Assembly (NCBI GenBank): GCA_026413965.1 | Contig: JAOAJY010000004.1 | Coordinates: 1-54,928 of the forward strand | Direction of reading: 5' to 3' | From: Candidatus Micrarchaeota archaeon | Lineage (GTDB): Archaea > Micrarchaeota > Micrarchaeia > Anstonellales > Anstonellaceae | DNA length: 54,928 nt | Shown: positions 1-54,928 of the stretch, in pieces | Layout of the letters: every line of letters begins with the position of its first letter | Numbering within the stretch: the stretch's first letter is position 1 | Translations under genes and position numbers: made by a program | Notes under the pieces: generated by a model | Told to the model about the DNA's origin: nothing | Database searches by the model: none | What the model saw: the letters and a program-made list of their open reading frames with translations, nothing else

Positions 1-1016
1 GACTCAAAAAGGAAAATGTTGCGTATGTCCTCCTCTGTAGCCCCAATAGCCTTCAGTATCCCTATCTCCTTCGTCCTCTCAATCACAGAGGTGAACATGT
101 TGGAGGCTATCGCCAGCCCTCCAACCACAAGCGAAATGCCTGCTATCGCCCCCAAAAACAAAGTTATAAGAGAAAGGATATTCCCTATGGCTTGCTGTAT
201 GCTCTTTGGATCCACCACAGAGTAATCCCTCTCCTCTGGCTTGACTTTGCGGCTGGCGTCCAGCTCAGCCTTTATCTTCTCCACCACTTCCTGGGTGTCC
301 GAGCCTTCTCGTGTGCGAAGCACCATGGCGCCTATCTCGTTGCTTGCATAGGTGTCTTTCAGCAAGCCCCTGGCATCTTCAAACATTATGAAAATCCCAG
401 AGTCAGTCCTGGATGAGGGGCCAAACCCGCCTCCAGATTTTTTCAGCACGCCCACAACTCGGTATTTCTCGCCCCCTATCTCAAGATAGCTGTTGACCTG
501 CACCCTGTTTTTCTGCCCAAACAGGCTGTTGGCGACGCTATCGCCCACCACAGCCACTTTCCTGTCGCTTTCAAGCAAAAATCTGCCCTCAGCAATCTCT
601 ATTGCGGTGGTCTTCTCAAACACTCCTGGCTCAATCCCGCTCACCGTTGCGCTTATCTCCTTGTCTTTGTATTTTACATTGGTCCTGCCCATTATCAGCC
701 TGGCGACATCAGTCACCTCAGGTATGCGCTTGACCCTCTCAACATCGTTCTGGTAAAGCTTCCCAGAGCTTGCCGGCGGCCTGCCGGAGAATGCAGCAGA
801 GCCCACATTCACGCGGGCGGCAGGAGTGATGAATACGGTGTTTCCGCCCAGCACAGAAAGCTGGTCATTGACTGCTTTGTTGAAGCCCTCCCCTATGTCA
901 AGCAAAGCCACAACAGAGGCAATCCCAATCACAATGCCTATTATGGTGAGCCAAGAGCGCATCTTTCGCTGCCTCAAGCTGTTGATGGAGTATCTGATTG
1001 CCTCTGCAAGCTCCAT
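1..1016 (-). CDS. ABC transporter permease, MacB/FtsX family (runs off the window edge)
   Basis: Not in the ORF track because it has no stop in the window. Hand translation from ATG 1016 gives MELAEAIRYSINSLRQRKMRSWLTIIGIVIGIASVVALL...ERTKEIGILKAIGATEEDIRNIFLFES, the MacB-type N-terminal TM motif and FtsX C-terminal signature. Confidence 0.93.
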   Translation of the reverse strand, partial: MELAEAIRYSINSLRQRKMRSWLTIIGIVIGIASVVALLDIGEGFNKAVNDQLSVLGGNTVFITPAARVNVGSAAFSGRPPASSGKLYQNDVERVKRIPEVTDVARLIMGRTNVKYKDKEISATVSGIEPGVFEKTTAIEIAEGRFLLESDRKVAVVGDSVANSLFGQKNRVQVNSYLEIGGEKYRVVGVLKKSGGGFGPSSRTDSGIFIMFEDARGLLKDTYASNEIGAMVLRTREGSDTQEVVEKIKAELDASRKVKPEERDYSVVDPKSIQQAIGNILSLITLFLGAIAGISLVVGGLAIASNMFTSVIERTKEIGILKAIGATEEDIRNIFLFE

Positions 1017-1045
1017 GGCTATTCCTCTGCTCAAGCAAAATGCTC

Positions 1046-2548
1046 TCAAGCCTCTTTCTTGCCAGCCCTGCCGGATTTCCTCATCCTGAAGTACCAGTAG
1101 CCTGCGGCAAGCAAGGCCAATGCTCCGGCCGCAATCAGCGGAAGGCTGCCATTTCCTCCTTTCCCTCCTGCCTCCTCCTGCGAGCGCACAGATATCTGGA
1201 TGTCCTGCTCCTTGTCTATCCATATGCCAGACTGGTCTTTATAGCGGACTTTGATGGGAAGCGGGTAGATTCCAGGCGAGGCTTTGACTTTCACCTTGTA
1301 TTGCACTGAGGAGAAATCGTCCGCGTCCAGCCCTCCTATGTACTGCGAGCGCTGGGCATTCATTATCTCAAACACTTCGCTTTGCCCAATCTCAGCCTCG
1401 ACATTCTGTATCCTGTATGAGCCTATATTTGACACGGTTATTGAAATGGCGTGCTCCCCGCCAGAGACTATAGGCGAAGGCTTTGCGTCCACAAACACCG
1501 CAACATCTGCATCTGAAGCAACCACCACAGGAACCGATGCCACCTCTTCCTTCTCCACGTCATTCTCAAACCACTTCAGCCTGAGAGTGGTGCTTTGGGT
1601 TCCTGGAGCAGTGTCCACAAAAACCCGGTATTCGGCAAGCTTCTCCTCCCCTGGCAAAAGGTTCCCTATTTTTATCTGCCTGCTTTCGCTAGGCCTTATC
1701 TTGCTGTCCTCCAGGTATATCTGCAAGTCCTCAAGGTTCTGCCTGCCGGTGTTTTTCACCTTAAGCGACAGCACTCCGCTTTGCGAAGCGACCAGCTTTC
1801 CAGCCTGGGCAAAGACTATGTCGGACTTTTCCTTCCTGACAGTCACCGCAAAGGGCTTAAGCTCGCTTGCCTCCGCCCCGCCCTCCTGCTGGTAGCTGAG
1901 CAAGAATGGGATTGAATTGACTCCCTCCTCCACATTCCTCGCGTCAATTGGCACAAGCACGCTTTTTTGCGAAACAACTTCTCCGACATATATCTGGCTG
2001 ACGCCTGAAAGCGAAAATCTGCTTCCTTCGGCAAGCTTGATGGTCACCCTGTCCGCCCTGCCACCGTTGTTGGTGATGGTCAGGTTGATGGTGTCTGTGG
2101 ATAAAAGCGTGGATTTGTCTGAGCTGAGCGTGATTATTGGCGGATTGACCACTTTGATTATTGCATTGACAGTTTTCAGGTCAGGCTTGTCTTTTTGCGA
2201 TATGAAAAATGGCACGGTTATCGCTCCGCCTTTTGCGTTGGGCAGAACCCTGAACGGTATGGAGACCAGCGCAGAGCCTCCGCTTTCAATAGTGCCTATG
2301 ATGAACGGGCTTTGCGCCTTGAACTCCACGCCAGCCACTGTCCCCCCGAAATACACCTGCACATTCTCAAGCTGCGCGGTGCTTGCGCTTCCAGCAGGTA
2401 TGGCATTTTTGACAGCGAACGTCACAGCCCCCTCTTCCCCTGGCTTGAGCACAGCAGGGGTGACGCTGTATGACTCGACCGCAAGCGCAGCGTAGGTCTG
2501 CCCAAGCAGCGCCGCAAGCGCAAACAAAACAAACCCCATGTTTCTCAT
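1046..2548 (-). CDS. COG1361 S-layer-domain / Ig-like secreted protein with C-terminal TM anchor
   Basis: Signal peptide MRNMGFVLFALAALLG after a GAGGTGA RBS; repeated beta-rich Ig-like segments (ITVSNIG, YIGGLDADDFSSVQY); C-terminal TM helix plus basic tail; lies between the ABC ATPase and permease. Confidence 0.8.
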   Translation of the reverse strand: MRNMGFVLFALAALLGQTYAALAVESYSVTPAVLKPGEEGAVTFAVKNAIPAGSASTAQLENVQVYFGGTVAGVEFKAQSPFIIGTIESGGSALVSIPFRVLPNAKGGAITVPFFISQKDKPDLKTVNAIIKVVNPPIITLSSDKSTLLSTDTINLTITNNGGRADRVTIKLAEGSRFSLSGVSQIYVGEVVSQKSVLVPIDARNVEEGVNSIPFLLSYQQEGGAEASELKPFAVTVRKEKSDIVFAQAGKLVASQSGVLSLKVKNTGRQNLEDLQIYLEDSKIRPSESRQIKIGNLLPGEEKLAEYRVFVDTAPGTQSTTLRLKWFENDVEKEEVASVPVVVASDADVAVFVDAKPSPIVSGGEHAISITVSNIGSYRIQNVEAEIGQSEVFEIMNAQRSQYIGGLDADDFSSVQYKVKVKASPGIYPLPIKVRYKDQSGIWIDKEQDIQISVRSQEEAGGKGGNGSLPLIAAGALALLAAGYWYFRMRKSGRAGKKEA

Positions 2549-2552
2549 ATTC

Positions 2553-3236
2553 TCACCTCGAAACCTTTCCATCAGCAACATGAATCGTCCTTTTTGTTAT
2601 CTTTGCCACCTCCAAATCATGCGTGACTATAAGTATGGTTTTGCCCTTGTCGTGTAGCTCCTTGAATCGCCGCAAGACCTCATGCCCTGTCCTGCTGTCC
2701 AAGTTGCCTGTTGGCTCGTCTGCGAGTATGATGTCCGGGTCATTTATCAGCGCCCTGGCTATCGCCACCCTTTGCCTCTGCCCTCCGGAAAGCTGGTTGG
2801 GGTAGTGCAAAAGCCGGTTGCCCATCCCTATCTCCTCAAGTATGGCTGAGGCTTTCTCAAAGGCTTTTTCTTTCGGCTGGTTGGCTATGATCGCAGGCAT
2901 GGCGACATTCTGCAGCACCGTCAGGCTTGGAATCAGGTTGAACATTTGGAAAATGAACCCTATTTTTTTCCCCCTTACTGCAGCAAGCTCTTTTTGGGAA
3001 AGGGCAGTGGTGTCTATTCCATCCAGGATTATCTTGCCTGTGGTTGGCGTGTCAAGAAGCCCAAGCATGTTGAGAAGGGTGGATTTTCCGCTTCCGGATG
3101 GGCCAAGTATGGCGGTGAATTCTCCCTCGTGAATCTCCATATTGACATCCCTGAGGGCATAGACTTTCTCCTCCCCCATCTGGTAGATTTTTGAAACCCC
3201 TATCAGTTGCATAAGCGCGCCTTTCCTTGCCCTCAT
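2553..3236 (-). CDS. ABC transporter ATP-binding protein (LolD/MacB-like)
   Basis: Walker A GPSGSGKST, Q-loop GFIFQ, signature LSGGQRQR, Walker B ILADEPTGNLD, H-loop VTHD. Confidence 0.96.
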   Translation of the reverse strand: MRARKGALMQLIGVSKIYQMGEEKVYALRDVNMEIHEGEFTAILGPSGSGKSTLLNMLGLLDTPTTGKIILDGIDTTALSQKELAAVRGKKIGFIFQMFNLIPSLTVLQNVAMPAIIANQPKEKAFEKASAILEEIGMGNRLLHYPNQLSGGQRQRVAIARALINDPDIILADEPTGNLDSRTGHEVLRRFKELHDKGKTILIVTHDLEVAKITKRTIHVADGKVSR

Positions 3237-3571
3237 GAAAGCATCTCCCTCAAAAATTCCCCAACCAAGCCGCCAAACAGCTTCTTTTCTTTTTCAAGCG
3301 TCTCTTTCCCTTTTTTGGTTATGCTGTATATTTTGCAGATTCTCTTCCCCCTCCGCCTGCTTTTTTCCTTCACCAGCCCCTCGCGCCTCATCTTGCTGAG
3401 CATAGGGTAAATGCGGTTCAGCCCTACTGCCGGATGCCCCTCTTGCTTGAGGGTTTTTATTATCTGGTAGCCATAGGTCTCCCTCTTTTTTATCAGCCAA
3501 AGGATGAACAAATACGCTTTCCTCATCATGTCAGGGTGCGCCCTTATGGCTCCAGGCATCCTATGCACCAT
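3233..3571 (-). CDS. PadR family transcriptional regulator
   Basis: YGYQIIK...IYPMLSKMRREGLV...KIYSITKKGKETL wHTH pattern; its stop overlaps the ABC ATPase start (ATGA). Confidence 0.88.
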   Translation of the reverse strand: MVHRMPGAIRAHPDMMRKAYLFILWLIKKRETYGYQIIKTLKQEGHPAVGLNRIYPMLSKMRREGLVKEKSRRRGKRICKIYSITKKGKETLEKEKKLFGGLVGEFLREMLS

Positions 3572-3583
3572 GCTCCAGCTAAT

Positions 3584-3605
3584 ATATGTCCATTAGTGGA
3601 TATAT
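3584..3605. promoter_or_regulatory. Candidate PadR operator (inverted repeat)
   Basis: ATATGTCCA-TTAG-TGGATATAT, 9-bp arms with one mismatch, between the padR start (3571) and a TATA-like tract (TATATTTATATAA, ~3618-3630). Confidence 0.5.
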
Positions 3606-3689
3606 CTAATTTTGGCATATATTTATATAATGAGCTGCACTGGCAGAGAGTAGGCGAGGGATTAAATCTTTTGCAGCGCAAATCAAGGC

Positions 3690-4814
3690 ATGGCAGGGAA
3701 CCAGGAGCCTGTGGAAAGAATAGCCAAGCTCCTAGACGACATAGCCTTCCCAAAGAAAAACGAGCGGATGCTGATAATGGCAGACTACCCGGAAGGCAAG
3801 CCTTGCGCGGATGATGCTGAGAGGCAAATTCTGGCACGCCAGTGGCATTCCGCAGCATCATGCCTATCCTCCAAAAAAGGCTTCAATTTGCTTCCTCTGG
3901 TGCTCTATCGGCAGACAGGCAAGAACAACGCCGAGCTGCCAAAGAAGGCATCAACAGCAGGCGGGGGGCATGTGGATGATTTGCCGTCGCTTATAGCAAG
4001 CTGCAACATAGCGATAGCAATCACAAAATACTCCGCATCCGCCCCCCTCAAGAACATAGTCGCCTCCTCAGGCTCGCTTCGCGCAATATCCATGCCAGGA
4101 GTGAATTTCAGCATGCAGGAAGCAATGCATGCTGACTACAGCAGTATAAGGGCTCGCGCGCAGAAGCTGCTGCCTATACTGCAGTCAGCAGCCAGCCTGG
4201 AGTTCCTCTTTGACGGCGCAGGGATTCCGCGCAAAACTTCCTTGCGCATAGACACGCGCGGCGCAGCCTGGGCAATCGACGCAGGCATCTGCCGCAGCAG
4301 CGGCGATTTCATAAACTTCCCATCAGGAGAAATCTTCGCGCCGCCATATGAGGGGGCGACTGAGAGCGGAAGGCTGATTTTAGGGGAATCGCAGACGCAG
4401 GGGGTCTGGCCAATCTACTCGCATGATGACGGCAAAGTCACTTTCCTGAAAGTCGAGAAGAACAGGATTGTCAGGGTGCAAGGGGATTCTGCTGAGGCAG
4501 AAAAAATAATTCGCGACATAGCGGATGATGAGAATGCGGCGAACATAGCAGAAGTGGGGCTGGGGCTGAATGAAAAGGCACGCAGCGGGCCAGGGGTGCC
4601 GGTCTTGGAGAGCGAAAAGGCAGGGCCGCACATAGCATATGGCAGAAACGACCATTTCGGAAGCCCCCACTCGCTTACAGGAAAAGTGAAAGCCTCTGTC
4701 CATGTTGATTATGTGTATGCCAGCCAGTCGCCCATCACAGCTACGGTGTTTGCGGTTTTCAAGAATGGCCAAAGCGTGCTGATTGCCCAGCGGGGCAAAA
4801 TTGTGGCAGTCTAG
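3690..4814 (+). CDS. Aminopeptidase, peptidase M29 / thermophilic metalloprotease-like
   Basis: NFPSGEIF, ANIAEVGLGLN, ESEKAGPHIAYG and VHVD motifs match the M29 metal-binding pattern. Confidence 0.72.
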   Translation: MAGNQEPVERIAKLLDDIAFPKKNERMLIMADYPEGKPCADDAERQILARQWHSAASCLSSKKGFNLLPLVLYRQTGKNNAELPKKASTAGGGHVDDLPSLIASCNIAIAITKYSASAPLKNIVASSGSLRAISMPGVNFSMQEAMHADYSSIRARAQKLLPILQSAASLEFLFDGAGIPRKTSLRIDTRGAAWAIDAGICRSSGDFINFPSGEIFAPPYEGATESGRLILGESQTQGVWPIYSHDDGKVTFLKVEKNRIVRVQGDSAEAEKIIRDIADDENAANIAEVGLGLNEKARSGPGVPVLESEKAGPHIAYGRNDHFGSPHSLTGKVKASVHVDYVYASQSPITATVFAVFKNGQSVLIAQRGKIVAV

Positions 4815-6626
4815 TCACATTTTCTCCAATGCCTCTATGCCAAGCAGGCCCATGGCATTCCGCATGGCAATCAGGGCTGCAGCATTTATCGCAAGCCTCA
4901 TCTGGCGCTTTTCTTCCTCCTGGCAGCCAATTATCGGGCATGCGTTGTAGAACTTGTTGTATGCAGTGGCAAGCTCAAGCGAATAGTCCGCAAGCAGGTG
5001 CGGCCTGAGCTGCTTAGCAGCATCCTGCACCACCAAGTCAAATGCCATTATTTTCTTCAAAAGCTCCTTTTCCTGGAGGGCCAAGTCTTTTGCGGAAGGC
5101 TTGCCCTCGCCGGCTTTGGAGAATATCTTGTGTGCGCGGGCGTGGGCGTACATCACATAAGGAGCGCTGTCGCCTTCCAAAGAAAGCGCCTCTTCCCATC
5201 TGAAAACTATCTTCTTCTCAGGAGTGGTCTTAAGCAAGGCAAATCTTATGCCGCCAGACGCAACTGCGGTGGCTATCTTCCCCCTTTCTGCCCCAACCAC
5301 ATCCTCCTTGATTTTTGATTCGGCTTTGACCAGCCCTTCAGAATAAAGCTCATCTGCTGTGTATCCTATCCATGTTCCCTGCCGCCCAGAAAATTTGGCA
5401 TCCTGGAGCCAAACATGCTCATATGACAAGTGGATGGAGTTTTCAGCCTCCTTGGCAAAACCTATCAGGCGCAGTATCTCCCTTATGGCCTTTTGCGGAT
5501 ATGCCTGCTCCATCCCAATCACATTTATCACTCTGGTGGCGCGCCCAAACCCCATTTTCCTTCCTTCATGGCTGCTCATGTAGCAATCATGCCCATTTGG
5601 CTGATGCATGAACCTTGAATAGGCAAATTCGCTTTTGATTATCCCAAACTTCCAAAGCTGGAAAATTACGTCCTTTCCTGTGTATGTGGCTGTCCCGTCG
5701 CTTCTTATCAGTATCTTGTCCGGCGACTCCATGCCTGAAAATTCTTTGCTTTGCAGCTTTGCCACCCAGCATCCTGCGTTCTTTCCCTCAGTTTCCTTGG
5801 AAATCGCATTGTTTGCTTTCAGAAGCTCCATGCCCTCCTGGAAAATCGTCCGCACTATGTCAGACTCAAATATAAGCACATCATGGTAAATCCCGAACTT
5901 GAACGCAGTCTCATATTGCGCTGCGACGCAGCTTTCCACAAGCTTTCGCGCCTCCTTTGCCTCCTTGCTTTCGCCATGCTCTATTGCTTTCAAAAGCTCG
6001 CGGACCTGCTTTTGGACATTTTCGTCAGATTCAAATCTTCTGGATACTTCCACATACTGCTCGCCCAGCCACAAGTCCAGTTTTCCAATAGGCTTCTTTC
6101 CCAGGTTCAAATATCCCCAAAAGCTTTGCGCAACTTGAAGCCCGAGGTCATCTATGTAATCAATCCTCTCAACATTCTCCCCTGAAAACTCCAAAATGCG
6201 GGCTACAGCATCCCCAAGAACCGCGTTGCGCAGATGGCCTATGTGCCAGGGCTTGTTCGGATTCACAGAGGGAAATTCCACAATTGTCTTGCCTTGCTTT
6301 TTTTGCCCCATCCCAAACCGTTCCTTTTCATTAAGAACGTGCGCAAGAAGCTGGCTATAAAACGCGTCTGAAAGGATGAAATTGACATACGGGCCGTCGG
6401 CTTTTGCGTAATCCACCCAGTCTGGCAGGAGGATTTTTCCAGCAAGCTCCCTTGCTTCCTCCGCAGGGCTTTTTCCATGCTTTTTTGCGGCATGAAAAGC
6501 CATTGAGGAGGCGACATCCCCAAACTGCCCTTTTGGGATGGCCAATGATGCCTCTGCCTGGCCGACATCGCATCCAGCCGCATCCGAAAGGGCTTTCGCA
6601 AGCCGAGCCCTCAACCGCAAGAACAT
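4815..6626 (-). CDS. argS: Arginine--tRNA ligase
   Basis: FPSVNPNKPWHIGHLRN (HIGH), RSDGTATY, EGDSAPYVMYAHAR and a C-terminal DALR-type domain; ATG 6626 follows a GAGGAG RBS. Confidence 0.97.
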   Translation of the reverse strand: MFLRLRARLAKALSDAAGCDVGQAEASLAIPKGQFGDVASSMAFHAAKKHGKSPAEEARELAGKILLPDWVDYAKADGPYVNFILSDAFYSQLLAHVLNEKERFGMGQKKQGKTIVEFPSVNPNKPWHIGHLRNAVLGDAVARILEFSGENVERIDYIDDLGLQVAQSFWGYLNLGKKPIGKLDLWLGEQYVEVSRRFESDENVQKQVRELLKAIEHGESKEAKEARKLVESCVAAQYETAFKFGIYHDVLIFESDIVRTIFQEGMELLKANNAISKETEGKNAGCWVAKLQSKEFSGMESPDKILIRSDGTATYTGKDVIFQLWKFGIIKSEFAYSRFMHQPNGHDCYMSSHEGRKMGFGRATRVINVIGMEQAYPQKAIREILRLIGFAKEAENSIHLSYEHVWLQDAKFSGRQGTWIGYTADELYSEGLVKAESKIKEDVVGAERGKIATAVASGGIRFALLKTTPEKKIVFRWEEALSLEGDSAPYVMYAHARAHKIFSKAGEGKPSAKDLALQEKELLKKIMAFDLVVQDAAKQLRPHLLADYSLELATAYNKFYNACPIIGCQEEEKRQMRLAINAAALIAMRNAMGLLGIEALEKM

Positions 6627-6664
6627 GCCAATACTCCTCAGCAAGCAGTTTTAACTGCAGCAGC

Positions 6665-7042
6665 CTACTTAAGAGCCTTGCGGGCAGCCGACTCATCCGC
6701 AGCTTTTATGGCAACCTCCACCAATCCCTTGCTTTTGGAGAGAAGATAAAGCGATTCTATGTCCACTCCTGCCTGCGCAAGCTTTCGCGTCACCTTGTAA
6801 AGCTCACCAGGGGCGTCGTTGAGCTTGATGATTATCACGTTTCCGGTTTTGAACGTGAAGCCTGCTTTGGTCAACGCTTTCTTTGCGGTCACGGTGTCTC
6901 CAGTTATTAGCCTAATCAGCCCCGAATCCCCAAGCCCTTGGGCAGAAATTGCCTCTATGTTCACGCCCGCGCTTCCAAGCAAGCCGCAGACTTTCGCAAG
7001 CACTCCGACCTTGTTCTCCGTTATAATGGTTATCTCCTCCAT
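6665..7042 (-). CDS. Stand-alone ACT-domain protein (two ACT repeats)
   Basis: ENKVGVLAKVCGLLGSAGVNIEAI and NDAPGELYKVTRKLAQAGVDIESL are tandem ACT signatures; GAGGGTGA RBS. Confidence 0.88.
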   Translation of the reverse strand: MEEITIITENKVGVLAKVCGLLGSAGVNIEAISAQGLGDSGLIRLITGDTVTAKKALTKAGFTFKTGNVIIIKLNDAPGELYKVTRKLAQAGVDIESLYLLSKSKGLVEVAIKAADESAARKALK

Positions 7043-7052
7043 CCAATCACCC

Positions 7053-7712
7053 TCAGCCCAAGGTAGGAAAAGCTGCCTTGAGGCCATTTATTATGAACTG
7101 CACTGCTATGGAGCACACCAGCAGCCCCATTATCTTCACCAGCGCAGATATGCCTTCTTGCCCAAGCTTTCGCTCTATGGTTGCTGAGAATTTCAGAACC
7201 AAAAAGTTTATTGCGCATGCTATGAATATGGCAGCCCAAAGCGCGATCTCAAACCACAAGTTCTTGGCTTGGCTTGCAAGCACCACAGTGGTGGTGATGG
7301 CTCCTGGGCCAGAAGTCATCGGTATGGCAAGAGGAACCACATAGACTTGCGCAGGAGAAGCCTGCAGGCCGCTTTGCTCAGATTTCGGGGGAAAAAGCAT
7401 CCTCATGCCAATCACCATCAGGATTGCCCCTCCTGCTATCCTGAACGAATCAATGGTTATCCCATATATTTGGAATATGAAAAATCCTGTCAGGGAAAAA
7501 AAGATAAGTACGCAGAATGCCACAAGCGCTGCCCGGAATGCAATCTTTGCTTTTTCTTCCGGCTTTTCATTTTTTGTGAGTGAAAGGTAGACTCCTATTG
7601 TTGAAAGAGGGTTGGTTATTGCAAGGACGGATATTAGGCATGTCGCAAAATAAGCGTAAATCTCCTCATTCATGCCAAGAATAGCCATGAAAAGTATAAA
7701 AGGCATTTCCAT
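7053..7712 (-). CDS. MarC family integral membrane protein
   Basis: ITNPL, FRIAGGAIL, VPLAIPMTSGPGAITT and KIMGLL motifs. Confidence 0.93.
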   Translation of the reverse strand: MEMPFILFMAILGMNEEIYAYFATCLISVLAITNPLSTIGVYLSLTKNEKPEEKAKIAFRAALVAFCVLIFFSLTGFFIFQIYGITIDSFRIAGGAILMVIGMRMLFPPKSEQSGLQASPAQVYVVPLAIPMTSGPGAITTTVVLASQAKNLWFEIALWAAIFIACAINFLVLKFSATIERKLGQEGISALVKIMGLLVCSIAVQFIINGLKAAFPTLG

Positions 7713-7777
7713 AATGCAACCGCGCTTTGGCTGTTCCAGCTTGCCCGCAAGCGCCAGCCAGCATCCAGATAAAGAGC

Positions 7778-8362
7778 TTATTGGGCCTTTATCCTGCTTT
7801 TAGCTTCTTGGGCAACCAAAGCAAATGCCGTCAGCAGCGCAAGTGCCTTCGCCAGCTCCGCAATTTCCATAAATGGCAAAGCTTGGCAGATAGCCATCGG
7901 CTCATTTGAAGGGTTGTCTGTCCCGCATATGACGTTCGCAGATGCCTCCCTTATGGCGTAAAGCAGCGCAAATGCCAGGTAAATTCTCCTTCCATGCTTC
8001 CTGTAAAGCGCGTATGCGATTGCTGAGGATGAAAGGATTACGAAAGCAGGCCCTCCCAGCATGAACATCACGGTCGGCACACCCTCCACGATTTTGGTCT
8101 GCTGGGGGCACAAGACGAAATCTATCAACGCGCATTTTTCCCAACCGCTTATCTGGAAAACCGGCAGCTTTCCTGTGTGGTAAAAGCTTCCTATTGCGCC
8201 AAAAACAACATGCCCAAGCTCATGGGCTGCGTATTCTGCGTATATGAGAGCCAAAAGCAGCGCCGCCCCTGCTGCCAAGGCAAAAATTGCCCTAAGCGCA
8301 ATCAATCTCCAAGGAGCCTTGCTTATTTTTATGGCTGCAAGCCTCATCAGCACCATCAGCAA
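7778..8362 (-). CDS. Membrane protein with HExxH motif (M50-like zinc metalloprotease, putative)
   Basis: Several TM segments, AAHELGHVVF at the end of TM1, a GGP motif and a later NVICGTD segment. Confidence 0.55.
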   Translation of the reverse strand: MLMVLMRLAAIKISKAPWRLIALRAIFALAAGAALLLALIYAEYAAHELGHVVFGAIGSFYHTGKLPVFQISGWEKCALIDFVLCPQQTKIVEGVPTVMFMLGGPAFVILSSSAIAYALYRKHGRRIYLAFALLYAIREASANVICGTDNPSNEPMAICQALPFMEIAELAKALALLTAFALVAQEAKSRIKAQ

Positions 8363-8390
8363 CAGGCTTCATGCCTATTTATTTTGCCTG

Positions 8391-8597
8391 CTATCTTTTG
8401 CTTTCATCAAGCCTGACTGTCATCAGCCTTTTTCGCCCGCAATTCCTGCACTCTATCTGGATGATTTTTGTTATTCTAAGCTCAGGCGAAAGGCACTTGT
8501 GGCAATAAGCATCTTTGAGCTCATCCTCCAGCTTCTTTTTCTTGCCATGCACCTCAACAGGCTTTTCGTCGCAGTCTATAATTGTCGGATTGTCCAT
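8391..8597 (-). CDS. Small zinc-ribbon protein (CxxC-x14-CxxC)
   Basis: 68 aa with CHKC and CRNC; ATG preceded by GATGGTG. Confidence 0.65.
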   Translation of the reverse strand: MDNPTIIDCDEKPVEVHGKKKKLEDELKDAYCHKCLSPELRITKIIQIECRNCGRKRLMTVRLDESKR

Positions 8598-8698
8598 AGC
8601 ACCATCTTGCCAATGCGCTGCAATCCTGCTTGCCCATCCTGCCTCATGCCTGCTGGCCTTCCTCAGAGCCCATTTCTTGCCTGCTTTCTGCCAGCATT

Positions 8699-8920
8699 CT
8701 AGTCATACCTTGTCCTCTCAGTGCATATTTTCTTTTCCCAGCTTTGCCGGTACTTTTCCTCAAGCATGGAGAATATCTCAATCGCGTCTTTTTTTGCCTG
8801 CTCTGAGCTTTCCCCCTCCACGCTGACCATCACATCCCCGTATCTTATTGTCACCGCTTTTCGGGTCGGAGGCGCGGGGGTTTTCGCGCCTTCTTTCTCT
8901 TCTTCCTCACTCATCGCCAT
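8699..8920 (-). CDS. Small hypothetical protein with acidic N-terminus
   Basis: M(A)MSEEEEKEGAKTPAPP...VTIRYGDVMVSVEGES...; a TTAAATAA TATA-like box ~25 nt upstream on the minus strand suggests a leaderless transcript. Confidence 0.6.
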   Translation of the reverse strand: MAMSEEEEKEGAKTPAPPTRKAVTIRYGDVMVSVEGESSEQAKKDAIEIFSMLEEKYRQSWEKKICTERTRYD

Positions 8921-8942
8921 CCAGCCTTTTTTGGGCATGAAA

Positions 8943-9063
8943 TTATTTAACATTTATGATGAAACCATTAACCGGCATAACAGAAATCGACTCCATTTTG
9001 GCAGAGGAATCGGCAGATTTTGTTCTCCCATTAGCTCCAAAGCTTTAAATTTAATCGGCATAA
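8943..9063. promoter_or_regulatory. Divergent promoter with repeated AAYCGGCA-type boxes
   Basis: TATA-like boxes at 8943-8950 (minus) and ~9044-9051 (plus). Repeats TAACCGGCATAA 8969-8980, ATTTTGGCAGAG 8995-9006, GAATCGGCAGAT 9007-9018, TAATCGGCATAA 9052-9063. Confidence 0.5.
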
Positions 9064-9085
9064 ATTTACTCGGGAGGTAGTTGGC

Positions 9086-9727
9086 TTGAGCCCAAACACT
9101 ACTCTGATATGCAGCTTCTATTCTTTTCAGCCAGTAGTGGCGTCCATCCACGCATTTTCTCCCTCAAAAATTGTCGCTGTCATTGCCGAAGGCTCGCTCA
9201 AAAAAGACCCGCATGTCAAAGAGGAATTCGAGCAGCTGGTCTCGGTTTTTGGGAAGGTCACCCAAATCACAAAAGAAGAGGTTGATGGCACAGACATTCT
9301 TGCGATTGCCAGGAAAGCAATTGAGCTTCTTGAGGCTGATGATTCTGAAAAAATAGTCAACATTTCTGGTGGCTGGAAGCTTCTTGCGCAAGGGCTGCTT
9401 TATGGCTGCTATGCCAGGCCTCACCTTGTCTCAAAGATAGTGTGCAACAACATTGACAAAAGCGAAGAGGAGCTTGTTGATTTGCCCAAGTTCAGCTTTG
9501 AGCTTTCAGAAGGTAAAAAGGCGGTTCTTGAGGCAATAGCCTCCCTTTCCTCAAAAGGCGAAGGAAAGCTGGATGTCCAGGATATCGCAAAGAAAGCAGA
9601 AAAAAGCGATGTGATGGCCTATCAGCACATTGATTTCCTCAAAAGGATGAATTATGTTGACAACAACAACCGCATAACCGTGGCGGGCAAGCTGGCGTTG
9701 CTTTGGAGAGACGAAGGGAAAAAATGA
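9086..9727 (+). CDS. Csa3-like CARF domain plus winged-HTH transcriptional regulator
   Basis: Rossmann-like N-terminus (TLICSF..., KIVNISGGWKLLAQGLLYGCY, the CARF S-G-G-x-R/K motif) fused to a C-terminal wHTH (LDVQDIAKKAEKSDVMAYQHIDFLKRMNYV...ITVAGKLALL); GGGAGGT RBS, TTG start. Confidence 0.8.
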   Translation: MSPNTTLICSFYSFQPVVASIHAFSPSKIVAVIAEGSLKKDPHVKEEFEQLVSVFGKVTQITKEEVDGTDILAIARKAIELLEADDSEKIVNISGGWKLLAQGLLYGCYARPHLVSKIVCNNIDKSEEELVDLPKFSFELSEGKKAVLEAIASLSSKGEGKLDVQDIAKKAEKSDVMAYQHIDFLKRMNYVDNNNRITVAGKLALLWRDEGKK

Positions 9728-9771
9728 AAAACAAAGCGCGTCAGTTTATAAGGGCGGTTCAATTTTGAAAA

Positions 9772-9873
9772 GGGGCCGTGGGCTAACCTGGTATGCTACT
9801 AGGTTCGGGAAAATTGGCAAATCTGCCGATTTTGGAAAACCTAGCGATCTGTGTTCAAATCACAGCGGCCCCA
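9772..9873 (+). tRNA. tRNA-Pro(CGG) with 29-nt intron at 37/38 (9810-9838)
   Basis: Acceptor GGGGCCG/CGGCCCC, anticodon stem CTAGG/CCTAG around TT-CGG-G, T arm CTGTG-TTCAAAT-CACAG. Canonical BHB: TTCG pairs with TGGA, two 3-nt bulges, 9-bp intron stem AAATTGGCA/TGCCGATTT. TTTATAAG box upstream; CCA not encoded. Confidence 0.93.
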
Positions 9874-10518
9874 TCTTATTCCAACTTTCGGGCAAAGCTT
9901 CTCAATGGGGCAGCGGTTGCAGGCAGGTCTTCTTGCCACGCATACCGCCCTTCCGTGGTGGACAAACAAATCGGATATCTTAAGCCAATATTTTTTTGGA
10001 AGAAGCCTCATTAGGTCTTGTTCAATTTTTTCAGGGGACGAGTGCTTTGTCCATCCAAGCAGGCGGCTTATTCTGGTCGCATGGGTGTCCACAGGGACTC
10101 CCTCTATTATGCCATATGCGTTGCCCAGCACAATATTTGCGGTTTTTCTTCCAACTCCGGGCAACTCCAGCATCTGCCGCATGCTCTTTGGCACCCTGCC
10201 GCCGTGCTTTTCGGCTATGATGCGGCATGCCTCCTTTATGTGCCTTGCCTTGCTTTTGTAAAATCCTGCCGAGCGTATGCATGCCTCAAGCTCTCGCAAA
10301 TCAGCGCCTGCGAAATCCTCTGCAGTCTTGTACCTTGAAAACAAGGCAGGAGTTATCATGTTCACCCGCGCGTCTGTGCATTGGGCAGACAAGATGGTGG
10401 CCACAAGAAGCTGGAGCGGAGTTTTATAGTCCAAAGAGCATTTTGCCTCAGGATAGGCGGCAAGGAGCTTTTTCACTATCTTCAAGGCGCGCCTTCTTTT
10501 CTCCTGCTGGCTTTCCAT
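9841..10518 (-). CDS. nth: Endonuclease III (HhH-GPD DNA glycosylase with 4Fe-4S cluster)
   Basis: LLVATILSAQCTDARVN, LPGVGRKTAN, PVDTH, and the Cys cluster CVARRPACNRCPIEKLC. Confidence 0.97.
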   Translation of the reverse strand: MESQQEKRRRALKIVKKLLAAYPEAKCSLDYKTPLQLLVATILSAQCTDARVNMITPALFSRYKTAEDFAGADLRELEACIRSAGFYKSKARHIKEACRIIAEKHGGRVPKSMRQMLELPGVGRKTANIVLGNAYGIIEGVPVDTHATRISRLLGWTKHSSPEKIEQDLMRLLPKKYWLKISDLFVHHGRAVCVARRPACNRCPIEKLCPKVGIRWGRCDLNTDR

Positions 10519-10568
10519 CGTCCATGTTCCATCGGCACATTTTAAAGAAGTTAATCCTACAATAATGC

Positions 10569-10839
10569 GGGCCCGTAGCTCAGTTTGGATAGAGCGGCAG
10601 ACTTCTATCCCTAGGGGGAACGAAGAAAAACCTTCTGTCCCCCTGAGGGTTCACCCCCTGCCTGAAAGCAGAAGGGTGTGGAAGCTGTGGGGAACGAAGA
10701 AAAACCTTCTGTCCCCCTGAGGGTTCACCCCCTGCCTGAAAGCAAAAAGAAATGGATTTGCTGGAATGATAATGGGCTTGCCCTCTTGCCCAGCACGGAA
10801 GCAATCTGAAGGTCGTGGGTTCAAATCCCACCGGGCCCG
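10569..10839 (+). tRNA. tRNA-Arg(TCT) with 196-nt intron at 37/38 (10608-10803)
   Basis: 5' exon GGGCCCGTAGCTCAGTTTGGATAGAGCGGCAGACTTCTA and 3' exon ATCTGAAGGTCGTGGGTTCAAATCCCACCGGGCCCG give a 75-nt cloverleaf. BHB central helix CTTC (32-35) pairs with GAAG (10798-10801), with 3-nt bulges. TTTTAAAG box upstream. Confidence 0.9.
10615..10744 (+). repeat. Two identical 56-nt direct repeats inside the tRNA-Arg intron
   Basis: GGGGAACGAAGAAAAACCTTCTGTCCCCCTGAGGGTTCACCCCCTGCCTGAAAGCA at 10615-10670 and 10689-10744 (period 74 nt). Confidence 0.97.
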
Positions 10840-10914
10840 CTTGCAAGCGGTTGGATTTTATATATTTTGAGCCCATATTGGCTTGGCTATTTTGGGAAGC
10901 GGAAGGTAGGTTTT

Positions 10915-11166
10915 ATGGTGGAAAAAAAGATTCAGGAAATAATTGAGCTGATCGACAATGTGGCATCCGACACATCAGTCCCGAAAAACATAAGAAGAGC
11001 GCTTGCAGAGGCAAAGGAGCATCTGAAGTCAAGCGGCGAGCTTTCCACAAGGGTTTCCTCAGCGGTCTATTGCATAGAGGCCATAAGCGAGGACATCAAC
11101 ATGCCCATGCACGCAAGGACGCAAATATGGGCAATACTTTCAGCTTTGGAGTCAACAAAATCCTGA
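10915..11166 (+). CDS. UPF0147 family protein
   Basis: DTSVPKNIRRAL...EDINMPMHARTQIW is the archaeal UPF0147 signature. Confidence 0.92.
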   Translation: MVEKKIQEIIELIDNVASDTSVPKNIRRALAEAKEHLKSSGELSTRVSSAVYCIEAISEDINMPMHARTQIWAILSALESTKS

Positions 11167-11221
11167 GATTACTGTTTCGGGCTGCGTGGCGCGCAGACCG
11201 GCTCAGCTTTGCATCGCACAT

Positions 11222-12712
11222 ATGCCGATTGAGGCTTGGGAGTGCGAGTTGGTTGTTGTGAAGGCAGACTTTGCGCAGATTTTCGCCAAGGGGATAAGGC
11301 CCACCCCGGAGGCTTATGATTTCCTGGACAAAAACGAGATAAGCGAGCAGGCTTTCCAGGAAATACTTTCTCTTGGTGGCGGGCTTCTCACAAAAGAGCT
11401 TCTTGAGGAAATCATCTCCCGGCAATCAAAAATACCAATGCAGGCGACCATCAGCAGGTCGCCGCAGTTCAATCCTCCTGCCAAAGAGTTCTCCCCCAGA
11501 TTCAAGATAGTTGGGCAGTCGGACATAACTGGCAAATCCAGATGCGAAGGCAGGCTGGAGGATTTCCTTGGGCATTTCCGGGACCGATTTGAGCGAATCT
11601 CCCGCATACTCAAATCCCGAATCAGCCCATACCCGTTTGCCAAGTCAAGCAGGCTCAAGGAGCAAGCCGAAACGGTCCGCCTGATTGCCATGGTGACGCA
11701 AAAAAGGGTAACAAAGAAGGGCAACTTGCTTTTGGATGTGGAGGATGAGGAAGGGGCGGCAAAAGTGGTGGTTCCGCAGGACAAAAGCGAAGCTTTCAAG
11801 GCTGCAAGCAGGCTTCTGCTTGATGACATAGTGGCGATTGACGGAAGGAGCGCAGATGAGCTTTTCATTGCAGAAGCCATAACCTGGGCGGAAGTCCAGT
11901 TTTCCAGGCAGCAGAAAAAATCCGAGCAGGATGTTGCGATAGCCTACCTTTCGGATTTGCATTTTGGGAGCAAGAAATTCCTTGAGAAAGAGTTCGCCAA
12001 ATTCATAAGCTGGCTGAACGGAGCTGAAGGCAGGCAGGAGCTTGCAGGCAAGGTGAAATATATCGTAGTCTGCGGAGATGTGGTGGATGGCATAGGCATT
12101 TATCCAGAGCAGGAGAAAGAGCTTGCGGTCAAGGACATATACAAGCAATATGAGATGTTTGACAAAGCCTTGGAGGATGTGCCAGATTATATAACAGTCT
12201 TTGTGATTCCAGGGAACCATGATGCTGTCAGAAGGGCAGAGCCTCAGCCTGCCATACCTTTTGATTTGATGAAATCCGAGGTGGTGCGGCTGGGCAATCC
12301 GTCCACAGTGGAGATTGAGGGGCTTAGGCACCTGCTTTATCATGGCACCTCTCTTGATTCCCTCATTGCGGCTTTAAGCGGCCTTTCCTACTCCAAGCCA
12401 GAGGAAGCCATGCTGGAGCTTTTGAGAAGAAGGCACCTCTCCCCAATTTATGGGGACAATCTCATAGTCCCAGAAGAGAAGGATTATTTGGTGATAGATG
12501 AGGAGCCTGATGTGATGCATATGGGGCATGTGCACAAGAATGGCTGGATGATTTACCGCGGGACGGTTATTTTGAACAGCGGAACCTTCCAGGACAGGAC
12601 AGATTTCCAGGTGAGGATGGGGCACGTCCCCTCCCCTGGCATAGTGCCTGTTCTTGAATGCCGAACAGGCAAGCTGCACCACATCAGCTTCATGGATGCC
12701 AAAGGCGAGTGA
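11222..12712 (+). CDS. polB: DNA polymerase II (PolD) small subunit DP1
   Basis: OB fold followed by calcineurin-like motifs SDLHFG, GDVVDG, PGNHD, YHG, GHVH; start codon uncertain. Confidence 0.95.
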   Translation: MPIEAWECELVVVKADFAQIFAKGIRPTPEAYDFLDKNEISEQAFQEILSLGGGLLTKELLEEIISRQSKIPMQATISRSPQFNPPAKEFSPRFKIVGQSDITGKSRCEGRLEDFLGHFRDRFERISRILKSRISPYPFAKSSRLKEQAETVRLIAMVTQKRVTKKGNLLLDVEDEEGAAKVVVPQDKSEAFKAASRLLLDDIVAIDGRSADELFIAEAITWAEVQFSRQQKKSEQDVAIAYLSDLHFGSKKFLEKEFAKFISWLNGAEGRQELAGKVKYIVVCGDVVDGIGIYPEQEKELAVKDIYKQYEMFDKALEDVPDYITVFVIPGNHDAVRRAEPQPAIPFDLMKSEVVRLGNPSTVEIEGLRHLLYHGTSLDSLIAALSGLSYSKPEEAMLELLRRRHLSPIYGDNLIVPEEKDYLVIDEEPDVMHMGHVHKNGWMIYRGTVILNSGTFQDRTDFQVRMGHVPSPGIVPVLECRTGKLHHISFMDAKGE

Positions 12713-12716
12713 TTGC

Positions 12717-15700
12717 ATGGAGCAGAAAGGAAAAGACCCTGAAATTTCCGAATACCTGCTTTCCCTGAAAGGTCAGCTTGAAAAGGCTTTTTCGGTTGCT
12801 GAAAAGGCGCGAGAGAAGAAATTCGACCCCTCCCTTTCAGTTGAAATAAAGCCTGCGGAGGATGTGGCTGCGCGGGTGGAGGGGATTGTGGGTCCAGCAG
12901 GCATCTCCACGATAATAAGGCAGCTGGAGGCAGAGGGGCACAGCAGGGAAATTATTGCCCACATGGTGGCAAAAAAAATCGCCCGAGGCCAGATATGCTC
13001 TGGGGACAAGCTCTATCTTATAGAGCAGGCGGTGCGCACCGGGGTGGGAATCCTGACTGAGGGTGTTCTGGTTGCGCCAACAGAGGGAATCTCCTCCTTC
13101 CAGATAAGGCAAAATCCAGACGGCAGCGACTATCTTGCCATATATTTTGCAGGCCCCATCCGCTCGGCAGGCGGCACGGTGGCAGCCCTTGCGGTGGTTT
13201 TGGGGGATGTTGCGCGCAGGGAAGCAGGCGTAGGGGATTTCAGGCCAACCGACACTCTAGTCGAAAGGTATGTGGAGGAGATAGATGTCTATGGAAGCCG
13301 CTCTGCCCACCTGCAGTACAGGCCGCCTGACGAAGACATCAGGCACATTGTGCGCTTCTGCCCAGTCTGCATAGATGGGGACCCTACTGAAGAGCAAGAA
13401 GTCTCGGTGCATCGCGACGTGCCAGGAATACCTTCAAATCGCGTGCGCAGCGGGATTGCGCTTGTCATCTGCGAGGGAATAGCCCAAAAAGCCCCGAAAG
13501 TCCACAAATACACAAGGAAGATAAATCTTGACTGGAATTGGCTGGAGCCAATAATAAAAGTGAAAAGCAAGGAAGGCGGAGCTTACCAGCCAAAGCCGGA
13601 TTTCCGCTATCTTGAGGAATCGGTGGCAGGAAGGGCGGTTTTTGCCTACCCGTCAGCAAAAGGCGGCTGGCGCCTGCGCTATGGCAGAACCAGGGCAAGC
13701 GGAATAATGGGCAAGGCGGTGCATCCAGCCAGCATGGAGGTTCTGGATTCCTTTTTGGCAGTAGGCACCCAGATGAAAGTTGAAAGGCCGGGCAAGTCAT
13801 GCATTGTGACCCCCTGCGACACCATCATGGGCCCAATCGTGAAGCTCAAAGACGGCTCTGTGGTGCATATTTCCTCCCAGGAGGAAGCCAAGCGCCTCAA
13901 GAGCCAGATAGAAAAAGTGCTTTTCCTTGGCGACTTGCTGGTTTCAGTGGGGGATTTTGCGAAGTCCAACCATCCTCTTCTTCCAGGGGCATGGTGCGAA
14001 GAAAGATACGAGGCTGAGGCGAAAAAAGCCGGGCTGCAGGCGGTGAAGCATTCCCTCTCAGCAGGCGAGGCAATCTCCATAGCCAAGAAATACGGCATCC
14101 CCCTGCATCCATCCTACACATACTTTTGGCACGACATAAGCCAAAGCCAGCTGCGCGAGCTTGCGCTCTGGCTCCGGACAGGCAAGCCGATTTACAGCCT
14201 GCTTAGGCTGGAGAGCTTTGAGCTTGAGTTCTCGCCTGCCAAATCGGTCCTTGAGGAGCTTTGCGTGCCGCACAGCGTGGACAAGGGGAAAGTGTGCATA
14301 CCAGGAGAGCATGCGTTCGCCCTTCTTAAGACCATGGGCATTTTGGTGGACAAAAAGCTCACAGGCGAGAAATTCGACTCCTTGTTTGACGAAAAGAAGC
14401 CTGTCCTTGAGCTTTTGGGCTCATTGTCTGGGATGAGAATCGCCGCAAAGGCGCCAACCTACATAGGCTCCCGCATGGGAAGGCCGGAGAAAGCCAGGGA
14501 GCGCAAAATGAAGAAAAGCGTCAATGTCCTTTTTCCCGTCGGGACTTTTGTAGACAAGAACGCGTCAATAACCAAAGCCTACTACCGCCTGAAGCAAAGG
14601 GGTGAGCGCGAAGGAAGGGGCGTGGAAGTGGAGATAGCCAGAATGCGCTGCAGGGTTTGCGGCTCCACAACACATTTTTTGGGGTGCATTTGCGGAGGGC
14701 ATTGCGTCCCTGAGCGGGCATGCGTGAAGTGCGGAAAGCCGACCAAATACCAATCCTGCCCATCATGCAAAATAGGCGCTGAATATTGGTCAAAAAGGTT
14801 CGTGGATATTGTCCGGCTTTTTGAGAGGGCATGCGAAAGGTGCGGCGTCTTGCCTCAGGAAATCGAGGATGTGAAAGGCGTTGAGGGGCTTTTCTCAGAG
14901 ACAAAGATGCCGGAGGCGATAGAGAAAGGGGTTCTTAGGGCAAAGCACAAAGTCTATGTTTTCCGAGACGGGACATGCCGCTTTGACGCCACCGATGTCC
15001 CGCTGACGCATTTTCGCCCATCAGAGATATCTGTGCCTGTGAAGCGGCTTCACGAGCTGGGCTACACGAAAGACGCCTCAGGAAAGCCTCTGGAGAGCCC
15101 AGACCAAATAGTGGCCCTCAAGCCGCAGGATATAATACTCTCAAAAGCCGGCGCGAAATACCTTTTTTCTGTCTCAAAATTCATAGACGAGCTTCTGGTC
15201 AAGCTTTACGGGATGGAGCCTTTTTATATGCTTGAAAGCGAGGAGGGGCTGATAGGGCATCTTGCGATTGGGCTGTCGCCCCACACGTCAGCAGGGGTTC
15301 TATGCAGGATAATAGGCTTTACTGATGCGCATGTTGGCTTTGCCCATCCGTATTTCCACTGCGCAAAGCGCAGAAACACCGACGGGGATGAGGACTCTGT
15401 GATACTCCTTATGGACGGGCTTCTGAATTTCTCGCGGGCGTTCCTGCCTGCAAGCCGCGGAGGGACGATGGATGCGCCCTTGGTCTTGACCACAGAAATC
15501 AACCCAGAGGAGATAGACGACGAGGTCCATTCCATGGAGGCCTGCCAATCCTATCCTCCAGAGCTTTACCAGGCTGCTGACCGCTTCGGCTCCACATCAG
15601 AATTGCAGCTTGAGACTGTCAAAAAAAGGCTTGGCAAGCCTGAGCAGTACCATTCGCTTGGCTATACTCATGAGACTTCTGACATAGCCGCAGGCCCGCA

Positions 15701-16124
15701 CCAGACAGCATATCTCCAATTCAAGGATATGGCTGAGAAAATCTCCGCGCAGATGGCTCTGCAGGACAAAATACGCGCAGTTGACAGCGCAGATGCGGCA
15801 GAGAGGCTGCTTTTGCACCATTTTCTTCCCGACCTATACGGCAATCTTCGGTCGTTCTCCCAGCAGTCATTCAGGTGCTTGGACTGCAAGCGCAAAATCA
15901 GGCGCATTCCGCTTTCAGGCAAGTGCAACGACTGCGGCGGCAAGCTGCTGCTCACCATACACAAAGGAGGCATAACAAAATATCTTGAGCATTCCGCATC
16001 CCTTATTGAGCGCTACCGACTTCCAGCATACATGAAGCAGAGGATTGAGCTTTTGCGCAAGGACATAGACAGCGTTTTCACGCAAGAGGCTGAAAAGCAG
16101 AAGGGGCTGGCGGAGTTCATGTGA
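12717..16124 (+). CDS. polC: DNA polymerase II (PolD) large subunit DP2, no intein
   Basis: YFAGPIRSAGGT, RLRYGRTR, IGSRMGRPEKA, Zn fingers, catalytic RRNTDGDED and C-terminal FRCLDC...CNDCGG; about 1135 aa. Confidence 0.97.
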   Translation: MEQKGKDPEISEYLLSLKGQLEKAFSVAEKAREKKFDPSLSVEIKPAEDVAARVEGIVGPAGISTIIRQLEAEGHSREIIAHMVAKKIARGQICSGDKLYLIEQAVRTGVGILTEGVLVAPTEGISSFQIRQNPDGSDYLAIYFAGPIRSAGGTVAALAVVLGDVARREAGVGDFRPTDTLVERYVEEIDVYGSRSAHLQYRPPDEDIRHIVRFCPVCIDGDPTEEQEVSVHRDVPGIPSNRVRSGIALVICEGIAQKAPKVHKYTRKINLDWNWLEPIIKVKSKEGGAYQPKPDFRYLEESVAGRAVFAYPSAKGGWRLRYGRTRASGIMGKAVHPASMEVLDSFLAVGTQMKVERPGKSCIVTPCDTIMGPIVKLKDGSVVHISSQEEAKRLKSQIEKVLFLGDLLVSVGDFAKSNHPLLPGAWCEERYEAEAKKAGLQAVKHSLSAGEAISIAKKYGIPLHPSYTYFWHDISQSQLRELALWLRTGKPIYSLLRLESFELEFSPAKSVLEELCVPHSVDKGKVCIPGEHAFALLKTMGILVDKKLTGEKFDSLFDEKKPVLELLGSLSGMRIAAKAPTYIGSRMGRPEKARERKMKKSVNVLFPVGTFVDKNASITKAYYRLKQRGEREGRGVEVEIARMRCRVCGSTTHFLGCICGGHCVPERACVKCGKPTKYQSCPSCKIGAEYWSKRFVDIVRLFERACERCGVLPQEIEDVKGVEGLFSETKMPEAIEKGVLRAKHKVYVFRDGTCRFDATDVPLTHFRPSEISVPVKRLHELGYTKDASGKPLESPDQIVALKPQDIILSKAGAKYLFSVSKFIDELLVKLYGMEPFYMLESEEGLIGHLAIGLSPHTSAGVLCRIIGFTDAHVGFAHPYFHCAKRRNTDGDEDSVILLMDGLLNFSRAFLPASRGGTMDAPLVLTTEINPEEIDDEVHSMEACQSYPPELYQAADRFGSTSELQLETVKKRLGKPEQYHSLGYTHETSDIAAGPHQTAYLQFKDMAEKISAQMALQDKIRAVDSADAAERLLLHHFLPDLYGNLRSFSQQSFRCLDCKRKIRRIPLSGKCNDCGGKLLLTIHKGGITKYLEHSASLIERYRLPAYMKQRIELLRKDIDSVFTQEAEKQKGLAEFM

Positions 16125-16196
16125 GCCTTCTTGCAGGTCTCCGTGCCTCTTCCAAATTAATAAATTGGTTTCTCCAAAAAATCCAATTGTGATAAG

Positions 16197-16724
16197 ATGC
16201 AGATAGTCAGGATACCTTCAGAAAGGGTTGCGGTCTTGCTTGGGCAGGGCGGAGAGACCAAGGATTATCTTGAAAAGCGCATGAAGGTTAGCCTAAGCGT
16301 GGATTCCGAAGGCGAAGTCATGCTGGAAGGGGAGCCTTTGGAAGAATTCATAGGCAAAGACATCATCAAGGCGATAGGGCGGGGCTTTGAGCCAGCTGTC
16401 GCCTTGAAGCTTTTGTCAGACGAGTACGGCTTCAGGCTGATTGACCTTAGGGACTATTCAAACTCAGACAAAGCCAGGCACAGGATAATGGGAAGAATCA
16501 TCGGTGAGAAAGGAAGGACAAAGGAGATAATAAAGGAGGAAGTCGGTGCGGAGGTCGCTTGCTATGGGCACACCGTAGGCATAATATCCAAGCTGGAGAC
16601 TCTTGATTACGCAACCGAAGCCGTCTTCAAGCTCATAGAAGGCTCCACCCACGCAAACGTCTATTCCTACCTAGAAAGGTGCAGAAGAAAGATAAAGCAG
16701 GATGAAATCAGGAAACTGCTTTGA
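16197..16724 (+). CDS. KH-domain rRNA-processing protein (Dim2/Pno1 family)
   Basis: Two KH GxxG loops (LLGQGG, RIIGEKG), IKAIGRGF and GSTHANVY. Confidence 0.92.
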   Translation: MQIVRIPSERVAVLLGQGGETKDYLEKRMKVSLSVDSEGEVMLEGEPLEEFIGKDIIKAIGRGFEPAVALKLLSDEYGFRLIDLRDYSNSDKARHRIMGRIIGEKGRTKEIIKEEVGAEVACYGHTVGIISKLETLDYATEAVFKLIEGSTHANVYSYLERCRRKIKQDEIRKLL

Positions 16725-16735
16725 AGGCAAGCCAT

Positions 16736-17920
16736 ATGGCAAATGGCAACAAAAGCAAGAACATCTATTTTCTTGGGGCAGCCAGCTTCTTCACTGACAT
16801 TTCATCCGAAATGGTCTTCTCCGCTCTCCCCCTTTTCATAACTTCAGTGCTCGGAGCGGGGAAAGAAGTGCTCGGGCTGATTGAGGCAATAGCAGACAGC
16901 TTCTCCTCGCTGCTTGATATTTTCATCGGGTTCGCGTCAGACAGGCAGGAAAGCCGGAAGGGGTTCGTCCTTTTGGGGTATGGGCTTTCCTTTCTCTCAA
17001 AGTTCGGCATAGCGCTCTCTTCTGCCTGGCAATCCGTGCTGCTGTTCAGGGCTTCGGACCGATTGGGGAAAAGCATCAGGACAGCGCCCAGAGACGCCAT
17101 CATAGCATCATCTGCCAAGAAGGGCAATTTGGGGCAAGCATTCGGGCTGCACCGCGCCATGGACACTGCGGGCGCCATAGTCGGTCCAGCAGCCGCATAC
17201 CTGGTCCTTCTTCATGCAGGAAGCGGAGAGGAGGGCCTCAGGTCTGTCCTTTACCTCTCTCTCCTTCCTGCCCTGCTTGCAGTCTTGATAATCTGGAAAT
17301 TCGTCAAGGAGAAAAGCGGCAAAGCCAGAAGCCAAGGATTCCGCTTGAGGCCAAGCAAGTCGGCATTTCTGAGGAAGCTTTCCTCCCTCCCAAAAGGCTT
17401 CAAAAGGTTCCTGCTGGTTTCCTGCTTCTTTTCTCTTTCTTATTTCAGCTTCGCTTTCATGCTTGCCAGGGCAAGCGAGCTTGGCGTGCCTGCCCATGAC
17501 ATCATGCTTCTTTACGCCATCTTCAACGTCGCATACCTGCTGGCGTCAGTCCCAGCAGGATGGGTGTCGGACAGGATAGGGGGAAAGACAGCAATCGCAT
17601 TGTCTTTCTTCCTCTACGCATTGGCTTTGGCCGGATTTTCTTTCTTGTCTGATTTTGCCCACCTTGCAGCCCTGTTTGCCCTCTGCGGCATCTTCGCCTC
17701 GGCAGATGAGTCAGCAAACAAAGCCTACATTTCAAGCATTGCAGGGGAGAGAAGCGCTGCGACTGCCTTGGGGGCTTACAGCTCGGCGGTGGGGCTGTTC
17801 TATCTTCCTGCAAATTTGGCTGCAGGGCTGGTCTGGTCCGCGGCAGGAGCGCCAGCAGCCTTCCTTCTTGCGGCGCTCATAGCGTTCGCAAGCGGCATAG
17901 CCATGCTGAAATTCGCATGA
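16736..17920 (+). CDS. MFS transporter
   Basis: About 12 TM helices; DRLGKSIRTAPRDA and GWVSDRIG MFS loop motifs. Confidence 0.92.
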   Translation: MANGNKSKNIYFLGAASFFTDISSEMVFSALPLFITSVLGAGKEVLGLIEAIADSFSSLLDIFIGFASDRQESRKGFVLLGYGLSFLSKFGIALSSAWQSVLLFRASDRLGKSIRTAPRDAIIASSAKKGNLGQAFGLHRAMDTAGAIVGPAAAYLVLLHAGSGEEGLRSVLYLSLLPALLAVLIIWKFVKEKSGKARSQGFRLRPSKSAFLRKLSSLPKGFKRFLLVSCFFSLSYFSFAFMLARASELGVPAHDIMLLYAIFNVAYLLASVPAGWVSDRIGGKTAIALSFFLYALALAGFSFLSDFAHLAALFALCGIFASADESANKAYISSIAGERSAATALGAYSSAVGLFYLPANLAAGLVWSAAGAPAAFLLAALIAFASGIAMLKFA

Positions 17921-18016
17921 GGGATGCCATCCAGCCTTCTGCTCCAGCCTCCCCAACCTAATTCTTTATTAACTGAGCCTTCATTTTTCTTGCAGCGGCC
18001 AGAAAAGGTTATTGCT

Positions 18017-19651
18017 ATGGCAACTGTTACTGACAAGATTTTCTCTGAATTCAAGGAGCATTCTGTCGCGGAGTTTTTCAAGAAGAACCAGCAGATGCTT
18101 GGGTTTTCCGGAAAAACCCGCTCCTTGACAACAGTTGTCCATGAGTATATCACCAATTCGCTTGACGCTTGCGAGGAGGCAGGCATTCTTCCTGAGGTTT
18201 CCGTCACTATTGAGGAGCTGGACAAAGATTCGGGAAGATACCGGATAATCGCTGAGGACAACGGGCCAGGAATCCCTGAGAAGCATATTGGCAAGGCATT
18301 GGGGCAGATGCTTGCTGGGACAAAGTTCCACCGATATGCCCAGCAAAGGGGGCAGCAGGGGATTGGGGCTGCAGGATGCACAATGTATGCTCAGATAACC
18401 ACAGGCAAGCCAATAAAGGTTGTGAGCAGGTATGACCGGAAAAAAATATCATGCGAAATCTCCATCGACTTGAAGTCCAACACGCCAAAAATAATGAATC
18501 TTTCAAAAGAGGAGGGGGATTTCGGCAGCGGGCTTAGGGTAGAGGCAGAGATAGCTGACGCGAAATACGACAAGTCCAGCTTTGGGGCGTACGAGTACGT
18601 CCGCAGGACCGCGCTTGCCAATCCCCATCTTCAAATAACCCTCAATGCTCCTGATGGCGAAAAAGCGGTCTTCCCGCGCTCCTCGACCAAAATACCCGAA
18701 AAGCCGGTTGTGGTGCAGCCGCACCCTCTTGGGATAACCACCAACGACCTGATTGATTTCGCCCACCGCGAGAGGGAGTTCATACGCATCTCCTCTTTTT
18801 TGCAGGAAAGGTTCGCAAGGGTGTCGCCTGCAAAAGTGGATGAGCTGCGCAGCCTGGTTCCGGATTTGGACTTCAACAAAAAGCCTTCTGAGCTCCAATG
18901 GCACGAGGCGGAGAAGCTGGTGAAAGCCATCCACAGCCCCTCAATAAAGTGGATTGCCCCCTCCACTGATTCGGTCAAGCCCATCGGCAAAGAGCAGATA
19001 GAGAAATCCCTCCAAAATATCCTGGCTCCGCAATTTGTTGTGGTCGCGGAGCGCTCCCCAAAGATATTCAAAGGGGGCATACCATTCATGGTGGAGGCTG
19101 CCATAGCCTATGGCGGCGGGGCAGGGAAAAAAGCAGGAGACGCCTCCTCAAGCGAGATAATAAGGTATGCAAACCGGGCTCCGCTGCTTTTTGACAATTC
19201 CGGCTGCGCGATAACTGAGGCAGTCAAGTCAATAGACTGGAAAAGGTACGGGCTGAAGAACTTTGACGAGGAGCCTATTTCAGTCTTTGTGAACATTTCA
19301 TCAGTGTATGTGCCATACACTTCGGCAGGCAAGCAGGCCATTTCCAACGAAGAGGAAATCGTGCAGGAGATAAAGAATGCTGTGATGGAGGCGGCCAGGG
19401 AGCTGCAGAGGTACCTTTCTGGAATAAACAGGGAAAAAGAGAGGCATGAAAGGAAAAAGGCAATACTAAGATATGTCCAGCAGCTCTCAAAGGATTTGCC
19501 CGACCTTGCAGGCAAAGGCAAGCCAGAAGAGGTGGAAAAGAAGCTTGTTCATCTTATTGAAACCAAATACTCCTCGCACATAGAGAATGCTGAGGAGGAA
19601 GAGCCTCTCCAAAAGGAAGGCCAAGAGGAGGAAGAGGACATAGAAGAATGA
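18017..19651 (+). CDS. top6B: DNA topoisomerase VI subunit B
   Basis: GHKL motifs HEYITNSLDA, EDNGPGI, RGQQGIGAAG; H2TH and transducer RYANRAPLL. Confidence 0.97.
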   Translation: MATVTDKIFSEFKEHSVAEFFKKNQQMLGFSGKTRSLTTVVHEYITNSLDACEEAGILPEVSVTIEELDKDSGRYRIIAEDNGPGIPEKHIGKALGQMLAGTKFHRYAQQRGQQGIGAAGCTMYAQITTGKPIKVVSRYDRKKISCEISIDLKSNTPKIMNLSKEEGDFGSGLRVEAEIADAKYDKSSFGAYEYVRRTALANPHLQITLNAPDGEKAVFPRSSTKIPEKPVVVQPHPLGITTNDLIDFAHREREFIRISSFLQERFARVSPAKVDELRSLVPDLDFNKKPSELQWHEAEKLVKAIHSPSIKWIAPSTDSVKPIGKEQIEKSLQNILAPQFVVVAERSPKIFKGGIPFMVEAAIAYGGGAGKKAGDASSSEIIRYANRAPLLFDNSGCAITEAVKSIDWKRYGLKNFDEEPISVFVNISSVYVPYTSAGKQAISNEEEIVQEIKNAVMEAARELQRYLSGINREKERHERKKAILRYVQQLSKDLPDLAGKGKPEEVEKKLVHLIETKYSSHIENAEEEEPLQKEGQEEEEDIEE

Positions 19652-20772
19652 TGGGGATTTTCATGGCAGGCAAGACAAAAGAGGCGGATGTCATAAAAAA
19701 GCTGGAGGAGCTTGGGCAGAAGATGCTTTCGCAAATAGATGCCGAATCCTCACCCACTTTCACTACGGCCTTGCGAAGCAAAGGCAACATAATCTATGAT
19801 GAGGGAGTTGGCTACATAAGGCTTGGCGGCAAGACAGAAGAAAGGAAATTCGTCAATGTCGGGCAAGCCAGAAAATTCATGCAGACGGTTGCAATAGCGG
19901 CCAAATGCAAAAAATTCCTCAAAGAAGGCGCGCATACCTCCATAAGGGGCTTGTTTTACCAGCTCAAATTCTCTTTGGGGGACAATTTGGATGAGGAGCT
20001 GTTCTCCGAGCAGTCGGAATCCAATCCATTGGTTGAGGATTTGGAGGTTGCCTTGGGAGTCAAAAGGGAAGACTTGAACTTGAACACAGACAGGAAAGGA
20101 GTGGTCGCAGGCCCGCTTGTCCTCAAAGACAAGTTCGGCGGAGGGGAGGACATCATTGACTGCACCAAGCAAGGCAGGAGCGGCTGGATGATTCCGTCAG
20201 ATGTGGACAACGGAATGGAATTCCTTGAAGTTGGCGCAGACTATGTCTTGGTTGTGGAGAAAGATGCGATGTGGCAGAGGCTAAACGAGGACAAATTCTG
20301 GAAAAAAGAGAATTGCATACTTATCACTCCAAAAGGGCAGGCAAGCCGCGGATGCAGGAGGCTTATCAGAAAGCTTGCCTCAAGAAAGCTCCCGGTTTAT
20401 GTCTTCACCGACTGCGACGCATGGGGATGGTACATTTACTGGGCGATAAAGACTGGCAGCATGAATCTTGCCTATCTTGGAAGCGACATCGCAACGCCTG
20501 AGGCGCGGTTTGTGGGGGTCACAATGAGCGACATAAAAGACTATGATTTCCTCGGCCAGCTCACCATAAATGCGAAAGAGGTGGACATCAAGAGGGCAGA
20601 GGAGATGCTTTCTTATGATTGGATTCAGCACCACAAGGACTGGGTGGAGGAGCTCAAAACCGTGCTTAAGACCAAGAAGAAATTGGAGCAAGACGCTCTC
20701 CAAGGCCCTCGGCTTTCTTTTGTGGGGGATTATCTTCGCGAAAAGATAGCAAAAAAGAAATTCTTGGCATGA
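19648..20772 (+). CDS. top6A: DNA topoisomerase VI subunit A
   Basis: SIRGLFY (catalytic Tyr), TOPRIM VVEKDA and FTDCDAWG, KLEQDAL. Confidence 0.96.
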   Translation: MMGIFMAGKTKEADVIKKLEELGQKMLSQIDAESSPTFTTALRSKGNIIYDEGVGYIRLGGKTEERKFVNVGQARKFMQTVAIAAKCKKFLKEGAHTSIRGLFYQLKFSLGDNLDEELFSEQSESNPLVEDLEVALGVKREDLNLNTDRKGVVAGPLVLKDKFGGGEDIIDCTKQGRSGWMIPSDVDNGMEFLEVGADYVLVVEKDAMWQRLNEDKFWKKENCILITPKGQASRGCRRLIRKLASRKLPVYVFTDCDAWGWYIYWAIKTGSMNLAYLGSDIATPEARFVGVTMSDIKDYDFLGQLTINAKEVDIKRAEEMLSYDWIQHHKDWVEELKTVLKTKKKLEQDALQGPRLSFVGDYLREKIAKKKFLA

Positions 20773-20844
20773 TTTCTTCCTGCTTTCAGCGCTTTTGCGC
20801 AAAAGCTTTTATACATATATTGTCACTAATTAGAACAGATTTTC

Positions 20845-21324
20845 ATGTCTCAGCATATCCTTCGGGATTTGCATGCCAAAAGGCTGGCGAAAAGCCAGGC
20901 AGCAGGCAAGCCAGACCAATTCATGCCGAATTTCTTTCCATCCATGCAGCCACTCAAAGAAAGCCCAATTTTTGCCGAAAGAAAGCCCAAGCGATGGTTC
21001 AAGCCCTTCAGCAGCAAAATCTGGAGGTGGGGCGCCTTCAAATGCCAAGTCTATCTGGCGCTGTCAGACATGAGCGAAGGGCAATACAAAATACGCGCCG
21101 GCCAGCAGTTCATAATCGCCTCTGGCGCGACATTCAAAGAAGGCGCAATGCAGCCAATAGGCTTTTGGAAAAGGCTGCTTGGAATAGGCAATTTCACCCA
21201 TTACCAGCTGGTGGTTGAGGTAATGGAGCCCTATCCCCGAAGGCCCTCATTTGAGGTAATGTATTTTTCAAAAGAGAAGCTTGAGAAGTGCTTCCAATCA
21301 GCCTCTTTCAAGAAGCAGGCATAG
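20845..21324 (+). CDS. Hypothetical protein
   Basis: 159-aa ORF with its own TTTATA box ~35 nt upstream; no recognised domain. Confidence 0.55.
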   Translation: MSQHILRDLHAKRLAKSQAAGKPDQFMPNFFPSMQPLKESPIFAERKPKRWFKPFSSKIWRWGAFKCQVYLALSDMSEGQYKIRAGQQFIIASGATFKEGAMQPIGFWKRLLGIGNFTHYQLVVEVMEPYPRRPSFEVMYFSKEKLEKCFQSASFKKQA

Positions 21325-22254
21325 GCTGCATGTCTTGCCTGATGAGGGCTCCCCGCAGCTTTTGCACCTCCCTATTTTCGCAAAGCTTCCAGCCTTCTCA
21401 ATCCGGTACCTTGCGCCATCCAGCATCAGGCGGCTTTGCTCAAGGAATGCCCTCACCACCCTCAATTTTGTTCCTGGGTATTTGCCCTCAATCTCGTTGA
21501 GCATCTTCCTTATGTATTGCCTGAAAGCGTTTTTTGCGTATGGGCACTCGGCGAATTCTATCTGAATGCCTTTCATCACCGCATATGCAGCAACATCCCT
21601 CTCAGGAGTGGTGAAAAGGGGCTTTATCCTTTTGACAAAAGCCTCGTCATCCACCGCGCCTGATGTCAAACCAAACCTTCCCAGCCTCTCTGGCTCGTTG
21701 CGCATAAGGTTCATCATTACAGTTTGGGCAACGTCATCTGCGTTATGCCCTATCGCAATCTTGTCTGCCCCAAGCTCCCTTGCGTATTTGTTCAGCAGAT
21801 GCCTCCTCATGACTCCGCAATATGTGCACGCCCTTGCGGCGCCTTTTGCCTCAAGCAGGCCATCCAGAGTGCTTTGGAATTCTTCTCTGAAGCTGACAAC
21901 AGTGAGCGGTACGCCCAGCCTGCTGCACTGCTCTTTTGCTATCTCCAAGGTCCTGCTCCTATATCCTTCTATTCCCTCATCAATTGTTATGGCATGGAGC
22001 TCTATGGGCAGGGATTGGGATATTTTGTGCAGCATATGCAGCATGACGCAGGAATCCTTCCCGCCTGAAAGCCCGACAGCTATCCTCTCGCCCTTTTTGA
22101 GCATGCGGTGCTGCCGCACAGTCCTTTTCACTCTTGCCTCAAACAGCCTCACGAAGTGCGATTGGCAAAGATCCGCAGGCATGTACCTCAATGTTATTGC
22201 GGCAGGCTTTCCGCATTTGGCGCAAAGCCCGCTGCTTTGCTTATCGCTTTCCAT
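21298..22254 (-). CDS. tRNA 2-thiolation protein TtuA/NcsA (TIGR00269 type)
   Basis: PP-loop SGGKDS, CTYCGVMRR, GHNADD, ECPY, N- and C-terminal Zn fingers. Confidence 0.93.
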   Translation of the reverse strand: MESDKQSSGLCAKCGKPAAITLRYMPADLCQSHFVRLFEARVKRTVRQHRMLKKGERIAVGLSGGKDSCVMLHMLHKISQSLPIELHAITIDEGIEGYRSRTLEIAKEQCSRLGVPLTVVSFREEFQSTLDGLLEAKGAARACTYCGVMRRHLLNKYARELGADKIAIGHNADDVAQTVMMNLMRNEPERLGRFGLTSGAVDDEAFVKRIKPLFTTPERDVAAYAVMKGIQIEFAECPYAKNAFRQYIRKMLNEIEGKYPGTKLRVVRAFLEQSRLMLDGARYRIEKAGSFAKIGRCKSCGEPSSGKTCSLCLLLERG

Positions 22255-22255
22255 C

Positions 22256-22447
22256 TCAACCGCCGAATATCACTCTCATCACTTTCACTTCGTCCTCTCC
22301 AGATATGCTTGCGCTGTTGGGCGAAAGCTTCCCGTTTATTTTCACCAGCACCTCTTCCTCAGAAAGCCCCAAGGCAGAAATCAGCTCAGCCACAGTCTTT
22401 GCTTTCGGAGGATTTTTGATGCTCTTGCCGTCAACGCTCAGCCTCAT
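22256..22447 (-). CDS. Ubiquitin-like sulfur carrier (ThiS/MoaD/SAMP/TtuB-like)
   Basis: 63-aa beta-grasp protein ending in VIFGG, directly upstream of the TtuA homolog. Confidence 0.92.
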   Translation of the reverse strand: MRLSVDGKSIKNPPKAKTVAELISALGLSEEEVLVKINGKLSPNSASISGEDEVKVMRVIFGG

Positions 22448-22501
22448 GAAATCACAATTGGCTCTGCGAAAGATTAAATAAAACAGTATCGCTTTACAAG
22501 C

Positions 22502-24646
22502 ATGCGAAAAGCCCCCGTCCAGATATTCTTGCTTTTGGTTTTTGGAGCCCTTTCTGCAGAGGCTCTAAACCCTCGCCTTGCGCACTATTCAAGCGTTTTG
22601 ATTGACGAAAGCGGGCAGGTGAGCATTGAAGGAGGAGAGATAAAAGACCTTGCAATAAACCTCACCATACCGCCATCCAGGCCTTACCAGCAAGTCCAAG
22701 CCAACGACAAGGTGCTCTCTGACCCTCTCGGCAACAGCTTCATATCAATCAAAGCCTCCAATCCTCCAAACCCCTTTTACTACTCCCGACAAGTGCTGGT
22801 CAAATCCTACTCAAGAACCACCAAAAGCCTTCCAGAAAGATTTTCGCCCCCGCCAGATGCAGCCGCTTTTCTTTCGCAGACCAACCGGACGCAGTCAAAT
22901 GACCGGGCAATACAGGAGCTTGCCTTCCGCATCACTGAGAATGCAACCAGCCAATTTGAGAAAGCCGCGCTTCTTGCAATCTTCGTGCATAACCACATAA
23001 ATTACACCGAGTCTTTGGTGGGCAAAGAAAAAGACGCTTTATGGGTGCTGGAAAACAGGCAGGGCGTCTGCACAGAATACTCCACTTTGTTTGTCGCCAT
23101 GGCGCGGGCAATCGGCATCCCAGCAAGGTATGTGACAGGGTATGTTTATTCTGACAAGTTTGAGGGCTGGATGGGGCATGCCTGGGCAGAAGTGTTCTTG
23201 GGAGATTGGGTTCCAGTAGACCCTACCTGGTTTGAGGTAGGCAGCCTTGATGCTTTGCACATAGAGACCGGAAGGCATATCGAAATTTCCCACGAGCCTT
23301 CCTTGCATGCCACTGTGACCAACCCTGACGCAAAGTTAAGCTGGAGTTCCACAGGCAGAAGCGGAGCTTTCGCCAAGAACATAAAGACTCTTGAGGCGCA
23401 AGCCTCTGCCCCGATTTCTTCCTTCGATTTGGCTTCAGTCTCCTCCCGCCTTTCTCCAGGCAGCAGCACGCTGGTGTTTCTGACCATGGCAGGAGAGGAC
23501 TATAGGGCTGTGCCAGTCTCCCTTGCTTCCTGCGTTGGCCAAAAAGTGGTGGATATTTTCCCAAGAGAGGAGCAATATCTCATTTTGGAGCCTGGCAAGA
23601 ATGCCACTGCCGTATGGCAAATTGTGGCTGCAGACAATTTGGATCCGCGATATATCTATACATGCGCCCTGACCCTCAACTCTCCCTACCTTGAAAGAAG
23701 AAGCTTGGAGATAAAAGTGGATTCAGGAGCCCCAAAGCCTGGCAAGTTTTCCGCGCTTCTTCAAAATCCAGTGAGCCTTCCTGGGAATCCAAACAGCGTC
23801 GCATTTTCCCTTCCTCCATCCATGGCAGGAAAAAGAGCCTATGTGGTCACGCCAGAAGGCGTATTCTCCACAAGCATAATGTCGAATTCGGAGAGGATAG
23901 AATTTGCCTTGAAATCGATAGGCAAAATCCCAATCTATGCGGCTGTTGAAGATTCAGGCTATCGGCAGCTGCTTGTCCAATCAGAGCCCAATATTTCCAT
24001 GTCCATCTCCTCATTCACTCTTCCCTCCTATGTGCTTTTGGGGCAGCCGCTTGCCGGATCAGCCAGGATATCCTCAAAATCCTATCCAGCCAACTTTTCC
24101 CTTTTGTTCTTGTTTGGAGGCAAAAAGACAGCATCTTCAGGCAAGCTGGACTACCCTCAAGATTTTGAAATCAGCTACCTTCCTGAAAATGAAGGCGAGT
24201 ATCTGGCTAAAATCCAGCTTCTTTCGCCTCAAGGCGAGGTTCTTGATGAGAAAAGCCAGCTTGTCCTTGTCTTTGAGCAGCCTGATGTCTCCATCCGCGA
24301 TGTCAAGCTTGCCAAAGACTCTTACGGAATAATCACCACCATATACTTTAGCATATCTGGGCAGCCAGTCTCGCCAGTGATTTCTCTGAACGGAATCCGC
24401 TACAGGGCAAACGACACTTTGAGGCTCCGCATTCCAGAAGGAGAATATGAGGTAGAGCTGAGCTGGTCTGACAAGGCAGGGAACTCATATTTTAGGCAGG
24501 CAGGAATAAAAGTTTCAGACCCGAAAGTTCAAGGCATCCTGGAGGGGCTCAAAGAGAAGCCAAAGCAGCAGCCATCAAGCCGCTTTTGCCCTGTGGCATT
24601 CGCAGTTTTCGCATCAGCCTTGGCGATCGCAATCGCAAGGCGGTGA
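22502..24646 (+). CDS. Secreted transglutaminase-like (cysteine protease fold) surface protein
   Basis: Signal peptide; catalytic triad GVCTEYS / GHAWAEV / PVDPTW; long beta-rich C-terminal region; hydrophobic-basic tail. Confidence 0.85.
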   Translation: MRKAPVQIFLLLVFGALSAEALNPRLAHYSSVLIDESGQVSIEGGEIKDLAINLTIPPSRPYQQVQANDKVLSDPLGNSFISIKASNPPNPFYYSRQVLVKSYSRTTKSLPERFSPPPDAAAFLSQTNRTQSNDRAIQELAFRITENATSQFEKAALLAIFVHNHINYTESLVGKEKDALWVLENRQGVCTEYSTLFVAMARAIGIPARYVTGYVYSDKFEGWMGHAWAEVFLGDWVPVDPTWFEVGSLDALHIETGRHIEISHEPSLHATVTNPDAKLSWSSTGRSGAFAKNIKTLEAQASAPISSFDLASVSSRLSPGSSTLVFLTMAGEDYRAVPVSLASCVGQKVVDIFPREEQYLILEPGKNATAVWQIVAADNLDPRYIYTCALTLNSPYLERRSLEIKVDSGAPKPGKFSALLQNPVSLPGNPNSVAFSLPPSMAGKRAYVVTPEGVFSTSIMSNSERIEFALKSIGKIPIYAAVEDSGYRQLLVQSEPNISMSISSFTLPSYVLLGQPLAGSARISSKSYPANFSLLFLFGGKKTASSGKLDYPQDFEISYLPENEGEYLAKIQLLSPQGEVLDEKSQLVLVFEQPDVSIRDVKLAKDSYGIITTIYFSISGQPVSPVISLNGIRYRANDTLRLRIPEGEYEVELSWSDKAGNSYFRQAGIKVSDPKVQGILEGLKEKPKQQPSSRFCPVAFAVFASALAIAIARR

Positions 24647-24651
24647 GCAGC

Positions 24652-25485
24652 ATGGTTGAGATTGTGTTTCTTGGGACAGGCGGAGGAAGGGTCAACCTGA
24701 TTTTTCAAAAGCGAAGGACTGCCGGTTTCCGCATAAACGGAAGCCTAAAAATCCATGTTGACCCAGGGCCAGGGACGCTTGCCGCCTGCAAGCAGTTTGG
24801 GCAGGATCCTCGCAAGACAGACGCTCTTGTCGTAACCCACAACCACATAGACCATGTTAATGACGCAAGCCTGATTGCTGAAGCCATGAGCAACTATGCG
24901 CTCTCCAAAAACGGCTTTTTGGTGGCATCAAAAAGCGTGATTGACGGCGACGAGAACGGAGATAGAGGAATTTCAAGGTACCATCAGTCAAAAATTGCCC
25001 ATGTGCATGCCGCAAAGCCGGGCTTGCCGATAAATTTGAGCGGCAAAGCCGGCAAATCTGCGATTGTCTATCCCACAAAAGTTGAGCATAACGACCCAAC
25101 CGGCTTTGGTTTTGTGCTGAAAATAGACGGAAAATCCATAGGCTACACATCCGATACCGAGTATTTTCCAGGCTTGTCTGAGCAATTTGAAGGCTGCGAT
25201 TTGCTGATCGCAAATGTAATAAAGCCGGCAAAAGACAGCTTGGACGGGCATCTGCACAGCCAGACAGCCGCAAGGCTTTTTTCAGAAGCCAAGCCAAAGA
25301 TGGCGGTAATCACGCACATAGGAATGAAGCTTATGAAAGCCGGGCCAGAAAAGGAGGCGGCAAGGATAAGCAAAGCCTCAGGCATCCCGACAATCGCTGC
25401 CTCAGATGGCATGAGGCTGAAGATTGGCAGGAGAATATCAGCCTATCCCTATAAGCCCGAAAACCAGCATCATTATCCCAAATAA
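24652..25485 (+). CDS. MBL-fold metallo-hydrolase
   Basis: FLGTGGG, VDPGPG, THNHIDH, H-N-D, SDT, GHLH and THIG motifs. Confidence 0.9.
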   Translation: MVEIVFLGTGGGRVNLIFQKRRTAGFRINGSLKIHVDPGPGTLAACKQFGQDPRKTDALVVTHNHIDHVNDASLIAEAMSNYALSKNGFLVASKSVIDGDENGDRGISRYHQSKIAHVHAAKPGLPINLSGKAGKSAIVYPTKVEHNDPTGFGFVLKIDGKSIGYTSDTEYFPGLSEQFEGCDLLIANVIKPAKDSLDGHLHSQTAARLFSEAKPKMAVITHIGMKLMKAGPEKEAARISKASGIPTIAASDGMRLKIGRRISAYPYKPENQHHYPK

Positions 25486-26241
25486 GAATGCCAGCCAAGC
25501 CACATTCATCCTTTGCGCTATCCTTATGAGCGCATCAATGGTCAGATAGCCAAAAGCAAAGCTGCTTGCTGCAAGCGCCAATCCGTCCGATGCCGGCATG
25601 CTCCAAGAGCCGCTTTCAGAAATCCAAATCAGAAGCTCGGCAAGCAGGACAGTCGGTATTGAAAGAAGGAAGCTCAGCCGGAATGCGCTTTTTGCGTCAA
25701 ATCCCCTCCAAATCAAGGCAGCGGTGGTTGTCCCAGCCCTAGACACGCCAGGCAGCACCGAAAGGCCCTGCAAAGCCCCGGTCAGCACTCCGTCTTTCCA
25801 TGTGGCGGCTTCCTCATGCCTCCACCTGTTTTTGTTTTGGGTGGTGAGCAGAAATCCTGTGAAAACAAGCCCAGCCCCCATCAGCGACAAAAGGGCGCTT
25901 CCGTCAAGGGAAGGCAGGAAGTATTTTTCTGCGGCAAGAATGGGCACGCCGACCAAACCGGTGAAAAAAATTGAGGATGCCAGAAATCCTGCTTTTCCTT
26001 CAAGCAGCCTATTGGCGCTATGGAAGGACAGCCCTTTTGCCATCTCCAAAATTTCTTTCCTGAAATATATTGCGGCGGCAAGCAATGTCCCTGCATGAAG
26101 GTATATGAGCATGGGCAAAATGTCCTCAGGCTTTCCACCAAGCATCGTGTAAGCCAGCGCGCTCATGGTCTTGGATGACAGCGGAAGCCACTCTGTCAAA
26201 GCCTGTATCATTCCAAGCAGAAGGATGGCAAAAAGGTCCAT
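25438..26241 (-). CDS. uppP: Undecaprenyl-diphosphate phosphatase (BacA/UppP family)
   Basis: QALTEWLPLSS and LPGVSRAGTT motifs, FSFLLSIP-like segment, multiple TMs. Confidence 0.88.
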   Translation of the reverse strand: MDLFAILLLGMIQALTEWLPLSSKTMSALAYTMLGGKPEDILPMLIYLHAGTLLAAAIYFRKEILEMAKGLSFHSANRLLEGKAGFLASSIFFTGLVGVPILAAEKYFLPSLDGSALLSLMGAGLVFTGFLLTTQNKNRWRHEEAATWKDGVLTGALQGLSVLPGVSRAGTTTAALIWRGFDAKSAFRLSFLLSIPTVLLAELLIWISESGSWSMPASDGLALAASSFAFGYLTIDALIRIAQRMNVAWLAFLFGIMMLVFGLIGIG

Positions 26242-26327
26242 CTGAATCCTCTTATATCCAAATGAGGGTTTCCATTCTCTGCAAACGATTATAAACATTT
26301 TTCAGGGCTAATTTGGAAAGTGAAAGC

Positions 26328-28694
26328 ATGCCCATATGCGATAGGTATGGCCGCAGCGTTGAGGAGAAGTGGCAGGAGTGGTGGGAGAAAAGCGGCACAT
26401 ACAATTTTTCGGAGTCAGATGCCTCAAAGCCGGTCTATTCAATAGACACGCCCCCTCCGTTCACCTCAGGGGAGCTTCACATGGGGCATGTGCTTTCATA
26501 TTCCTACTTTGATTTTGTGGCAAGGTACAAAAGGATGCGAGGGTATAATGTATATTACCCGCAGGGCTGGGACTGCCAAGGCTTCCCCACAGAGGTGAAG
26601 GTTGAGTCCAAATACGGGCGAAAGCCGCCAAAAGAATTCCGGCAGCTTTGCGCAAAATGGACTGAGGAGTTCATAGCCAAAATGCGCGCTCAGATGAAAG
26701 CCCTCGGCTTCTCTGCGGATTGGAGATATGAATACAGGACAATGGACCCGTCCTACCACAAGAAAGTGCAGCTGTCTATTCTTGAGATGCACAAGAAAGG
26801 GCTGATTTACCGCTCAGAGCACCCTGTTTACTGGTGCACAAACTGCGTCTCCGCGCTTGCAAAAACCGACACAGAGGATGTCAGCCGCGAGACCGAGCTC
26901 CACTACGTAAGCTTTTCATTGGGCGGAAAGCCGCTTCTGATAGCCACCACCCGCCCTGAGCTTATGCATGCCTGTGTCGCGGTCGCATACAATCCAAGCG
27001 ACGAGCGGTACGCTAAGCTTGGGGAGACAAAAGTGGAGACCGCTTTCGGCAAGCAGGTCCCTCTCATTCCTGACTCGGATGTGGACAAGGAATTTGGGAC
27101 AGGAGTGGTGATGGTCTGCACCTTTGGAGACAAGCAAGATATCATATGGATGTACAAGCACAAGCTGCCTGTCATCAGGGCGATTGATGAGCACGGCAGG
27201 CTCATCAACACAGGAGAGATGGGCTTAGACGGGCTGAAATGCGGCGAGGCAAGGGCAAAAATCCTGGAAAGGCTGAAGGCGGAAGGCAAGCTGGTCAAAA
27301 GCGCCAAGATACAGCAAGTAGTGAAAGTCCATGACCGCTGCAAAAAGCCGGTTGAGTTTCTCCTCTCCATGCAATGGTTTGCCAAGATAACCGAAAAGTC
27401 TGAGGAGATAATAGATTATGCAAAAAAGATAAAATGGACCCCATCATTTGGTATACAGTACCTTATTGATTGGGCAAGATATGTGGAGTGGGACTGGGTG
27501 ATTTCCCGCCAAAGAGTTTTCGGCACGCCGCTTCCCTTTTGGATTGACCAAAAAACAGGGAAAGCCTATCCAGCAGAGGAGTCCGAGCTTCCATTCAACC
27601 CGGATTTGCGCCCCACCAAGATTGGGCCAGACGGCCAGATTCTTCACGCAGAGTCATCGACATGCGACTGCTGGGTGGATTCCAGCATAACGCCTCTGGT
27701 GATTGGAAGGTGGCCTGAGGACAAAGCATTCCTCTCCCGCGTCTACCCTGCCTCCCTTCGCCCCCAGGGCGTTGAGATAGTCCGCACCTGGGCATTTTAT
27801 ACGATATACCGCTGCTCACAGCTCACCAGCCAAGCCCCATTCAAAGAAATCCTTCTCAACGGCAACGTATTGGCTCCAGACGGAAAGAAAATGAGCAAAT
27901 CCTTGGGGAACATAATCTCTCCTGACAAGCTGCTTACGGATTACTCTGCGGATGCCATACGCCAGTGGGCGGCTCTTTCAGGCGCGATGGCAAAAGACAG
28001 GCCGTTTTCTTACCAAGACATGCAGTACTCCAAAAGCTTCATCAACAAGGTGGTGAATGCCGCCAAGCTTGTGGAGAAGGCATGCGCTGATTTCGACGGC
28101 TCGGAAGCTCCTCGCTTTTCTCTCCGCATGGTTGACAGATGGATACTTTCCAGGCTAAGCGGCATAGTCTCCAAAGCCACCGAATCATTTGAAGGCTTCC
28201 AGTTCCACCAAGCCATCAAGATTGTGCAGGATTTCTTCTGGCACGAGTTTTGCGATTTCTACTTGGAATACGCCAAGCACAGGATTTACCAGCCAGAAAT
28301 TTATGGGCATGAGAGCAAGAGAGCTGCGCAGTATGCCATGCGCAGGGTTCTTTTGGAGTGCTGCCAGCTGCTTGCGCCAATCACCCCGCATCTTTCTGAG
28401 GAAATCTGGCAATCTTTCCGGCCCGGGCAAAGCATCCATCTCTCCTCTTGGCCAGAAAGCAAAAGCCATGAGGCAGACCCCGAAGCTGAGGAGCAGGTGG
28501 AATTCCTGAACTGGGTGGTTTCTCAGGCAAGGCAGCACAAGGCAGACAGGAAGCAGCCCCTGAACTCAGAGATAAGCCATGCCTCAATCAGCGCCCCATT
28601 CCCGATTTCTGATATAGAAGAGGAGATTCATGCCACGGCAAGGATAAAGGTTATTAATTACGCCCTCGGAAGCAAATCAGTAAGCTTTGCTTGA
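26328..28694 (+). CDS. valS: Valine--tRNA ligase (archaeal type)
   Basis: IDTPPPFTSGELHMGH, editing GTGVVMVCTFGD, DWVISRQR, KMSKS. Confidence 0.97.
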   Translation: MPICDRYGRSVEEKWQEWWEKSGTYNFSESDASKPVYSIDTPPPFTSGELHMGHVLSYSYFDFVARYKRMRGYNVYYPQGWDCQGFPTEVKVESKYGRKPPKEFRQLCAKWTEEFIAKMRAQMKALGFSADWRYEYRTMDPSYHKKVQLSILEMHKKGLIYRSEHPVYWCTNCVSALAKTDTEDVSRETELHYVSFSLGGKPLLIATTRPELMHACVAVAYNPSDERYAKLGETKVETAFGKQVPLIPDSDVDKEFGTGVVMVCTFGDKQDIIWMYKHKLPVIRAIDEHGRLINTGEMGLDGLKCGEARAKILERLKAEGKLVKSAKIQQVVKVHDRCKKPVEFLLSMQWFAKITEKSEEIIDYAKKIKWTPSFGIQYLIDWARYVEWDWVISRQRVFGTPLPFWIDQKTGKAYPAEESELPFNPDLRPTKIGPDGQILHAESSTCDCWVDSSITPLVIGRWPEDKAFLSRVYPASLRPQGVEIVRTWAFYTIYRCSQLTSQAPFKEILLNGNVLAPDGKKMSKSLGNIISPDKLLTDYSADAIRQWAALSGAMAKDRPFSYQDMQYSKSFINKVVNAAKLVEKACADFDGSEAPRFSLRMVDRWILSRLSGIVSKATESFEGFQFHQAIKIVQDFFWHEFCDFYLEYAKHRIYQPEIYGHESKRAAQYAMRRVLLECCQLLAPITPHLSEEIWQSFRPGQSIHLSSWPESKSHEADPEAEEQVEFLNWVVSQARQHKADRKQPLNSEISHASISAPFPISDIEEEIHATARIKVINYALGSKSVSFA

Positions 28695-28697
28695 GGT

Positions 28698-29078
28698 GTG
28701 TGGTTGCCAAAAGCCAAAAGGAAGCGCAAGGGCAAGGCAGCAAGGAAAAAGCTGCGCAGCAGGCTCGCGAAGCCCGCAGAGGAGGATTTTGACCTATCTT
28801 TCCCAAAAGCAGAGGAAGGAAAGCCAAAAATGCCTGCAAGCCAAGAGCCTCTTGCCGCCCCTTCTTTTGACCATGCCCTCCACCATATAGAAAGCAAGAA
28901 AAGAATACCGCATGCCGCAACAGCGATTCTGGGCTCTCTTTTGGTCACCACCATCGCCTTGGCGCTGCAGCTTTTGGTGTTGAACGTGGGCATTTTCTAT
29001 TCCTTGGGGCTTTCAGTTGCAATTTTTGTGGGCTTTGCAATTCTGTTTTACAATTTCCTGGAAGCAAGGAAATACTGA
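28698..29078 (+). CDS. Hypothetical membrane protein
   Basis: Basic N-terminus and two C-terminal TM helices; GAGGT RBS, GTG start. Confidence 0.6.
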   Translation: MWLPKAKRKRKGKAARKKLRSRLAKPAEEDFDLSFPKAEEGKPKMPASQEPLAAPSFDHALHHIESKKRIPHAATAILGSLLVTTIALALQLLVLNVGIFYSLGLSVAIFVGFAILFYNFLEARKY

Positions 29079-29122
29079 TGAGTCCGGAAACTGAAAACCT
29101 TTTTAAGCAATTGCTTTCCAAT

Positions 29123-29241
29123 TAGCCTCAAGCTTCGGCTGGACCGGCTTTATGCCGGAAGAAGGATGCTTGCGCCAAAAAATTGAGCGCCTACGCATCT
29201 TTTTTCCAAGATTCCAGCCTCTTGGAAACCATTAAGGAGGT
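29123..29241 (+). promoter_or_regulatory. Structured 5' leader of rps15 (candidate r-protein leader)
   Basis: Four consecutive hairpins between a TTTTTAAG box (~29100) and the AGGAGGT RBS (29235-29241). Confidence 0.5.
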
Positions 29242-29248
29242 CAGAACA

Positions 29249-29704
29249 ATGGCAAGAATGCACTCCAAAAAGAGGGGCAAATCCGGCTCAAAGCGCCCAA
29301 ATACTGGCGTCTCTCCTGAGTGGGTGGAATATTCCGCCCATGAAGTTGAGGATTTGGTAATAAAGATGGGCAAGGAAGGGAAAGGCGCTACTGAGATAGG
29401 CATGATTCTGCGGGATGTTTATGGCATCCCCTCGGTCCAAACGCTATGCGGCAAATCCATAAGCGCGATTTTGAGGAAGGGAGGAGTCAAGCAGGATTAT
29501 CCTGAGGATTTGCTGAACCTGATAAAAAGGGCTGTCAATATGCGGGAGCATTTGCGGACCAACCGCTCAGACAAGCACAACAGGACAAAGCTCATCCATG
29601 TCGAGTCAAAGATAGGGAGGCTGGTGAAATACTACACAAAGACCGGAAGATTGCCTGCTGACTGGAAGTACGACCCTGAGACAGCGGCTCTGTTGGTGAA
29701 GTGA
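29249..29704 (+). CDS. rps15: 30S ribosomal protein uS15 (archaeal S15)
   Basis: MARMHSKKRGKSGS...PEDLLNLIKRA...DKHN...ESKIGRLVKYY. Confidence 0.98.
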   Translation: MARMHSKKRGKSGSKRPNTGVSPEWVEYSAHEVEDLVIKMGKEGKGATEIGMILRDVYGIPSVQTLCGKSISAILRKGGVKQDYPEDLLNLIKRAVNMREHLRTNRSDKHNRTKLIHVESKIGRLVKYYTKTGRLPADWKYDPETAALLVK

Positions 29705-29708
29705 TAAT

Positions 29709-30302
29709 ATGGCAGAAAAGAAAACCAAGGTTGTCGACAAGTGGAAAACAAAAAGCTGGTATTCGGTAATCGCGCCTGAGATGTTCGAGTCAAAGGAGAT
29801 AGGGCAAATAGTCTCATCTGACGAGTCCAACTTGCTGAACCGCAAAATCAAAGTCGGTTTGGGCGAGCTTTTGGGCTCATTTTCCCAATCTTCAGCTTAC
29901 ACCTCCATCTTTTTCCGTGTGAAAGAGGTCAAAGGCAAATCTGCCTACGCCTCCTTTGTGGGGCATGAGCTGATGCCTGGGTATGTGCGGACGCTTGCCC
30001 GGCGCAGGCGCTCAGTAATAAGCCAAGTGGATGACGTGGCCACAAAAGATGGGGTCCGCATCAGGATAAAGACCATCTGCGTGTCTGGCGTGAAAGTGAG
30101 CGAAAGCGTCCGGACGGACACAAGAAAAGCCATTTCCTCAGCCATCAAGGAGCTGGCAAAGCAGTCTGAGTTTTCCGCCTTGGTCCAGGAGATAGTCTTT
30201 GGCAAGTTCTCAGCGAAAGTGTTCAATGCAATAAAGAAAATAGGGCCGCTCAAGCGGGTCGAGATCCGGAAGACTGAAGTTATTGAAAGCTTTGCGAAAT
30301 AG
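29709..30302 (+). CDS. rps3ae: 30S ribosomal protein eS1 (S3ae)
   Basis: DKWKTKSWYSVIAP...GHEL...RRRRS...TKDG...IGPLKRVEIRK. Confidence 0.97.
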   Translation: MAEKKTKVVDKWKTKSWYSVIAPEMFESKEIGQIVSSDESNLLNRKIKVGLGELLGSFSQSSAYTSIFFRVKEVKGKSAYASFVGHELMPGYVRTLARRRRSVISQVDDVATKDGVRIRIKTICVSGVKVSESVRTDTRKAISSAIKELAKQSEFSALVQEIVFGKFSAKVFNAIKKIGPLKRVEIRKTEVIESFAK

Positions 30303-30309
30303 GTTCTTC

Positions 30310-30909
30310 TCAGAAGAACAGATATTCAGCCTCAAACCTTATTTTCGGCCTGGGCTTGTCAGCCGCATACCCCACAGGGCAGACCACAGTTGGAACCAGG
30401 TTGCCTGGCAGCTTCAATATTTTCGAATATTCTTTGGGGTCAAAGCCTTCCATAGGGCAAGAGTCAAAACCAAGGGCTTTGGAGCCGTTCAAAGCGTTCC
30501 CAAGCGCAAGGTAAGCCTGCTTTTGCGCCCATGCAAGCTTTTGGGCCTGGTCCATGCTCTTCTCAAAATCCCTCATCATTTGCACATAGCCTTTTATTGA
30601 CTCCTCAGATGCTCCGGATTTCAAAAGAGCGCCTTCCAGCTTGTCAATAAGCGCGGCTATGTTTGTGTCCGCGCAGAAAACCAGCACATGCGACGAGGTT
30701 CCGATTTGCTGCTGGTCCCATGAGGCTTTTTGGAGCAAATCCTTGGTCTTCTGGTCAGAGACAACCTTCACTTTGTAAGGCTGGAGGTTGAACGAGGTTG
30801 GCGCAAAGCGTATCAGCTCCATCAGCTCGTTGAGCTTGGATGCAGGCAGCTTCCTGCCGTCAAATTTCTTCACCGCATACCTGCTCATGACAATTTCCTT
30901 GAATTCCAT
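30310..30909 (-). CDS. Nitroreductase family NAD(P)H oxidoreductase
   Basis: SRYAVKKFD, APTSFNLQPY, DSCPMEGFD, PVGY. Confidence 0.93.
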   Translation of the reverse strand: MEFKEIVMSRYAVKKFDGRKLPASKLNELMELIRFAPTSFNLQPYKVKVVSDQKTKDLLQKASWDQQQIGTSSHVLVFCADTNIAALIDKLEGALLKSGASEESIKGYVQMMRDFEKSMDQAQKLAWAQKQAYLALGNALNGSKALGFDSCPMEGFDPKEYSKILKLPGNLVPTVVCPVGYAADKPRPKIRFEAEYLFF

Positions 30910-31035
30910 CTCATCGCCCCCTTCGATGCCAAAAATTTTTGATTTGACAAATCATGGCAAACTATTTAATGTCTCCTTCTTGTCAGGCGCACCTTTTTAT
31001 TTGTCTTTTGCCTTTTTTGGGAGGAAGGTGTTGCC

Positions 31036-31809
31036 TTGGAAAAGCCATTGCTTTTTGGGGAGATGACCTCTTTGCAGCTTGCCCGATTCCTCAAAGCGGA
31101 GAAAAAGCCAGTTGCCATAATCCCAATGGGCGCAACCGAAGCGCACGGAAGCCATCTTCCGCTTTGGACCGACTCGATTGCCCCTTATGAGCTTGCCAAA
31201 AGGGTTTCTGCCCGGACTGGCGCCATCGTCCTTCCTCCAATCAATTACGGCTTCTGCTACACCCTCAGAAAATGGCCCGGCACAATCTCACTCAAATCGC
31301 AGACATTTTCCTCCTTGATACGCGATATAGCGCGCGAGCTTGTGCGGAATGGGTTTGACAGGCTTCTTTTTCTCAACGGGCACGGGGCGAATGCCTCTAT
31401 CGCAGGGCATGTCCTAAGCGAGCTTGCGGATGAATTCTGCGGCCCTCCTTCGCACAGCAGACTGCTTCGCAAATCCCCATCCTGCCCAACTTTCAAAGCA
31501 TGCATTGTCTCTTGGTGGGAGATAAAGGAGCTGGAAAAAATGTGCGGTCCAATAGGGCATGCGGATGAAAACGAAGAATCCATCGTGCTGGCCCTCAGCG
31601 AATGGGAGAAGAAGCCATCAAAGCAAGAGGCCAGCAGAAAATTCCTCGGCAAAGTGGTTCCGCTTCCTGCTGGCCAATTCACAAAATATGGATATATCGG
31701 CAAGGTTGGAGGAGGCTCTCTGGAAAAAGGGAAGCAGATGGAGAAAGTCATAGTCAATAAGCTTGTCAAGCTGGTTGAGGCTGACTTGTCTTATGAGGAG
31801 GTTGATTGA
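31036..31809 (+). CDS. Creatininase family amidohydrolase
   Basis: PMGATEAHGSHLP..TD, NGHGAN and GHADENE metal ligands. Confidence 0.9.
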   Translation: MEKPLLFGEMTSLQLARFLKAEKKPVAIIPMGATEAHGSHLPLWTDSIAPYELAKRVSARTGAIVLPPINYGFCYTLRKWPGTISLKSQTFSSLIRDIARELVRNGFDRLLFLNGHGANASIAGHVLSELADEFCGPPSHSRLLRKSPSCPTFKACIVSWWEIKELEKMCGPIGHADENEESIVLALSEWEKKPSKQEASRKFLGKVVPLPAGQFTKYGYIGKVGGGSLEKGKQMEKVIVNKLVKLVEADLSYEEVD

Positions 31810-32139
31810 ATGCTTCCTGGGTTTGACCCCAAGCAGATGGCAAAAGCCATGAGGCAGATGGGCATAAAGACAGAGGAGATTTCCGCCTCAAAAGTCACAA
31901 TTGAGCTGAAAGAGGGGGGCAGGCTGGTGGTTTTTGAGCCAAGCGTGATTCAAATAGAGATGCAGGGGCAAAAATCTTTCCAGGTGTCAGGCAAAGTTCA
32001 AGAAGAGCCGGAGGCTGGGGAAGAGGACATCAAAATGGTTCAAGAGGCAGCAGGCTGCTCTCGCGAAGAGGCTCAGAATGCTTTAAGGGAGAGCGGCGGC
32101 GACATAGCTGAAGCCATCCTGAGGCTTAAAGGGGAATAG
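31810..32139 (+). CDS. nac: Nascent polypeptide-associated complex protein
   Basis: PKQMAKAMRQMGI NAC domain plus UBA-like EEDIKMV...GDIAEAILRL. Confidence 0.95.
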   Translation: MLPGFDPKQMAKAMRQMGIKTEEISASKVTIELKEGGRLVVFEPSVIQIEMQGQKSFQVSGKVQEEPEAGEEDIKMVQEAAGCSREEAQNALRESGGDIAEAILRLKGE

Positions 32140-32282
32140 GCTCTGGCCTGCCCAAGCCTGCCGCATCTGGTTATATAAATTTTTTCAGCGGATTTTTGAA
32201 GCTTCGCAAGAAGCGTGGGAGGTGGGATGGAGCCTTCGGGCCTACCATTCCCCTCTATTCCAATCTTTTTTTGTGGGTTGGC

Positions 32283-33881
32283 ATGCTGCTCTCAGATTAC
32301 GCAAAATCAGCGCCCCATTCTCCAGGCGTCTACAAATTTTTGTCGGCAGAAGGCGCAGTCCTTTATGTAGGCAAAGCGAAGGATTTGCGGAGCCGGCTCT
32401 CAAGCTACTTCTCAGGGGCAGCCACTGACAGAGCCCGCCAGATGCTTTCCCAAGCAAAATCCATAGAGGTTATAGTGACTGACAATGAGGCAGAGGCCCT
32501 CATTTTGGAAAACAGCCTGATAAAAGAGCATTTCCCGAAATACAACATACAGCTCAAAGACAATGAAAAATACACATATATTCTGGTCACAGACGAGGCT
32601 TTTCCCCGCATGCTTCTGGTCCGGAGAAGCAGGGGAGGGCGGATAAAAATGCGGGGAAGCGTTTATGGGCCATTTGTTTCCGGCTCAGCCTATGTGCTAG
32701 TCTCCTCCACTCTCCGCAAGCTCTTCAAGATACGCACCTGCAAGGTGGGGCAAGGAAAGCCCTGCCTCCAGTACCATCTCGGCTTCTGCATGGGGCCTTG
32801 CGCAGGCCTTGTCACTCCTGAAGAGTATGGAAAGCAGGTGGAAAAGCTCAAGGAGGTCCTGTCTGGAGGCAAGAAGCTTGAGCAACTGCTTGAGGAGCTC
32901 CAAAGCGAGATGCTGTCTGCCTCAAAAATGAGGCAATTTGAGAGGGCTATTGAGCTGAGGAATGCCATAAAGTCCCTGTCATCCCTTCTTGAAAAGCAGA
33001 AAATGGAGAGCAGAAGCGAGGCAGACGAAGACTATGTCTCCTTTGCTGAAAGCGGAGGCAATGTCTTAGTCCAGATTTTCAGGCAGGTTGGCGGTGTCAT
33101 AAAGGACAGGAAAAGGTTTTCCATACCCTCCGCTGTTTCTGGAAGCCCTCTTTCTGAGTTTTTGGCCCGCTTTTATGAGGCAGAGAGGATACCGCGAAAG
33201 ATATATGTTGAGCAGCCTTTTGAGGACATGGCGCTAGTCGAAAGCTTCCTGTCTGGCAAAAGAGGGGGCCCTGTATCAATAGCAGTGCCTGAAAAAGGAG
33301 ACAAAAAGAAGCTTCTTGAGCTTCTCCGCAAAAACATAATGCTTGAAATAAGCAAAGACTCCAACCCCGCCCTAATTGAGCTCCAAAATGCGCTTTCTCT
33401 CCCGCGCCTGCCAAAAACCATAGAATGCTTCGACGTTTCCAATCTGCAAAGCTCCAATATAGTGGGCGCAATGTCCCAATTTGTGAACGGATTCCCCAAA
33501 AAATCCTCGTATAGGAGATTCAAGATAAGGTCCATAGAGCAGCAAAATGACTTCGCTGCCATCTGGGAAATAGTCTTCAGAAGATACTCCCGCCTGAAAG
33601 CGGAAGGCTCCTCTCTTCCTGATTTGGTTGTGGTGGATGGCGGGCCTGGCCAGCTTAATGCGGCAATCTCAGCAATCTCTGAGCTTGGGCTTTCAATTCC
33701 GTGCGTGTCACTTGCGAAGAAGGAAGAAGAGATTTACCTTCCAGGCAAAAGAGTTCCAATAAAGCTTCCAAAATCGTCTGAAGCTTTGCATGTGCTTCAG
33801 TTTGCCAGGGATGAGGCGCACCGTTTCGGAGTTTCCTACCACCGTCTCCTGAGAAGAAAAAAAACCAGCCTGAAGCTTTAG
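32283..33881 (+). CDS. uvrC: Excinuclease ABC subunit C (no C-terminal HhH domain)
   Basis: GIY-YIG (PGVY...YVGKAKDL...EAL), Cys-rich region, UVR domain, RNase H-like ([22 protein letters not shown]). Confidence 0.96.
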
Positions 33882-36709
33882 CCATGCGTTTCCTTCAGCA
33901 CCCTTTTCAAGTACTCGCCGGTGTAGCTGGCTTTGTTTCCGGCAATTTCTTCCGGTGTCCCGCATGCCACAATCTCCCCTCCATCTTCTCCTCCTTCCGG
34001 CCCCAAATCAATTATCCAGTCAGCCGACTTTATGACATCCAAGTTGTGCTCAATGACTATAACGCTGTTGCCCCTGTCAGTCAGCCTTTGCAGGACAGCC
34101 AGAAGCTTTGACACATCCGCAAAATGCAGGCCCGTGGTTGGCTCATCCAGTATATAGACGGTGGAGCCGGTGTCCCTTCTTGAAAGCTCGGCGGCCAGCT
34201 TTATCCTTTGCGCTTCGCCTCCAGACAAGGTGGTTGCTGGCTGCCCAAGCGATATGTAGCCCAGCCCAACATCATTCATGGTCTCCAGCTTGTTTTTGAC
34301 CGAAGGTATGCTCTGGAAGAATCGCAAAGCCTCCTCCACGCTCATGGACAAAACCTCGTGGATGTTTTTGCCTTTGTACCTTATCTGAAGCGTTTCGCTG
34401 TCATATCTTTTGCCGCCGCATTCCTCGCAAGTGACATAAACATCAGGCAGGAATTGCATCTCTATCCGCTTGACTCCGTCGCCCTCGCAAGCCTGGCACC
34501 TGCCTTTTTGGACATTGAAAGAGAACTGCCCAGGGTCATAGCCTCTTGCCCGGGCTTCAGGCACGCTTGCGAAAAGCTCCCTTATCGGGGTGAACGCTCC
34601 GATGTAGGTTGCTGGATTTGACCTAGGGGTTCTTCCGATAGGGGACTGGTCTATGCATATGACGTCCCTCACCAGCTCCACTCCCTCCAGCCTGTCAAAC
34701 TTTCCAGGCTCCTCTTTTGATTGGTGGAGGTGCTTCATGAGAGCCTTGTAGAGAATCTCATTAACAAGAGTGGATTTTCCTGAGCCTGACACGCCTGTTA
34801 TGCAAGTGAACAGCCCAAGCGGGATTTTTGCATCTATTCCCTTTAGGTTGTTCTCCCTTGCCCCCCTTATTGTCAGCCATTGCTTTGGCTTCCTCCTTAT
34901 TTTAGGCGTAGGTATGGCCATTTCCCTGCGGAGATAGGCTCCTGTGAGCGACTCCTTGCTTTTCTCAATATCTTCGGGCCTGCCTATCGCTATCACCTTG
35001 CCGCCATGCACCCCTGCCCCTGGCCCAAGGTCGACCATGAAATCTGCATTTCTCATGGTCTCCTCATCATGCTCAACAACTATCAAAGTGTTCCCCAAGT
35101 CCCTCAGCGACTTCAATGTCGAAATCAGCTTGTCGTTGTCCCTCTGGTGCAGCCCAATTGAAGGCTCATCAAGGACATACAGCACGCCTGTGAGGTTCGC
35201 CCCTATCTGCGTCGCCAGCCTTATCCTCTGCGCTTCGCCCCCCGAAAGCGTGCCAGTTGTCCTGGAAAGGGACAAGTAGCCGACGCCGACATTAAGAAGG
35301 AAATCCAGGCGCGATATTATCTCGCGCAAGATAGGGCGGGCTATCGCCTCTTCTGTCTTGCTGAGCGCAAGGGAGGTGAAGAACCCATAGGCTGACTCAA
35401 TAGGCATTTCTGTCACTTCAATGATGCTTTTTCCTCCAACTTTCACAGCCAGCACTTCTGGGATGAGCCGCTTGCCCTTGCATGAGGGGCATGGAAGTTC
35501 CCTCATGTATCTTTCCATCTCCTGCCGCCTGTACTCTGATTTCGTCTGCCTGTATAGCCTCTCCAAGTTCGGTATCACTCCCTCAAACCTTGCCATTCCC
35601 TCATATGTGGATTCCCCGTCTTTGGATTGGATGTGGTACTGTATTTTTTCATCGCTTCCGTACAAGACCGCCTTTTTCGCCTCTTCTGAGAGCACATTGA
35701 ACTGCGTTTTTAGGCTGAAGCCGTATTTTTCCCCCAGCCCTGCAAGCAGCTGCAGATAGTATCCCCCAATAGCGCTGTTCTTCCAAGGCTCAATCGCTCC
35801 CTCCTCAAATGTTTTGGTTTTGTCAGGTATCACCAAGTCCGGGTCAAATTCTATCTTCACCCCTAGCCCATGGCACTCTGGGCATGCGCCATATGGAGCG
35901 TTGAAAGAGAACATTCTTGGCTGCAGCTCACCGACAGAGACGCCGCATGTTGGGCAGGAGTTCTTCTGGGAGAAAAGAAGCTCTTTCTTGTCAATCCCAA
36001 CAATCACTAGGCCGTCGGCGCTTTCCTTGATTGCGGTTTTCACCGCTTCAAGAAGGCGCTGCCTGTTTTGCTGGCTGGCGGAGAATCTGTCCACAACCAC
36101 CTCTATGGTGTGCTTTTTGTTTTTGTCAAGCTTTGGTATCTTGCTTTCAAGCTCCATAGGAAAGCCATTCACCCGCACTCTTGAGTAGCCTTTTTGCCTC
36201 AGCTCATCAAACAGCTTGTCGTAAGCCCCTTTTTTTCCGCGAACCACCGGGGAGATTATCTGCACAATCTTTCCGTCTGCCTGCTGCAGCACGCTGTTTG
36301 CAATCTGCTCCGTTGTCTGGGTGGCGATTCTCTCTCCGCATTTCGGGCAGTGGGGTATGCCTATCCTTGCGAAAAGCAGCCTCAAGTAGTCATATATCTC
36401 AGTAGTGGTCCCCACAGTTGAGCGCGGGTTTTTGCTTGTGGTTTTCTGCTCAATTGATATCGCAGGCGACAGCCCTTCAATAGAGTCAACATCAGGCTTG
36501 TTCATAAGCCCAAGGAATTGCCTGGCATACGCAGAAAGCGACTCGACATACCTTCTTTGCCCTTCCGCATAAATAGTGTCAAATGCCAAGGTGGATTTGC
36601 CTGAGCCCGAAAGGCCAGTGATGACTGTGAGCGTGTTTCTGGGTATCTCAAGGGAAATGTTTTTCAGGTTGTGCTCCCTGGCGCCTTTTATCACAATTTT
36701 GTCCTGCAT
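33878..36709 (-). CDS. uvrA: Excinuclease ABC subunit A
   Basis: [10 protein letters not shown], two ABC modules (GLSGSGKS; GVSGSGKS), LSGGEAQR twice, Zn fingers. Confidence 0.98.
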
Positions 36710-36803
36710 GGTTATCACTTGCAGCTTCAAGCGCGTTTTTTAGAAAAATAAAGTTTTATATTGGCGCCTAGTGAAAGTTAGCGACTCTGCTGGAAGGTGA
36801 GTT

Positions 36804-37949
36804 ATGAAGATAATCATATGCCATGCTTCCCTTAACCAGAAAGGAGGGGGCGAACGGGCAGTGTTGGAAATAGCTAAGAGATTTGACGCTACAATCTACA
36901 CCACTCATTACAACAAATCCTATACTTATCCTGAATTTTTGGAGCTTGACGTCCGCCCTCTCCCTCGCCTCTTGCTTGAGTTGCCGTTTTCTGTCGCAGC
37001 CAGGCTTGATCCTGACAGCCGGATGGTTGATGTAGTTGAATCAGCATTCCGTTTTTCCTTTCTTAAGATAAAGGAAGATTACGACGTGCTGAATCCCCAT
37101 TCTTTTCCATCAGAATATGTGGCATTTAGGAATGAACGCGTTTGCTGGTATTGCCACAGCCCATCCAGGGGCGCCTATGACCTTCATTCAACTTTCCTCT
37201 CCCAAAGGAATATTTTAGGCAAATCTACCTTGAAAATCGCATCAGCAGTAAACAAGCTGCTAGACCGTTATTCCATAAATAGGATAGGCACAATCTGCGC
37301 CAATTCCGAAATCACCGCAAAGCGAATAAATGATTATCTTGGAAGATATGACGTAGATGTCATCCATCCAGCTGTGGATCACTCAAGCTTTTATTGCGCA
37401 GGATTCTCCAGGTTTTTCTTCTATCCTTCCAGGTTTATTCCAGAAAAGAGGCAAGAATATGCAATTGAGGCATTTAGGTTGTCCAAATTAAGGGGATGGA
37501 GCCTAATCCTCGCAGGCTTTCTCCCAGATAATAAAAGGTGCAAAGCGTATTTTGAATATCTAAAAAAGAAGGCAAAGGGGCTTGATGTTAAGTTTGTCCT
37601 ACACCCCACCGACCAAAAGATGAGAGAACTTTATGCAAGCTGCTATGCTACTTTGTTTTGCGGGATGGATGAGGATTGGGGGCTTATTCCTCTTGAGTCC
37701 ATGGCAGCCTGCAAGCCAGTCGTGTCTGTCAATGAAGGCGGCCCTACAATCTCCATATTGCACGCAAAGACTGGCTTTTTGGTCAATTCTCCATCAGAAA
37801 TGGCGGAAAGAATGCGGTTTTTGGCAGAGCGCCCGGATGTCTGCGAGAAGATGGGCAAAGAAGGCAGAAAGCATGTGATGAGGAACTACACATGGAAGCG
37901 TTTTCTTGAAAAGCTGGAGAAAGTTTTCAGGAAAACTGCAAAGCTCTGA
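36804..37949 (+). CDS. Glycosyltransferase family 4
   Basis: GGGERAV N-terminal motif, RFIPEKR, EDWGLIPLESMACKPV-type GT-B signature (DEDWGLIPLESMAACKPV). Confidence 0.92.
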   Translation: MKIIICHASLNQKGGGERAVLEIAKRFDATIYTTHYNKSYTYPEFLELDVRPLPRLLLELPFSVAARLDPDSRMVDVVESAFRFSFLKIKEDYDVLNPHSFPSEYVAFRNERVCWYCHSPSRGAYDLHSTFLSQRNILGKSTLKIASAVNKLLDRYSINRIGTICANSEITAKRINDYLGRYDVDVIHPAVDHSSFYCAGFSRFFFYPSRFIPEKRQEYAIEAFRLSKLRGWSLILAGFLPDNKRCKAYFEYLKKKAKGLDVKFVLHPTDQKMRELYASCYATLFCGMDEDWGLIPLESMAACKPVVSVNEGGPTISILHAKTGFLVNSPSEMAERMRFLAERPDVCEKMGKEGRKHVMRNYTWKRFLEKLEKVFRKTAKL

Positions 37950-37953
37950 GTTT

Positions 37954-39918
37954 TCACATGGTCTGCCTTCGCCTTTTCTTTTTGCCGCTTTCTCCCTCTC
38001 CCAATTTCTTCTTTATCTCCAAAAGCTGGTCCCTAAGCTCAATTGCGCGCTCAAAGTCCAAGTCCTCTGCAGCCTTCTGCATCTCCATCTCCAAGTTTAT
38101 GGCAAGCGCTCTCAGCTCCTTGTAGCTTTCCGCCTTCTTCTCCTCCTCAATCTCAAGCTGCTTGCTGATGCCTTTTGAGACTGTTTTTGGGGTTATGCCG
38201 TGCCTCCGGTTGAACTCTTCCTGGATTCTCCTTCTCCTTTCAGTTTCTGCTACAGCCTTCTCTATCGCCTCCGTCCTCCTGTCGCAATAGAGTATGACTG
38301 TTCCATTCGCGTTTCGCGCAGCCCTCCCCATAGTCTGTATCAGGGAAGTTTCGTTTCTCAAGAAGCCCTCCTTGTCCGCGTCCAGTATCGCTACAAGGGA
38401 TACTTCTGGTATGTCCAGCCCCTCCCTCAAAAGGTTGATGCCCACCAGGCAGTCAAATTCCCCAAGCCGCAATTTCCTTATAAGCTCTGTCCGCTGTATT
38501 GTCTCAATCTCCGAGTGCAAATATCTGGCTTTGACATCGTGGCGATTAAGATAGTCGGTCAAATCCTCAGCCATCCTTTTTGTCAGAGTGGTCACAAGGG
38601 TTCTCTCCCCCCTCTCCGCCCTCGTCCGCACCTCGTTCATCAAGTCATCAATCTGCCCATCTGTCTTCCTGATGTATATTTTCGGGTCCAAAAGCCCGGT
38701 TGGGCGCACAAGCTGCTCCACTATCTGGAAAGACTTTTCCCTTTCATAAGGTCCAGGCGTTGCCGAAACAAATATCGTGTTTTTGAAGAATTTCTCCACC
38801 TCCTCAAACTTCAAGGGGCGGTTGTCGTATGCGCAAGGCAGCCTGAAGCCATAATCCACAAGGTTCTTTTTTCGCGTGTAGTCTCCATGGTACATGCCAT
38901 GAAGCTGCGGTATTGTGACATGCGACTCATCCACAACAATCAGCGAATCTTCAGGGAGGAAGTCCATGAGGGTGTAAGGCGGCTGCCCGGGAGACCTGCC
39001 GTCAAAATGCCTTGAGTAGTTCTCAATGCCTTTGCAGTAGCCCAGCTCTTCAATCAGCTCCAAATCGTATTCTGTGCGCGTCTTTAGCCTATGCGCCTCC
39101 AAATCAGGAAGCTCAGGAAGCCTTTGCTTGAGCTCTTCGCGTATGTCCCTCAAGGCCTTTTCCCTTATCGAAAGCGGGACGATGTAATGCTTGGCTGGGA
39201 AGATGCGTATCTCTGGAAGCTCGCGTATTTTTGCCGCGCTGACAGGCTCAAGAAGCATTATCTTGTCCACCTTGTCCTCATTGAGCACAATCCGGATTAT
39301 CTCGTCTTGGTATCCTGGAAGCACATCAATCGTGTCCCCTCTTGCGCGGACGGTGCCGGCAGCAAGCTCTGTGTCATTGCGCTCATACTGGATGGATATC
39401 AGCGATGCAATCAGAGATGAGCGCGGCATCAGCGCTCCTTTGCTGACCAGAACAGACTGCTCAAGCCATTCTTTTGGAGAGCCCAGCCCATATATGCATG
39501 AGACTGTGGCAACAATTATTGACGGTCCTGGGGAAAGGAGATATGCCGTTGATTGGAGGCGCAGCCTCTCAATCTTCTCGTTTATCTGCGCGTCCTTTTC
39601 TATATACGTGTCTGTTTGTGGTATGTAGCTTTCTGGCTGGTAGTAGTCGTAGTAGGACACGAAATAGCCTACTTTGTTTTTTGGGAAGAATTGCTTGAAT
39701 TCTGAGTAAAGCTGGGCTGCAAGGGTCTTGTTGTGGGAAATCACAAGGCAGGTTTTTCCAGCCTTTGCTATTACGTTTGCTATTGTGAATGTTTTGCCAG
39801 AGCCAGTCACTCCCAAAAGAGTCTGGTTTCCCCCTCTTTCTGCCCCCTTCAGCAGCTTAGCAATTGCCTCTGGCTGGTCTCCTGCCGGCTTGAAAGGCGC
39901 AACAAGCTCGTATCCCAT
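37954..39918 (-). CDS. uvrB: Excinuclease ABC subunit B
   Basis: GDQPEA, GVTGSGKT, YYDYYQPE beta-hairpin, VDESH, GINLLREGLD, GRAARN, C-terminal UVR domain. Confidence 0.98.
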   Translation of the reverse strand: MGYELVAPFKPAGDQPEAIAKLLKGAERGGNQTLLGVTGSGKTFTIANVIAKAGKTCLVISHNKTLAAQLYSEFKQFFPKNKVGYFVSYYDYYQPESYIPQTDTYIEKDAQINEKIERLRLQSTAYLLSPGPSIIVATVSCIYGLGSPKEWLEQSVLVSKGALMPRSSLIASLISIQYERNDTELAAGTVRARGDTIDVLPGYQDEIIRIVLNEDKVDKIMLLEPVSAAKIRELPEIRIFPAKHYIVPLSIREKALRDIREELKQRLPELPDLEAHRLKTRTEYDLELIEELGYCKGIENYSRHFDGRSPGQPPYTLMDFLPEDSLIVVDESHVTIPQLHGMYHGDYTRKKNLVDYGFRLPCAYDNRPLKFEEVEKFFKNTIFVSATPGPYEREKSFQIVEQLVRPTGLLDPKIYIRKTDGQIDDLMNEVRTRAERGERTLVTTLTKRMAEDLTDYLNRHDVKARYLHSEIETIQRTELIRKLRLGEFDCLVGINLLREGLDIPEVSLVAILDADKEGFLRNETSLIQTMGRAARNANGTVILYCDRRTEAIEKAVAETERRRRIQEEFNRRHGITPKTVSKGISKQLEIEEEKKAESYKELRALAINLEMEMQKAAEDLDFERAIELRDQLLEIKKKLGEGESGKKKRRRQTM

Positions 39919-39961
39919 ATCAACCTTCCCAAAAAGCGCAATCGCTACGGAGGAGTCCAAT

Positions 39962-40381
39962 CTACAACTGCTTGCTTCTCCTTGTCACATGGTCTATCTT
40001 TTTTGCAATTGTTGAGAGCTTCACTTTCCCATAATCCTGCAGCGCGAATATCACGTAGAAGCCCACGCCCACCCCTATCAGCATGAGAGGGATGGTGAAA
40101 AGCTTCCCATAATAGCTTTGAGGCACAAAGTCGCCATACCCAACAGTTGTTATTGTGGCTGTGGTGAAATATATCGAGTCTTCCCAGCTCCATCCCTCAA
40201 GGGTGTGGAACACAAAAATGGATATGAGATAGACAGAAAAAAGCATCAGAAGGGCATAGGTAATCTTCTTCCTTACCTTCTCCCTTTGAATCTCCAGCTC
40301 CAAGTCTATATACGACTGTATGTCCAGGCTTTGCCTCAGCTTCCTCCTAATCGGCGCGGAATGTACGGCCCTCACAGGCAT
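39962..40381 (-). CDS. Two-TM potassium channel (KcsA-like, no RCK domain)
   Basis: Selectivity filter TTVGYGD between two TM helices. Confidence 0.92.
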   Translation of the reverse strand: MPVRAVHSAPIRRKLRQSLDIQSYIDLELEIQREKVRKKITYALLMLFSVYLISIFVFHTLEGWSWEDSIYFTTATITTVGYGDFVPQSYYGKLFTIPLMLIGVGVGFYVIFALQDYGKVKLSTIAKKIDHVTRRSKQL

Positions 40382-40385
40382 ATCT

Positions 40386-42221
40386 TCACCAACCCTCTTT
40401 GGCTTTCTGCAAGGCTTTGGAATAAGCAGCATAATAATTCTTTACAAGCTTTGCCCAGTCAATATGGCGTATCGTGGCCATCGCCCTATTTTTCTGCCTC
40501 TCAAGAGAATTTTGGGGAAGATGGTATATCCTTTCAAGCTCCTGCGAAAGCTCGTCCGATGCCGCTGATTTGCTTTTTCCAGCCATCCTTATGACAATTA
40601 TCCCAGAGTCCCTCTTTATGCGCTTTTCCATCATGTATCTTCCAAATCCAGTCATATCAGATGTTATTGCGATGCTGCCTTTTATTGCCGCCTCCACAGG
40701 CGTATAGCCGAAAGGCTCGTATCTTGATGGAAAAACGCCAACATCCATAGCGGATATGACATCGTAGTAGTTCAAATTCATCAATCCGTCATTAGGCTTG
40801 ATGTAAGTAGGATAAAAAATCACTTTCACAGCGTTTTCTTTGCGGTTGTCCAGCCCAGCCTCGACGCATGCTTTTATTATGGAGTCATTTTGGTAGGCAA
40901 GGTCATAGCAGTTTATGTGCGGCTTTTCCCCGTCTTTCACAAAGCCCTTGAGCATATTCTCTATGTCATGGCGGATGCTTCCGTTCAGATGCTGCACAGT
41001 CTCCTGGAGATTGGCATATTTTACGTTTCTCATGCTAGGTATCTCTTCAAGTATCTCGGTTATTTTGTCAAGCAGAAGATAGTTTTTTATGATTGAAATC
41101 TTGGGGCCTTTGACTGAGCTTGGGGCGAATATGAATGCGAATATTTTCCTGTCCGCTTTCCTCTTTTTCAGCCTTTCATTGAGCTTCCCCAAAGCCTCTA
41201 TGAATATGTCAAATCCTTTGTTGGTGAATTCGTATCTTCCAGAGATATAAACAAAAAGCGGATTGTCATATCTTTGGGGGTAATAGCTTATGAAGCATGC
41301 CTCCAAAAACTGCTGAAGCTCTCTTCTTGCGTATGAAGACAAATCATGCTCCTCCTCCAGCTCTTTCCTGCTTCTTATCTCTATCCCATTTGTGGTTATG
41401 ATGTCCGCTTGCCGCCCAAGCATATAGCGAACTTCCTCTGCGACGGTCTTGCTTACGGTGGTGAATATGGTGCTTTCCCTGGCTGCCGCCATCTCCAGCT
41501 GATGCTTTCCCTCAACCCTCATGTTGTATGCGACATTTATGGAAATGGGCTCTTTGGACTCCATAGATTCCTTCAAGACATCCACTCCAGCTGAGGCAAG
41601 AGCCCTGCCGAGCACAGTGGCATGCGTTGTGAAGACCGTCCCTGCTTTCAGCCCGTTCATTTTGCAGTGCAAAAGCGCTGCCCCTGAAATCCACTCGTGG
41701 AACTGGATGACTGTGGCTCTCTCATCAAAGATTCCCTTCTCAAAAAGCTTTTGCAGAAGCATCCCTGCCCCCAAGCACCACCCCACATTCTCGTCAAAGT
41801 CCCAAGATTTTTCGGTCAGCGAGTCGACACCGAAATTTTTCCAAAGGAGGAACTTGAAATAGTTTATCTGCCTGTCTTTCTGGACGCTTGTCCCGTTTAT
41901 GTATTCGACATGCCTCTCAGCCGCAGCTTTTGCATCAACGCATATGATGCTTGCTTCTCCCCCGTAAATCCATTTGCCAGCTTTGCACCTCACCCCGCTT
42001 GCCTCAAGCTCTGAGAATATGTCTTTCAAAGCCCCTTTGGGCTCCTCCCATCTGACATCCTCATTGCATTTTTCATCAAGAAAGCCTATGAGAAGATAGC
42101 CTTGCTTGAATTTGCTTTGGAAATAAGGGGCTTTGCTTCTAAGCACGGTGTAGATTCCGCCTATTTTCCTTCCTGCTTCAGATGAGACTTCAATAAGCGA
42201 CTTTGGCTCCTTTGCTGCCAT
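40386..42221 (-). CDS. Glycogen synthase, GT3 family
   Basis: KIGGIYTV, FHEW, VFTTHATVLGR, GRYEFTNKG, FPSRYEPFGYTP. Confidence 0.9.
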   Translation of the reverse strand: MAAKEPKSLIEVSSEAGRKIGGIYTVLRSKAPYFQSKFKQGYLLIGFLDEKCNEDVRWEEPKGALKDIFSELEASGVRCKAGKWIYGGEASIICVDAKAAAERHVEYINGTSVQKDRQINYFKFLLWKNFGVDSLTEKSWDFDENVGWCLGAGMLLQKLFEKGIFDERATVIQFHEWISGAALLHCKMNGLKAGTVFTTHATVLGRALASAGVDVLKESMESKEPISINVAYNMRVEGKHQLEMAAARESTIFTTVSKTVAEEVRYMLGRQADIITTNGIEIRSRKELEEEHDLSSYARRELQQFLEACFISYYPQRYDNPLFVYISGRYEFTNKGFDIFIEALGKLNERLKKRKADRKIFAFIFAPSSVKGPKISIIKNYLLLDKITEILEEIPSMRNVKYANLQETVQHLNGSIRHDIENMLKGFVKDGEKPHINCYDLAYQNDSIIKACVEAGLDNRKENAVKVIFYPTYIKPNDGLMNLNYYDVISAMDVGVFPSRYEPFGYTPVEAAIKGSIAITSDMTGFGRYMMEKRIKRDSGIIVIRMAGKSKSAASDELSQELERIYHLPQNSLERQKNRAMATIRHIDWAKLVKNYYAAYSKALQKAKEGW

Positions 42222-42261
42222 AATGGCTCATCGTTTCTCCGCTTTATAAATCCTATGCAGG

Positions 42262-43278
42262 CTATTCAATCAAGGCATCCACCACAACCTGCTCCACCTC
42301 TTTTGAGTAGGGCCGCACTATGCGCCTGAATACTATCCTGCATCCTCTTCCCATTTTTTCCGAGGCGCTTTCTATCTCGCGCTCCGCTTTCAGGTATGGC
42401 TCGGCTGCGCTTCCAAACGAGTAGTAGTGCAGGCACCCTCCTCTCTTCAAGCAGGGAAGCAAATGCTCAAGGAAGCTGATGCTGTCTTTTGGCAGTGGCA
42501 TGACTATGCGATTTGCCCATCCCTTGTATTCTCCTGGGAAAACCTCTCGGACATCGCCCAAGATGGCAGAAACATTTTTGAGGCGATTTCTGGCTATGTT
42601 CATTTCAAAATATCCGAATGCATCAGGATTCAGCTCCACCCCAACCACATTGGCTTGCTTTTGCTTTTTTGCGATCCTTATCGCAAAAGGCCCCACTCCG
42701 GCAAATGGCACAAGGACATTCTCTCCAGGCTTCACCAATCCGGCAATCCTTTCCCTCTCAGTCCCGAGGCGGGGGGAAAAGTAAGACTTGTTCAAATCAA
42801 GCTCAAACTCGCAGCCGCCCTCTTTATGCACTGTGCGTGTCCTTCTTTCGCCTGCAATCACCTCAACAGGGCGAATCCTGTATTCTCCATAGGTGCCGCC
42901 CAGCTTTTTTGCCACCACCTTCACGTTCCGGTGGTTTTTCATGATTGCTGAGGCGATAAGCTTCTGCTTCTTTTCAAGCGATGGAGGTATTTCGGCGACC
43001 GCTATGTCTCCAACGATGTCAAATGATTTCACAAGGTCTCCAAGCTCCTTGTCGGTAAGCTTGCCTTTCAGCTCATCTTTGAGGCTTTTCCCCCTTTTTT
43101 GCCTTTTTTGGCATTTGCGATTTTCGGTTCTCATGCCTGGAGGCGCGGATTTCACAGGGAAGTACACATAGCCTCCATGCCGGCAAGGCGCATATCTATC
43201 GTCAATCAGCCCCTCGCCAGCAAGCCGGCGGCGCACCAGCTCCGCATTTTCCCTTGCGGCTTTCACGCAAAGTGGCAT
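42262..43278 (-). CDS. trm5: tRNA (guanine37-N1) methyltransferase, Trm5/Taw22 family
   Basis: N-terminal D1 domain, SFDIVGDIA, YFSPRLGTER, SAM motif FAGVGPFA, VMPLP. Confidence 0.85.
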   Translation of the reverse strand: MPLCVKAARENAELVRRRLAGEGLIDDRYAPCRHGGYVYFPVKSAPPGMRTENRKCQKRQKRGKSLKDELKGKLTDKELGDLVKSFDIVGDIAVAEIPPSLEKKQKLIASAIMKNHRNVKVVAKKLGGTYGEYRIRPVEVIAGERRTRTVHKEGGCEFELDLNKSYFSPRLGTERERIAGLVKPGENVLVPFAGVGPFAIRIAKKQKQANVVGVELNPDAFGYFEMNIARNRLKNVSAILGDVREVFPGEYKGWANRIVMPLPKDSISFLEHLLPCLKRGGCLHYYSFGSAAEPYLKAEREIESASEKMGRGCRIVFRRIVRPYSKEVEQVVVDALIE

Positions 43279-43287
43279 CTTTGCACC

Positions 43288-46053
43288 TCAGCTGATGAGT
43301 ATGCTTGGCTTTCCCGGAAGGGCATACGAGGCTTTCGGAGAGCCGCTTTTGCTTTCCTCTGCCACTATCACCTGGGCTCCGAATTCCTCTGAAAGAAGCT
43401 TGGTTGCGGACTTTAGGGCCTCCAGCTCAAACTTTTCATCCATTGTTTTGCCCAATGCCCCTATGTTTTTCATATAGCTTTGGAGCACTCTTGCAGCATC
43501 TTTCGCATGGGCTTTTATTTCCGGATCATCCATCGCCCTCTTCATTGCTGCGTCAAACTTCTTCTCCTCTGAGGCTATGCTTCGGAGCTTCCTCTTCCAG
43601 CCTGAGGCTACAAAAAGCTCAATTTTCCCGATATTCTTGATTTTCAGCAGCTTCATTATGGACTGTATGTCTTCCTTTACTTTGAGAAGATACTCCTCTG
43701 CTTCCTCAAGCTCATCATCAACCTTTGCCGCATCCCCATCAGGCATGCGCGCGGCTACAGCAAATGGGGCATCATCCACGTAGTGCTTCTTTCCAAGCTT
43801 TTCCCACATTTCCTCTGCAAAATGGGGCAAAAACGGCGCAACCAATGGGACCCAAACCTCAAAGAATTCCCGCAGCTTCGGCTTTTTTGCCCTTTTGAGG
43901 TACCACTGCACATCGTTGAATGTTTCATAAAACAGCTCAAGCGCCAATTCCCGAAGCTGGAAATTCTCATACATCTGTGGCGCGCGGATAGCTCTCCTGT
44001 GGATTCTTGACAAAATCCACCTGTCAGCAGAATCCTTCTCGCCATCGTCTTTGGAGCATGCATGCCTTTCCATCACGCCCATCATCAATCTCATCCTTGA
44101 AACTATCCCCTCTGCTGCCGGGCGGTTGAAATCGGTGTCGGATGACAAATCTGCTCCTGAGACGACCATGAACCGGACAGCATCGGCTCCAAATTCGCGT
44201 ATCGCCTGCCTTATTGGCATTATGTTTCCCATTGATTTGCTCATCTTCTTGCCGTCCATGAGCACAAACCCATTAGTTACAATCTGCTTTGGCCAATGCT
44301 CTTTCCAAAATATTGCGGTGTGGTTGAATATGAAGTAGGTCAGGTGGTTGTGTATCAGGTCAGTGGCTGAATGCCTGCTGTCCAGCGGATACCAATACAA
44401 AAACTCCCTGCGCATAAGCTCTGCCTCTGGCGGAAGCTTTGCTTTAGGCTCCTTTCCCAAGAAGACATAGTCAAAAAGCTCATCGGTCAGCTTTTCAGGC
44501 TCCATTCTCATAGCTATGTGGGCAATCGTGTAAAAGGCCATGTATATTGTGGAGTCTGAGAGGGCCTCAATCATCTTGGTTTGGTCAAAAGGGAAGCTAG
44601 TCCCAAGCCCATGCGAGCGCGTGCATGCTTTTTGCTTGAGCCATCCTATAGTGTATTCATAGTCTTTTCTTGTTTTTTCAGGAAGGATTCTCATGCTGGA
44701 CAGATGGCTATGTGTCTTGCTTTTCCACTCCGCGTTTGCATAGTCAATGAACCACTGGTCTTTTACAATTTTCACGCCCACAAGGCCTCCAAACCTGCTG
44801 TATATTGGGCCATTTGATATTTCATAAAGGCTTAGCGCCATTCCCTCAGCAATCATTTTTTCCTTTACTCTTTCCTTAGCCTCAACTCCCCTCATGCCTG
44901 CAAATTCTCCGGCAACCATCACCCCTGTATGCGCCTCTTTTTTGTATATCTCAGCTGTGGCAAGCTCTGCTTTGGGGTCGTTTTGGTCTCTGACGCCCAT
45001 CTTTTCGCACATTTCCTTAGCAGGATGTTCCCCAAAACCATCCAGCCTCAAAACTTGGATGAATCTAATTTTTCCTTCCAAGCCAGCGTCCCTTATGGCA
45101 AGATAATCATATGGCGCATGCGCAGGGACAGACATGACAACGCCAGTTCCATGCCCAGGATTGACGAAAGTTGCTGGAAGGATTGGTATTTCCTCTTGCG
45201 TGATTGGGTTTTTTGCCTTGTGCTTCATCATTTCATCAGGGTTAACCTCTCCTTTCGGCTCAATCTCAATCTGCATGGACAGCGAAGGCAGGCATTCTTT
45301 CGACACATAAAGTATTCTCCCTCCGGATGCCGCCTTGACATATGTTGCCTTTGGATTGACCCAGATATTTGTGACTCCATATATGGTTTCTGGGCGGTAA
45401 GTTGCGCAGACCAAAAATCCGTCAAGGAAAGGAAAAAGTATTCCGCTAATTTCTTCAATCTGCGGGTCTATGTCTCCCCTCGTGTCATGCGCCCCAACAG
45501 CGGTGTTCCCCACAGGGCACCAAGGCACTGGATGCTCTCCTTTTTTTATGTAGCCTGCTTGGTTGAGCTTTGCGAATTGCCAGTGTATGAAGCGGTTGAA
45601 CTGCGGGTCGTATGAGTAAAATTTTCTTCTCCAATCAATCGAGTAGCCCATCTCTTTCATTCCTGCCTCTATCTCATGCGAAAAGTAAGTGACCAGCTTG
45701 CGCGGGTCAGTCAATCCTTCGCTGACCTCTTTTGGTATCTTGTATATCTTCTCAAATATCTCAAGCACTTCTTTGTCTTTGTCAGCGATTCTTTTCGCCA
45801 TGGCAAGTACAGGGGTCCCTGTCACATGGAATCCCATGGGAAACAGCACATTCTTTCCTTTCATCCGCATATAGCGAGCATAAATGTCTGTGGTGGTGTA
45901 GGTCCTTCCATGCCCTATGTGCTGCGGAGAATTTGGATAAGGAAAAGCGGCAGTCAAGTAGAATTTTTCCCTGTTTCCAATCTGGGGCTGGAAAATGCCT
46001 GCATCCTCCCACCTTTTTTGCCATTTTGCTTCTATTTCTCTCATGCAGTCCAT
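43288..46053 (-). CDS. leuS: Leucine--tRNA ligase (archaeal type)
   Basis: AFPYPNSPQHIGH, CP1 editing domain (TYRPET, GTGVVMSVPAHAPYD), KMSKS, KALPGKPS-like C-terminus (YALPGKPSI). Confidence 0.97.
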   Translation of the reverse strand: MDCMREIEAKWQKRWEDAGIFQPQIGNREKFYLTAAFPYPNSPQHIGHGRTYTTTDIYARYMRMKGKNVLFPMGFHVTGTPVLAMAKRIADKDKEVLEIFEKIYKIPKEVSEGLTDPRKLVTYFSHEIEAGMKEMGYSIDWRRKFYSYDPQFNRFIHWQFAKLNQAGYIKKGEHPVPWCPVGNTAVGAHDTRGDIDPQIEEISGILFPFLDGFLVCATYRPETIYGVTNIWVNPKATYVKAASGGRILYVSKECLPSLSMQIEIEPKGEVNPDEMMKHKAKNPITQEEIPILPATFVNPGHGTGVVMSVPAHAPYDYLAIRDAGLEGKIRFIQVLRLDGFGEHPAKEMCEKMGVRDQNDPKAELATAEIYKKEAHTGVMVAGEFAGMRGVEAKERVKEKMIAEGMALSLYEISNGPIYSRFGGLVGVKIVKDQWFIDYANAEWKSKTHSHLSSMRILPEKTRKDYEYTIGWLKQKACTRSHGLGTSFPFDQTKMIEALSDSTIYMAFYTIAHIAMRMEPEKLTDELFDYVFLGKEPKAKLPPEAELMRREFLYWYPLDSRHSATDLIHNHLTYFIFNHTAIFWKEHWPKQIVTNGFVLMDGKKMSKSMGNIMPIRQAIREFGADAVRFMVVSGADLSSDTDFNRPAAEGIVSRMRLMMGVMERHACSKDDGEKDSADRWILSRIHRRAIRAPQMYENFQLRELALELFYETFNDVQWYLKRAKKPKLREFFEVWVPLVAPFLPHFAEEMWEKLGKKHYVDDAPFAVAARMPDGDAAKVDDELEEAEEYLLKVKEDIQSIMKLLKIKNIGKIELFVASGWKRKLRSIASEEKKFDAAMKRAMDDPEIKAHAKDAARVLQSYMKNIGALGKTMDEKFELEALKSATKLLSEEFGAQVIVAEESKSGSPKASYALPGKPSILIS

Positions 46054-46090
46054 CTATTCGGCAAAAAATAAAAATTTGCGTTGCCTGCCG

Positions 46091-47572
46091 CTACCACCTT
46101 TTGCCAAGAAGCCAGCCAAACTTCTTCCTGCCCTTCTTTATGATTTTCTTGGTTGTGTCAAACCCAGCCTTGATTACCCGCTTGCCAAGCAAAACTTCCT
46201 TCTCCACAATTCTTCTGCTGAAGTCCCAGCCGTTCATGGCTTGCTGGACTGCTCCCTGGGTGGGATAGACTGCTACCAGATTGAATATTATTGCCCGCTG
46301 CTGGCTTGTGTTCTGCAGGCTGCTTTCGGCAGCAAGTATCTTTGGGGCAAACAAAGCCACCAAAAGGAGCCTCATAGCCCCCGAAAGCAGGAACACCAGC
46401 AGTATCCCTTCCAGCCCAAATACTCGCGCCCCTCCAAAGCTTGAGAGGAAAAGCCCTCCCGCCGCAGCGCCAAAGGCGTTGAAGAAACCGGAGAACATGT
46501 TGTATTTTGACATGAACGATGGCCGAAGCTCCCTTCCCACAAGCGACAAGGCGGTGTTCACAGAGGCAAGGTCAAAGCCAGACCAGACAAAGCCTGAAAA
46601 AATCTGGAATGCGCCTATCCAGATTGGGTCAGCGGAAAAAAGCCAAAGCAGCGGCACGAGCGGAACTGCTGTGGCTGTTGCCAAAAGCACAGTCCTGTTT
46701 CCAAATCTGTCTATGGCATTTCCCCAATAAGGATAGGACACTATCTTGGCAAATATGCTCAATGCGGTCATAATGCCAAGCATCCCCAAGTCAAAACCCA
46801 ATTGATTGAGCATGTAAGGCGTGAAAAAAGGCGAGGCGAATTGGACAGCGAAGTTCATCGAGGCTATGAATGCCAAAAACCAAAGCTCATTCCGGTGGGC
46901 AGGAAGCAAAAATAGGTGCTTTAGCTTTATCTCGCGGATGAGCTGTATGTCATAATTCACATGGGCTATTTTCATGTGGAAAAAGACTGTGGCAAGCCTT
47001 GAGAGGAAGGGTATTGCGAAAACAAAGCCAAAGGCTGCCGCAGCAGGCATGAACAAGCTGAGCTCCCTGATGAGGATTCCGGCCGCAAAAGTGGATGCAA
47101 AAAGGACAAGCTGCATTATCCTGTTCCTTTCTGCAAAAAATCTTGCCCTTTCATTTTCAGGCACTATGTCCGCAATCCAGCTGCTCCAAGCCGGGCTGGA
47201 AAGCATGACCGCTCCTGTTCCTAGCGCAAAGAAAAAAATCACAGCAGTGACCGAAAGCTCGCCTGGCCAGACCATCACAGCTATTATGGGCAGCCAGCAC
47301 AAGGCTTGGAGAAGGGCCCCCAAAATCACCAGAAGTTTTCTGTTGCGCAAAAGCTTGAATGCCTCCAGGCTTGCAGTCTGGACCGCAGCTCCTATCAATT
47401 GCGGCAGGGCAGTTAGCATTCCTATCTGCAAATTGCTGGCTCCAAGAGAGACAGCAGCAGCAGGCAGGTAAGCTTCCCCAAACCCTGACATCACAGAATA
47501 GCCCATGCCTTCGGCTATCGAGTACTTCATTGATTTTTTCCTTTCCTCATAGCTAAGGCTATCTTTTTCCAT
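46091..47572 (-). CDS. MFS transporter
   Basis: About 12 TM helices; WIADIVPENERARFF and WGNAIDRFG loop motifs. Confidence 0.88.
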   Translation of the reverse strand: MEKDSLSYEERKKSMKYSIAEGMGYSVMSGFGEAYLPAAAVSLGASNLQIGMLTALPQLIGAAVQTASLEAFKLLRNRKLLVILGALLQALCWLPIIAVMVWPGELSVTAVIFFFALGTGAVMLSSPAWSSWIADIVPENERARFFAERNRIMQLVLFASTFAAGILIRELSLFMPAAAAFGFVFAIPFLSRLATVFFHMKIAHVNYDIQLIREIKLKHLFLLPAHRNELWFLAFIASMNFAVQFASPFFTPYMLNQLGFDLGMLGIMTALSIFAKIVSYPYWGNAIDRFGNRTVLLATATAVPLVPLLWLFSADPIWIGAFQIFSGFVWSGFDLASVNTALSLVGRELRPSFMSKYNMFSGFFNAFGAAAGGLFLSSFGGARVFGLEGILLVFLLSGAMRLLLVALFAPKILAAESSLQNTSQQRAIIFNLVAVYPTQGAVQQAMNGWDFSRRIVEKEVLLGKRVIKAGFDTTKKIIKKGRKKFGWLLGKRW

Positions 47573-47641
47573 ACGAGCTCTTCCCTTAATTTCTTAGTAA
47601 GGCTTAAAATCAATGCCAAATAAGGCAATTGTGGTGGTTTT

Positions 47642-48091
47642 TTGCTCACCCAGGCCAAGTTTGACCATGCTTTCCAGCTGGCTTTGTTTGCGGTGGGGGC
47701 TTTCCTTGTGCTGTTTGGCGCAGCATCCTCTTTCCTCAGCGCAAAGGACCCGTCAGAGCATCAAAGCATTGAGGAAGCCCTATCTTTTGGCTTCAACTCC
47801 CTTTTCTTTTCGATTTTCTCAGGCGTTCTGATAGGCGTGGGCGCAGCATTATTCATAGATGGGCTGATACTTGGCATCCCAGGAAGCAAAGCCCACATGC
47901 TTCTTGCGTTTTGTTTTTGCGCGCTTTCAATCTTTCTTTCGGCCTCCGCAATCTCCAATCTCTCCACCCTAACTTTCCAGATGATGGTTCTGTTTTTTGC
48001 TGGAATGGCTTCTGCAGGCGCATTTTTGCTGTCAACAGTAGTTTTCGGCATGTCCGGGCTTTTGCGCCTCTACCTTTCGCGCAAAAAGTGA
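47642..48091 (+). CDS. Hypothetical membrane protein (4 TM)
   Basis: Hydrophobic ORF filling the gap between the MFS and yjbQ-like genes. Confidence 0.65.
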   Translation: MLTQAKFDHAFQLALFAVGAFLVLFGAASSFLSAKDPSEHQSIEEALSFGFNSLFFSIFSGVLIGVGAALFIDGLILGIPGSKAHMLLAFCFCALSIFLSASAISNLSTLTFQMMVLFFAGMASAGAFLLSTVVFGMSGLLRLYLSRKK

Positions 48092-48505
48092 CTATTCCCC
48101 AATCGCTTTCACTATCACTCTTTTTCTCCGCTGACCATCAAATTCTGCGTAGAATATCTGCTCCCATGGCCCCAAGTCCAACTTTCCGGCAGTTATCGGC
48201 ACAATTGCCTGGTGGCCAATAAGCAGCCTCTTGAGATGGGCGTCTGCGTTGGTCTCCCCTGTGTGGTGGTGCTTGTAGTCTTTTCTTTCAGGCGCAACCT
48301 TTTCCGCCCATTCCATGATGTCTTGCCACAAGCCAGGCTCATAGTCATTCACCAGGACGGCAGCAGTTATATGCATGGCAGAGATGAGGCAAAGCCCCTC
48401 CTTTATGCCTGAGCGGGAAACTATTTCCTCCACCTGCTTGGTGATGGGCACAAGCTCCTTTTTCGTTTTCGTGCTGAACCAAAGGTATTCCGTGTGCGAT
48501 TTCAA
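48092..48505 (-). CDS. YjbQ/UPF0047 family protein (secondary thiamine-phosphate synthase-like)
   Basis: [33 protein letters not shown]; TTG start after a GGTGG RBS. Confidence 0.92.
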
Positions 48506-48564
48506 GCAACCACCCATCTGTGCAATCGGTTTAGCTTATTATTCTTTTCTGCTTTATTGGGTAT

Positions 48565-49569
48565 ATGGATTCTGCGATAGGCTTGCTGCAATACGCGGCG
48601 CATGTTGTGGCGCTGTTTTTGATTTCTGTTGCAATAGGCAAAGTGGCTGGCCCAATAATTGCCAGAATGCTTGAGTCATTTTCAAGCAGGACCAAAAGCA
48701 CTCTTGATGACAGGATTATACGGGCGGTCAAGACTCCGATAGAGTCGTTTTTCTTCTTGGTCGTTTTTTACTTCCTGCTCCATTCTTTCCCAGAGCTTGT
48801 CGAGGCTGCCAATTTCTTAGAAAAATACACAGTCGCCTTGCTTGTCCTTATAGCCACATTCATGCTTTCCGAGGCTTCTGGCGCAGCCATTCGCTGGTAC
48901 TACGAAGAGGGGCATCGCTCAAAAAGATTGGGGCTGGATTTGTCTCTTCTTCCTCTTGTCAGAAAAGTCAGCAAGCTGCTAATATACGTGTTCGGCATAA
49001 CAATCGCTCTTTCCAATGCCGGCTTTGAGGTGACAGGCATCTTCGCCATCACCAGCGTCATCGCAGTCATCTTGGGTCTTGCATCCCAAGAGACGCTTGC
49101 GAATATTTTCGCAGGCATTGCTCTGCAGCTTGACAGGCCTTATCACTATGGCGATTATCTCCGCCTTCCATCCGGCGAAATAGCCACAGTCAAAAAAATA
49201 GGCATGCGGTCCACCAAGCTTGAGGATTTGCAGCACAACACAATAATAATCTCAAATTCAGAATTCGCCAAAATGCGCGTCACCAACCTCTCGCTTCCCG
49301 ATGACCTGTCGCAAATCTCAATCTCAGCAGAGCTTCCGCACTCCGCTGATTTGGAAAGATTGCACAAGAAATTGTCTTCCGCGCTTGACTCCTCCAGCCT
49401 TGCTGGGCTGGTCAAAGACAAAAGATACTCGCTGAGCGTGGAGCAAGTTAAGCCTTCTACTGTCGTGGTGTCGTTTTCATTTTGGGTCAAAGGATACCAG
49501 CACTCAGCGGCAATCAAGGAGCTTGCGAACCGGACTATCCTCGGCTTCATGAAATCTGGCAAGGGCTGA
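48565..49569 (+). CDS. Small-conductance mechanosensitive channel (MscS family)
   Basis: GLASQETLANIFAG, GDYL, KIGMRSTKL, IIISNS. Confidence 0.93.
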   Translation: MDSAIGLLQYAAHVVALFLISVAIGKVAGPIIARMLESFSSRTKSTLDDRIIRAVKTPIESFFFLVVFYFLLHSFPELVEAANFLEKYTVALLVLIATFMLSEASGAAIRWYYEEGHRSKRLGLDLSLLPLVRKVSKLLIYVFGITIALSNAGFEVTGIFAITSVIAVILGLASQETLANIFAGIALQLDRPYHYGDYLRLPSGEIATVKKIGMRSTKLEDLQHNTIIISNSEFAKMRVTNLSLPDDLSQISISAELPHSADLERLHKKLSSALDSSSLAGLVKDKRYSLSVEQVKPSTVVVSFSFWVKGYQHSAAIKELANRTILGFMKSGKG

Positions 49570-49577
49570 TTGTCTTA

Positions 49578-50624
49578 TCATCTGTTTTTGAGCGCAAGAA
49601 GGCTGCGCGTATATTCTTCCCTGACGAAATCCGGGCCCGCGGAATGAAGTGTTTGTATGAACCAAGCTATAAGCCGGTCATTGTCCTTTCCCCACAATCC
49701 AGATTTTGCCACTATATTCTGCACCCTGTCTCTTCCTATTTTCACCACTTTGCCGGTTTCAAAAAGCTCGCAATTGTCTATGCATTTTGCGTATGATTCA
49801 ATAGCCATGAAAAGAGGAATGAGGCAAAACATCCTCACTCTGAGGGCTTTCTTTGGGAGCAGCAGAATATATTTCATGGCAGAATAAAGATATTTCCTGG
49901 CGTCATCTATCTGCTCCCTGAGGACCTTAAGCGCAGCCTCGCGGTATTCTTTCTTGCAAAGCTTGCTGTATGAAAGGCAGTATTTTTTTATCAGGCTGGA
50001 GGGCCAGTAATACCTTCCAGAAGCTATGTCGCTTGCTATGTCCCTCAATATGTTCACTTTCTGCAAAGCCAGCCCAAAGTGCTTGGCGTATCTCCGCAGC
50101 CTTCTTTTGAGCCTCCAGCTTATTATCTTGTTTATGAGCAGAAGGTCATTGAACAAATATCCAATCACTCCTGCCACATAATAGCTGTATGTGTTTTGGT
50201 CCCTCAAAGTCTTGATTTTCCTTTTCTGGAAAATATACATGCCCTTTGCCATGACTTTTCCCCATCTGAGTATGCGGCGCTGGACGCTTTTCTCCTGCGA
50301 AAAGTATGCTGCCATCACCGATGGCAAGTTCTCCAAAAGCTCCTTTTCATAAGTGTAGTCCAGCTTCTCCAAAAGCCTCTTGCTCAGCTTTTCAGCGCTC
50401 TTTTTGTCAAATCTGCCTCTGCCCATAAGCGAAATGGCTTCATTGAAAAGCGCTTTCTTGTCCTTAAGGCGGGCGCGCGAATCCTCAATAGTGTCCAATA
50501 TCCTGAATATCAGATAAGAGACCATCATCTGCTCGTTGAGCCGATGCGGCAGGATGCGTATGCAAAGGGCGAAGCTTCTGGAGACTTTGGGCAAAATCTG
50601 CCAGCACATGTCCGTCTCTTTCAT
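49578..50624 (-). CDS. Squalene/phytoene synthase family prenyltransferase
   Basis: VSRSFA, YLIFRILDTIED, YYVAGVIG, LQKVNILRD...D...GRYYWP; GGGAGG RBS. Confidence 0.88.
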   Translation of the reverse strand: MKETDMCWQILPKVSRSFALCIRILPHRLNEQMMVSYLIFRILDTIEDSRARLKDKKALFNEAISLMGRGRFDKKSAEKLSKRLLEKLDYTYEKELLENLPSVMAAYFSQEKSVQRRILRWGKVMAKGMYIFQKRKIKTLRDQNTYSYYVAGVIGYLFNDLLLINKIISWRLKRRLRRYAKHFGLALQKVNILRDIASDIASGRYYWPSSLIKKYCLSYSKLCKKEYREAALKVLREQIDDARKYLYSAMKYILLLPKKALRVRMFCLIPLFMAIESYAKCIDNCELFETGKVVKIGRDRVQNIVAKSGLWGKDNDRLIAWFIQTLHSAGPDFVREEYTRSLLALKNR

Positions 50625-50697
50625 CTCATCCTCCCTTGTTTTCGCGGTGGAAAAATCTTCAAGAGAATTTATATTATTGTCGCAACCATCTTCTTCC

Positions 50698-51540
50698 ATG
50701 GGCGAGATTTTTGTCCAAAAAGCCGACGGCAGATTGGAGCATCTGGATTACAACAAGATACGCAACGCTCTAAGGAAAGCCGGCGCGTCAGGCTCTCTTG
50801 CGAATGAAGTCGTGGATGCCATATCGCCTAAAATCTACCAGAACATCCCCACAAAAGAGATTTACCGCCTGGCTTTTGAGAAGCTCTCGGAGCTGAGGCC
50901 AGGGGCTGCCGCCAGGTTCGGCCTCAGGAGCGCCCTTCTTGCTTTAGGCCCTGATGGATATCCTTTTGAGACCTTCATAGGCGCCCTTCTCAAAGGCAGA
51001 GGCTACCAGACCCGCTTGCGGCAAATTCTGCAGGGAAGGTGCATACAGCATGAGATAGATGTGGTGGCAGAGCGCGGCGAGTATATGGGTCTGAAGCCAA
51101 CAAAATGCATTGTGGAGTGCAAATTCCACAACTCCCCTCATTATGAGTGCCATATACAGTCTGCGCTTTACAGCTGGGCGCGCTTTTTGGATGTGAAGGA
51201 GCAGAATCCAGACATAGATTCAGCCTGGCTTGTCACCAACACAAAGTTTTCGCGCGATGTCATCACCTATTCCGACTGCGTTGGGCTCAAGCTTCTTGGC
51301 TGGAGCTTTCCTGAGAACGAAAGCATCCAGGTAAGGATTGAGGAGAACAAGCTTTACCCAATAACTCTCCTGCCTCATCTTGACAGGCGCACCTTCTTGG
51401 TTTTGCATGAGGCTGGAATCATCCTCGCAAAAGAGCTCCTTGCGGCTCCTGACGACAAGCTGCGCTCCTTGCGGATTAGGGAAAAAGACATCCAAAAGCT
51501 CAAATCAGATGCTAAAATGGTGCTTTCAAGCAAGCATTAG
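50698..51540 (+). CDS. ATP-cone domain fused to Mrr-like PD-(D/E)xK nuclease
   Basis: N-terminal VQKADGRLEHLDYNKI...TKEI (ATP cone); FETFI...HEIDVVA...VECK...VTN (Mrr catalytic domain); short helical C-terminal tail. Confidence 0.82.
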   Translation: MGEIFVQKADGRLEHLDYNKIRNALRKAGASGSLANEVVDAISPKIYQNIPTKEIYRLAFEKLSELRPGAAARFGLRSALLALGPDGYPFETFIGALLKGRGYQTRLRQILQGRCIQHEIDVVAERGEYMGLKPTKCIVECKFHNSPHYECHIQSALYSWARFLDVKEQNPDIDSAWLVTNTKFSRDVITYSDCVGLKLLGWSFPENESIQVRIEENKLYPITLLPHLDRRTFLVLHEAGIILAKELLAAPDDKLRSLRIREKDIQKLKSDAKMVLSSKH

Positions 51541-51585
51541 TGGCGGGCAGTCAGGCTTTTATTTTTCCAGCCCATAAAAAGGCGC

Positions 51586-52092
51586 ATGGTGTCCCTGCCT
51601 CTCTCAGCCTCCAAGCAAGAGCGCCTGGTGTTCGAGTACCTTGAGCCTGATTCAAGGCTATTTTTGGCAATTTTCACCTTATTTTCTGCCGCAGTCTTGT
51701 CATTTCTGATTGTGACTCAGCAGTGGTTCAACTCAATATTGCTTTTGGCTCTGATAATAGTGGTCTTCACCCAAATTGACATGCCTTTAAAGCAGCACAT
51801 CGTTGATGCGGATTCCAAAAAATTTCTCATCGTGCACAAGAACATAATCTCCGATAGGGTGGAGGCTTTCGATTTTGTTTTGGCAAAAGAAATTGTGCTT
51901 GAGACATATCAGCCTACTGCTAGCGCAGAAGGCATCCTTGCCCTCCGCATATATTTCAGGGATGGGAAATCGGTTGCTGTGGGTGGCGCAAGGCTTTATT
52001 CCCAGCAGGCTGCATCAGAGATGCTTGCCGCAGGAAAAAGAATCTCTGCGCTGATGTGCGTGCCATTTTCCGAGAAGCTCATGGAGTATTAG
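51586..52092 (+). CDS. Hypothetical membrane protein
   Basis: Two TM helices followed by a small beta-rich soluble domain. Confidence 0.65.
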   Translation: MVSLPLSASKQERLVFEYLEPDSRLFLAIFTLFSAAVLSFLIVTQQWFNSILLLALIIVVFTQIDMPLKQHIVDADSKKFLIVHKNIISDRVEAFDFVLAKEIVLETYQPTASAEGILALRIYFRDGKSVAVGGARLYSQQAASEMLAAGKRISALMCVPFSEKLMEY

Positions 52093-52151
52093 CCTGCCTT
52101 CATTTTTTCATCAAGGAGCGCAGCACCAGGCCTATCTTGTCAATCGCTCGC

Positions 52152-53216
52152 TTAAGCATGCTCTCTCCCCCTTTTTTGCCGTTTTGAAATTGTCTTGAAT
52201 GCTGCCTTTTTCATCCTATTCATTATTGCAATCCCCAATCCTCTGCTTTCAACACCTTCAGTTAAAATAGCTTCTACTCCCTTTTTGTCCATCTTCCTGA
52301 ATGCAGCAAAAAGCCTCTTGGCAACCTTTTGCGGCTTTTCCCCCAAAAACTCCACCACGTCCGCATCCGCGCGGATATTTTTTGATGTCAAAATCACTCC
52401 GAATTTTTTGCCTTTCAGCCTGAATTCGTCAATCATCTCGCTCATCATCTTCCGCACGTCTTTCCTGTTTCCCACCAGGAGAAAAACCTTTGCTTTTGGG
52501 GCGTAGTGGCGGTATCTTGTCCCAGGAGAGCGCGCCATCAGCTCTTTTTTCTTTTGCGCTTTCTCCAAAATCTCGACCCTCCCCAGCGCCCTTTTCAGCT
52601 TGCCAAGCGTTATGCCTCCTGGGCGCAGAATGACTGGCGGGCTGGCGGTCATATCCAAAACAGTCGATTCTATCCCAATTTCCGTGCTTCCGCCATCAAT
52701 GATTGCGTCAATCCTTCCGCCCAAGTCTTCAAGCACATGGCTGGCGGAAGTGGGGCTAGGTTTTCCGAATAGGTTTGCTGATGGGGCTGCAATAGGCGTT
52801 CCCGCAGCTTTTATCAAGCCAAGCGCAATAGGGTGCCTTGGCATCCTTATGGCAACCGTTTCCAATCCGCCTGTCGTGATGCTGGGCACATTGGGCTTTT
52901 TGGCCAGCACAAGCGTGAGAGGGCCAGGCCAAAACAGCCTCATGAGCTTTTTTGCCTTTTCAGGCACCCAATCCGCAATTTTTTCCGCCTGCTCAATGCT
53001 TGCGACATGCACAATCAGCGGGTCATCGCGAGGCCTTTTTTTAGCCAGGAATATTTTCTCCACAGCAGCAGGGTTGAGCGCATCTGCGCCCAAGCCGTAC
53101 ACCGTCTCGGTTGGGAAGGCGACCAGCCCTCCTTTCTTTATTATTTCCGCAGCTTCCATCAGCTTTCTTGAAAAGCCTTTTTTCCCGCCTTCAATCCTTA
53201 TGATCTTGGTTTTCAT
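52152..53216 (-). CDS. sua5: Threonylcarbamoyl-AMP synthase Sua5 (YrdC plus SUA5 domains)
   Basis: FPTETVYGLG, KKRPRDDPLIVH, AAPSAN, STVLD, SPGTRYRHYAP. Confidence 0.96.
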   Translation of the reverse strand: MKTKIIRIEGGKKGFSRKLMEAAEIIKKGGLVAFPTETVYGLGADALNPAAVEKIFLAKKRPRDDPLIVHVASIEQAEKIADWVPEKAKKLMRLFWPGPLTLVLAKKPNVPSITTGGLETVAIRMPRHPIALGLIKAAGTPIAAPSANLFGKPSPTSASHVLEDLGGRIDAIIDGGSTEIGIESTVLDMTASPPVILRPGGITLGKLKRALGRVEILEKAQKKKELMARSPGTRYRHYAPKAKVFLLVGNRKDVRKMMSEMIDEFRLKGKKFGVILTSKNIRADADVVEFLGEKPQKVAKRLFAAFRKMDKKGVEAILTEGVESRGLGIAIMNRMKKAAFKTISKRQKRGREHA

Positions 53217-53225
53217 GCCATGCCC

Positions 53226-53762
53226 TCATAGGCTATCCATGATGTGCTTCGCAGCCGAGATAAAGTCATCTGCCACATAATCAGGCTCTATTCTTTTTTC
53301 CCTGAGCTCATCAAAGTGCTTGGCTCCGTGCCCGGTAAGCACATATATTGCCTTGCATCCAGCATTTTTCCCCATCAGCACATCAGATGGATGGTCTCCT
53401 ATCACCCATGATTCTGCAAGATTCACATTGAATTCCCTCTCAATCTGCCTGGCGTATTTGGTGCTTGGCTTTTTGCAGTCGCATCCTTCAACATGCGGGC
53501 AAAAGTAGGTTTTCTCTATCCTTATTCCTTCTTTTTCCAGTATGCCCAAAAGATGGTTGTTGAATTGGTGGAAGTCCTCAACAGTGTAATAGCCTCTTCC
53601 AATGCCCGATTGGTTGGTTATGATGAAGAACATGTAATCATTCTGCAGCATCCTGAGCCCTTCCACCACGCCCGGCAATATTTTCAGCTGCTCTATCTTG
53701 TGGGCATAGCCGAAATCCTCGACCAAAGTCCCATCCCTGTCCAATATCACGCTTTTCCTCAA
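53226..53762 (-). CDS. HAD family IIIA phosphatase, GmhB-like
   Basis: LDRDGTL, TNQSGIGRG, CPH...CDCKKP, IGD...D; TTG start. Confidence 0.88.
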   Translation of the reverse strand: MRKSVILDRDGTLVEDFGYAHKIEQLKILPGVVEGLRMLQNDYMFFIITNQSGIGRGYYTVEDFHQFNNHLLGILEKEGIRIEKTYFCPHVEGCDCKKPSTKYARQIEREFNVNLAESWVIGDHPSDVLMGKNAGCKAIYVLTGHGAKHFDELREKRIEPDYVADDFISAAKHIMDSL

Positions 53763-54070
53763 TCAAATCCCCTGCCGTTCAGTCCATTTTTGCTCAGAAG
53801 CTACTCCGCATGGTCATTGCATTTGGCTAACCAACTGGAGCGGTGTCATCATAGCAAAAAGATATGTGATCCCGGTTTTTTAAAGAATTATACACAGCGG
53901 CTGGAATTTGCAGAAAAGATAGATTTAAAAATGGTTATTGAAATAAATGAAGTAGCTAAGAGTGGTTAAATATGACGTATAAATATGCTGGCAAAAAAGA
54001 TATTCTTTTTGTTAAGGTGATCTTTTCCAGTTAGAAAAATTGTTGCAAAAATGCAAATAGAGGGTGTGAC

Positions 54071-54928
54071 ATGGCAAATGCCGCATTTTCAAAAAATATG
54101 CAAATGGCAGGTTGTGGGGATGTGCATTCTAATCAAAGCAAAAGCAAAGCTTTCAGAAATCCTCTGAAAGAAGAAATTCAAACAACTGCAGGGATTTCTG
54201 AAAAGATAAAAACCGCAAAGAGGTTGCTTGAAGCCTGCCAAAAATGTTCCGAAATCATTGGTTTTCTTTCTAAAAATAACTACGAGGATCTTTTCGATAG
54301 GAAAGGATACGTGAACTTTGCATTGGAGCAGGCAAGAATGGGTTTTTTTGACCAAGCCCTTAATGCAGCCTCGAGAATAAAAAGCCAAGCATATCACTCT
54401 TTGGCATACAGTCAAATTGCAGAAGAGCAGGCAAAGGCGGGGCTTTTTGAGCAGGCTGTTATTGCAGTATCCAGGCTAAGAAAGTACAGCATCGAATACG
54501 AAAAAACATACGAAAAAATTGCAGAAGAGCAGGTAAAAGCTGGAAGGGTCAAGGATGCGCTACGCACTGCAGAGAAGATAAAAGACAGCGACTATCGCTA
54601 TTCTGCCTATGCAAAGATTGCGTCAGAGCTGGCAATGGCAGGGAAATTCAGTGATGCGCTAAAGATTGCAGAGAAAATACAGTGCAGCTATCAGAGCTCC
54701 CCGGCATACCGGCGCATCGTAGAGGAGCAGGCAAAGGCAAGATTATTTAAGCAAGCCATTCGGCTGGCATCGAAAATCCAGGAGCCAGGAGAGCGTTTTG
54801 AAGCATATTTTGCTATTGCAGTAGAGCAGGCAAAGGCTGGCGAAAATTCAGAAAAAGCATTTTCCCAAGCACTTGCTTCAGCATCTGAAATAAGATCTGA
54901 AAGCTATCGCTTGCGAGCATACCAACAG
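54071..54928 (+). CDS. TPR-like alpha-helical repeat protein (runs off the window edge)
   Basis: Not in the ORF track. Open from ATG 54071 (GAGGGTG RBS) to the window end; ~32-33-aa repeats such as AYSQIAEEQAKAGLFEQAV, TYEKIAEEQVKAGRVKDAL, AYAKIASELAMAGKFSDAL, AYRRIVEEQAKARLFKQAI. Confidence 0.85.
   Translation, partial: MANAAFSKNMQMAGCGDVHSNQSKSKAFRNPLKEEIQTTAGISEKIKTAKRLLEACQKCSEIIGFLSKNNYEDLFDRKGYVNFALEQARMGFFDQALNAASRIKSQAYHSLAYSQIAEEQAKAGLFEQAVIAVSRLRKYSIEYEKTYEKIAEEQVKAGRVKDALRTAEKIKDSDYRYSAYAKIASELAMAGKFSDALKIAEKIQCSYQSSPAYRRIVEEQAKARLFKQAIRLASKIQEPGERFEAYFAIAVEQAKAGENSEKAFSQALASASEIRSESYRLRAYQQ

Follow-up and report, generated by a model that had tools for sequence, protein, structure and literature searches.

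Csa3 proteins are CRISPR accessory factors; their known ligand, cA4, is supplied by type III systems and their known targets are cas and DNA-repair genes. What does a Csa3-like regulator control when its neighbors are genes of other kinds? This question is raised by a locus in a stretch of DNA, here called the window, that comprises 54,928 nt of contig JAOAJY010000004.1 (assembly GCA_026413965.1) from a Candidatus Micrarchaeota archaeon. The source genome assembly has a size of 770 kb and a completeness of 87%, and a cas operon is absent from it. The locus was recovered from a single hot-spring DNA metagenome only, and no RNA-seq runs containing it were found. The gene arrangement proposed in the initial annotation was confirmed, with the regulator gene on the plus strand divergent from genes for a small acidic, a Zn-ribbon and an HExxH protein on the minus strand. 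The features of the locus are as follows.

7778 to 8362, minus strand: HExxH membrane protein of 194 aa, with the motif HELGH and four predicted membrane helices
8391 to 8597, minus strand: Zn-ribbon protein of 68 aa, CHKC...CRNC
8699 to 8953, minus strand: acid84, a small mildly acidic protein of 84 aa with a conserved core at residues 28-84
8937 to 8960, no strand given: promoter-like core AAAnTATTTAAC-NN-TTATGR, conserved, accompanying the regulator gene
8954 to 9085, no strand given: control region of 132 bp common to the divergent genes, with two 13-nt boxes TTAAYCGGCATAA
8968 to 8980 and 9051 to 9063: the TTAAYCGGCATAA boxes (repeats D1 and D2), candidate operators
9086 to 9727, plus strand: Csa3-family CARF-wHTH regulator of 213 aa with a TTG start; CARF at about 1-135, wHTH at about 140-205
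9772 to 9873, plus strand: intron-bearing tRNA (Rfam 46.5 bits), beginning 45 nt after the CARF stop codon

The regulator, 213 aa long, is a genuine member of the Csa3 (CARF3-wHTH) family. It exceeded the cut-off of the NCBIfam model TIGR01884 (75.2 versus 60.2 bits) and was matched over its full length by the PADLOC CARF3 profile (E 4e-41); Pfam Csa3_N alone stayed below its threshold (18.9 versus 27). The AF2 model reached a pLDDT of 92.9. Foldseek returned Csa3 2wte (E 1.5e-8), 6wxq and 6w11 as the best matches, and all 46 matches at E<1e-3 were CARF proteins; the alignment with Csa3 was full-length and comprised 224 columns. The wHTH is located C-terminally, where a profile match spans the wHTH both in PH1932 and in Csa3 6w11 and the Pfam HTH_5 match is weak. 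A length of 213 aa leaves no space for an additional domain beyond CARF and wHTH. Because HMM searches (TIGR01884, PADLOC CARF3) and the fold match both give CARF, the N-terminal domain is of the type initially proposed, and the alternative of a non-CARF domain falls away. Matches to TALE-repeat sequences of the PDB (E ~1e-6) were dropped, since they were summed from sub-significant repeats with no single significant stretch.

The motif NISGGWK occupies residues 92-98 of the regulator. In the regulator family F11, Y12, S13, F14 and P16 as well as N92, S94, G95, G96, W97 and K98 are invariant or nearly so. These putative pocket motifs contain the best-conserved residues of the family and are invariant across 44 homologues. 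The cA4-binding motifs of Csa3Sso are formed by G9, F10, N11 and F14 (motif 1) and by G96 and R98 (motif 2) (PMC8844856). Compared with Csa3Sso at the sequence level, the motif-1 region of the regulator, F11-Y12-S13-F14-Q15-P16, contains aromatics but no counterpart of the glycine that characterised Csa3 proteins conserve. Its motif 2 reads S94-G95-G96-W97-K98 where Csa3Sso has G-M-R98, so that Lys replaces Arg98.

We compared 61 genomes of relatives, 23 of them from the same genus. The sample of gene neighborhoods comprised about 25 loci of the regulator and 13 of the HExxH gene, and 11 HExxH loci could be assessed for a CARF neighbor. A CARF3-wHTH gene is present within 5 kb of the HExxH gene at seven of these 11 loci (the window, L037, G012, G005, G054, G386 and L058), in at least four lineages, and strings of small genes repeatedly lie in between. 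This adjacency persists in members of different families of the class, and also in a 28%-GC contig whose gene content is otherwise different. The small genes of the cassette are 56-81% identical even at loci where the regulator has an identity of only 32%. A good part of the recurrence falls within a single genus, where the synteny may simply have been inherited. The conserved linkage to the divergent genes that had been postulated thus holds for the HExxH gene at seven of 11 loci, but not for its four more distant relatives, whose loci are CARF-free, nor strictly for the Zn-ribbon gene, which also occurs after rpoN.

In close homologues of the regulator (62-79% identical) the divergent side is taken instead by different genes, among them YdjM, TIR and AAA. 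The partner seen most regularly with the closest homologues is a variable nuclease or restriction cargo located 3' of the regulator, and the window is devoid of such cargo. HAD and MBL genes are equally persistent neighbors of the cluster in several genomes, with no obvious link to it. In the same-genus genome G009 the cassette is absent at the locus and the regulator is a pseudogene with five stop codons. The three-gene cassette is a reduced remnant of a longer, variable cluster of small genes and not a fixed unit.

Neither the three cassette proteins nor the additional small proteins of the metagenome locus L037 obtained an informative match in Pfam, NCBIfam, PADLOC or PHROG. Acid84, which has no family match in these four collections, has a pI of 5.1-5.6 and a SEEEE run. 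Its translation probably begins at the ATG at position 8920, giving a protein of 73 aa, and homologues with 56-81% identity are encoded in G012, G017, G007 and L037. The Zn-ribbon protein is strongly conserved, with 67-75% identity across the genus. In two regulator-free genomes, G003 and G016, its gene lies directly 3' of rpoN in a ribosomal-protein/RNA-polymerase operon.

The HExxH protein represents an uncatalogued four-helix membrane family, putatively zinc-peptidase-like. The protein of the window gave no Pfam match at E<=0.1 and no NCBIfam match, and its AF2 model (pLDDT 80) showed no significant fold match in a Foldseek search of the PDB. Relatives were traced across the phylum with a profile search and by exact look-up, and a search of 1.8e9 proteins identified 144 cluster representatives at E<=1e-3. 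Two alignments agree on the family invariants H47, E48, G50 and H51 (HExGH) and D149 (CGTDN). The positive-inside rule, applied to the sequence, suggests an inside N terminus and an outward-facing metal site. The more distant members adjoin integrases and restriction genes, and one is located within a provirus-like run of small ORFs.

The control region offers a candidate for the site of action of the regulator. Across the 770-kb genome, exact copies of TTAAYCGGCATAA are confined to the two in this region, and the sole site with one mismatch lies within a coding region. An operator role of the two boxes is inferred from the sequence. Csa3 proteins recognize a palindromic promoter site, and the two boxes are the candidates found for such a site. 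Autoregulation is suggested by the position of the second box, which overlaps the regulator's own proximal BRE/TATA, AAAGCTTTAAAT (9039-9050). Homologues with 80% identity lack TTAAYCGGCATAA and contain TTAAC-N3-GTTAA at the corresponding place. The core AAAnTATTTAAC-NN-TTATGR could be aligned in all seven close homologues (62-80% identity), regardless of which gene is present on the divergent side.

The description of the window as free of cas genes, CRISPR arrays and cyclases was borne out: a k-mer scan detected no array, and the PADLOC matches of the four locus proteins and 39 further window ORFs contained no Cas family. An apparent MADS defence system (PADLOC mad3/mad8/mad2) was rejected as cross-matches of the housekeeping proteins UvrA and UvrB. 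The term orphan needs a caveat: the regulator gene lies on a contig separate from the arrays, but the genome is not CRISPR-free. Contigs C19, C21 and C28 all contain CRISPR repeats (a 37-nt-repeat array), and C19 also encodes a C-terminal fragment of Cas6b. Neither Cas1 nor, at E<=1, the Cas10 palm2 domain was found in the 87%-complete assembly. The SMODS CD-NTase (PF18144) and DAC (PF02457) families likewise gave no match at E<=1 in this assembly. The nucleotide messenger of the initial annotation was therefore left without a source: the genome search for Cas10, CD-NTase and DAC returned no cyclase, and only the membership in the Csa3 family points to a nucleotide signal.

In the relatives the cas survey covered Cas10 and Cas6b. 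Of the 61 relatives, 17 carry the regulator (7 of the 23 same-genus genomes) and six carry Cas10 (none of the 23). Cas10 is missing from 14 of the 17 regulator-positive genomes, and in the other three it is always encoded on other contigs; this overlap of three does not amount to significant co-occurrence across the 61 relatives (Fisher p = 0.13-0.34). Cas6b occurs only in G000 and G033, and the source genome is the sole carrier among the 17. The proposed CRISPR independence is consistent with the Cas10 distribution in the regulator carriers and in the genus, but the source genome itself has CRISPR arrays.

Taken together, we assign a probability of about 0.5 to the reading that the regulator is a working Csa3-family ligand-sensing protein that acts as a local one-component switch and not as part of a cas locus. 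A dimer of the regulator would bind the two genome-unique TTAAYCGGCATAA boxes of the 132-bp control region, the first of which adjoins the conserved promoter core and the second of which would mediate autoregulation from the regulator's TATA. With a small nucleotide-like ligand bound, the regulator would alter transcription of the divergent operon, whose outputs would be the small acidic, the Zn-ribbon and the outward-facing membrane zinc-peptidase-like protein. Close relatives place the same regulator at the head of variable nuclease and restriction genes as well, and for this reason the locus of the window is best read as a reduced version of the control point of a defence or stress island. 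Its downstream position is empty, with the tRNA next, and of the divergent cluster just the tail is left. Several observations weigh against this reading: the motif-1 and Arg98 differences from Csa3Sso, the negative cyclase searches, the changing divergent genes of close homologues, the Zn-ribbon gene in regulator-free genomes, the four CARF-free HExxH loci, the recurrence within one genus, and the missing TTAAYCGGCATAA box in homologues with 80% identity. A bolder version, which we regard as speculative and rather unlikely, makes CARF3-wHTH and HExxH the core of a CRISPR-independent Micrarchaeota module. Here a non-Cas10 signal of infection or stress would be converted into the action of an outward zinc peptidase and its Zn-ribbon and acidic partners, with abortive infection or surface remodelling as output, and fuller versions would also switch nuclease and restriction cargo.

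Three other explanations have to be weighed against the local switch. The regulator could be a conventional CRISPR regulator that controls cas genes or leaders encoded elsewhere in the genome, comparable to Csa3a/Csa3b of the Sulfolobales or MM_0565, with incidental neighbors. The arrays and the Cas6b fragment of the genome are in line with this, the incompleteness of the assembly leaves room for a type III module along with the missing cas operon, and there are precedents in Csa3, which binds cas promoters (PMC8844856), and MM_0565, which binds array leaders (PMC7465815). However, the rarity of Cas6b and Cas10 among the 17 regulator-positive genomes argues against it, as does the failure to find the candidate box TTAAYCGGCATAA in the flanks of the arrays on C19, C21 and C28, and we consider this explanation quite unlikely. 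Somewhat less improbable, though still doubtful, is that no regulon exists at all, and that gene order has simply been inherited in a shrinking genome in which the regulator is a leftover heading for decay of the G009 type. The variable neighbor sets of close homologues, the housekeeping-like context of the Zn-ribbon gene elsewhere and the equal persistence of HAD and MBL point in this direction, and G009 shows that the regulator is dispensable. Against this stand the intact frame and the invariant pocket motifs of the regulator, the CARF-HExxH adjacency kept across families and in the 28%-GC contig, and the repeated genome-unique box in the shared control region. Even G009 can be read the other way, as the regulator has decayed in a same-genus genome that was found without the cassette at the locus.

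The third explanation sees in the locus what is left of a mobile element or provirus integrated beside a tRNA gene, with the wHTH protein as repressor and the small genes and peptidase as cargo (for example for superinfection exclusion), and draws on the tRNA only 45 nt from the regulator. This tRNA was found by a focused Rfam scan and the intron mode of ARAGORN (-i, 29-nt intron), and was detected neither by ARAGORN in default mode nor by a whole-window Rfam gathering scan. ARAGORN labels it Leu(CAA) with non-canonical intron placement; we read it as Pro(CGG) with the canonical 37/38 placement. A tRNA gene next to the cassette had been noted before; it exists, but it adjoins the regulator and not the cassette, and occupies the place where relatives have variable cargo genes. 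Strings of small Zn-ribbon ORFs are typical for archaeal elements, which fits this explanation, and so does the location of distant HExxH members beside integrases and, in one case, in the provirus-like run. In contrast, the window contains no integrase and no compositional break, PHROG gave no meaningful match, no att-like direct repeat surrounds the locus, and the cluster occupies a single conserved context beside HAD and MBL in several genomes. We judge a mobile-element origin to be very unlikely.

If the regulator is a local switch, the consequences reach beyond this locus. Across a Micrarchaeota clade, selection strongly preserves the pocket of a Csa3 sensor fold in genomes without detectable Cas10, where the gene lies beside non-cas genes. 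DPANN archaea have been reported to be poor in CRISPR-Cas (PMC12988326), which raises the question of how they sense infection. A ligand or signal source other than type III CRISPR would then exist for the CARF proteins of DPANN archaea, CARF-wHTH proteins would switch defence or stress genes in general, a role much like that of the bacterial WYL regulators, and a new membrane HExxH family from mobile and defence contexts would gain its first testable regulatory link. The window itself is a reduced and less informative instance, with the cargo position vacant and three genes of the divergent cluster left.

Among known systems, Csa3a/Csa3b of Saccharolobus/Sulfolobus (Sso1445; 2WTE, 6W11, 6WXQ) share the CARF and wHTH architecture and the fold of the regulator, and in the regulator the motif-2 loop is retained as N-x-S-G-G-x-K. 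Sequence identity is 12-13%, and the exchange of the invariant Arg98 for Lys and the missing motif-1 glycine set the regulator apart. Csa3 genes usually belong to a CRISPR-cas locus, typically of type I-A, or adjoin one, whereas small proteins and a membrane HExxH protein are the neighbors here; the Csa3 ligand cA4 needs Cas10, which most genomes carrying the regulator lack. MM_0565 of the Methanosarcina mazei type I-B locus is a dimeric CARF-wHTH DNA binder that acts on transcription mainly at a target other than the cas operon (PMC7465815). It resembles the regulator in its domains, and the type I-B (Cas6b-type) system of M. mazei has a counterpart in the Cas6b fragment of the source genome, but the MM_0565 gene is located at the I-B locus, whereas the regulator gene lies on a contig apart from the arrays, whose flanks do not contain its candidate box. 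The HExxH protein shares with site-2 protease/M50 (3B4R) an HExxH motif on a helix continuing from a transmembrane segment and an Asp in a later loop, and one distant family member gave a sub-threshold M50 match at the HExxH motif (E 0.0017). The Foldseek comparison of the model with 3b4r was not significant (E 3.8, TM 0.31), and M50 combines HExxH with LDG in transmembrane helices, whereas the family has HExGH with CGTDN at a site predicted to face outward. CARF and WYL have been paired as ligand-binding regulators of defence systems, and every CARF family includes members without CRISPR-Cas linkage (PMC4012209). The likeness to the WYL regulators BrxR/CapW is functional only, as the sensor of BrxR/CapW is WYL and that of the regulator is CARF, in an archaeal host and with an empty downstream position in the window; no WYL family was present among the Pfam matches. 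What connects them is that in the close homologues of the regulator, too, a sensor with a wHTH heads interchangeable defence-type genes.

The regulator of 213 aa and the divergent products of 84, 68 and 194 aa described in the initial annotation are present in the window, and the observation of a regulator facing a three-gene locus was confirmed on the sequence. The locus comprises the following features:

7778-8362, minus strand: HExxH membrane protein, 194 aa, motif HELGH; ORF divergent from the regulator
8391-8597, minus strand: Zn-ribbon protein, 68 aa, CHKC...CRNC; ORF divergent from the regulator
8699-8953, minus strand: acidic protein, 84 aa; ORF divergent from the regulator
8937-8960: promoter-like core AAAnTATTTAAC-NN-TTATGR
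9086-9727, plus strand: regulator, CARF-wHTH, 213 aa; ORF scan
9772-9873, plus strand: intron-bearing tRNA; Rfam 46.5 bits, ARAGORN in intron mode

The small protein described as acidic is only mildly so (pI 5.1-5.6), and since its conserved core comprises residues 28-84, the ATG at 8920 is probably its true start. The tRNA said to abut the cassette exists but adjoins the regulator, because it starts 45 nt past the regulator stop codon. A second tRNA at 10569-10839 (plus strand) has a 196-nt intron built of a tandem duplication with a weak C/D-box snoRNA-like Rfam match (snoR41, 26 bits). The whole-window scans (1-54928) with Rfam at the gathering threshold and with default ARAGORN reported no tRNA; default settings readily overlook intron-containing archaeal tRNAs. 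The locus is bordered by housekeeping genes: to one side MarC, an ACT-domain protein and ArgRS; to the other, endonuclease III, UPF0147 and the PolD small subunit. The source genome is a Micrarchaeota assembly from a hot-spring metagenome (770 kb, 28 contigs, 87% complete). Its 806-bp contig C17, with high GC and 66-nt tandem repeats in a genome of otherwise ~50% GC, is probably a binning contaminant.

The regulator is a genuine Csa3-family protein. It matches NCBIfam TIGR01884 (Csa3) over its full length with 75.2 bits (cut-off 60.2) and the PADLOC CARF3 profile over residues 4-206 (E 4e-41); the Pfam families Csa3_N and HFX_2341_N both scored below threshold. An AlphaFold model built from an alignment of 44 homologues (pLDDT 92.9) was closest to S. 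solfataricus Csa3 (2wte, 6wxq, 6w11) over the whole length, with E 1.5e-8 to 4.7e-7. All 46 PDB fold matches at E<1e-3 are CARF proteins, and the proposed CARF identity of the N-terminal domain therefore holds.

For every homologue of the regulator in relatives and metagenome contigs, 7-16 kb of surrounding sequence were fetched and all ORFs compared. The three genes do not make up a discrete system but are the reduced remnant of a longer, variable cluster. At the metagenome locus L037, whose regulator is 80% identical to that of the window, the divergent side runs from genes of 71 aa (called on the near-identical contig L038), 65 aa and 102 aa through homologues of the window's acidic protein (81% identity) and Zn-ribbon protein (73% identity) to a gene of 147 aa and one for another small Zn-ribbon protein; next come the HExxH protein, an exo/endo-phosphatase, a HAD protein and an MBL/RMMBL nuclease. 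Same-genus genomes (G012, G017, G005, G002, G007) hold overlapping subsets of this cluster, and the small cluster proteins are 56-81% identical even where regulator identity is 32%. The arrangement of a regulator opposite a row of small ORFs, with an HExxH membrane protein last in the row, is also found in G054 (another family of the order), G386 (another family of the class) and L058 (a metagenome contig of 28% GC), with differing genes in between.

Linkage of the regulator to the divergent genes is partly conserved: the HExxH protein recurs across lineages, but the cassette is not fixed, because homologues of 62-79% identity face other genes (a YdjM-type membrane protein, an Hjc/Mrr-like nuclease, TIR proteins, a Cdc48-like AAA ATPase) and the Zn-ribbon gene occurs elsewhere without the regulator. 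The latter gene was found in 12 of 61 relatives. In the regulator-free G003 (L045, contig C3, 7102-7317) and G016 (L046, contig C2, ~7005-7196) a homologue of 67-69% identity is the gene immediately following rpoN within the operon S13-S4-S11-RpoD-L18e-L13-S9, and because of this placement it looks housekeeping-like; the protein may act in transcription or translation as a small factor specific to the lineage.

Some same-genus clusters also contain a short FtsZ/tubulin protein (~199 aa, GTPase domain only; Pfam Tubulin, E 1.7e-15), whose gene heads the divergent side in three genomes (L022 5309-5908, minus; L023 6603-7205, minus; L035 8474-9073, plus). In G022 the protein is 541 aa long and carries ankyrin-like repeats as a fusion. 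In G012 (L033, contig C7, 7070-7312, minus) a stand-alone 80-aa wHTH ORF shares 48-60% identity with the C-terminal domain of the window regulator, and the gene just upstream of it is a full-length CARF-wHTH gene of 32% identity; the ORF is either what is left of a regulator since replaced or a small DNA-binding protein in its own right.

What accompanies the regulator most regularly in close homologues is a same-strand gene 20-40 nt downstream, different each time and usually defence-like:

L037: 1357-aa SF1 helicase with MTES_1575 restriction-endonuclease domain, then HARE-HTH/PDDEXK and an MmeI-type enzyme
L052: RmuC, then an M78/DUF4411 pair
L054: PDDEXK_4 protein
L041: DUF4357 and methyltransferase
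L039: MBL nuclease
G046, G022, G054: Schlafen/AlbA_2 ATPases

At this position the window has only the tRNA.

The HExxH membrane protein, the regulator's recurring partner, represents an uncatalogued family, with no match in Pfam, NCBIfam, PADLOC or PHROG. Searching 1.8 billion representatives with its profile yielded 144 clusters with a typical length of ~190 aa, in which H47, E48, G50, H51 and D149 are invariant and P86, G104, N143, C146, G147, T148 and N150 nearly so. In the model (pLDDT 80), a small beta region accompanies four long helices. The positive-inside rule predicts a cytoplasmic location for both termini and the RKHGRR loop, which would place HExxH and CGTDN together on the outer face. 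The PDB fold search gave nothing significant (site-2 protease 3b4r ranked 19th, E 3.8), and one distant member has a below-threshold M50 match at the motif. Within the phylum the family is rare, occurring in 4 of the 401 genomes sampled. A CARF3-wHTH gene lies within 5 kb at 7 of the 13 loci seen (window, L037, G012, G005, G054:C3, G386, L058); two are cut by contig ends. The other four, all more distant members, lack a CARF neighbour; next to them are integrases, restriction-modification genes, an HNH nuclease or a series of small ORFs resembling a provirus. On these grounds the family is island or mobile-element cargo, and the regulator accompanies the subfamily closest to the window.

Among the distant members, the one at L059 (9001-9630, neighbours at 5521-8670 and 9645-10898) is flanked by a tyrosine integrase and by a series of nine small ORFs, an MTBMA_p00010-like protein of 1060 aa and a Dam methylase, and the region looks like an integrated archaeal element. 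At L042 (G386, contig C23, 3089-4327, minus) the HExxH module continues into a fused C-terminal extension with a second HExxH-like motif (HECAH) and more membrane helices; a Pfam search with this fusion protein found no family.

The regulator had been called an orphan. This is correct for the 55-kb window, in which no CRISPR array and, among the PADLOC matches of its ORFs, no Cas family was found, but not for the genome, in which the 37-nt repeat GTTTCAATCCTTGTTTTTCTGGATGTTGAGTTGCAAT forms arrays outside the window:

C28:45-375: CRISPR array, 37-nt repeat; contig start
C21:112238-112368: CRISPR array, 37-nt repeat; contig end
C19:1-387: C-terminal Cas6b fragment; Pfam Cas6b_C, 100.8 bits
C19:402-672: CRISPR array, 37-nt repeat; after the Cas6b fragment on a contig of 672 bp

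Strong PADLOC matches to mad3 (E 8e-104), mad8, PbeA and mREase_IV at 33881-36730 and 37957-39960 (both minus) are cross-hits on housekeeping UvrA and UvrB, with mad3 and mad8 falling on UvrA, and represent no defence system.

The remaining cas operon is absent from the 87%-complete assembly, and six-frame searches of it for the Cas10 palm domain, Cas1, CD-NTase (SMODS) and DAC found none; Cas10 may be missing from the assembly. Among 61 relatives the regulator is present in 17 and Cas10 in 6, three of which also have the regulator, always on a different contig. Cas6b occurs only in the window's genome and one regulator-negative genome. Because Cas10 is found in none of 23 same-genus genomes (regulator in 7) and in 3 of the 17 regulator-positive relatives, and co-occurrence is not significant (p = 0.13-0.34), the regulator family is largely independent of type III CRISPR.

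The 132-bp intergenic region contains TTAAYCGGCATAA twice, at 8968 and 9051, 83 bp apart, and these are its only copies in the 770-kb genome. The second overlaps the proximal BRE/TATA of the regulator. At the position of the first, 80%-identical homologues have a perfect TTAAC-N3-GTTAA palindrome; the more distant regulators of G012 and G002 have TCTAC...GTAGA palindromes instead. The boxes and palindromes are candidate operators. The promoter-like core aligns in 7 of 7 close homologues, irrespective of the divergent-side gene.

We put the probability that the regulator acts locally at about 0.5. Control of remote CRISPR loci, for which the arrays and the Cas6b fragment might speak, is quite unlikely: neither exact nor one-mismatch copies of TTAAYCGGCATAA were found near the arrays, and the single one-mismatch site lies inside a coding region. 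It is unlikely that there is no regulon and the neighbours are held together by inherited gene order only; G009 (same genus, 100% complete) retains the flanks MarC and tRNA/Nth around a missing cassette and a regulator pseudogene with five in-frame stops, and the HExxH partner recurs where the intervening genes differ. A mobile-element remnant is very doubtful for this locus, the integrases beside distant HExxH members notwithstanding. The nucleotide-messenger regulon proposed initially is partly supported: a Csa3-family regulator, largely CRISPR-independent and with a recurring HExxH partner, stands; the three genes as a fixed unit do not, and no cyclase was found in the 87%-complete assembly.

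The invariant or near-invariant residues of the family (F11-Y12-S13-F14...P16 and N92-x-S94-G95-G96-W97-K98) concentrate in two loops corresponding to the cA4-binding loops of Csa3Sso, and the putative ligand pocket is under selection. In Csa3Sso the cA4 motifs are 8-14 and 94-99, with G9, F10, F14, G96 and R98 (PMC8844856). In the regulator the aromatic residues of motif 1 are present and the glycine is absent, whereas motif 2 is retained with Lys replacing Arg; its ligand need not be cA4. The regulator is a member of the known Csa3 family in a non-canonical, largely CRISPR-independent role.

Follow-up and report, generated by a model that had tools for sequence, protein, structure and literature searches.

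An intron-containing tRNA-Arg(UCU) gene of a Micrarchaeota archaeon, with an intron built from a duplicated, tRNA-linked repeat module

Results

An interrupted tRNA-Arg(UCU) gene

The stretch of DNA that was analysed, hereafter called the window, is 54,928 nucleotides of Candidatus Micrarchaeota archaeon (assembly GCA_026413965.1, contig JAOAJY010000004.1; genome label G000). Positions 10569-10839 of its forward strand make up a tRNA-Arg(UCU) gene that is split after tRNA position 37, and the features of the locus are collected in Table 1. When exon 1 and exon 2 were joined, the spliced product folded into a clean 76-nt cloverleaf with the anticodon UCU. In four related genomes the orthologue has no intron and reads ...GGCAGACTTCTAATCTGAAGG..., exactly like the joined exons, and this fixed the splice register at 37/38. 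The first-pass annotation, made from the sequence alone, had called a tRNA-Arg(TCT) with a 196-nt intron here, and both the fold and the orthologues bore this out. A second, intronless tRNA-Arg(TCT), which would have left room for a silent copy at this locus, was looked for and none was found in the assembly, which is 87% complete; the gene is the sole tRNA-Arg(UCU) gene in it, while AGA codons are common in the genome (9.2 per 1000). Judged from the sequence, this is the working Arg(UCU) gene of G000, interrupted by an archaeal protein-spliced intron. The promoter scan that was used covers bacterial sigma-70 sites only, and the TATA-box-like motif TTTTAAAG upstream of the gene was found by reading the sequence. 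A minus-strand open reading frame of 98 amino acids runs across the locus (10580-10876) and had no Pfam match.

Table 1. Features of the tRNA-Arg(UCU) locus, in window coordinates
Feature	Position	Strand	Basis
TTTTAAAG, archaeal TATA-box-like motif, centre ~25 nt upstream of tRNA position 1	10540-10547	+	Sequence reading; putative function
tRNA-Arg(UCU) exon 1, tRNA positions 1-37	10569-10607	+	Cloverleaf of spliced product; orthologues 87-97% identical
5' half of BHB: CUUC 10602-10605 (partner 10798-10801) and 3-nt bulge UA|U with the 5' splice site	10602-10608	+	Constrained fold; geometry common to all orthologous introns
Intron, 196 nt, canonical 37/38 site	10608-10803	+	Spliced fold, orthologues, constrained fold
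Module E unit 1, HP1: arms CCCUAGGGGG / CCCCCU-G-AGGG, G10645 bulged, 20-nt loop 10619-10638	10609-10649	+	Model R1, 64.4 bits, E 6e-16; helix covariation; folds
Perfect 56-nt direct repeat, copy 1	10615-10670	+	Repeat search
Conserved linker UUCACCCCC (family motif YUCACCCCC)	10650-10658	+	91% pairwise identity in nine orthologous introns; near-invariant in alignments A1 and A2
Unit 1 second hairpin, CACCC/GGGUG around CUGC-CUGAAA-GCAG; variable across the family	10650-10682	+	Folds; moderate family support
GGAAGC, internal copy of the 3' splice-site motif (cf. 10797-10802)	10680-10685	+	Sequence; paired with the anticodon loop in the MFE fold
Perfect 56-nt direct repeat, copy 2 = module E unit 2, without the outer CCCUA arm	10689-10744	+	Repeat search; model R1, 29.7 bits
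Extra ~41-nt segment in the tail of copy 2, closed by GCUGG 10760-10764 / CCAGC 10791-10795	10757-10797	+	Sequence, family model
3' half of BHB: GAAG and 3-nt bulge CA|A with the 3' splice site	10798-10804	+	Constrained fold; orthologous introns
tRNA-Arg(UCU) exon 2, tRNA positions 38-73, discriminator G10839	10804-10839	+	Spliced cloverleaf; orthologue comparison
Terminator-like hairpin CCGCTTGCAAGCGG, then T-rich tail	10837-10860	+	Sequence scan

A relaxed splicing motif

A 'proper' bulge-helix-bulge (BHB) had been claimed for the intron boundaries, and this held in part. The central CUUC/GAAG helix was indeed found (C10602-C10605 paired with G10798-G10801), flanked by the two 3-nt bulges UAU (10606-10608) and CAA (10802-10804), and the same geometry, i.e., two 3-nt bulges around a 4-bp helix with the cut after the second bulge nucleotide, was present here and in all orthologous introns. 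The strict hBHBh' form was not, since the outer helix h' between the intron ends is limited to 1 bp; its place is taken by a local hairpin, HP1, which abuts the 5' bulge and starts 1 nt past the 5' splice site. The splicing motif of the intron, as modelled, is a relaxed BHB without the canonical outer helix. A fold forced to the cloverleaf plus BHB reached -105.6 kcal/mol, 4.5 kcal/mol costlier than the minimum free energy (MFE) fold (-110.1), in which the anticodon loop pairs with the internal GGAAGC.

The genome encodes the enzymes of archaeal tRNA splicing. A single strong PF01974 match marks the splicing endonuclease (EndA) at G000:C11:116862-117113, within a 441-aa frame, and EndA is encoded in all 23 genomes of the genus; the RtcB ligase gene lies at C26:19770-21071 of G000, the one genome checked for it. 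Since both enzymes are encoded, excision of the intron is expected, and its circularisation is plausible by analogy. The endonuclease of G000, which is presumed to be of the ARMAN type, would cut the pre-tRNA at both bulges flanking the CUUC/GAAG helix, and cleavage is expected at the relaxed motif because this type of endonuclease is assumed to be of broad specificity. RtcB would then join the exons and probably circularise the 196-nt intron. Excised archaeal BHB introns are commonly circularised.

Repeat architecture of the intron

The intron had been described as holding two perfect 56-nt copies at a 74-nt period, and a repeat search returned exactly these, with 93% identity over 68 nt; a recount of the 18-nt tails behind them likewise gave the same 8 of 18 identical positions. 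Both copies match a covariance model of a repeat family that we call module E (next section), and the body of the intron is, on this sequence evidence, a tandem dimer of that module. In the second unit the outer arm is missing and, by fold and by family model, the second hairpin is degenerate. The internal GGAAGC behind the first unit would mark the end of an ancestral one-unit intron of ~79 nt.

Two further claims about the units did not survive. A third degenerate unit, placed at 10763, was not detected by the family model, and the GGG-UUCA-CCC mini-hairpin proposed as a unit feature is lost in variants that carry CGG, CGU or GUG for GGG. The stem closed by GCTGG/CCAGC near the intron end was located as described and encloses the extra segment in the tail of the second copy. 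No counterpart of this segment, which contains a near-C box at 10766, was seen in the orthologous introns, and 21 nt of it (10774-10794) recur behind a stop codon at C11:169633-169653.

A repeat family tied to tRNA genes

Module E consists of HP1 (CCYUAGGGGG, a variable loop of ~20 nt, and CCCCCU-R-AGGR), the linker YUCACCCCC and a variable second hairpin. HP1 is a 10-bp hairpin with one bulged purine, and the linker is single-stranded. The helix covaries: 98-99.6% of the alignment cells are paired, 4-5 of the 10 pairs show compensatory changes, and none of 500 shuffles reached this level. Support for the second hairpin across the family is moderate (median z -1.2 over 83 copies), and it was therefore rejected as a firm family feature; it often carries a GMAA(C) loop.

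With the covariance model, E was detected in every one of the 23 genomes of the genus and in 41 of 176 from the order; in a sample of 401 genomes of the phylum, those beyond the order gave no match. An exact search for the motif among GTDB species genomes likewise returned Micrarchaeota only, and the motif was absent from IMG/VR. Rfam 15, self-cleaving ribozymes included, gave no match in the window at gathering scores, and E-value mode gave only chance-level matches. By sequence, the copies of module E form a repeat family that is limited to a single order of Micrarchaeota and linked to tRNA genes. Its copy number ranges from 1 to 22 per genome, with about 144 copies over the genus, and ~88% of about 75 inspected copies are tied to tRNA genes: 18 in T-loop introns, 16 in anticodon-loop introns, 24 in trailers, 6 antisense beside tRNA 3' ends and 2 otherwise tRNA-linked, with 9 not linked to a tRNA. 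In the single-copy genomes of the genus the link to a tRNA is constant. The introns occur in Arg, Leu, Gly, Pro and other tRNAs, both at 37/38 and in the T-loop, where they reach ~220 nt; what looked like split tRNA genes in G009, with 3' exons 180-220 nt downstream, proved to be such long T-loop introns and that candidate was rejected.

The placement of the module is precise. In every intron copy examined, HP1 begins 1 nt past the 5' splice site; therefore, the 5' bulge is exactly 3 nt, and HP1 replaces the outer BHB helix. Trailer copies start 1-3 nt past the discriminator base, and G000 itself has five more copies of E, each directly behind the discriminator of another tRNA gene. Beside some copies, 15-19 nt of the tRNA 3' end or nucleotides 1-12 of the tRNA are present a second time. 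The antisense and protein-gene-end copies, with flanking duplications of 13-43 bp, look like DNA insertions; the insertions away from tRNA genes include one at the uvrA 5' end in G019 and L099/L100. Tandem copies are usual for the family, and two units in a row are seen again in trailers, T-loop introns and the Arg intron of G012.

The unpaired linker is strongly conserved in place, including at an orthologous site that is not a tRNA (L099/L100), and also in the single-locus genomes G012, G021 and G022. A functional RNA or a protein-binding site would account for this conservation no less well than selfish DNA would. A resemblance of module E to 16S helix 45 plus the anti-Shine-Dalgarno sequence (AUCCGUAGGGG...CCUGCGGAUAGAUCACCUCC against AUCCCUAGGGGG...CCCCCUGAGGGUUCACCCCC) was also considered and rejected as mimicry, because a loop-deleted profile missed the 16S 3' end at E <= 100; the likeness is a weak lead for the linker only. 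A self-cleaving ribozyme of the HDV-like, hatchet or hammerhead type, placed at the 3' end of the tRNA, was rejected as well: no Rfam match was obtained, the 'CUGA' position varies between A and G, and the fold is two consecutive hairpins and not a pseudoknot.

Discussion

Nature of module E

Module E is most likely, as far as sequence comparison can tell, a non-autonomous repeat of the REP/MITE kind that targets tRNA genes. It would be tolerated at sites where the RNA loses it during tRNA processing, and its arms and linker may be held constant through recognition by a putative factor. As to an enzyme that might mobilise it, no Y1 transposase, tyrosine integrase or reverse transcriptase was found in G000, G009, G016 or G003, which are rich in E. 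Two specific origins were rejected along these lines: a REP/RAYT or IS200/IS605-derived repeat, since the Y1 (HUH) transposase domain PF01797 is missing from these same four genomes, and a retroelement or SINE-like repeat, since RVT_1 is missing from 20 of the 23 genomes of the genus, including all E-rich ones.

A bolder version, which we hold tentatively and at somewhat less than even chances, is that E is an undescribed element of ~65-90 nt dedicated to tRNA genes, with the anticodon loop, the T-loop and the 3' end as its points of entry. The outer splicing helix would come from its own hairpin, its arms and linker would bind a putative protein (a mobilising enzyme or an RNA-binding factor), and the element could change between the states of trailer, 'spare tRNA tail' and intron. 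If this reading is true, an element that lands in a loop in sense orientation is a spliceable intron from the start, since the hairpin brings the outer helix of the splicing motif with it, and the mechanism that is missing for the gain of archaeal tRNA introns would be found here at the level of DNA.

It is possible, though in our judgement rather doubtful, that E instead benefits the host as a trans-acting small RNA or protein-binding RNA that uses tRNA promoters and processing (RNase Z, EndA) for its production. Such borrowing of tRNA promoters and processing is familiar from plant tRNA-snoRNA genes and from the box C/D RNA in the archaeal tRNA-Trp intron. The retention of at least one copy in 23 of 23 genomes of the genus, tRNA-linked in the single-copy ones, agrees with a host function, as do the 91% conservation of the single-stranded linker at orthologous sites, the start of the module always 1-3 nt from an RNA cleavage site, and the frequent GMAA(C) loop. 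However, the distribution is patchy over the order (41 of 176 genomes, with 1 to 22 copies), the antisense and protein-gene-end copies with their 13-43 bp duplications resemble DNA insertions, and no Rfam family matches; moreover, the variable loop is not conserved and so cannot be a guide for a conserved target.

Less probable still is an origin of E as a leftover att site of elements that an integrase inserts into tRNA genes, with introns arising where such an element lands in a loop. Williams (2002) reportedly found that integrases which target tRNA genes use three sublocations, i.e., the anticodon loop, the T-loop and the 3' end, and these are the same as those of E. Several copies are flanked by the 15-19-nt tRNA 3'-end or nt 1-12 duplicates, and tyrosine integrase genes lie ~0.1 kb downstream of E-bearing tRNAs in G005, G017 and G015. 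Against this, no integrase was found in G000, G009, G016, G003 or G012, and it is absent from 11 of the 23 genomes of the genus; no displaced 3' exon (attR) was found at the integrase-adjacent loci or at the Arg(UCU) locus; the repeats of the integrated element in G019 exclude E; and no second, attR-like copy of the tRNA end was found within 20 kb of the G000 trailers.

Turnover at the orthologous Arg(UCU) intron

The first-pass annotation had suggested a search for orthologous tRNA-Arg introns in related genomes. At the same syntenic site, the intron is absent, short and unrelated, or built of 1, 1.5 or 2 units of E, depending on the species, the one-unit introns being 80-91 nt long. In a flanking-gene tree, which as a species tree rests on one protein of 219 columns, G000 falls outside the clade (support 99/98) that holds the other two-unit genome, G012, and the two are not sisters. 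Among nine orthologous introns the loop is 35% identical, compared with 82-91% for the arms and linker, and this loop makes up one third of the 'identical core' of the repeat. The identical cores are best read, on these comparisons, as the outcome of recent tandem duplication rather than of selection on a modular circle. Nearly the whole one-unit intron of ~79 nt (unit plus GGAAGC) would have been duplicated in tandem, and ~41 nt would have been added to the second tail afterwards.

The contrary proposal had been that the tRNA gene is mainly a host for a stable, modular circular RNA, its two cores kept identical by selection since the circle needs equal modules. What stands of it is that this is a real intron-containing gene, the sole one for Arg(UCU); the arms and linker are under constraint, two-unit arrangements recur, and with RtcB present and circularised introns common in archaea, a circle may well form. 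A dedicated circle host is nonetheless improbable in our view: one-unit, 1.5-unit and intronless alleles occupy the same orthologous site, the two-unit genomes G000 and G012 are not sisters, the loop within the supposedly selected core drifts freely between species, the order-wide E family also occurs in linear 3' trailers and antisense copies, and the second unit is itself without the outer arm, with its second hairpin degenerate.

That the true intron has one unit and the second is an assembly artefact is very improbable; short perfect repeats can mis-assemble, but each copy has a tail of its own and unique junctions, ordinary reads and large k-mers are longer than the 56-nt repeat, and two-unit E introns and trailers occur in independent assemblies of other species. 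Least credible of all is that the units are box C/D guide RNAs, since the two CUGA motifs per unit and a sub-threshold Rfam match to plant snoR41 over 10678-10783 (26.2 bits against a gathering score of 40; E 0.013) are outweighed by the lack of a C or C' box (the aligned 'C box' reads GUGGGGA, and the only near-C box, AUGAUAA at 10766, lies outside the units), by the lack of a C/D'/C'/D architecture even with one mismatch per box, by a first CUGA that reads CUAA in ~40% of family members, and by supposed guide regions upstream of CUGA that are conserved stem and linker and not variable guides. A guide formed by the near-C box at 10766 and the exon CUGA at 10806, which would methylate C32, was rejected because no terminal stem is possible. 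For rRNA, the G000 assembly has no 23S gene and only a 3' fragment of the 16S gene.

Taken as a whole, a protein-spliced intron, a recent dimer of E, and E as a REP/MITE-like, tRNA-targeting repeat offer the best explanation of the locus, and we regard this combination as likely.

Comparison with known systems

The Arg(UCU) intron resembles archaeal BHB introns at 37/38 (EndA plus RtcB) in position, in the two 3-nt bulges and the 4-bp helix beside the anticodon stem, in the enzymes encoded and in the normal tRNA obtained from its exons. It differs in its length of 196 nt, above the range of 11-129 nt given for archaeal tRNA introns in a 2014 review (PMC4090602), in the replacement of the outer helix by a local hairpin, and in a body that is a conserved repeated module and not idiosyncratic sequence.

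Sequence-related intron families are described in Thermoproteales, where 'large-scale tRNA intron transposition' with no known mechanism was proposed (Fujishima et al. 2010, as summarised in PMC4090602). From that summary, they are like E in that similar introns occur in non-orthologous tRNA genes and positions. E is set apart from them, by description, in belonging to a different phylum (Micrarchaeota), in its covarying hairpin and conserved linker, in its tandem arrays, and in its further occurrence in 3' trailers, at antisense sites and at a few protein-gene ends with flanking duplications.

Within the phylum, ARMAN (Ca. Micrarchaeum) has disrupted tRNA genes and a three-unit epsilon2 endonuclease of broad specificity (Fujishima et al. 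2011, PMC3239211). The likeness extends, as far as the abstract goes, to multi-intron tRNA genes including T-loop introns and to a long endonuclease frame (441 aa here), whereas a conserved repeated intron module goes unmentioned in that abstract.

Two other kinds of system share part of the picture. The box C/D RNA in the tRNA-Trp intron of Euryarchaeota and the tRNA-linked small RNAs processed by RNase Z are likewise structured RNAs in an intron or behind a tRNA, and release by tRNA-processing enzymes would follow for E also; in contrast to the tRNA-Trp RNA, E has no C/D boxes and no conserved target complementarity, and is multi-copy and patchy. Bacterial REP/BIME elements and MITEs are short, conserved, imperfect palindromes with species-specific variants, tandem clusters and sites just after genes, and are non-coding, all as in E. 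Unlike these, the E-rich genomes are without a RAYT/Y1 transposase, E has no terminal inverted repeats with a fixed target-site duplication, and it strongly prefers tRNA genes and RNA-processing sites.

Implications

Module E may help to explain the origin of archaeal tRNA introns. The family presents, side by side, the absent intron and one- and two-unit introns at one orthologous site, T-loop introns and trailers, together with antisense copies with duplicated tRNA ends and rare protein-gene insertions; thus, intron gain, loss and duplication are directly comparable within one genus. A hairpin that starts one nucleotide past the splice site also gives a defined RNA on which the broad-specificity endonuclease could be tested.

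Genes of this kind are overlooked or wrongly assigned by standard tRNA finders. ARAGORN in intron mode detected the gene and a 196-nt intron, but placed the intron 2 nt off and called the tRNA Gly(UCC); the gene was missed by ARAGORN without intron mode and by Rfam. The tRNA complements of such small genomes are therefore under-annotated.

The interrupted tRNA-Arg(UCU) gene

The two-piece tRNA-Arg gene proposed in the first-pass annotation was indeed confirmed: its exons join into a 76-nt cloverleaf with the anticodon UCU, and the splice register is 37/38, since the intronless orthologues of four related genomes read ...GGCAGACTTCTAATCTGAAGG... The gene was detected neither by Rfam nor by ARAGORN without intron mode; with introns allowed, ARAGORN saw the 196-nt intron, but 2 nt shifted, and called the gene Gly(UCC). 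The search for a second tRNA-Arg(UCU) gene found no other copy in the source genome, G000 (0.77 Mb, 87% complete, G+C about 50%; the window is its contig C23), in which AGA is used 9.2 times per 1000 codons; therefore, the interrupted gene must work.

The proposed bulge-helix-bulge (BHB) was upheld in its core, in which CUUC pairs with GAAG, with bulges UA|U and CA|A of 3 nt each adjoining the anticodon stem. The canonical outer helix is absent, and a local hairpin begins 1 nt 3' of the 5' splice site. The fold constrained to cloverleaf and BHB lay within 4.5 kcal/mol of the minimum free energy (MFE); in the unconstrained MFE structure, the anticodon loop is paired instead with an internal GGAAGC, a hexamer found twice in the intron, at the end of unit 1 and at the true 3' splice site. 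As for the machinery, G000 has introns in at least 12 of the 22 tRNA genes found by ARAGORN, and encodes RtcB as well as a splicing endonuclease (441-aa frame, strong PF01974 match), taken to be a putative ARMAN-type broad-specificity enzyme. The excised Arg intron is plausibly circularised.

The locus is orthologous across the genus (23 genomes including G000), because its members share synteny of the glycosylase gene and, for the most part, of the genes downstream as well. Elsewhere in G000, the 3' region of the 16S rRNA gene (C3, ~13640-13760, minus) carries an insert of ~50 nt (CTAAGAGCTTTGAAAGCTGGCGCTTTTCAAAATTTGCCAGCCAAGCTAGCA) immediately before AATCGTAACAAGG, which may be an rRNA intron; the 23S gene is absent from the assembly.

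Features of the tRNA-Arg(UCU) locus in window coordinates
Feature	Position	Strand	Remark
tRNA-Leu(CAA)	9772-9873		predicted by ARAGORN with introns allowed (intron of 29 nt); ~700 nt 5' of the tRNA-Arg gene
HhH-GPD glycosylase gene	9841-10518	minus	neighbour of tRNA-Arg
tRNA-Arg(UCU) gene	10569-10839	+	exons 10569-10607 and 10804-10839
CUUC of BHB	10602-10605
Intron of tRNA-Arg(UCU)	10608-10803	+	196 nt
Direct repeat, copy 1	10615-10670
GGAAGC, end of unit 1	10680-10685
Direct repeat, copy 2	10689-10744
Segment of second tail	10757-10797		~41 nt, putative insert
Match to contig C11	10774-10794		21 nt, in intron 3' extension
GGAAGC, 3' splice site	10797-10802
GAAG of BHB	10798-10801
UPF0147 gene			neighbour of tRNA-Arg
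Gene with DNA-polymerase subunit B and metallophosphatase domains			neighbour of tRNA-Arg; read as PolD small subunit

Distribution of module E

The start of the Arg intron, UCCCUAGGGGG-N20-CCCCCUGAGGGUUCACCCCC, recurs elsewhere in G000, where five other tRNA genes (one on contig C5, three on C21, one on C24) carry it directly 3' of the discriminator base; these trailers hold a full unit and then a 5'-truncated one, with a loop sequence that differs from that of the Arg intron. Within the genus, 9 of 23 genomes contained the exact motif, and 38 other relatives all lacked it; among 185,579 GTDB species genomes it was confined to Micrarchaeota MAGs, and it was absent from IMG/VR. The repeated unit, module E, comprises a hairpin (HP1), a linker and a variable second hairpin. 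With R1, a covariance model of HP1 and linker, E was detected in all 23 genomes of the genus (1-22 copies each) and in 41 of the 176 genomes of the order (14 of 48 genera), with no match outside the order among 401 genomes sampled from the phylum. Full-text literature searches found no description of a module like E in Micrarchaeota. Of the earlier interpretation, the real intron stood and the dedicated gene for a modular circular RNA did not. The Arg locus, probably a recent tandem dimer, is one instance of an order-wide, tRNA-associated family of structured repeats, a family relevant to the question of how tRNA introns arise in Archaea.

Structure and constraint

HP1 has a helix of 10 bp, from which a single purine bulges, and a loop of 18-21 nt. 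When 28 copies were aligned with MAFFT, 99.6% of cells were paired, with compensatory changes in four pairs, a result matched by none of 500 shuffles; the arm variants include CCCUA/UGAGGG, CCGUA/UAACGG, ACGUA/UAACGU and CACUA/UGAGUG. The model-fitted alignment of 56 distinct copies, which is biased towards the structure, had 98% of cells paired and 5 of 10 pairs covarying, the outermost pair being C-G 32 times, A-U 17 times and G-C four times. Directly 3' of HP1 lies the nearly invariant YUCACCCCC linker, followed by a region that often folds as a second hairpin with a variable stem and a GMAA(C)-containing loop (moderate support only; median z -1.2, 83 copies). The GGG-UUCA-CCC mini-hairpin suggested earlier was not confirmed; it competes with the outer HP1 arm and is not kept when GGG changes. 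Among other identities, box C/D RNA was rejected because its defining boxes are missing, ribozymes and other Rfam families gave no match, and an unbiased profile search gave no support for mimicry of 16S helix 45 and the anti-SD.

Compared pairwise, nine orthologous Arg introns had an identity of 82-88% in the HP1 arms and 91% in the linker, against 35% in the loop and 39% in the next 7 nt. Thus, the identical 56-nt cores of G000 are not a sign of selection on the whole unit, contrary to the initial proposal. The same pattern was seen at an orthologous non-tRNA site (L099/L100), and the consensus arms were retained in the single-locus genomes G012, G021 and G022. That arms and linker are constrained everywhere suggests recognition by some factor; the HP1 helix is accounted for by splicing geometry, but the linker is not.

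A second small repeat is nested in E, exactly between YUCA and CACCCCC, at C24:21479-21528 (minus) of G000, L126 (G025) and L137 (G019). It consists of hairpin A, UCUGA and hairpin B (e.g., GCATCAAGCGAAGCTTGATG-TCTGA-TGCATTTTCGCAAGAAAATGCGCAT), and several genomes have loci that contain its 17-nt core, GATGTCTGATGCATTTT.

Genomic contexts of E

Contexts were assigned by visual inspection at ~75 E loci: 24 lay in the trailer or immediately behind the discriminator, at a distance of 1-3 nt, 18 in T-loop introns, 16 in anticodon-loop introns, six antisense beside the tRNA 3' end and two in other linkage to a tRNA, while nine were not tRNA-linked. In T-loop introns, E begins 0-3 nt downstream of GGUUCAA, and ...UGAAAAUCC forms the end of the intron, giving the layout T stem, bulge, UUCA:UGAA, bulge, HP1. 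In each of the 11 Arg(UCU) introns that contain E, the start of HP1 is exactly 1 nt 3' of the splice site; therefore, the 5' bulge is 3 nt and HP1 takes the place of the outer BHB helix. The Arg intron is long against the published archaeal range of 11-129 nt (PMC4090602) but typical of the E family, since several tRNA genes (L031, L010, L035) of the complete 0.8-Mb genome G009 have T-loop introns of 180-220 nt, which contain E once or twice and themselves exceed that range.

At four of the six antisense loci, a 15-19-nt stretch of the tRNA end is repeated behind the E copy. Among the non-tRNA copies, G019 has two tandem E at the uvrA 5' end (L014/L086, C1:390257-390435, period 118), each behind a duplicate of ORF nt 1-43, with the intact ORF after the last copy; others lie directly after stop codons or between 18-25-nt direct repeats.

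At L130 (G144 C29), E lies behind a tRNA, and two more copies of that tRNA's last 16 nt (ATCCCGGGCGGGCCCA) come next; such 'spare tails' could be used as alternative 3' exons. At L021 (G009 C12, ~19.5 kb), a minus-strand tRNA gene is closely followed by an array of ~6 E units antisense to it, which directly adjoins the promoter of a divergently oriented protein gene.

Possible modes of spread

The antisense copies and flanking duplications point to DNA-level events. E loops are near-identical within a genome and different between genomes, and this pattern, together with the patchy distribution and variable copy number, speaks for recent spread or concerted evolution. As a working analogy, a REP/MITE-like repeat specialised on tRNA genes comes closest; E is not established as a member of the REP/RAYT repeats, the retroelements or the integrase remnants. 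The E-rich genomes G000, G009, G016 and G003 lack Y1 transposase, tyrosine integrase and reverse transcriptase. Tyrosine integrase genes (~400 aa) do start ~90 nt downstream of three tRNAs with E in a T-loop intron (L134, G005 C1; L135, G017 C105; L136, G015 C29); no displaced 3' exon (attR) was found for these loci in the three genomes, and in G019 E falls outside the repeats of the integrated element itself. At these integrase loci, tRNA and integrase gene are separated by a GGCACGTGTGTGCC-like palindrome.

History of the tandem repeat

The perfect 56-nt direct repeat of the Arg intron was confirmed, with a period of 74 nt; Tandem Repeats Finder reported none. The proposed third, degenerate unit was undetected by the family model. 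By manual count, identity of the two tails rises from 8/18 to ~13/18 once ~41 nt are taken out of the second. An ancestral one-unit intron of ~79 nt would have been duplicated in tandem nearly whole, and the second tail would then have gained an insert. At the orthologous Arg(UCU) site, four genomes have no intron (G021, G007, G010, G017), three a short unrelated one (G003, G016, G009), seven one unit (80-91 nt), G014 one and a half units (133 nt), and G012 (180 nt, period 63) and G000 two. An assembly artefact as the source of the two units is unlikely, as their tails differ and independent two-unit cases exist. In the tree of the flanking glycosylase, a single gene of 219 columns, G000 fell outside a 12-genome clade (support 99/98) containing G012; most simply, the two dimers would be independent events.

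Within the 3' extension of the intron, 21 nt (GGGCTTGCCCTCTTGCCCAGC) match G000 C11:169633-169653 perfectly; the C11 copy is intergenic, directly after a stop codon and upstream of a putative pyrB, and the sequence may be another small portable hairpin.
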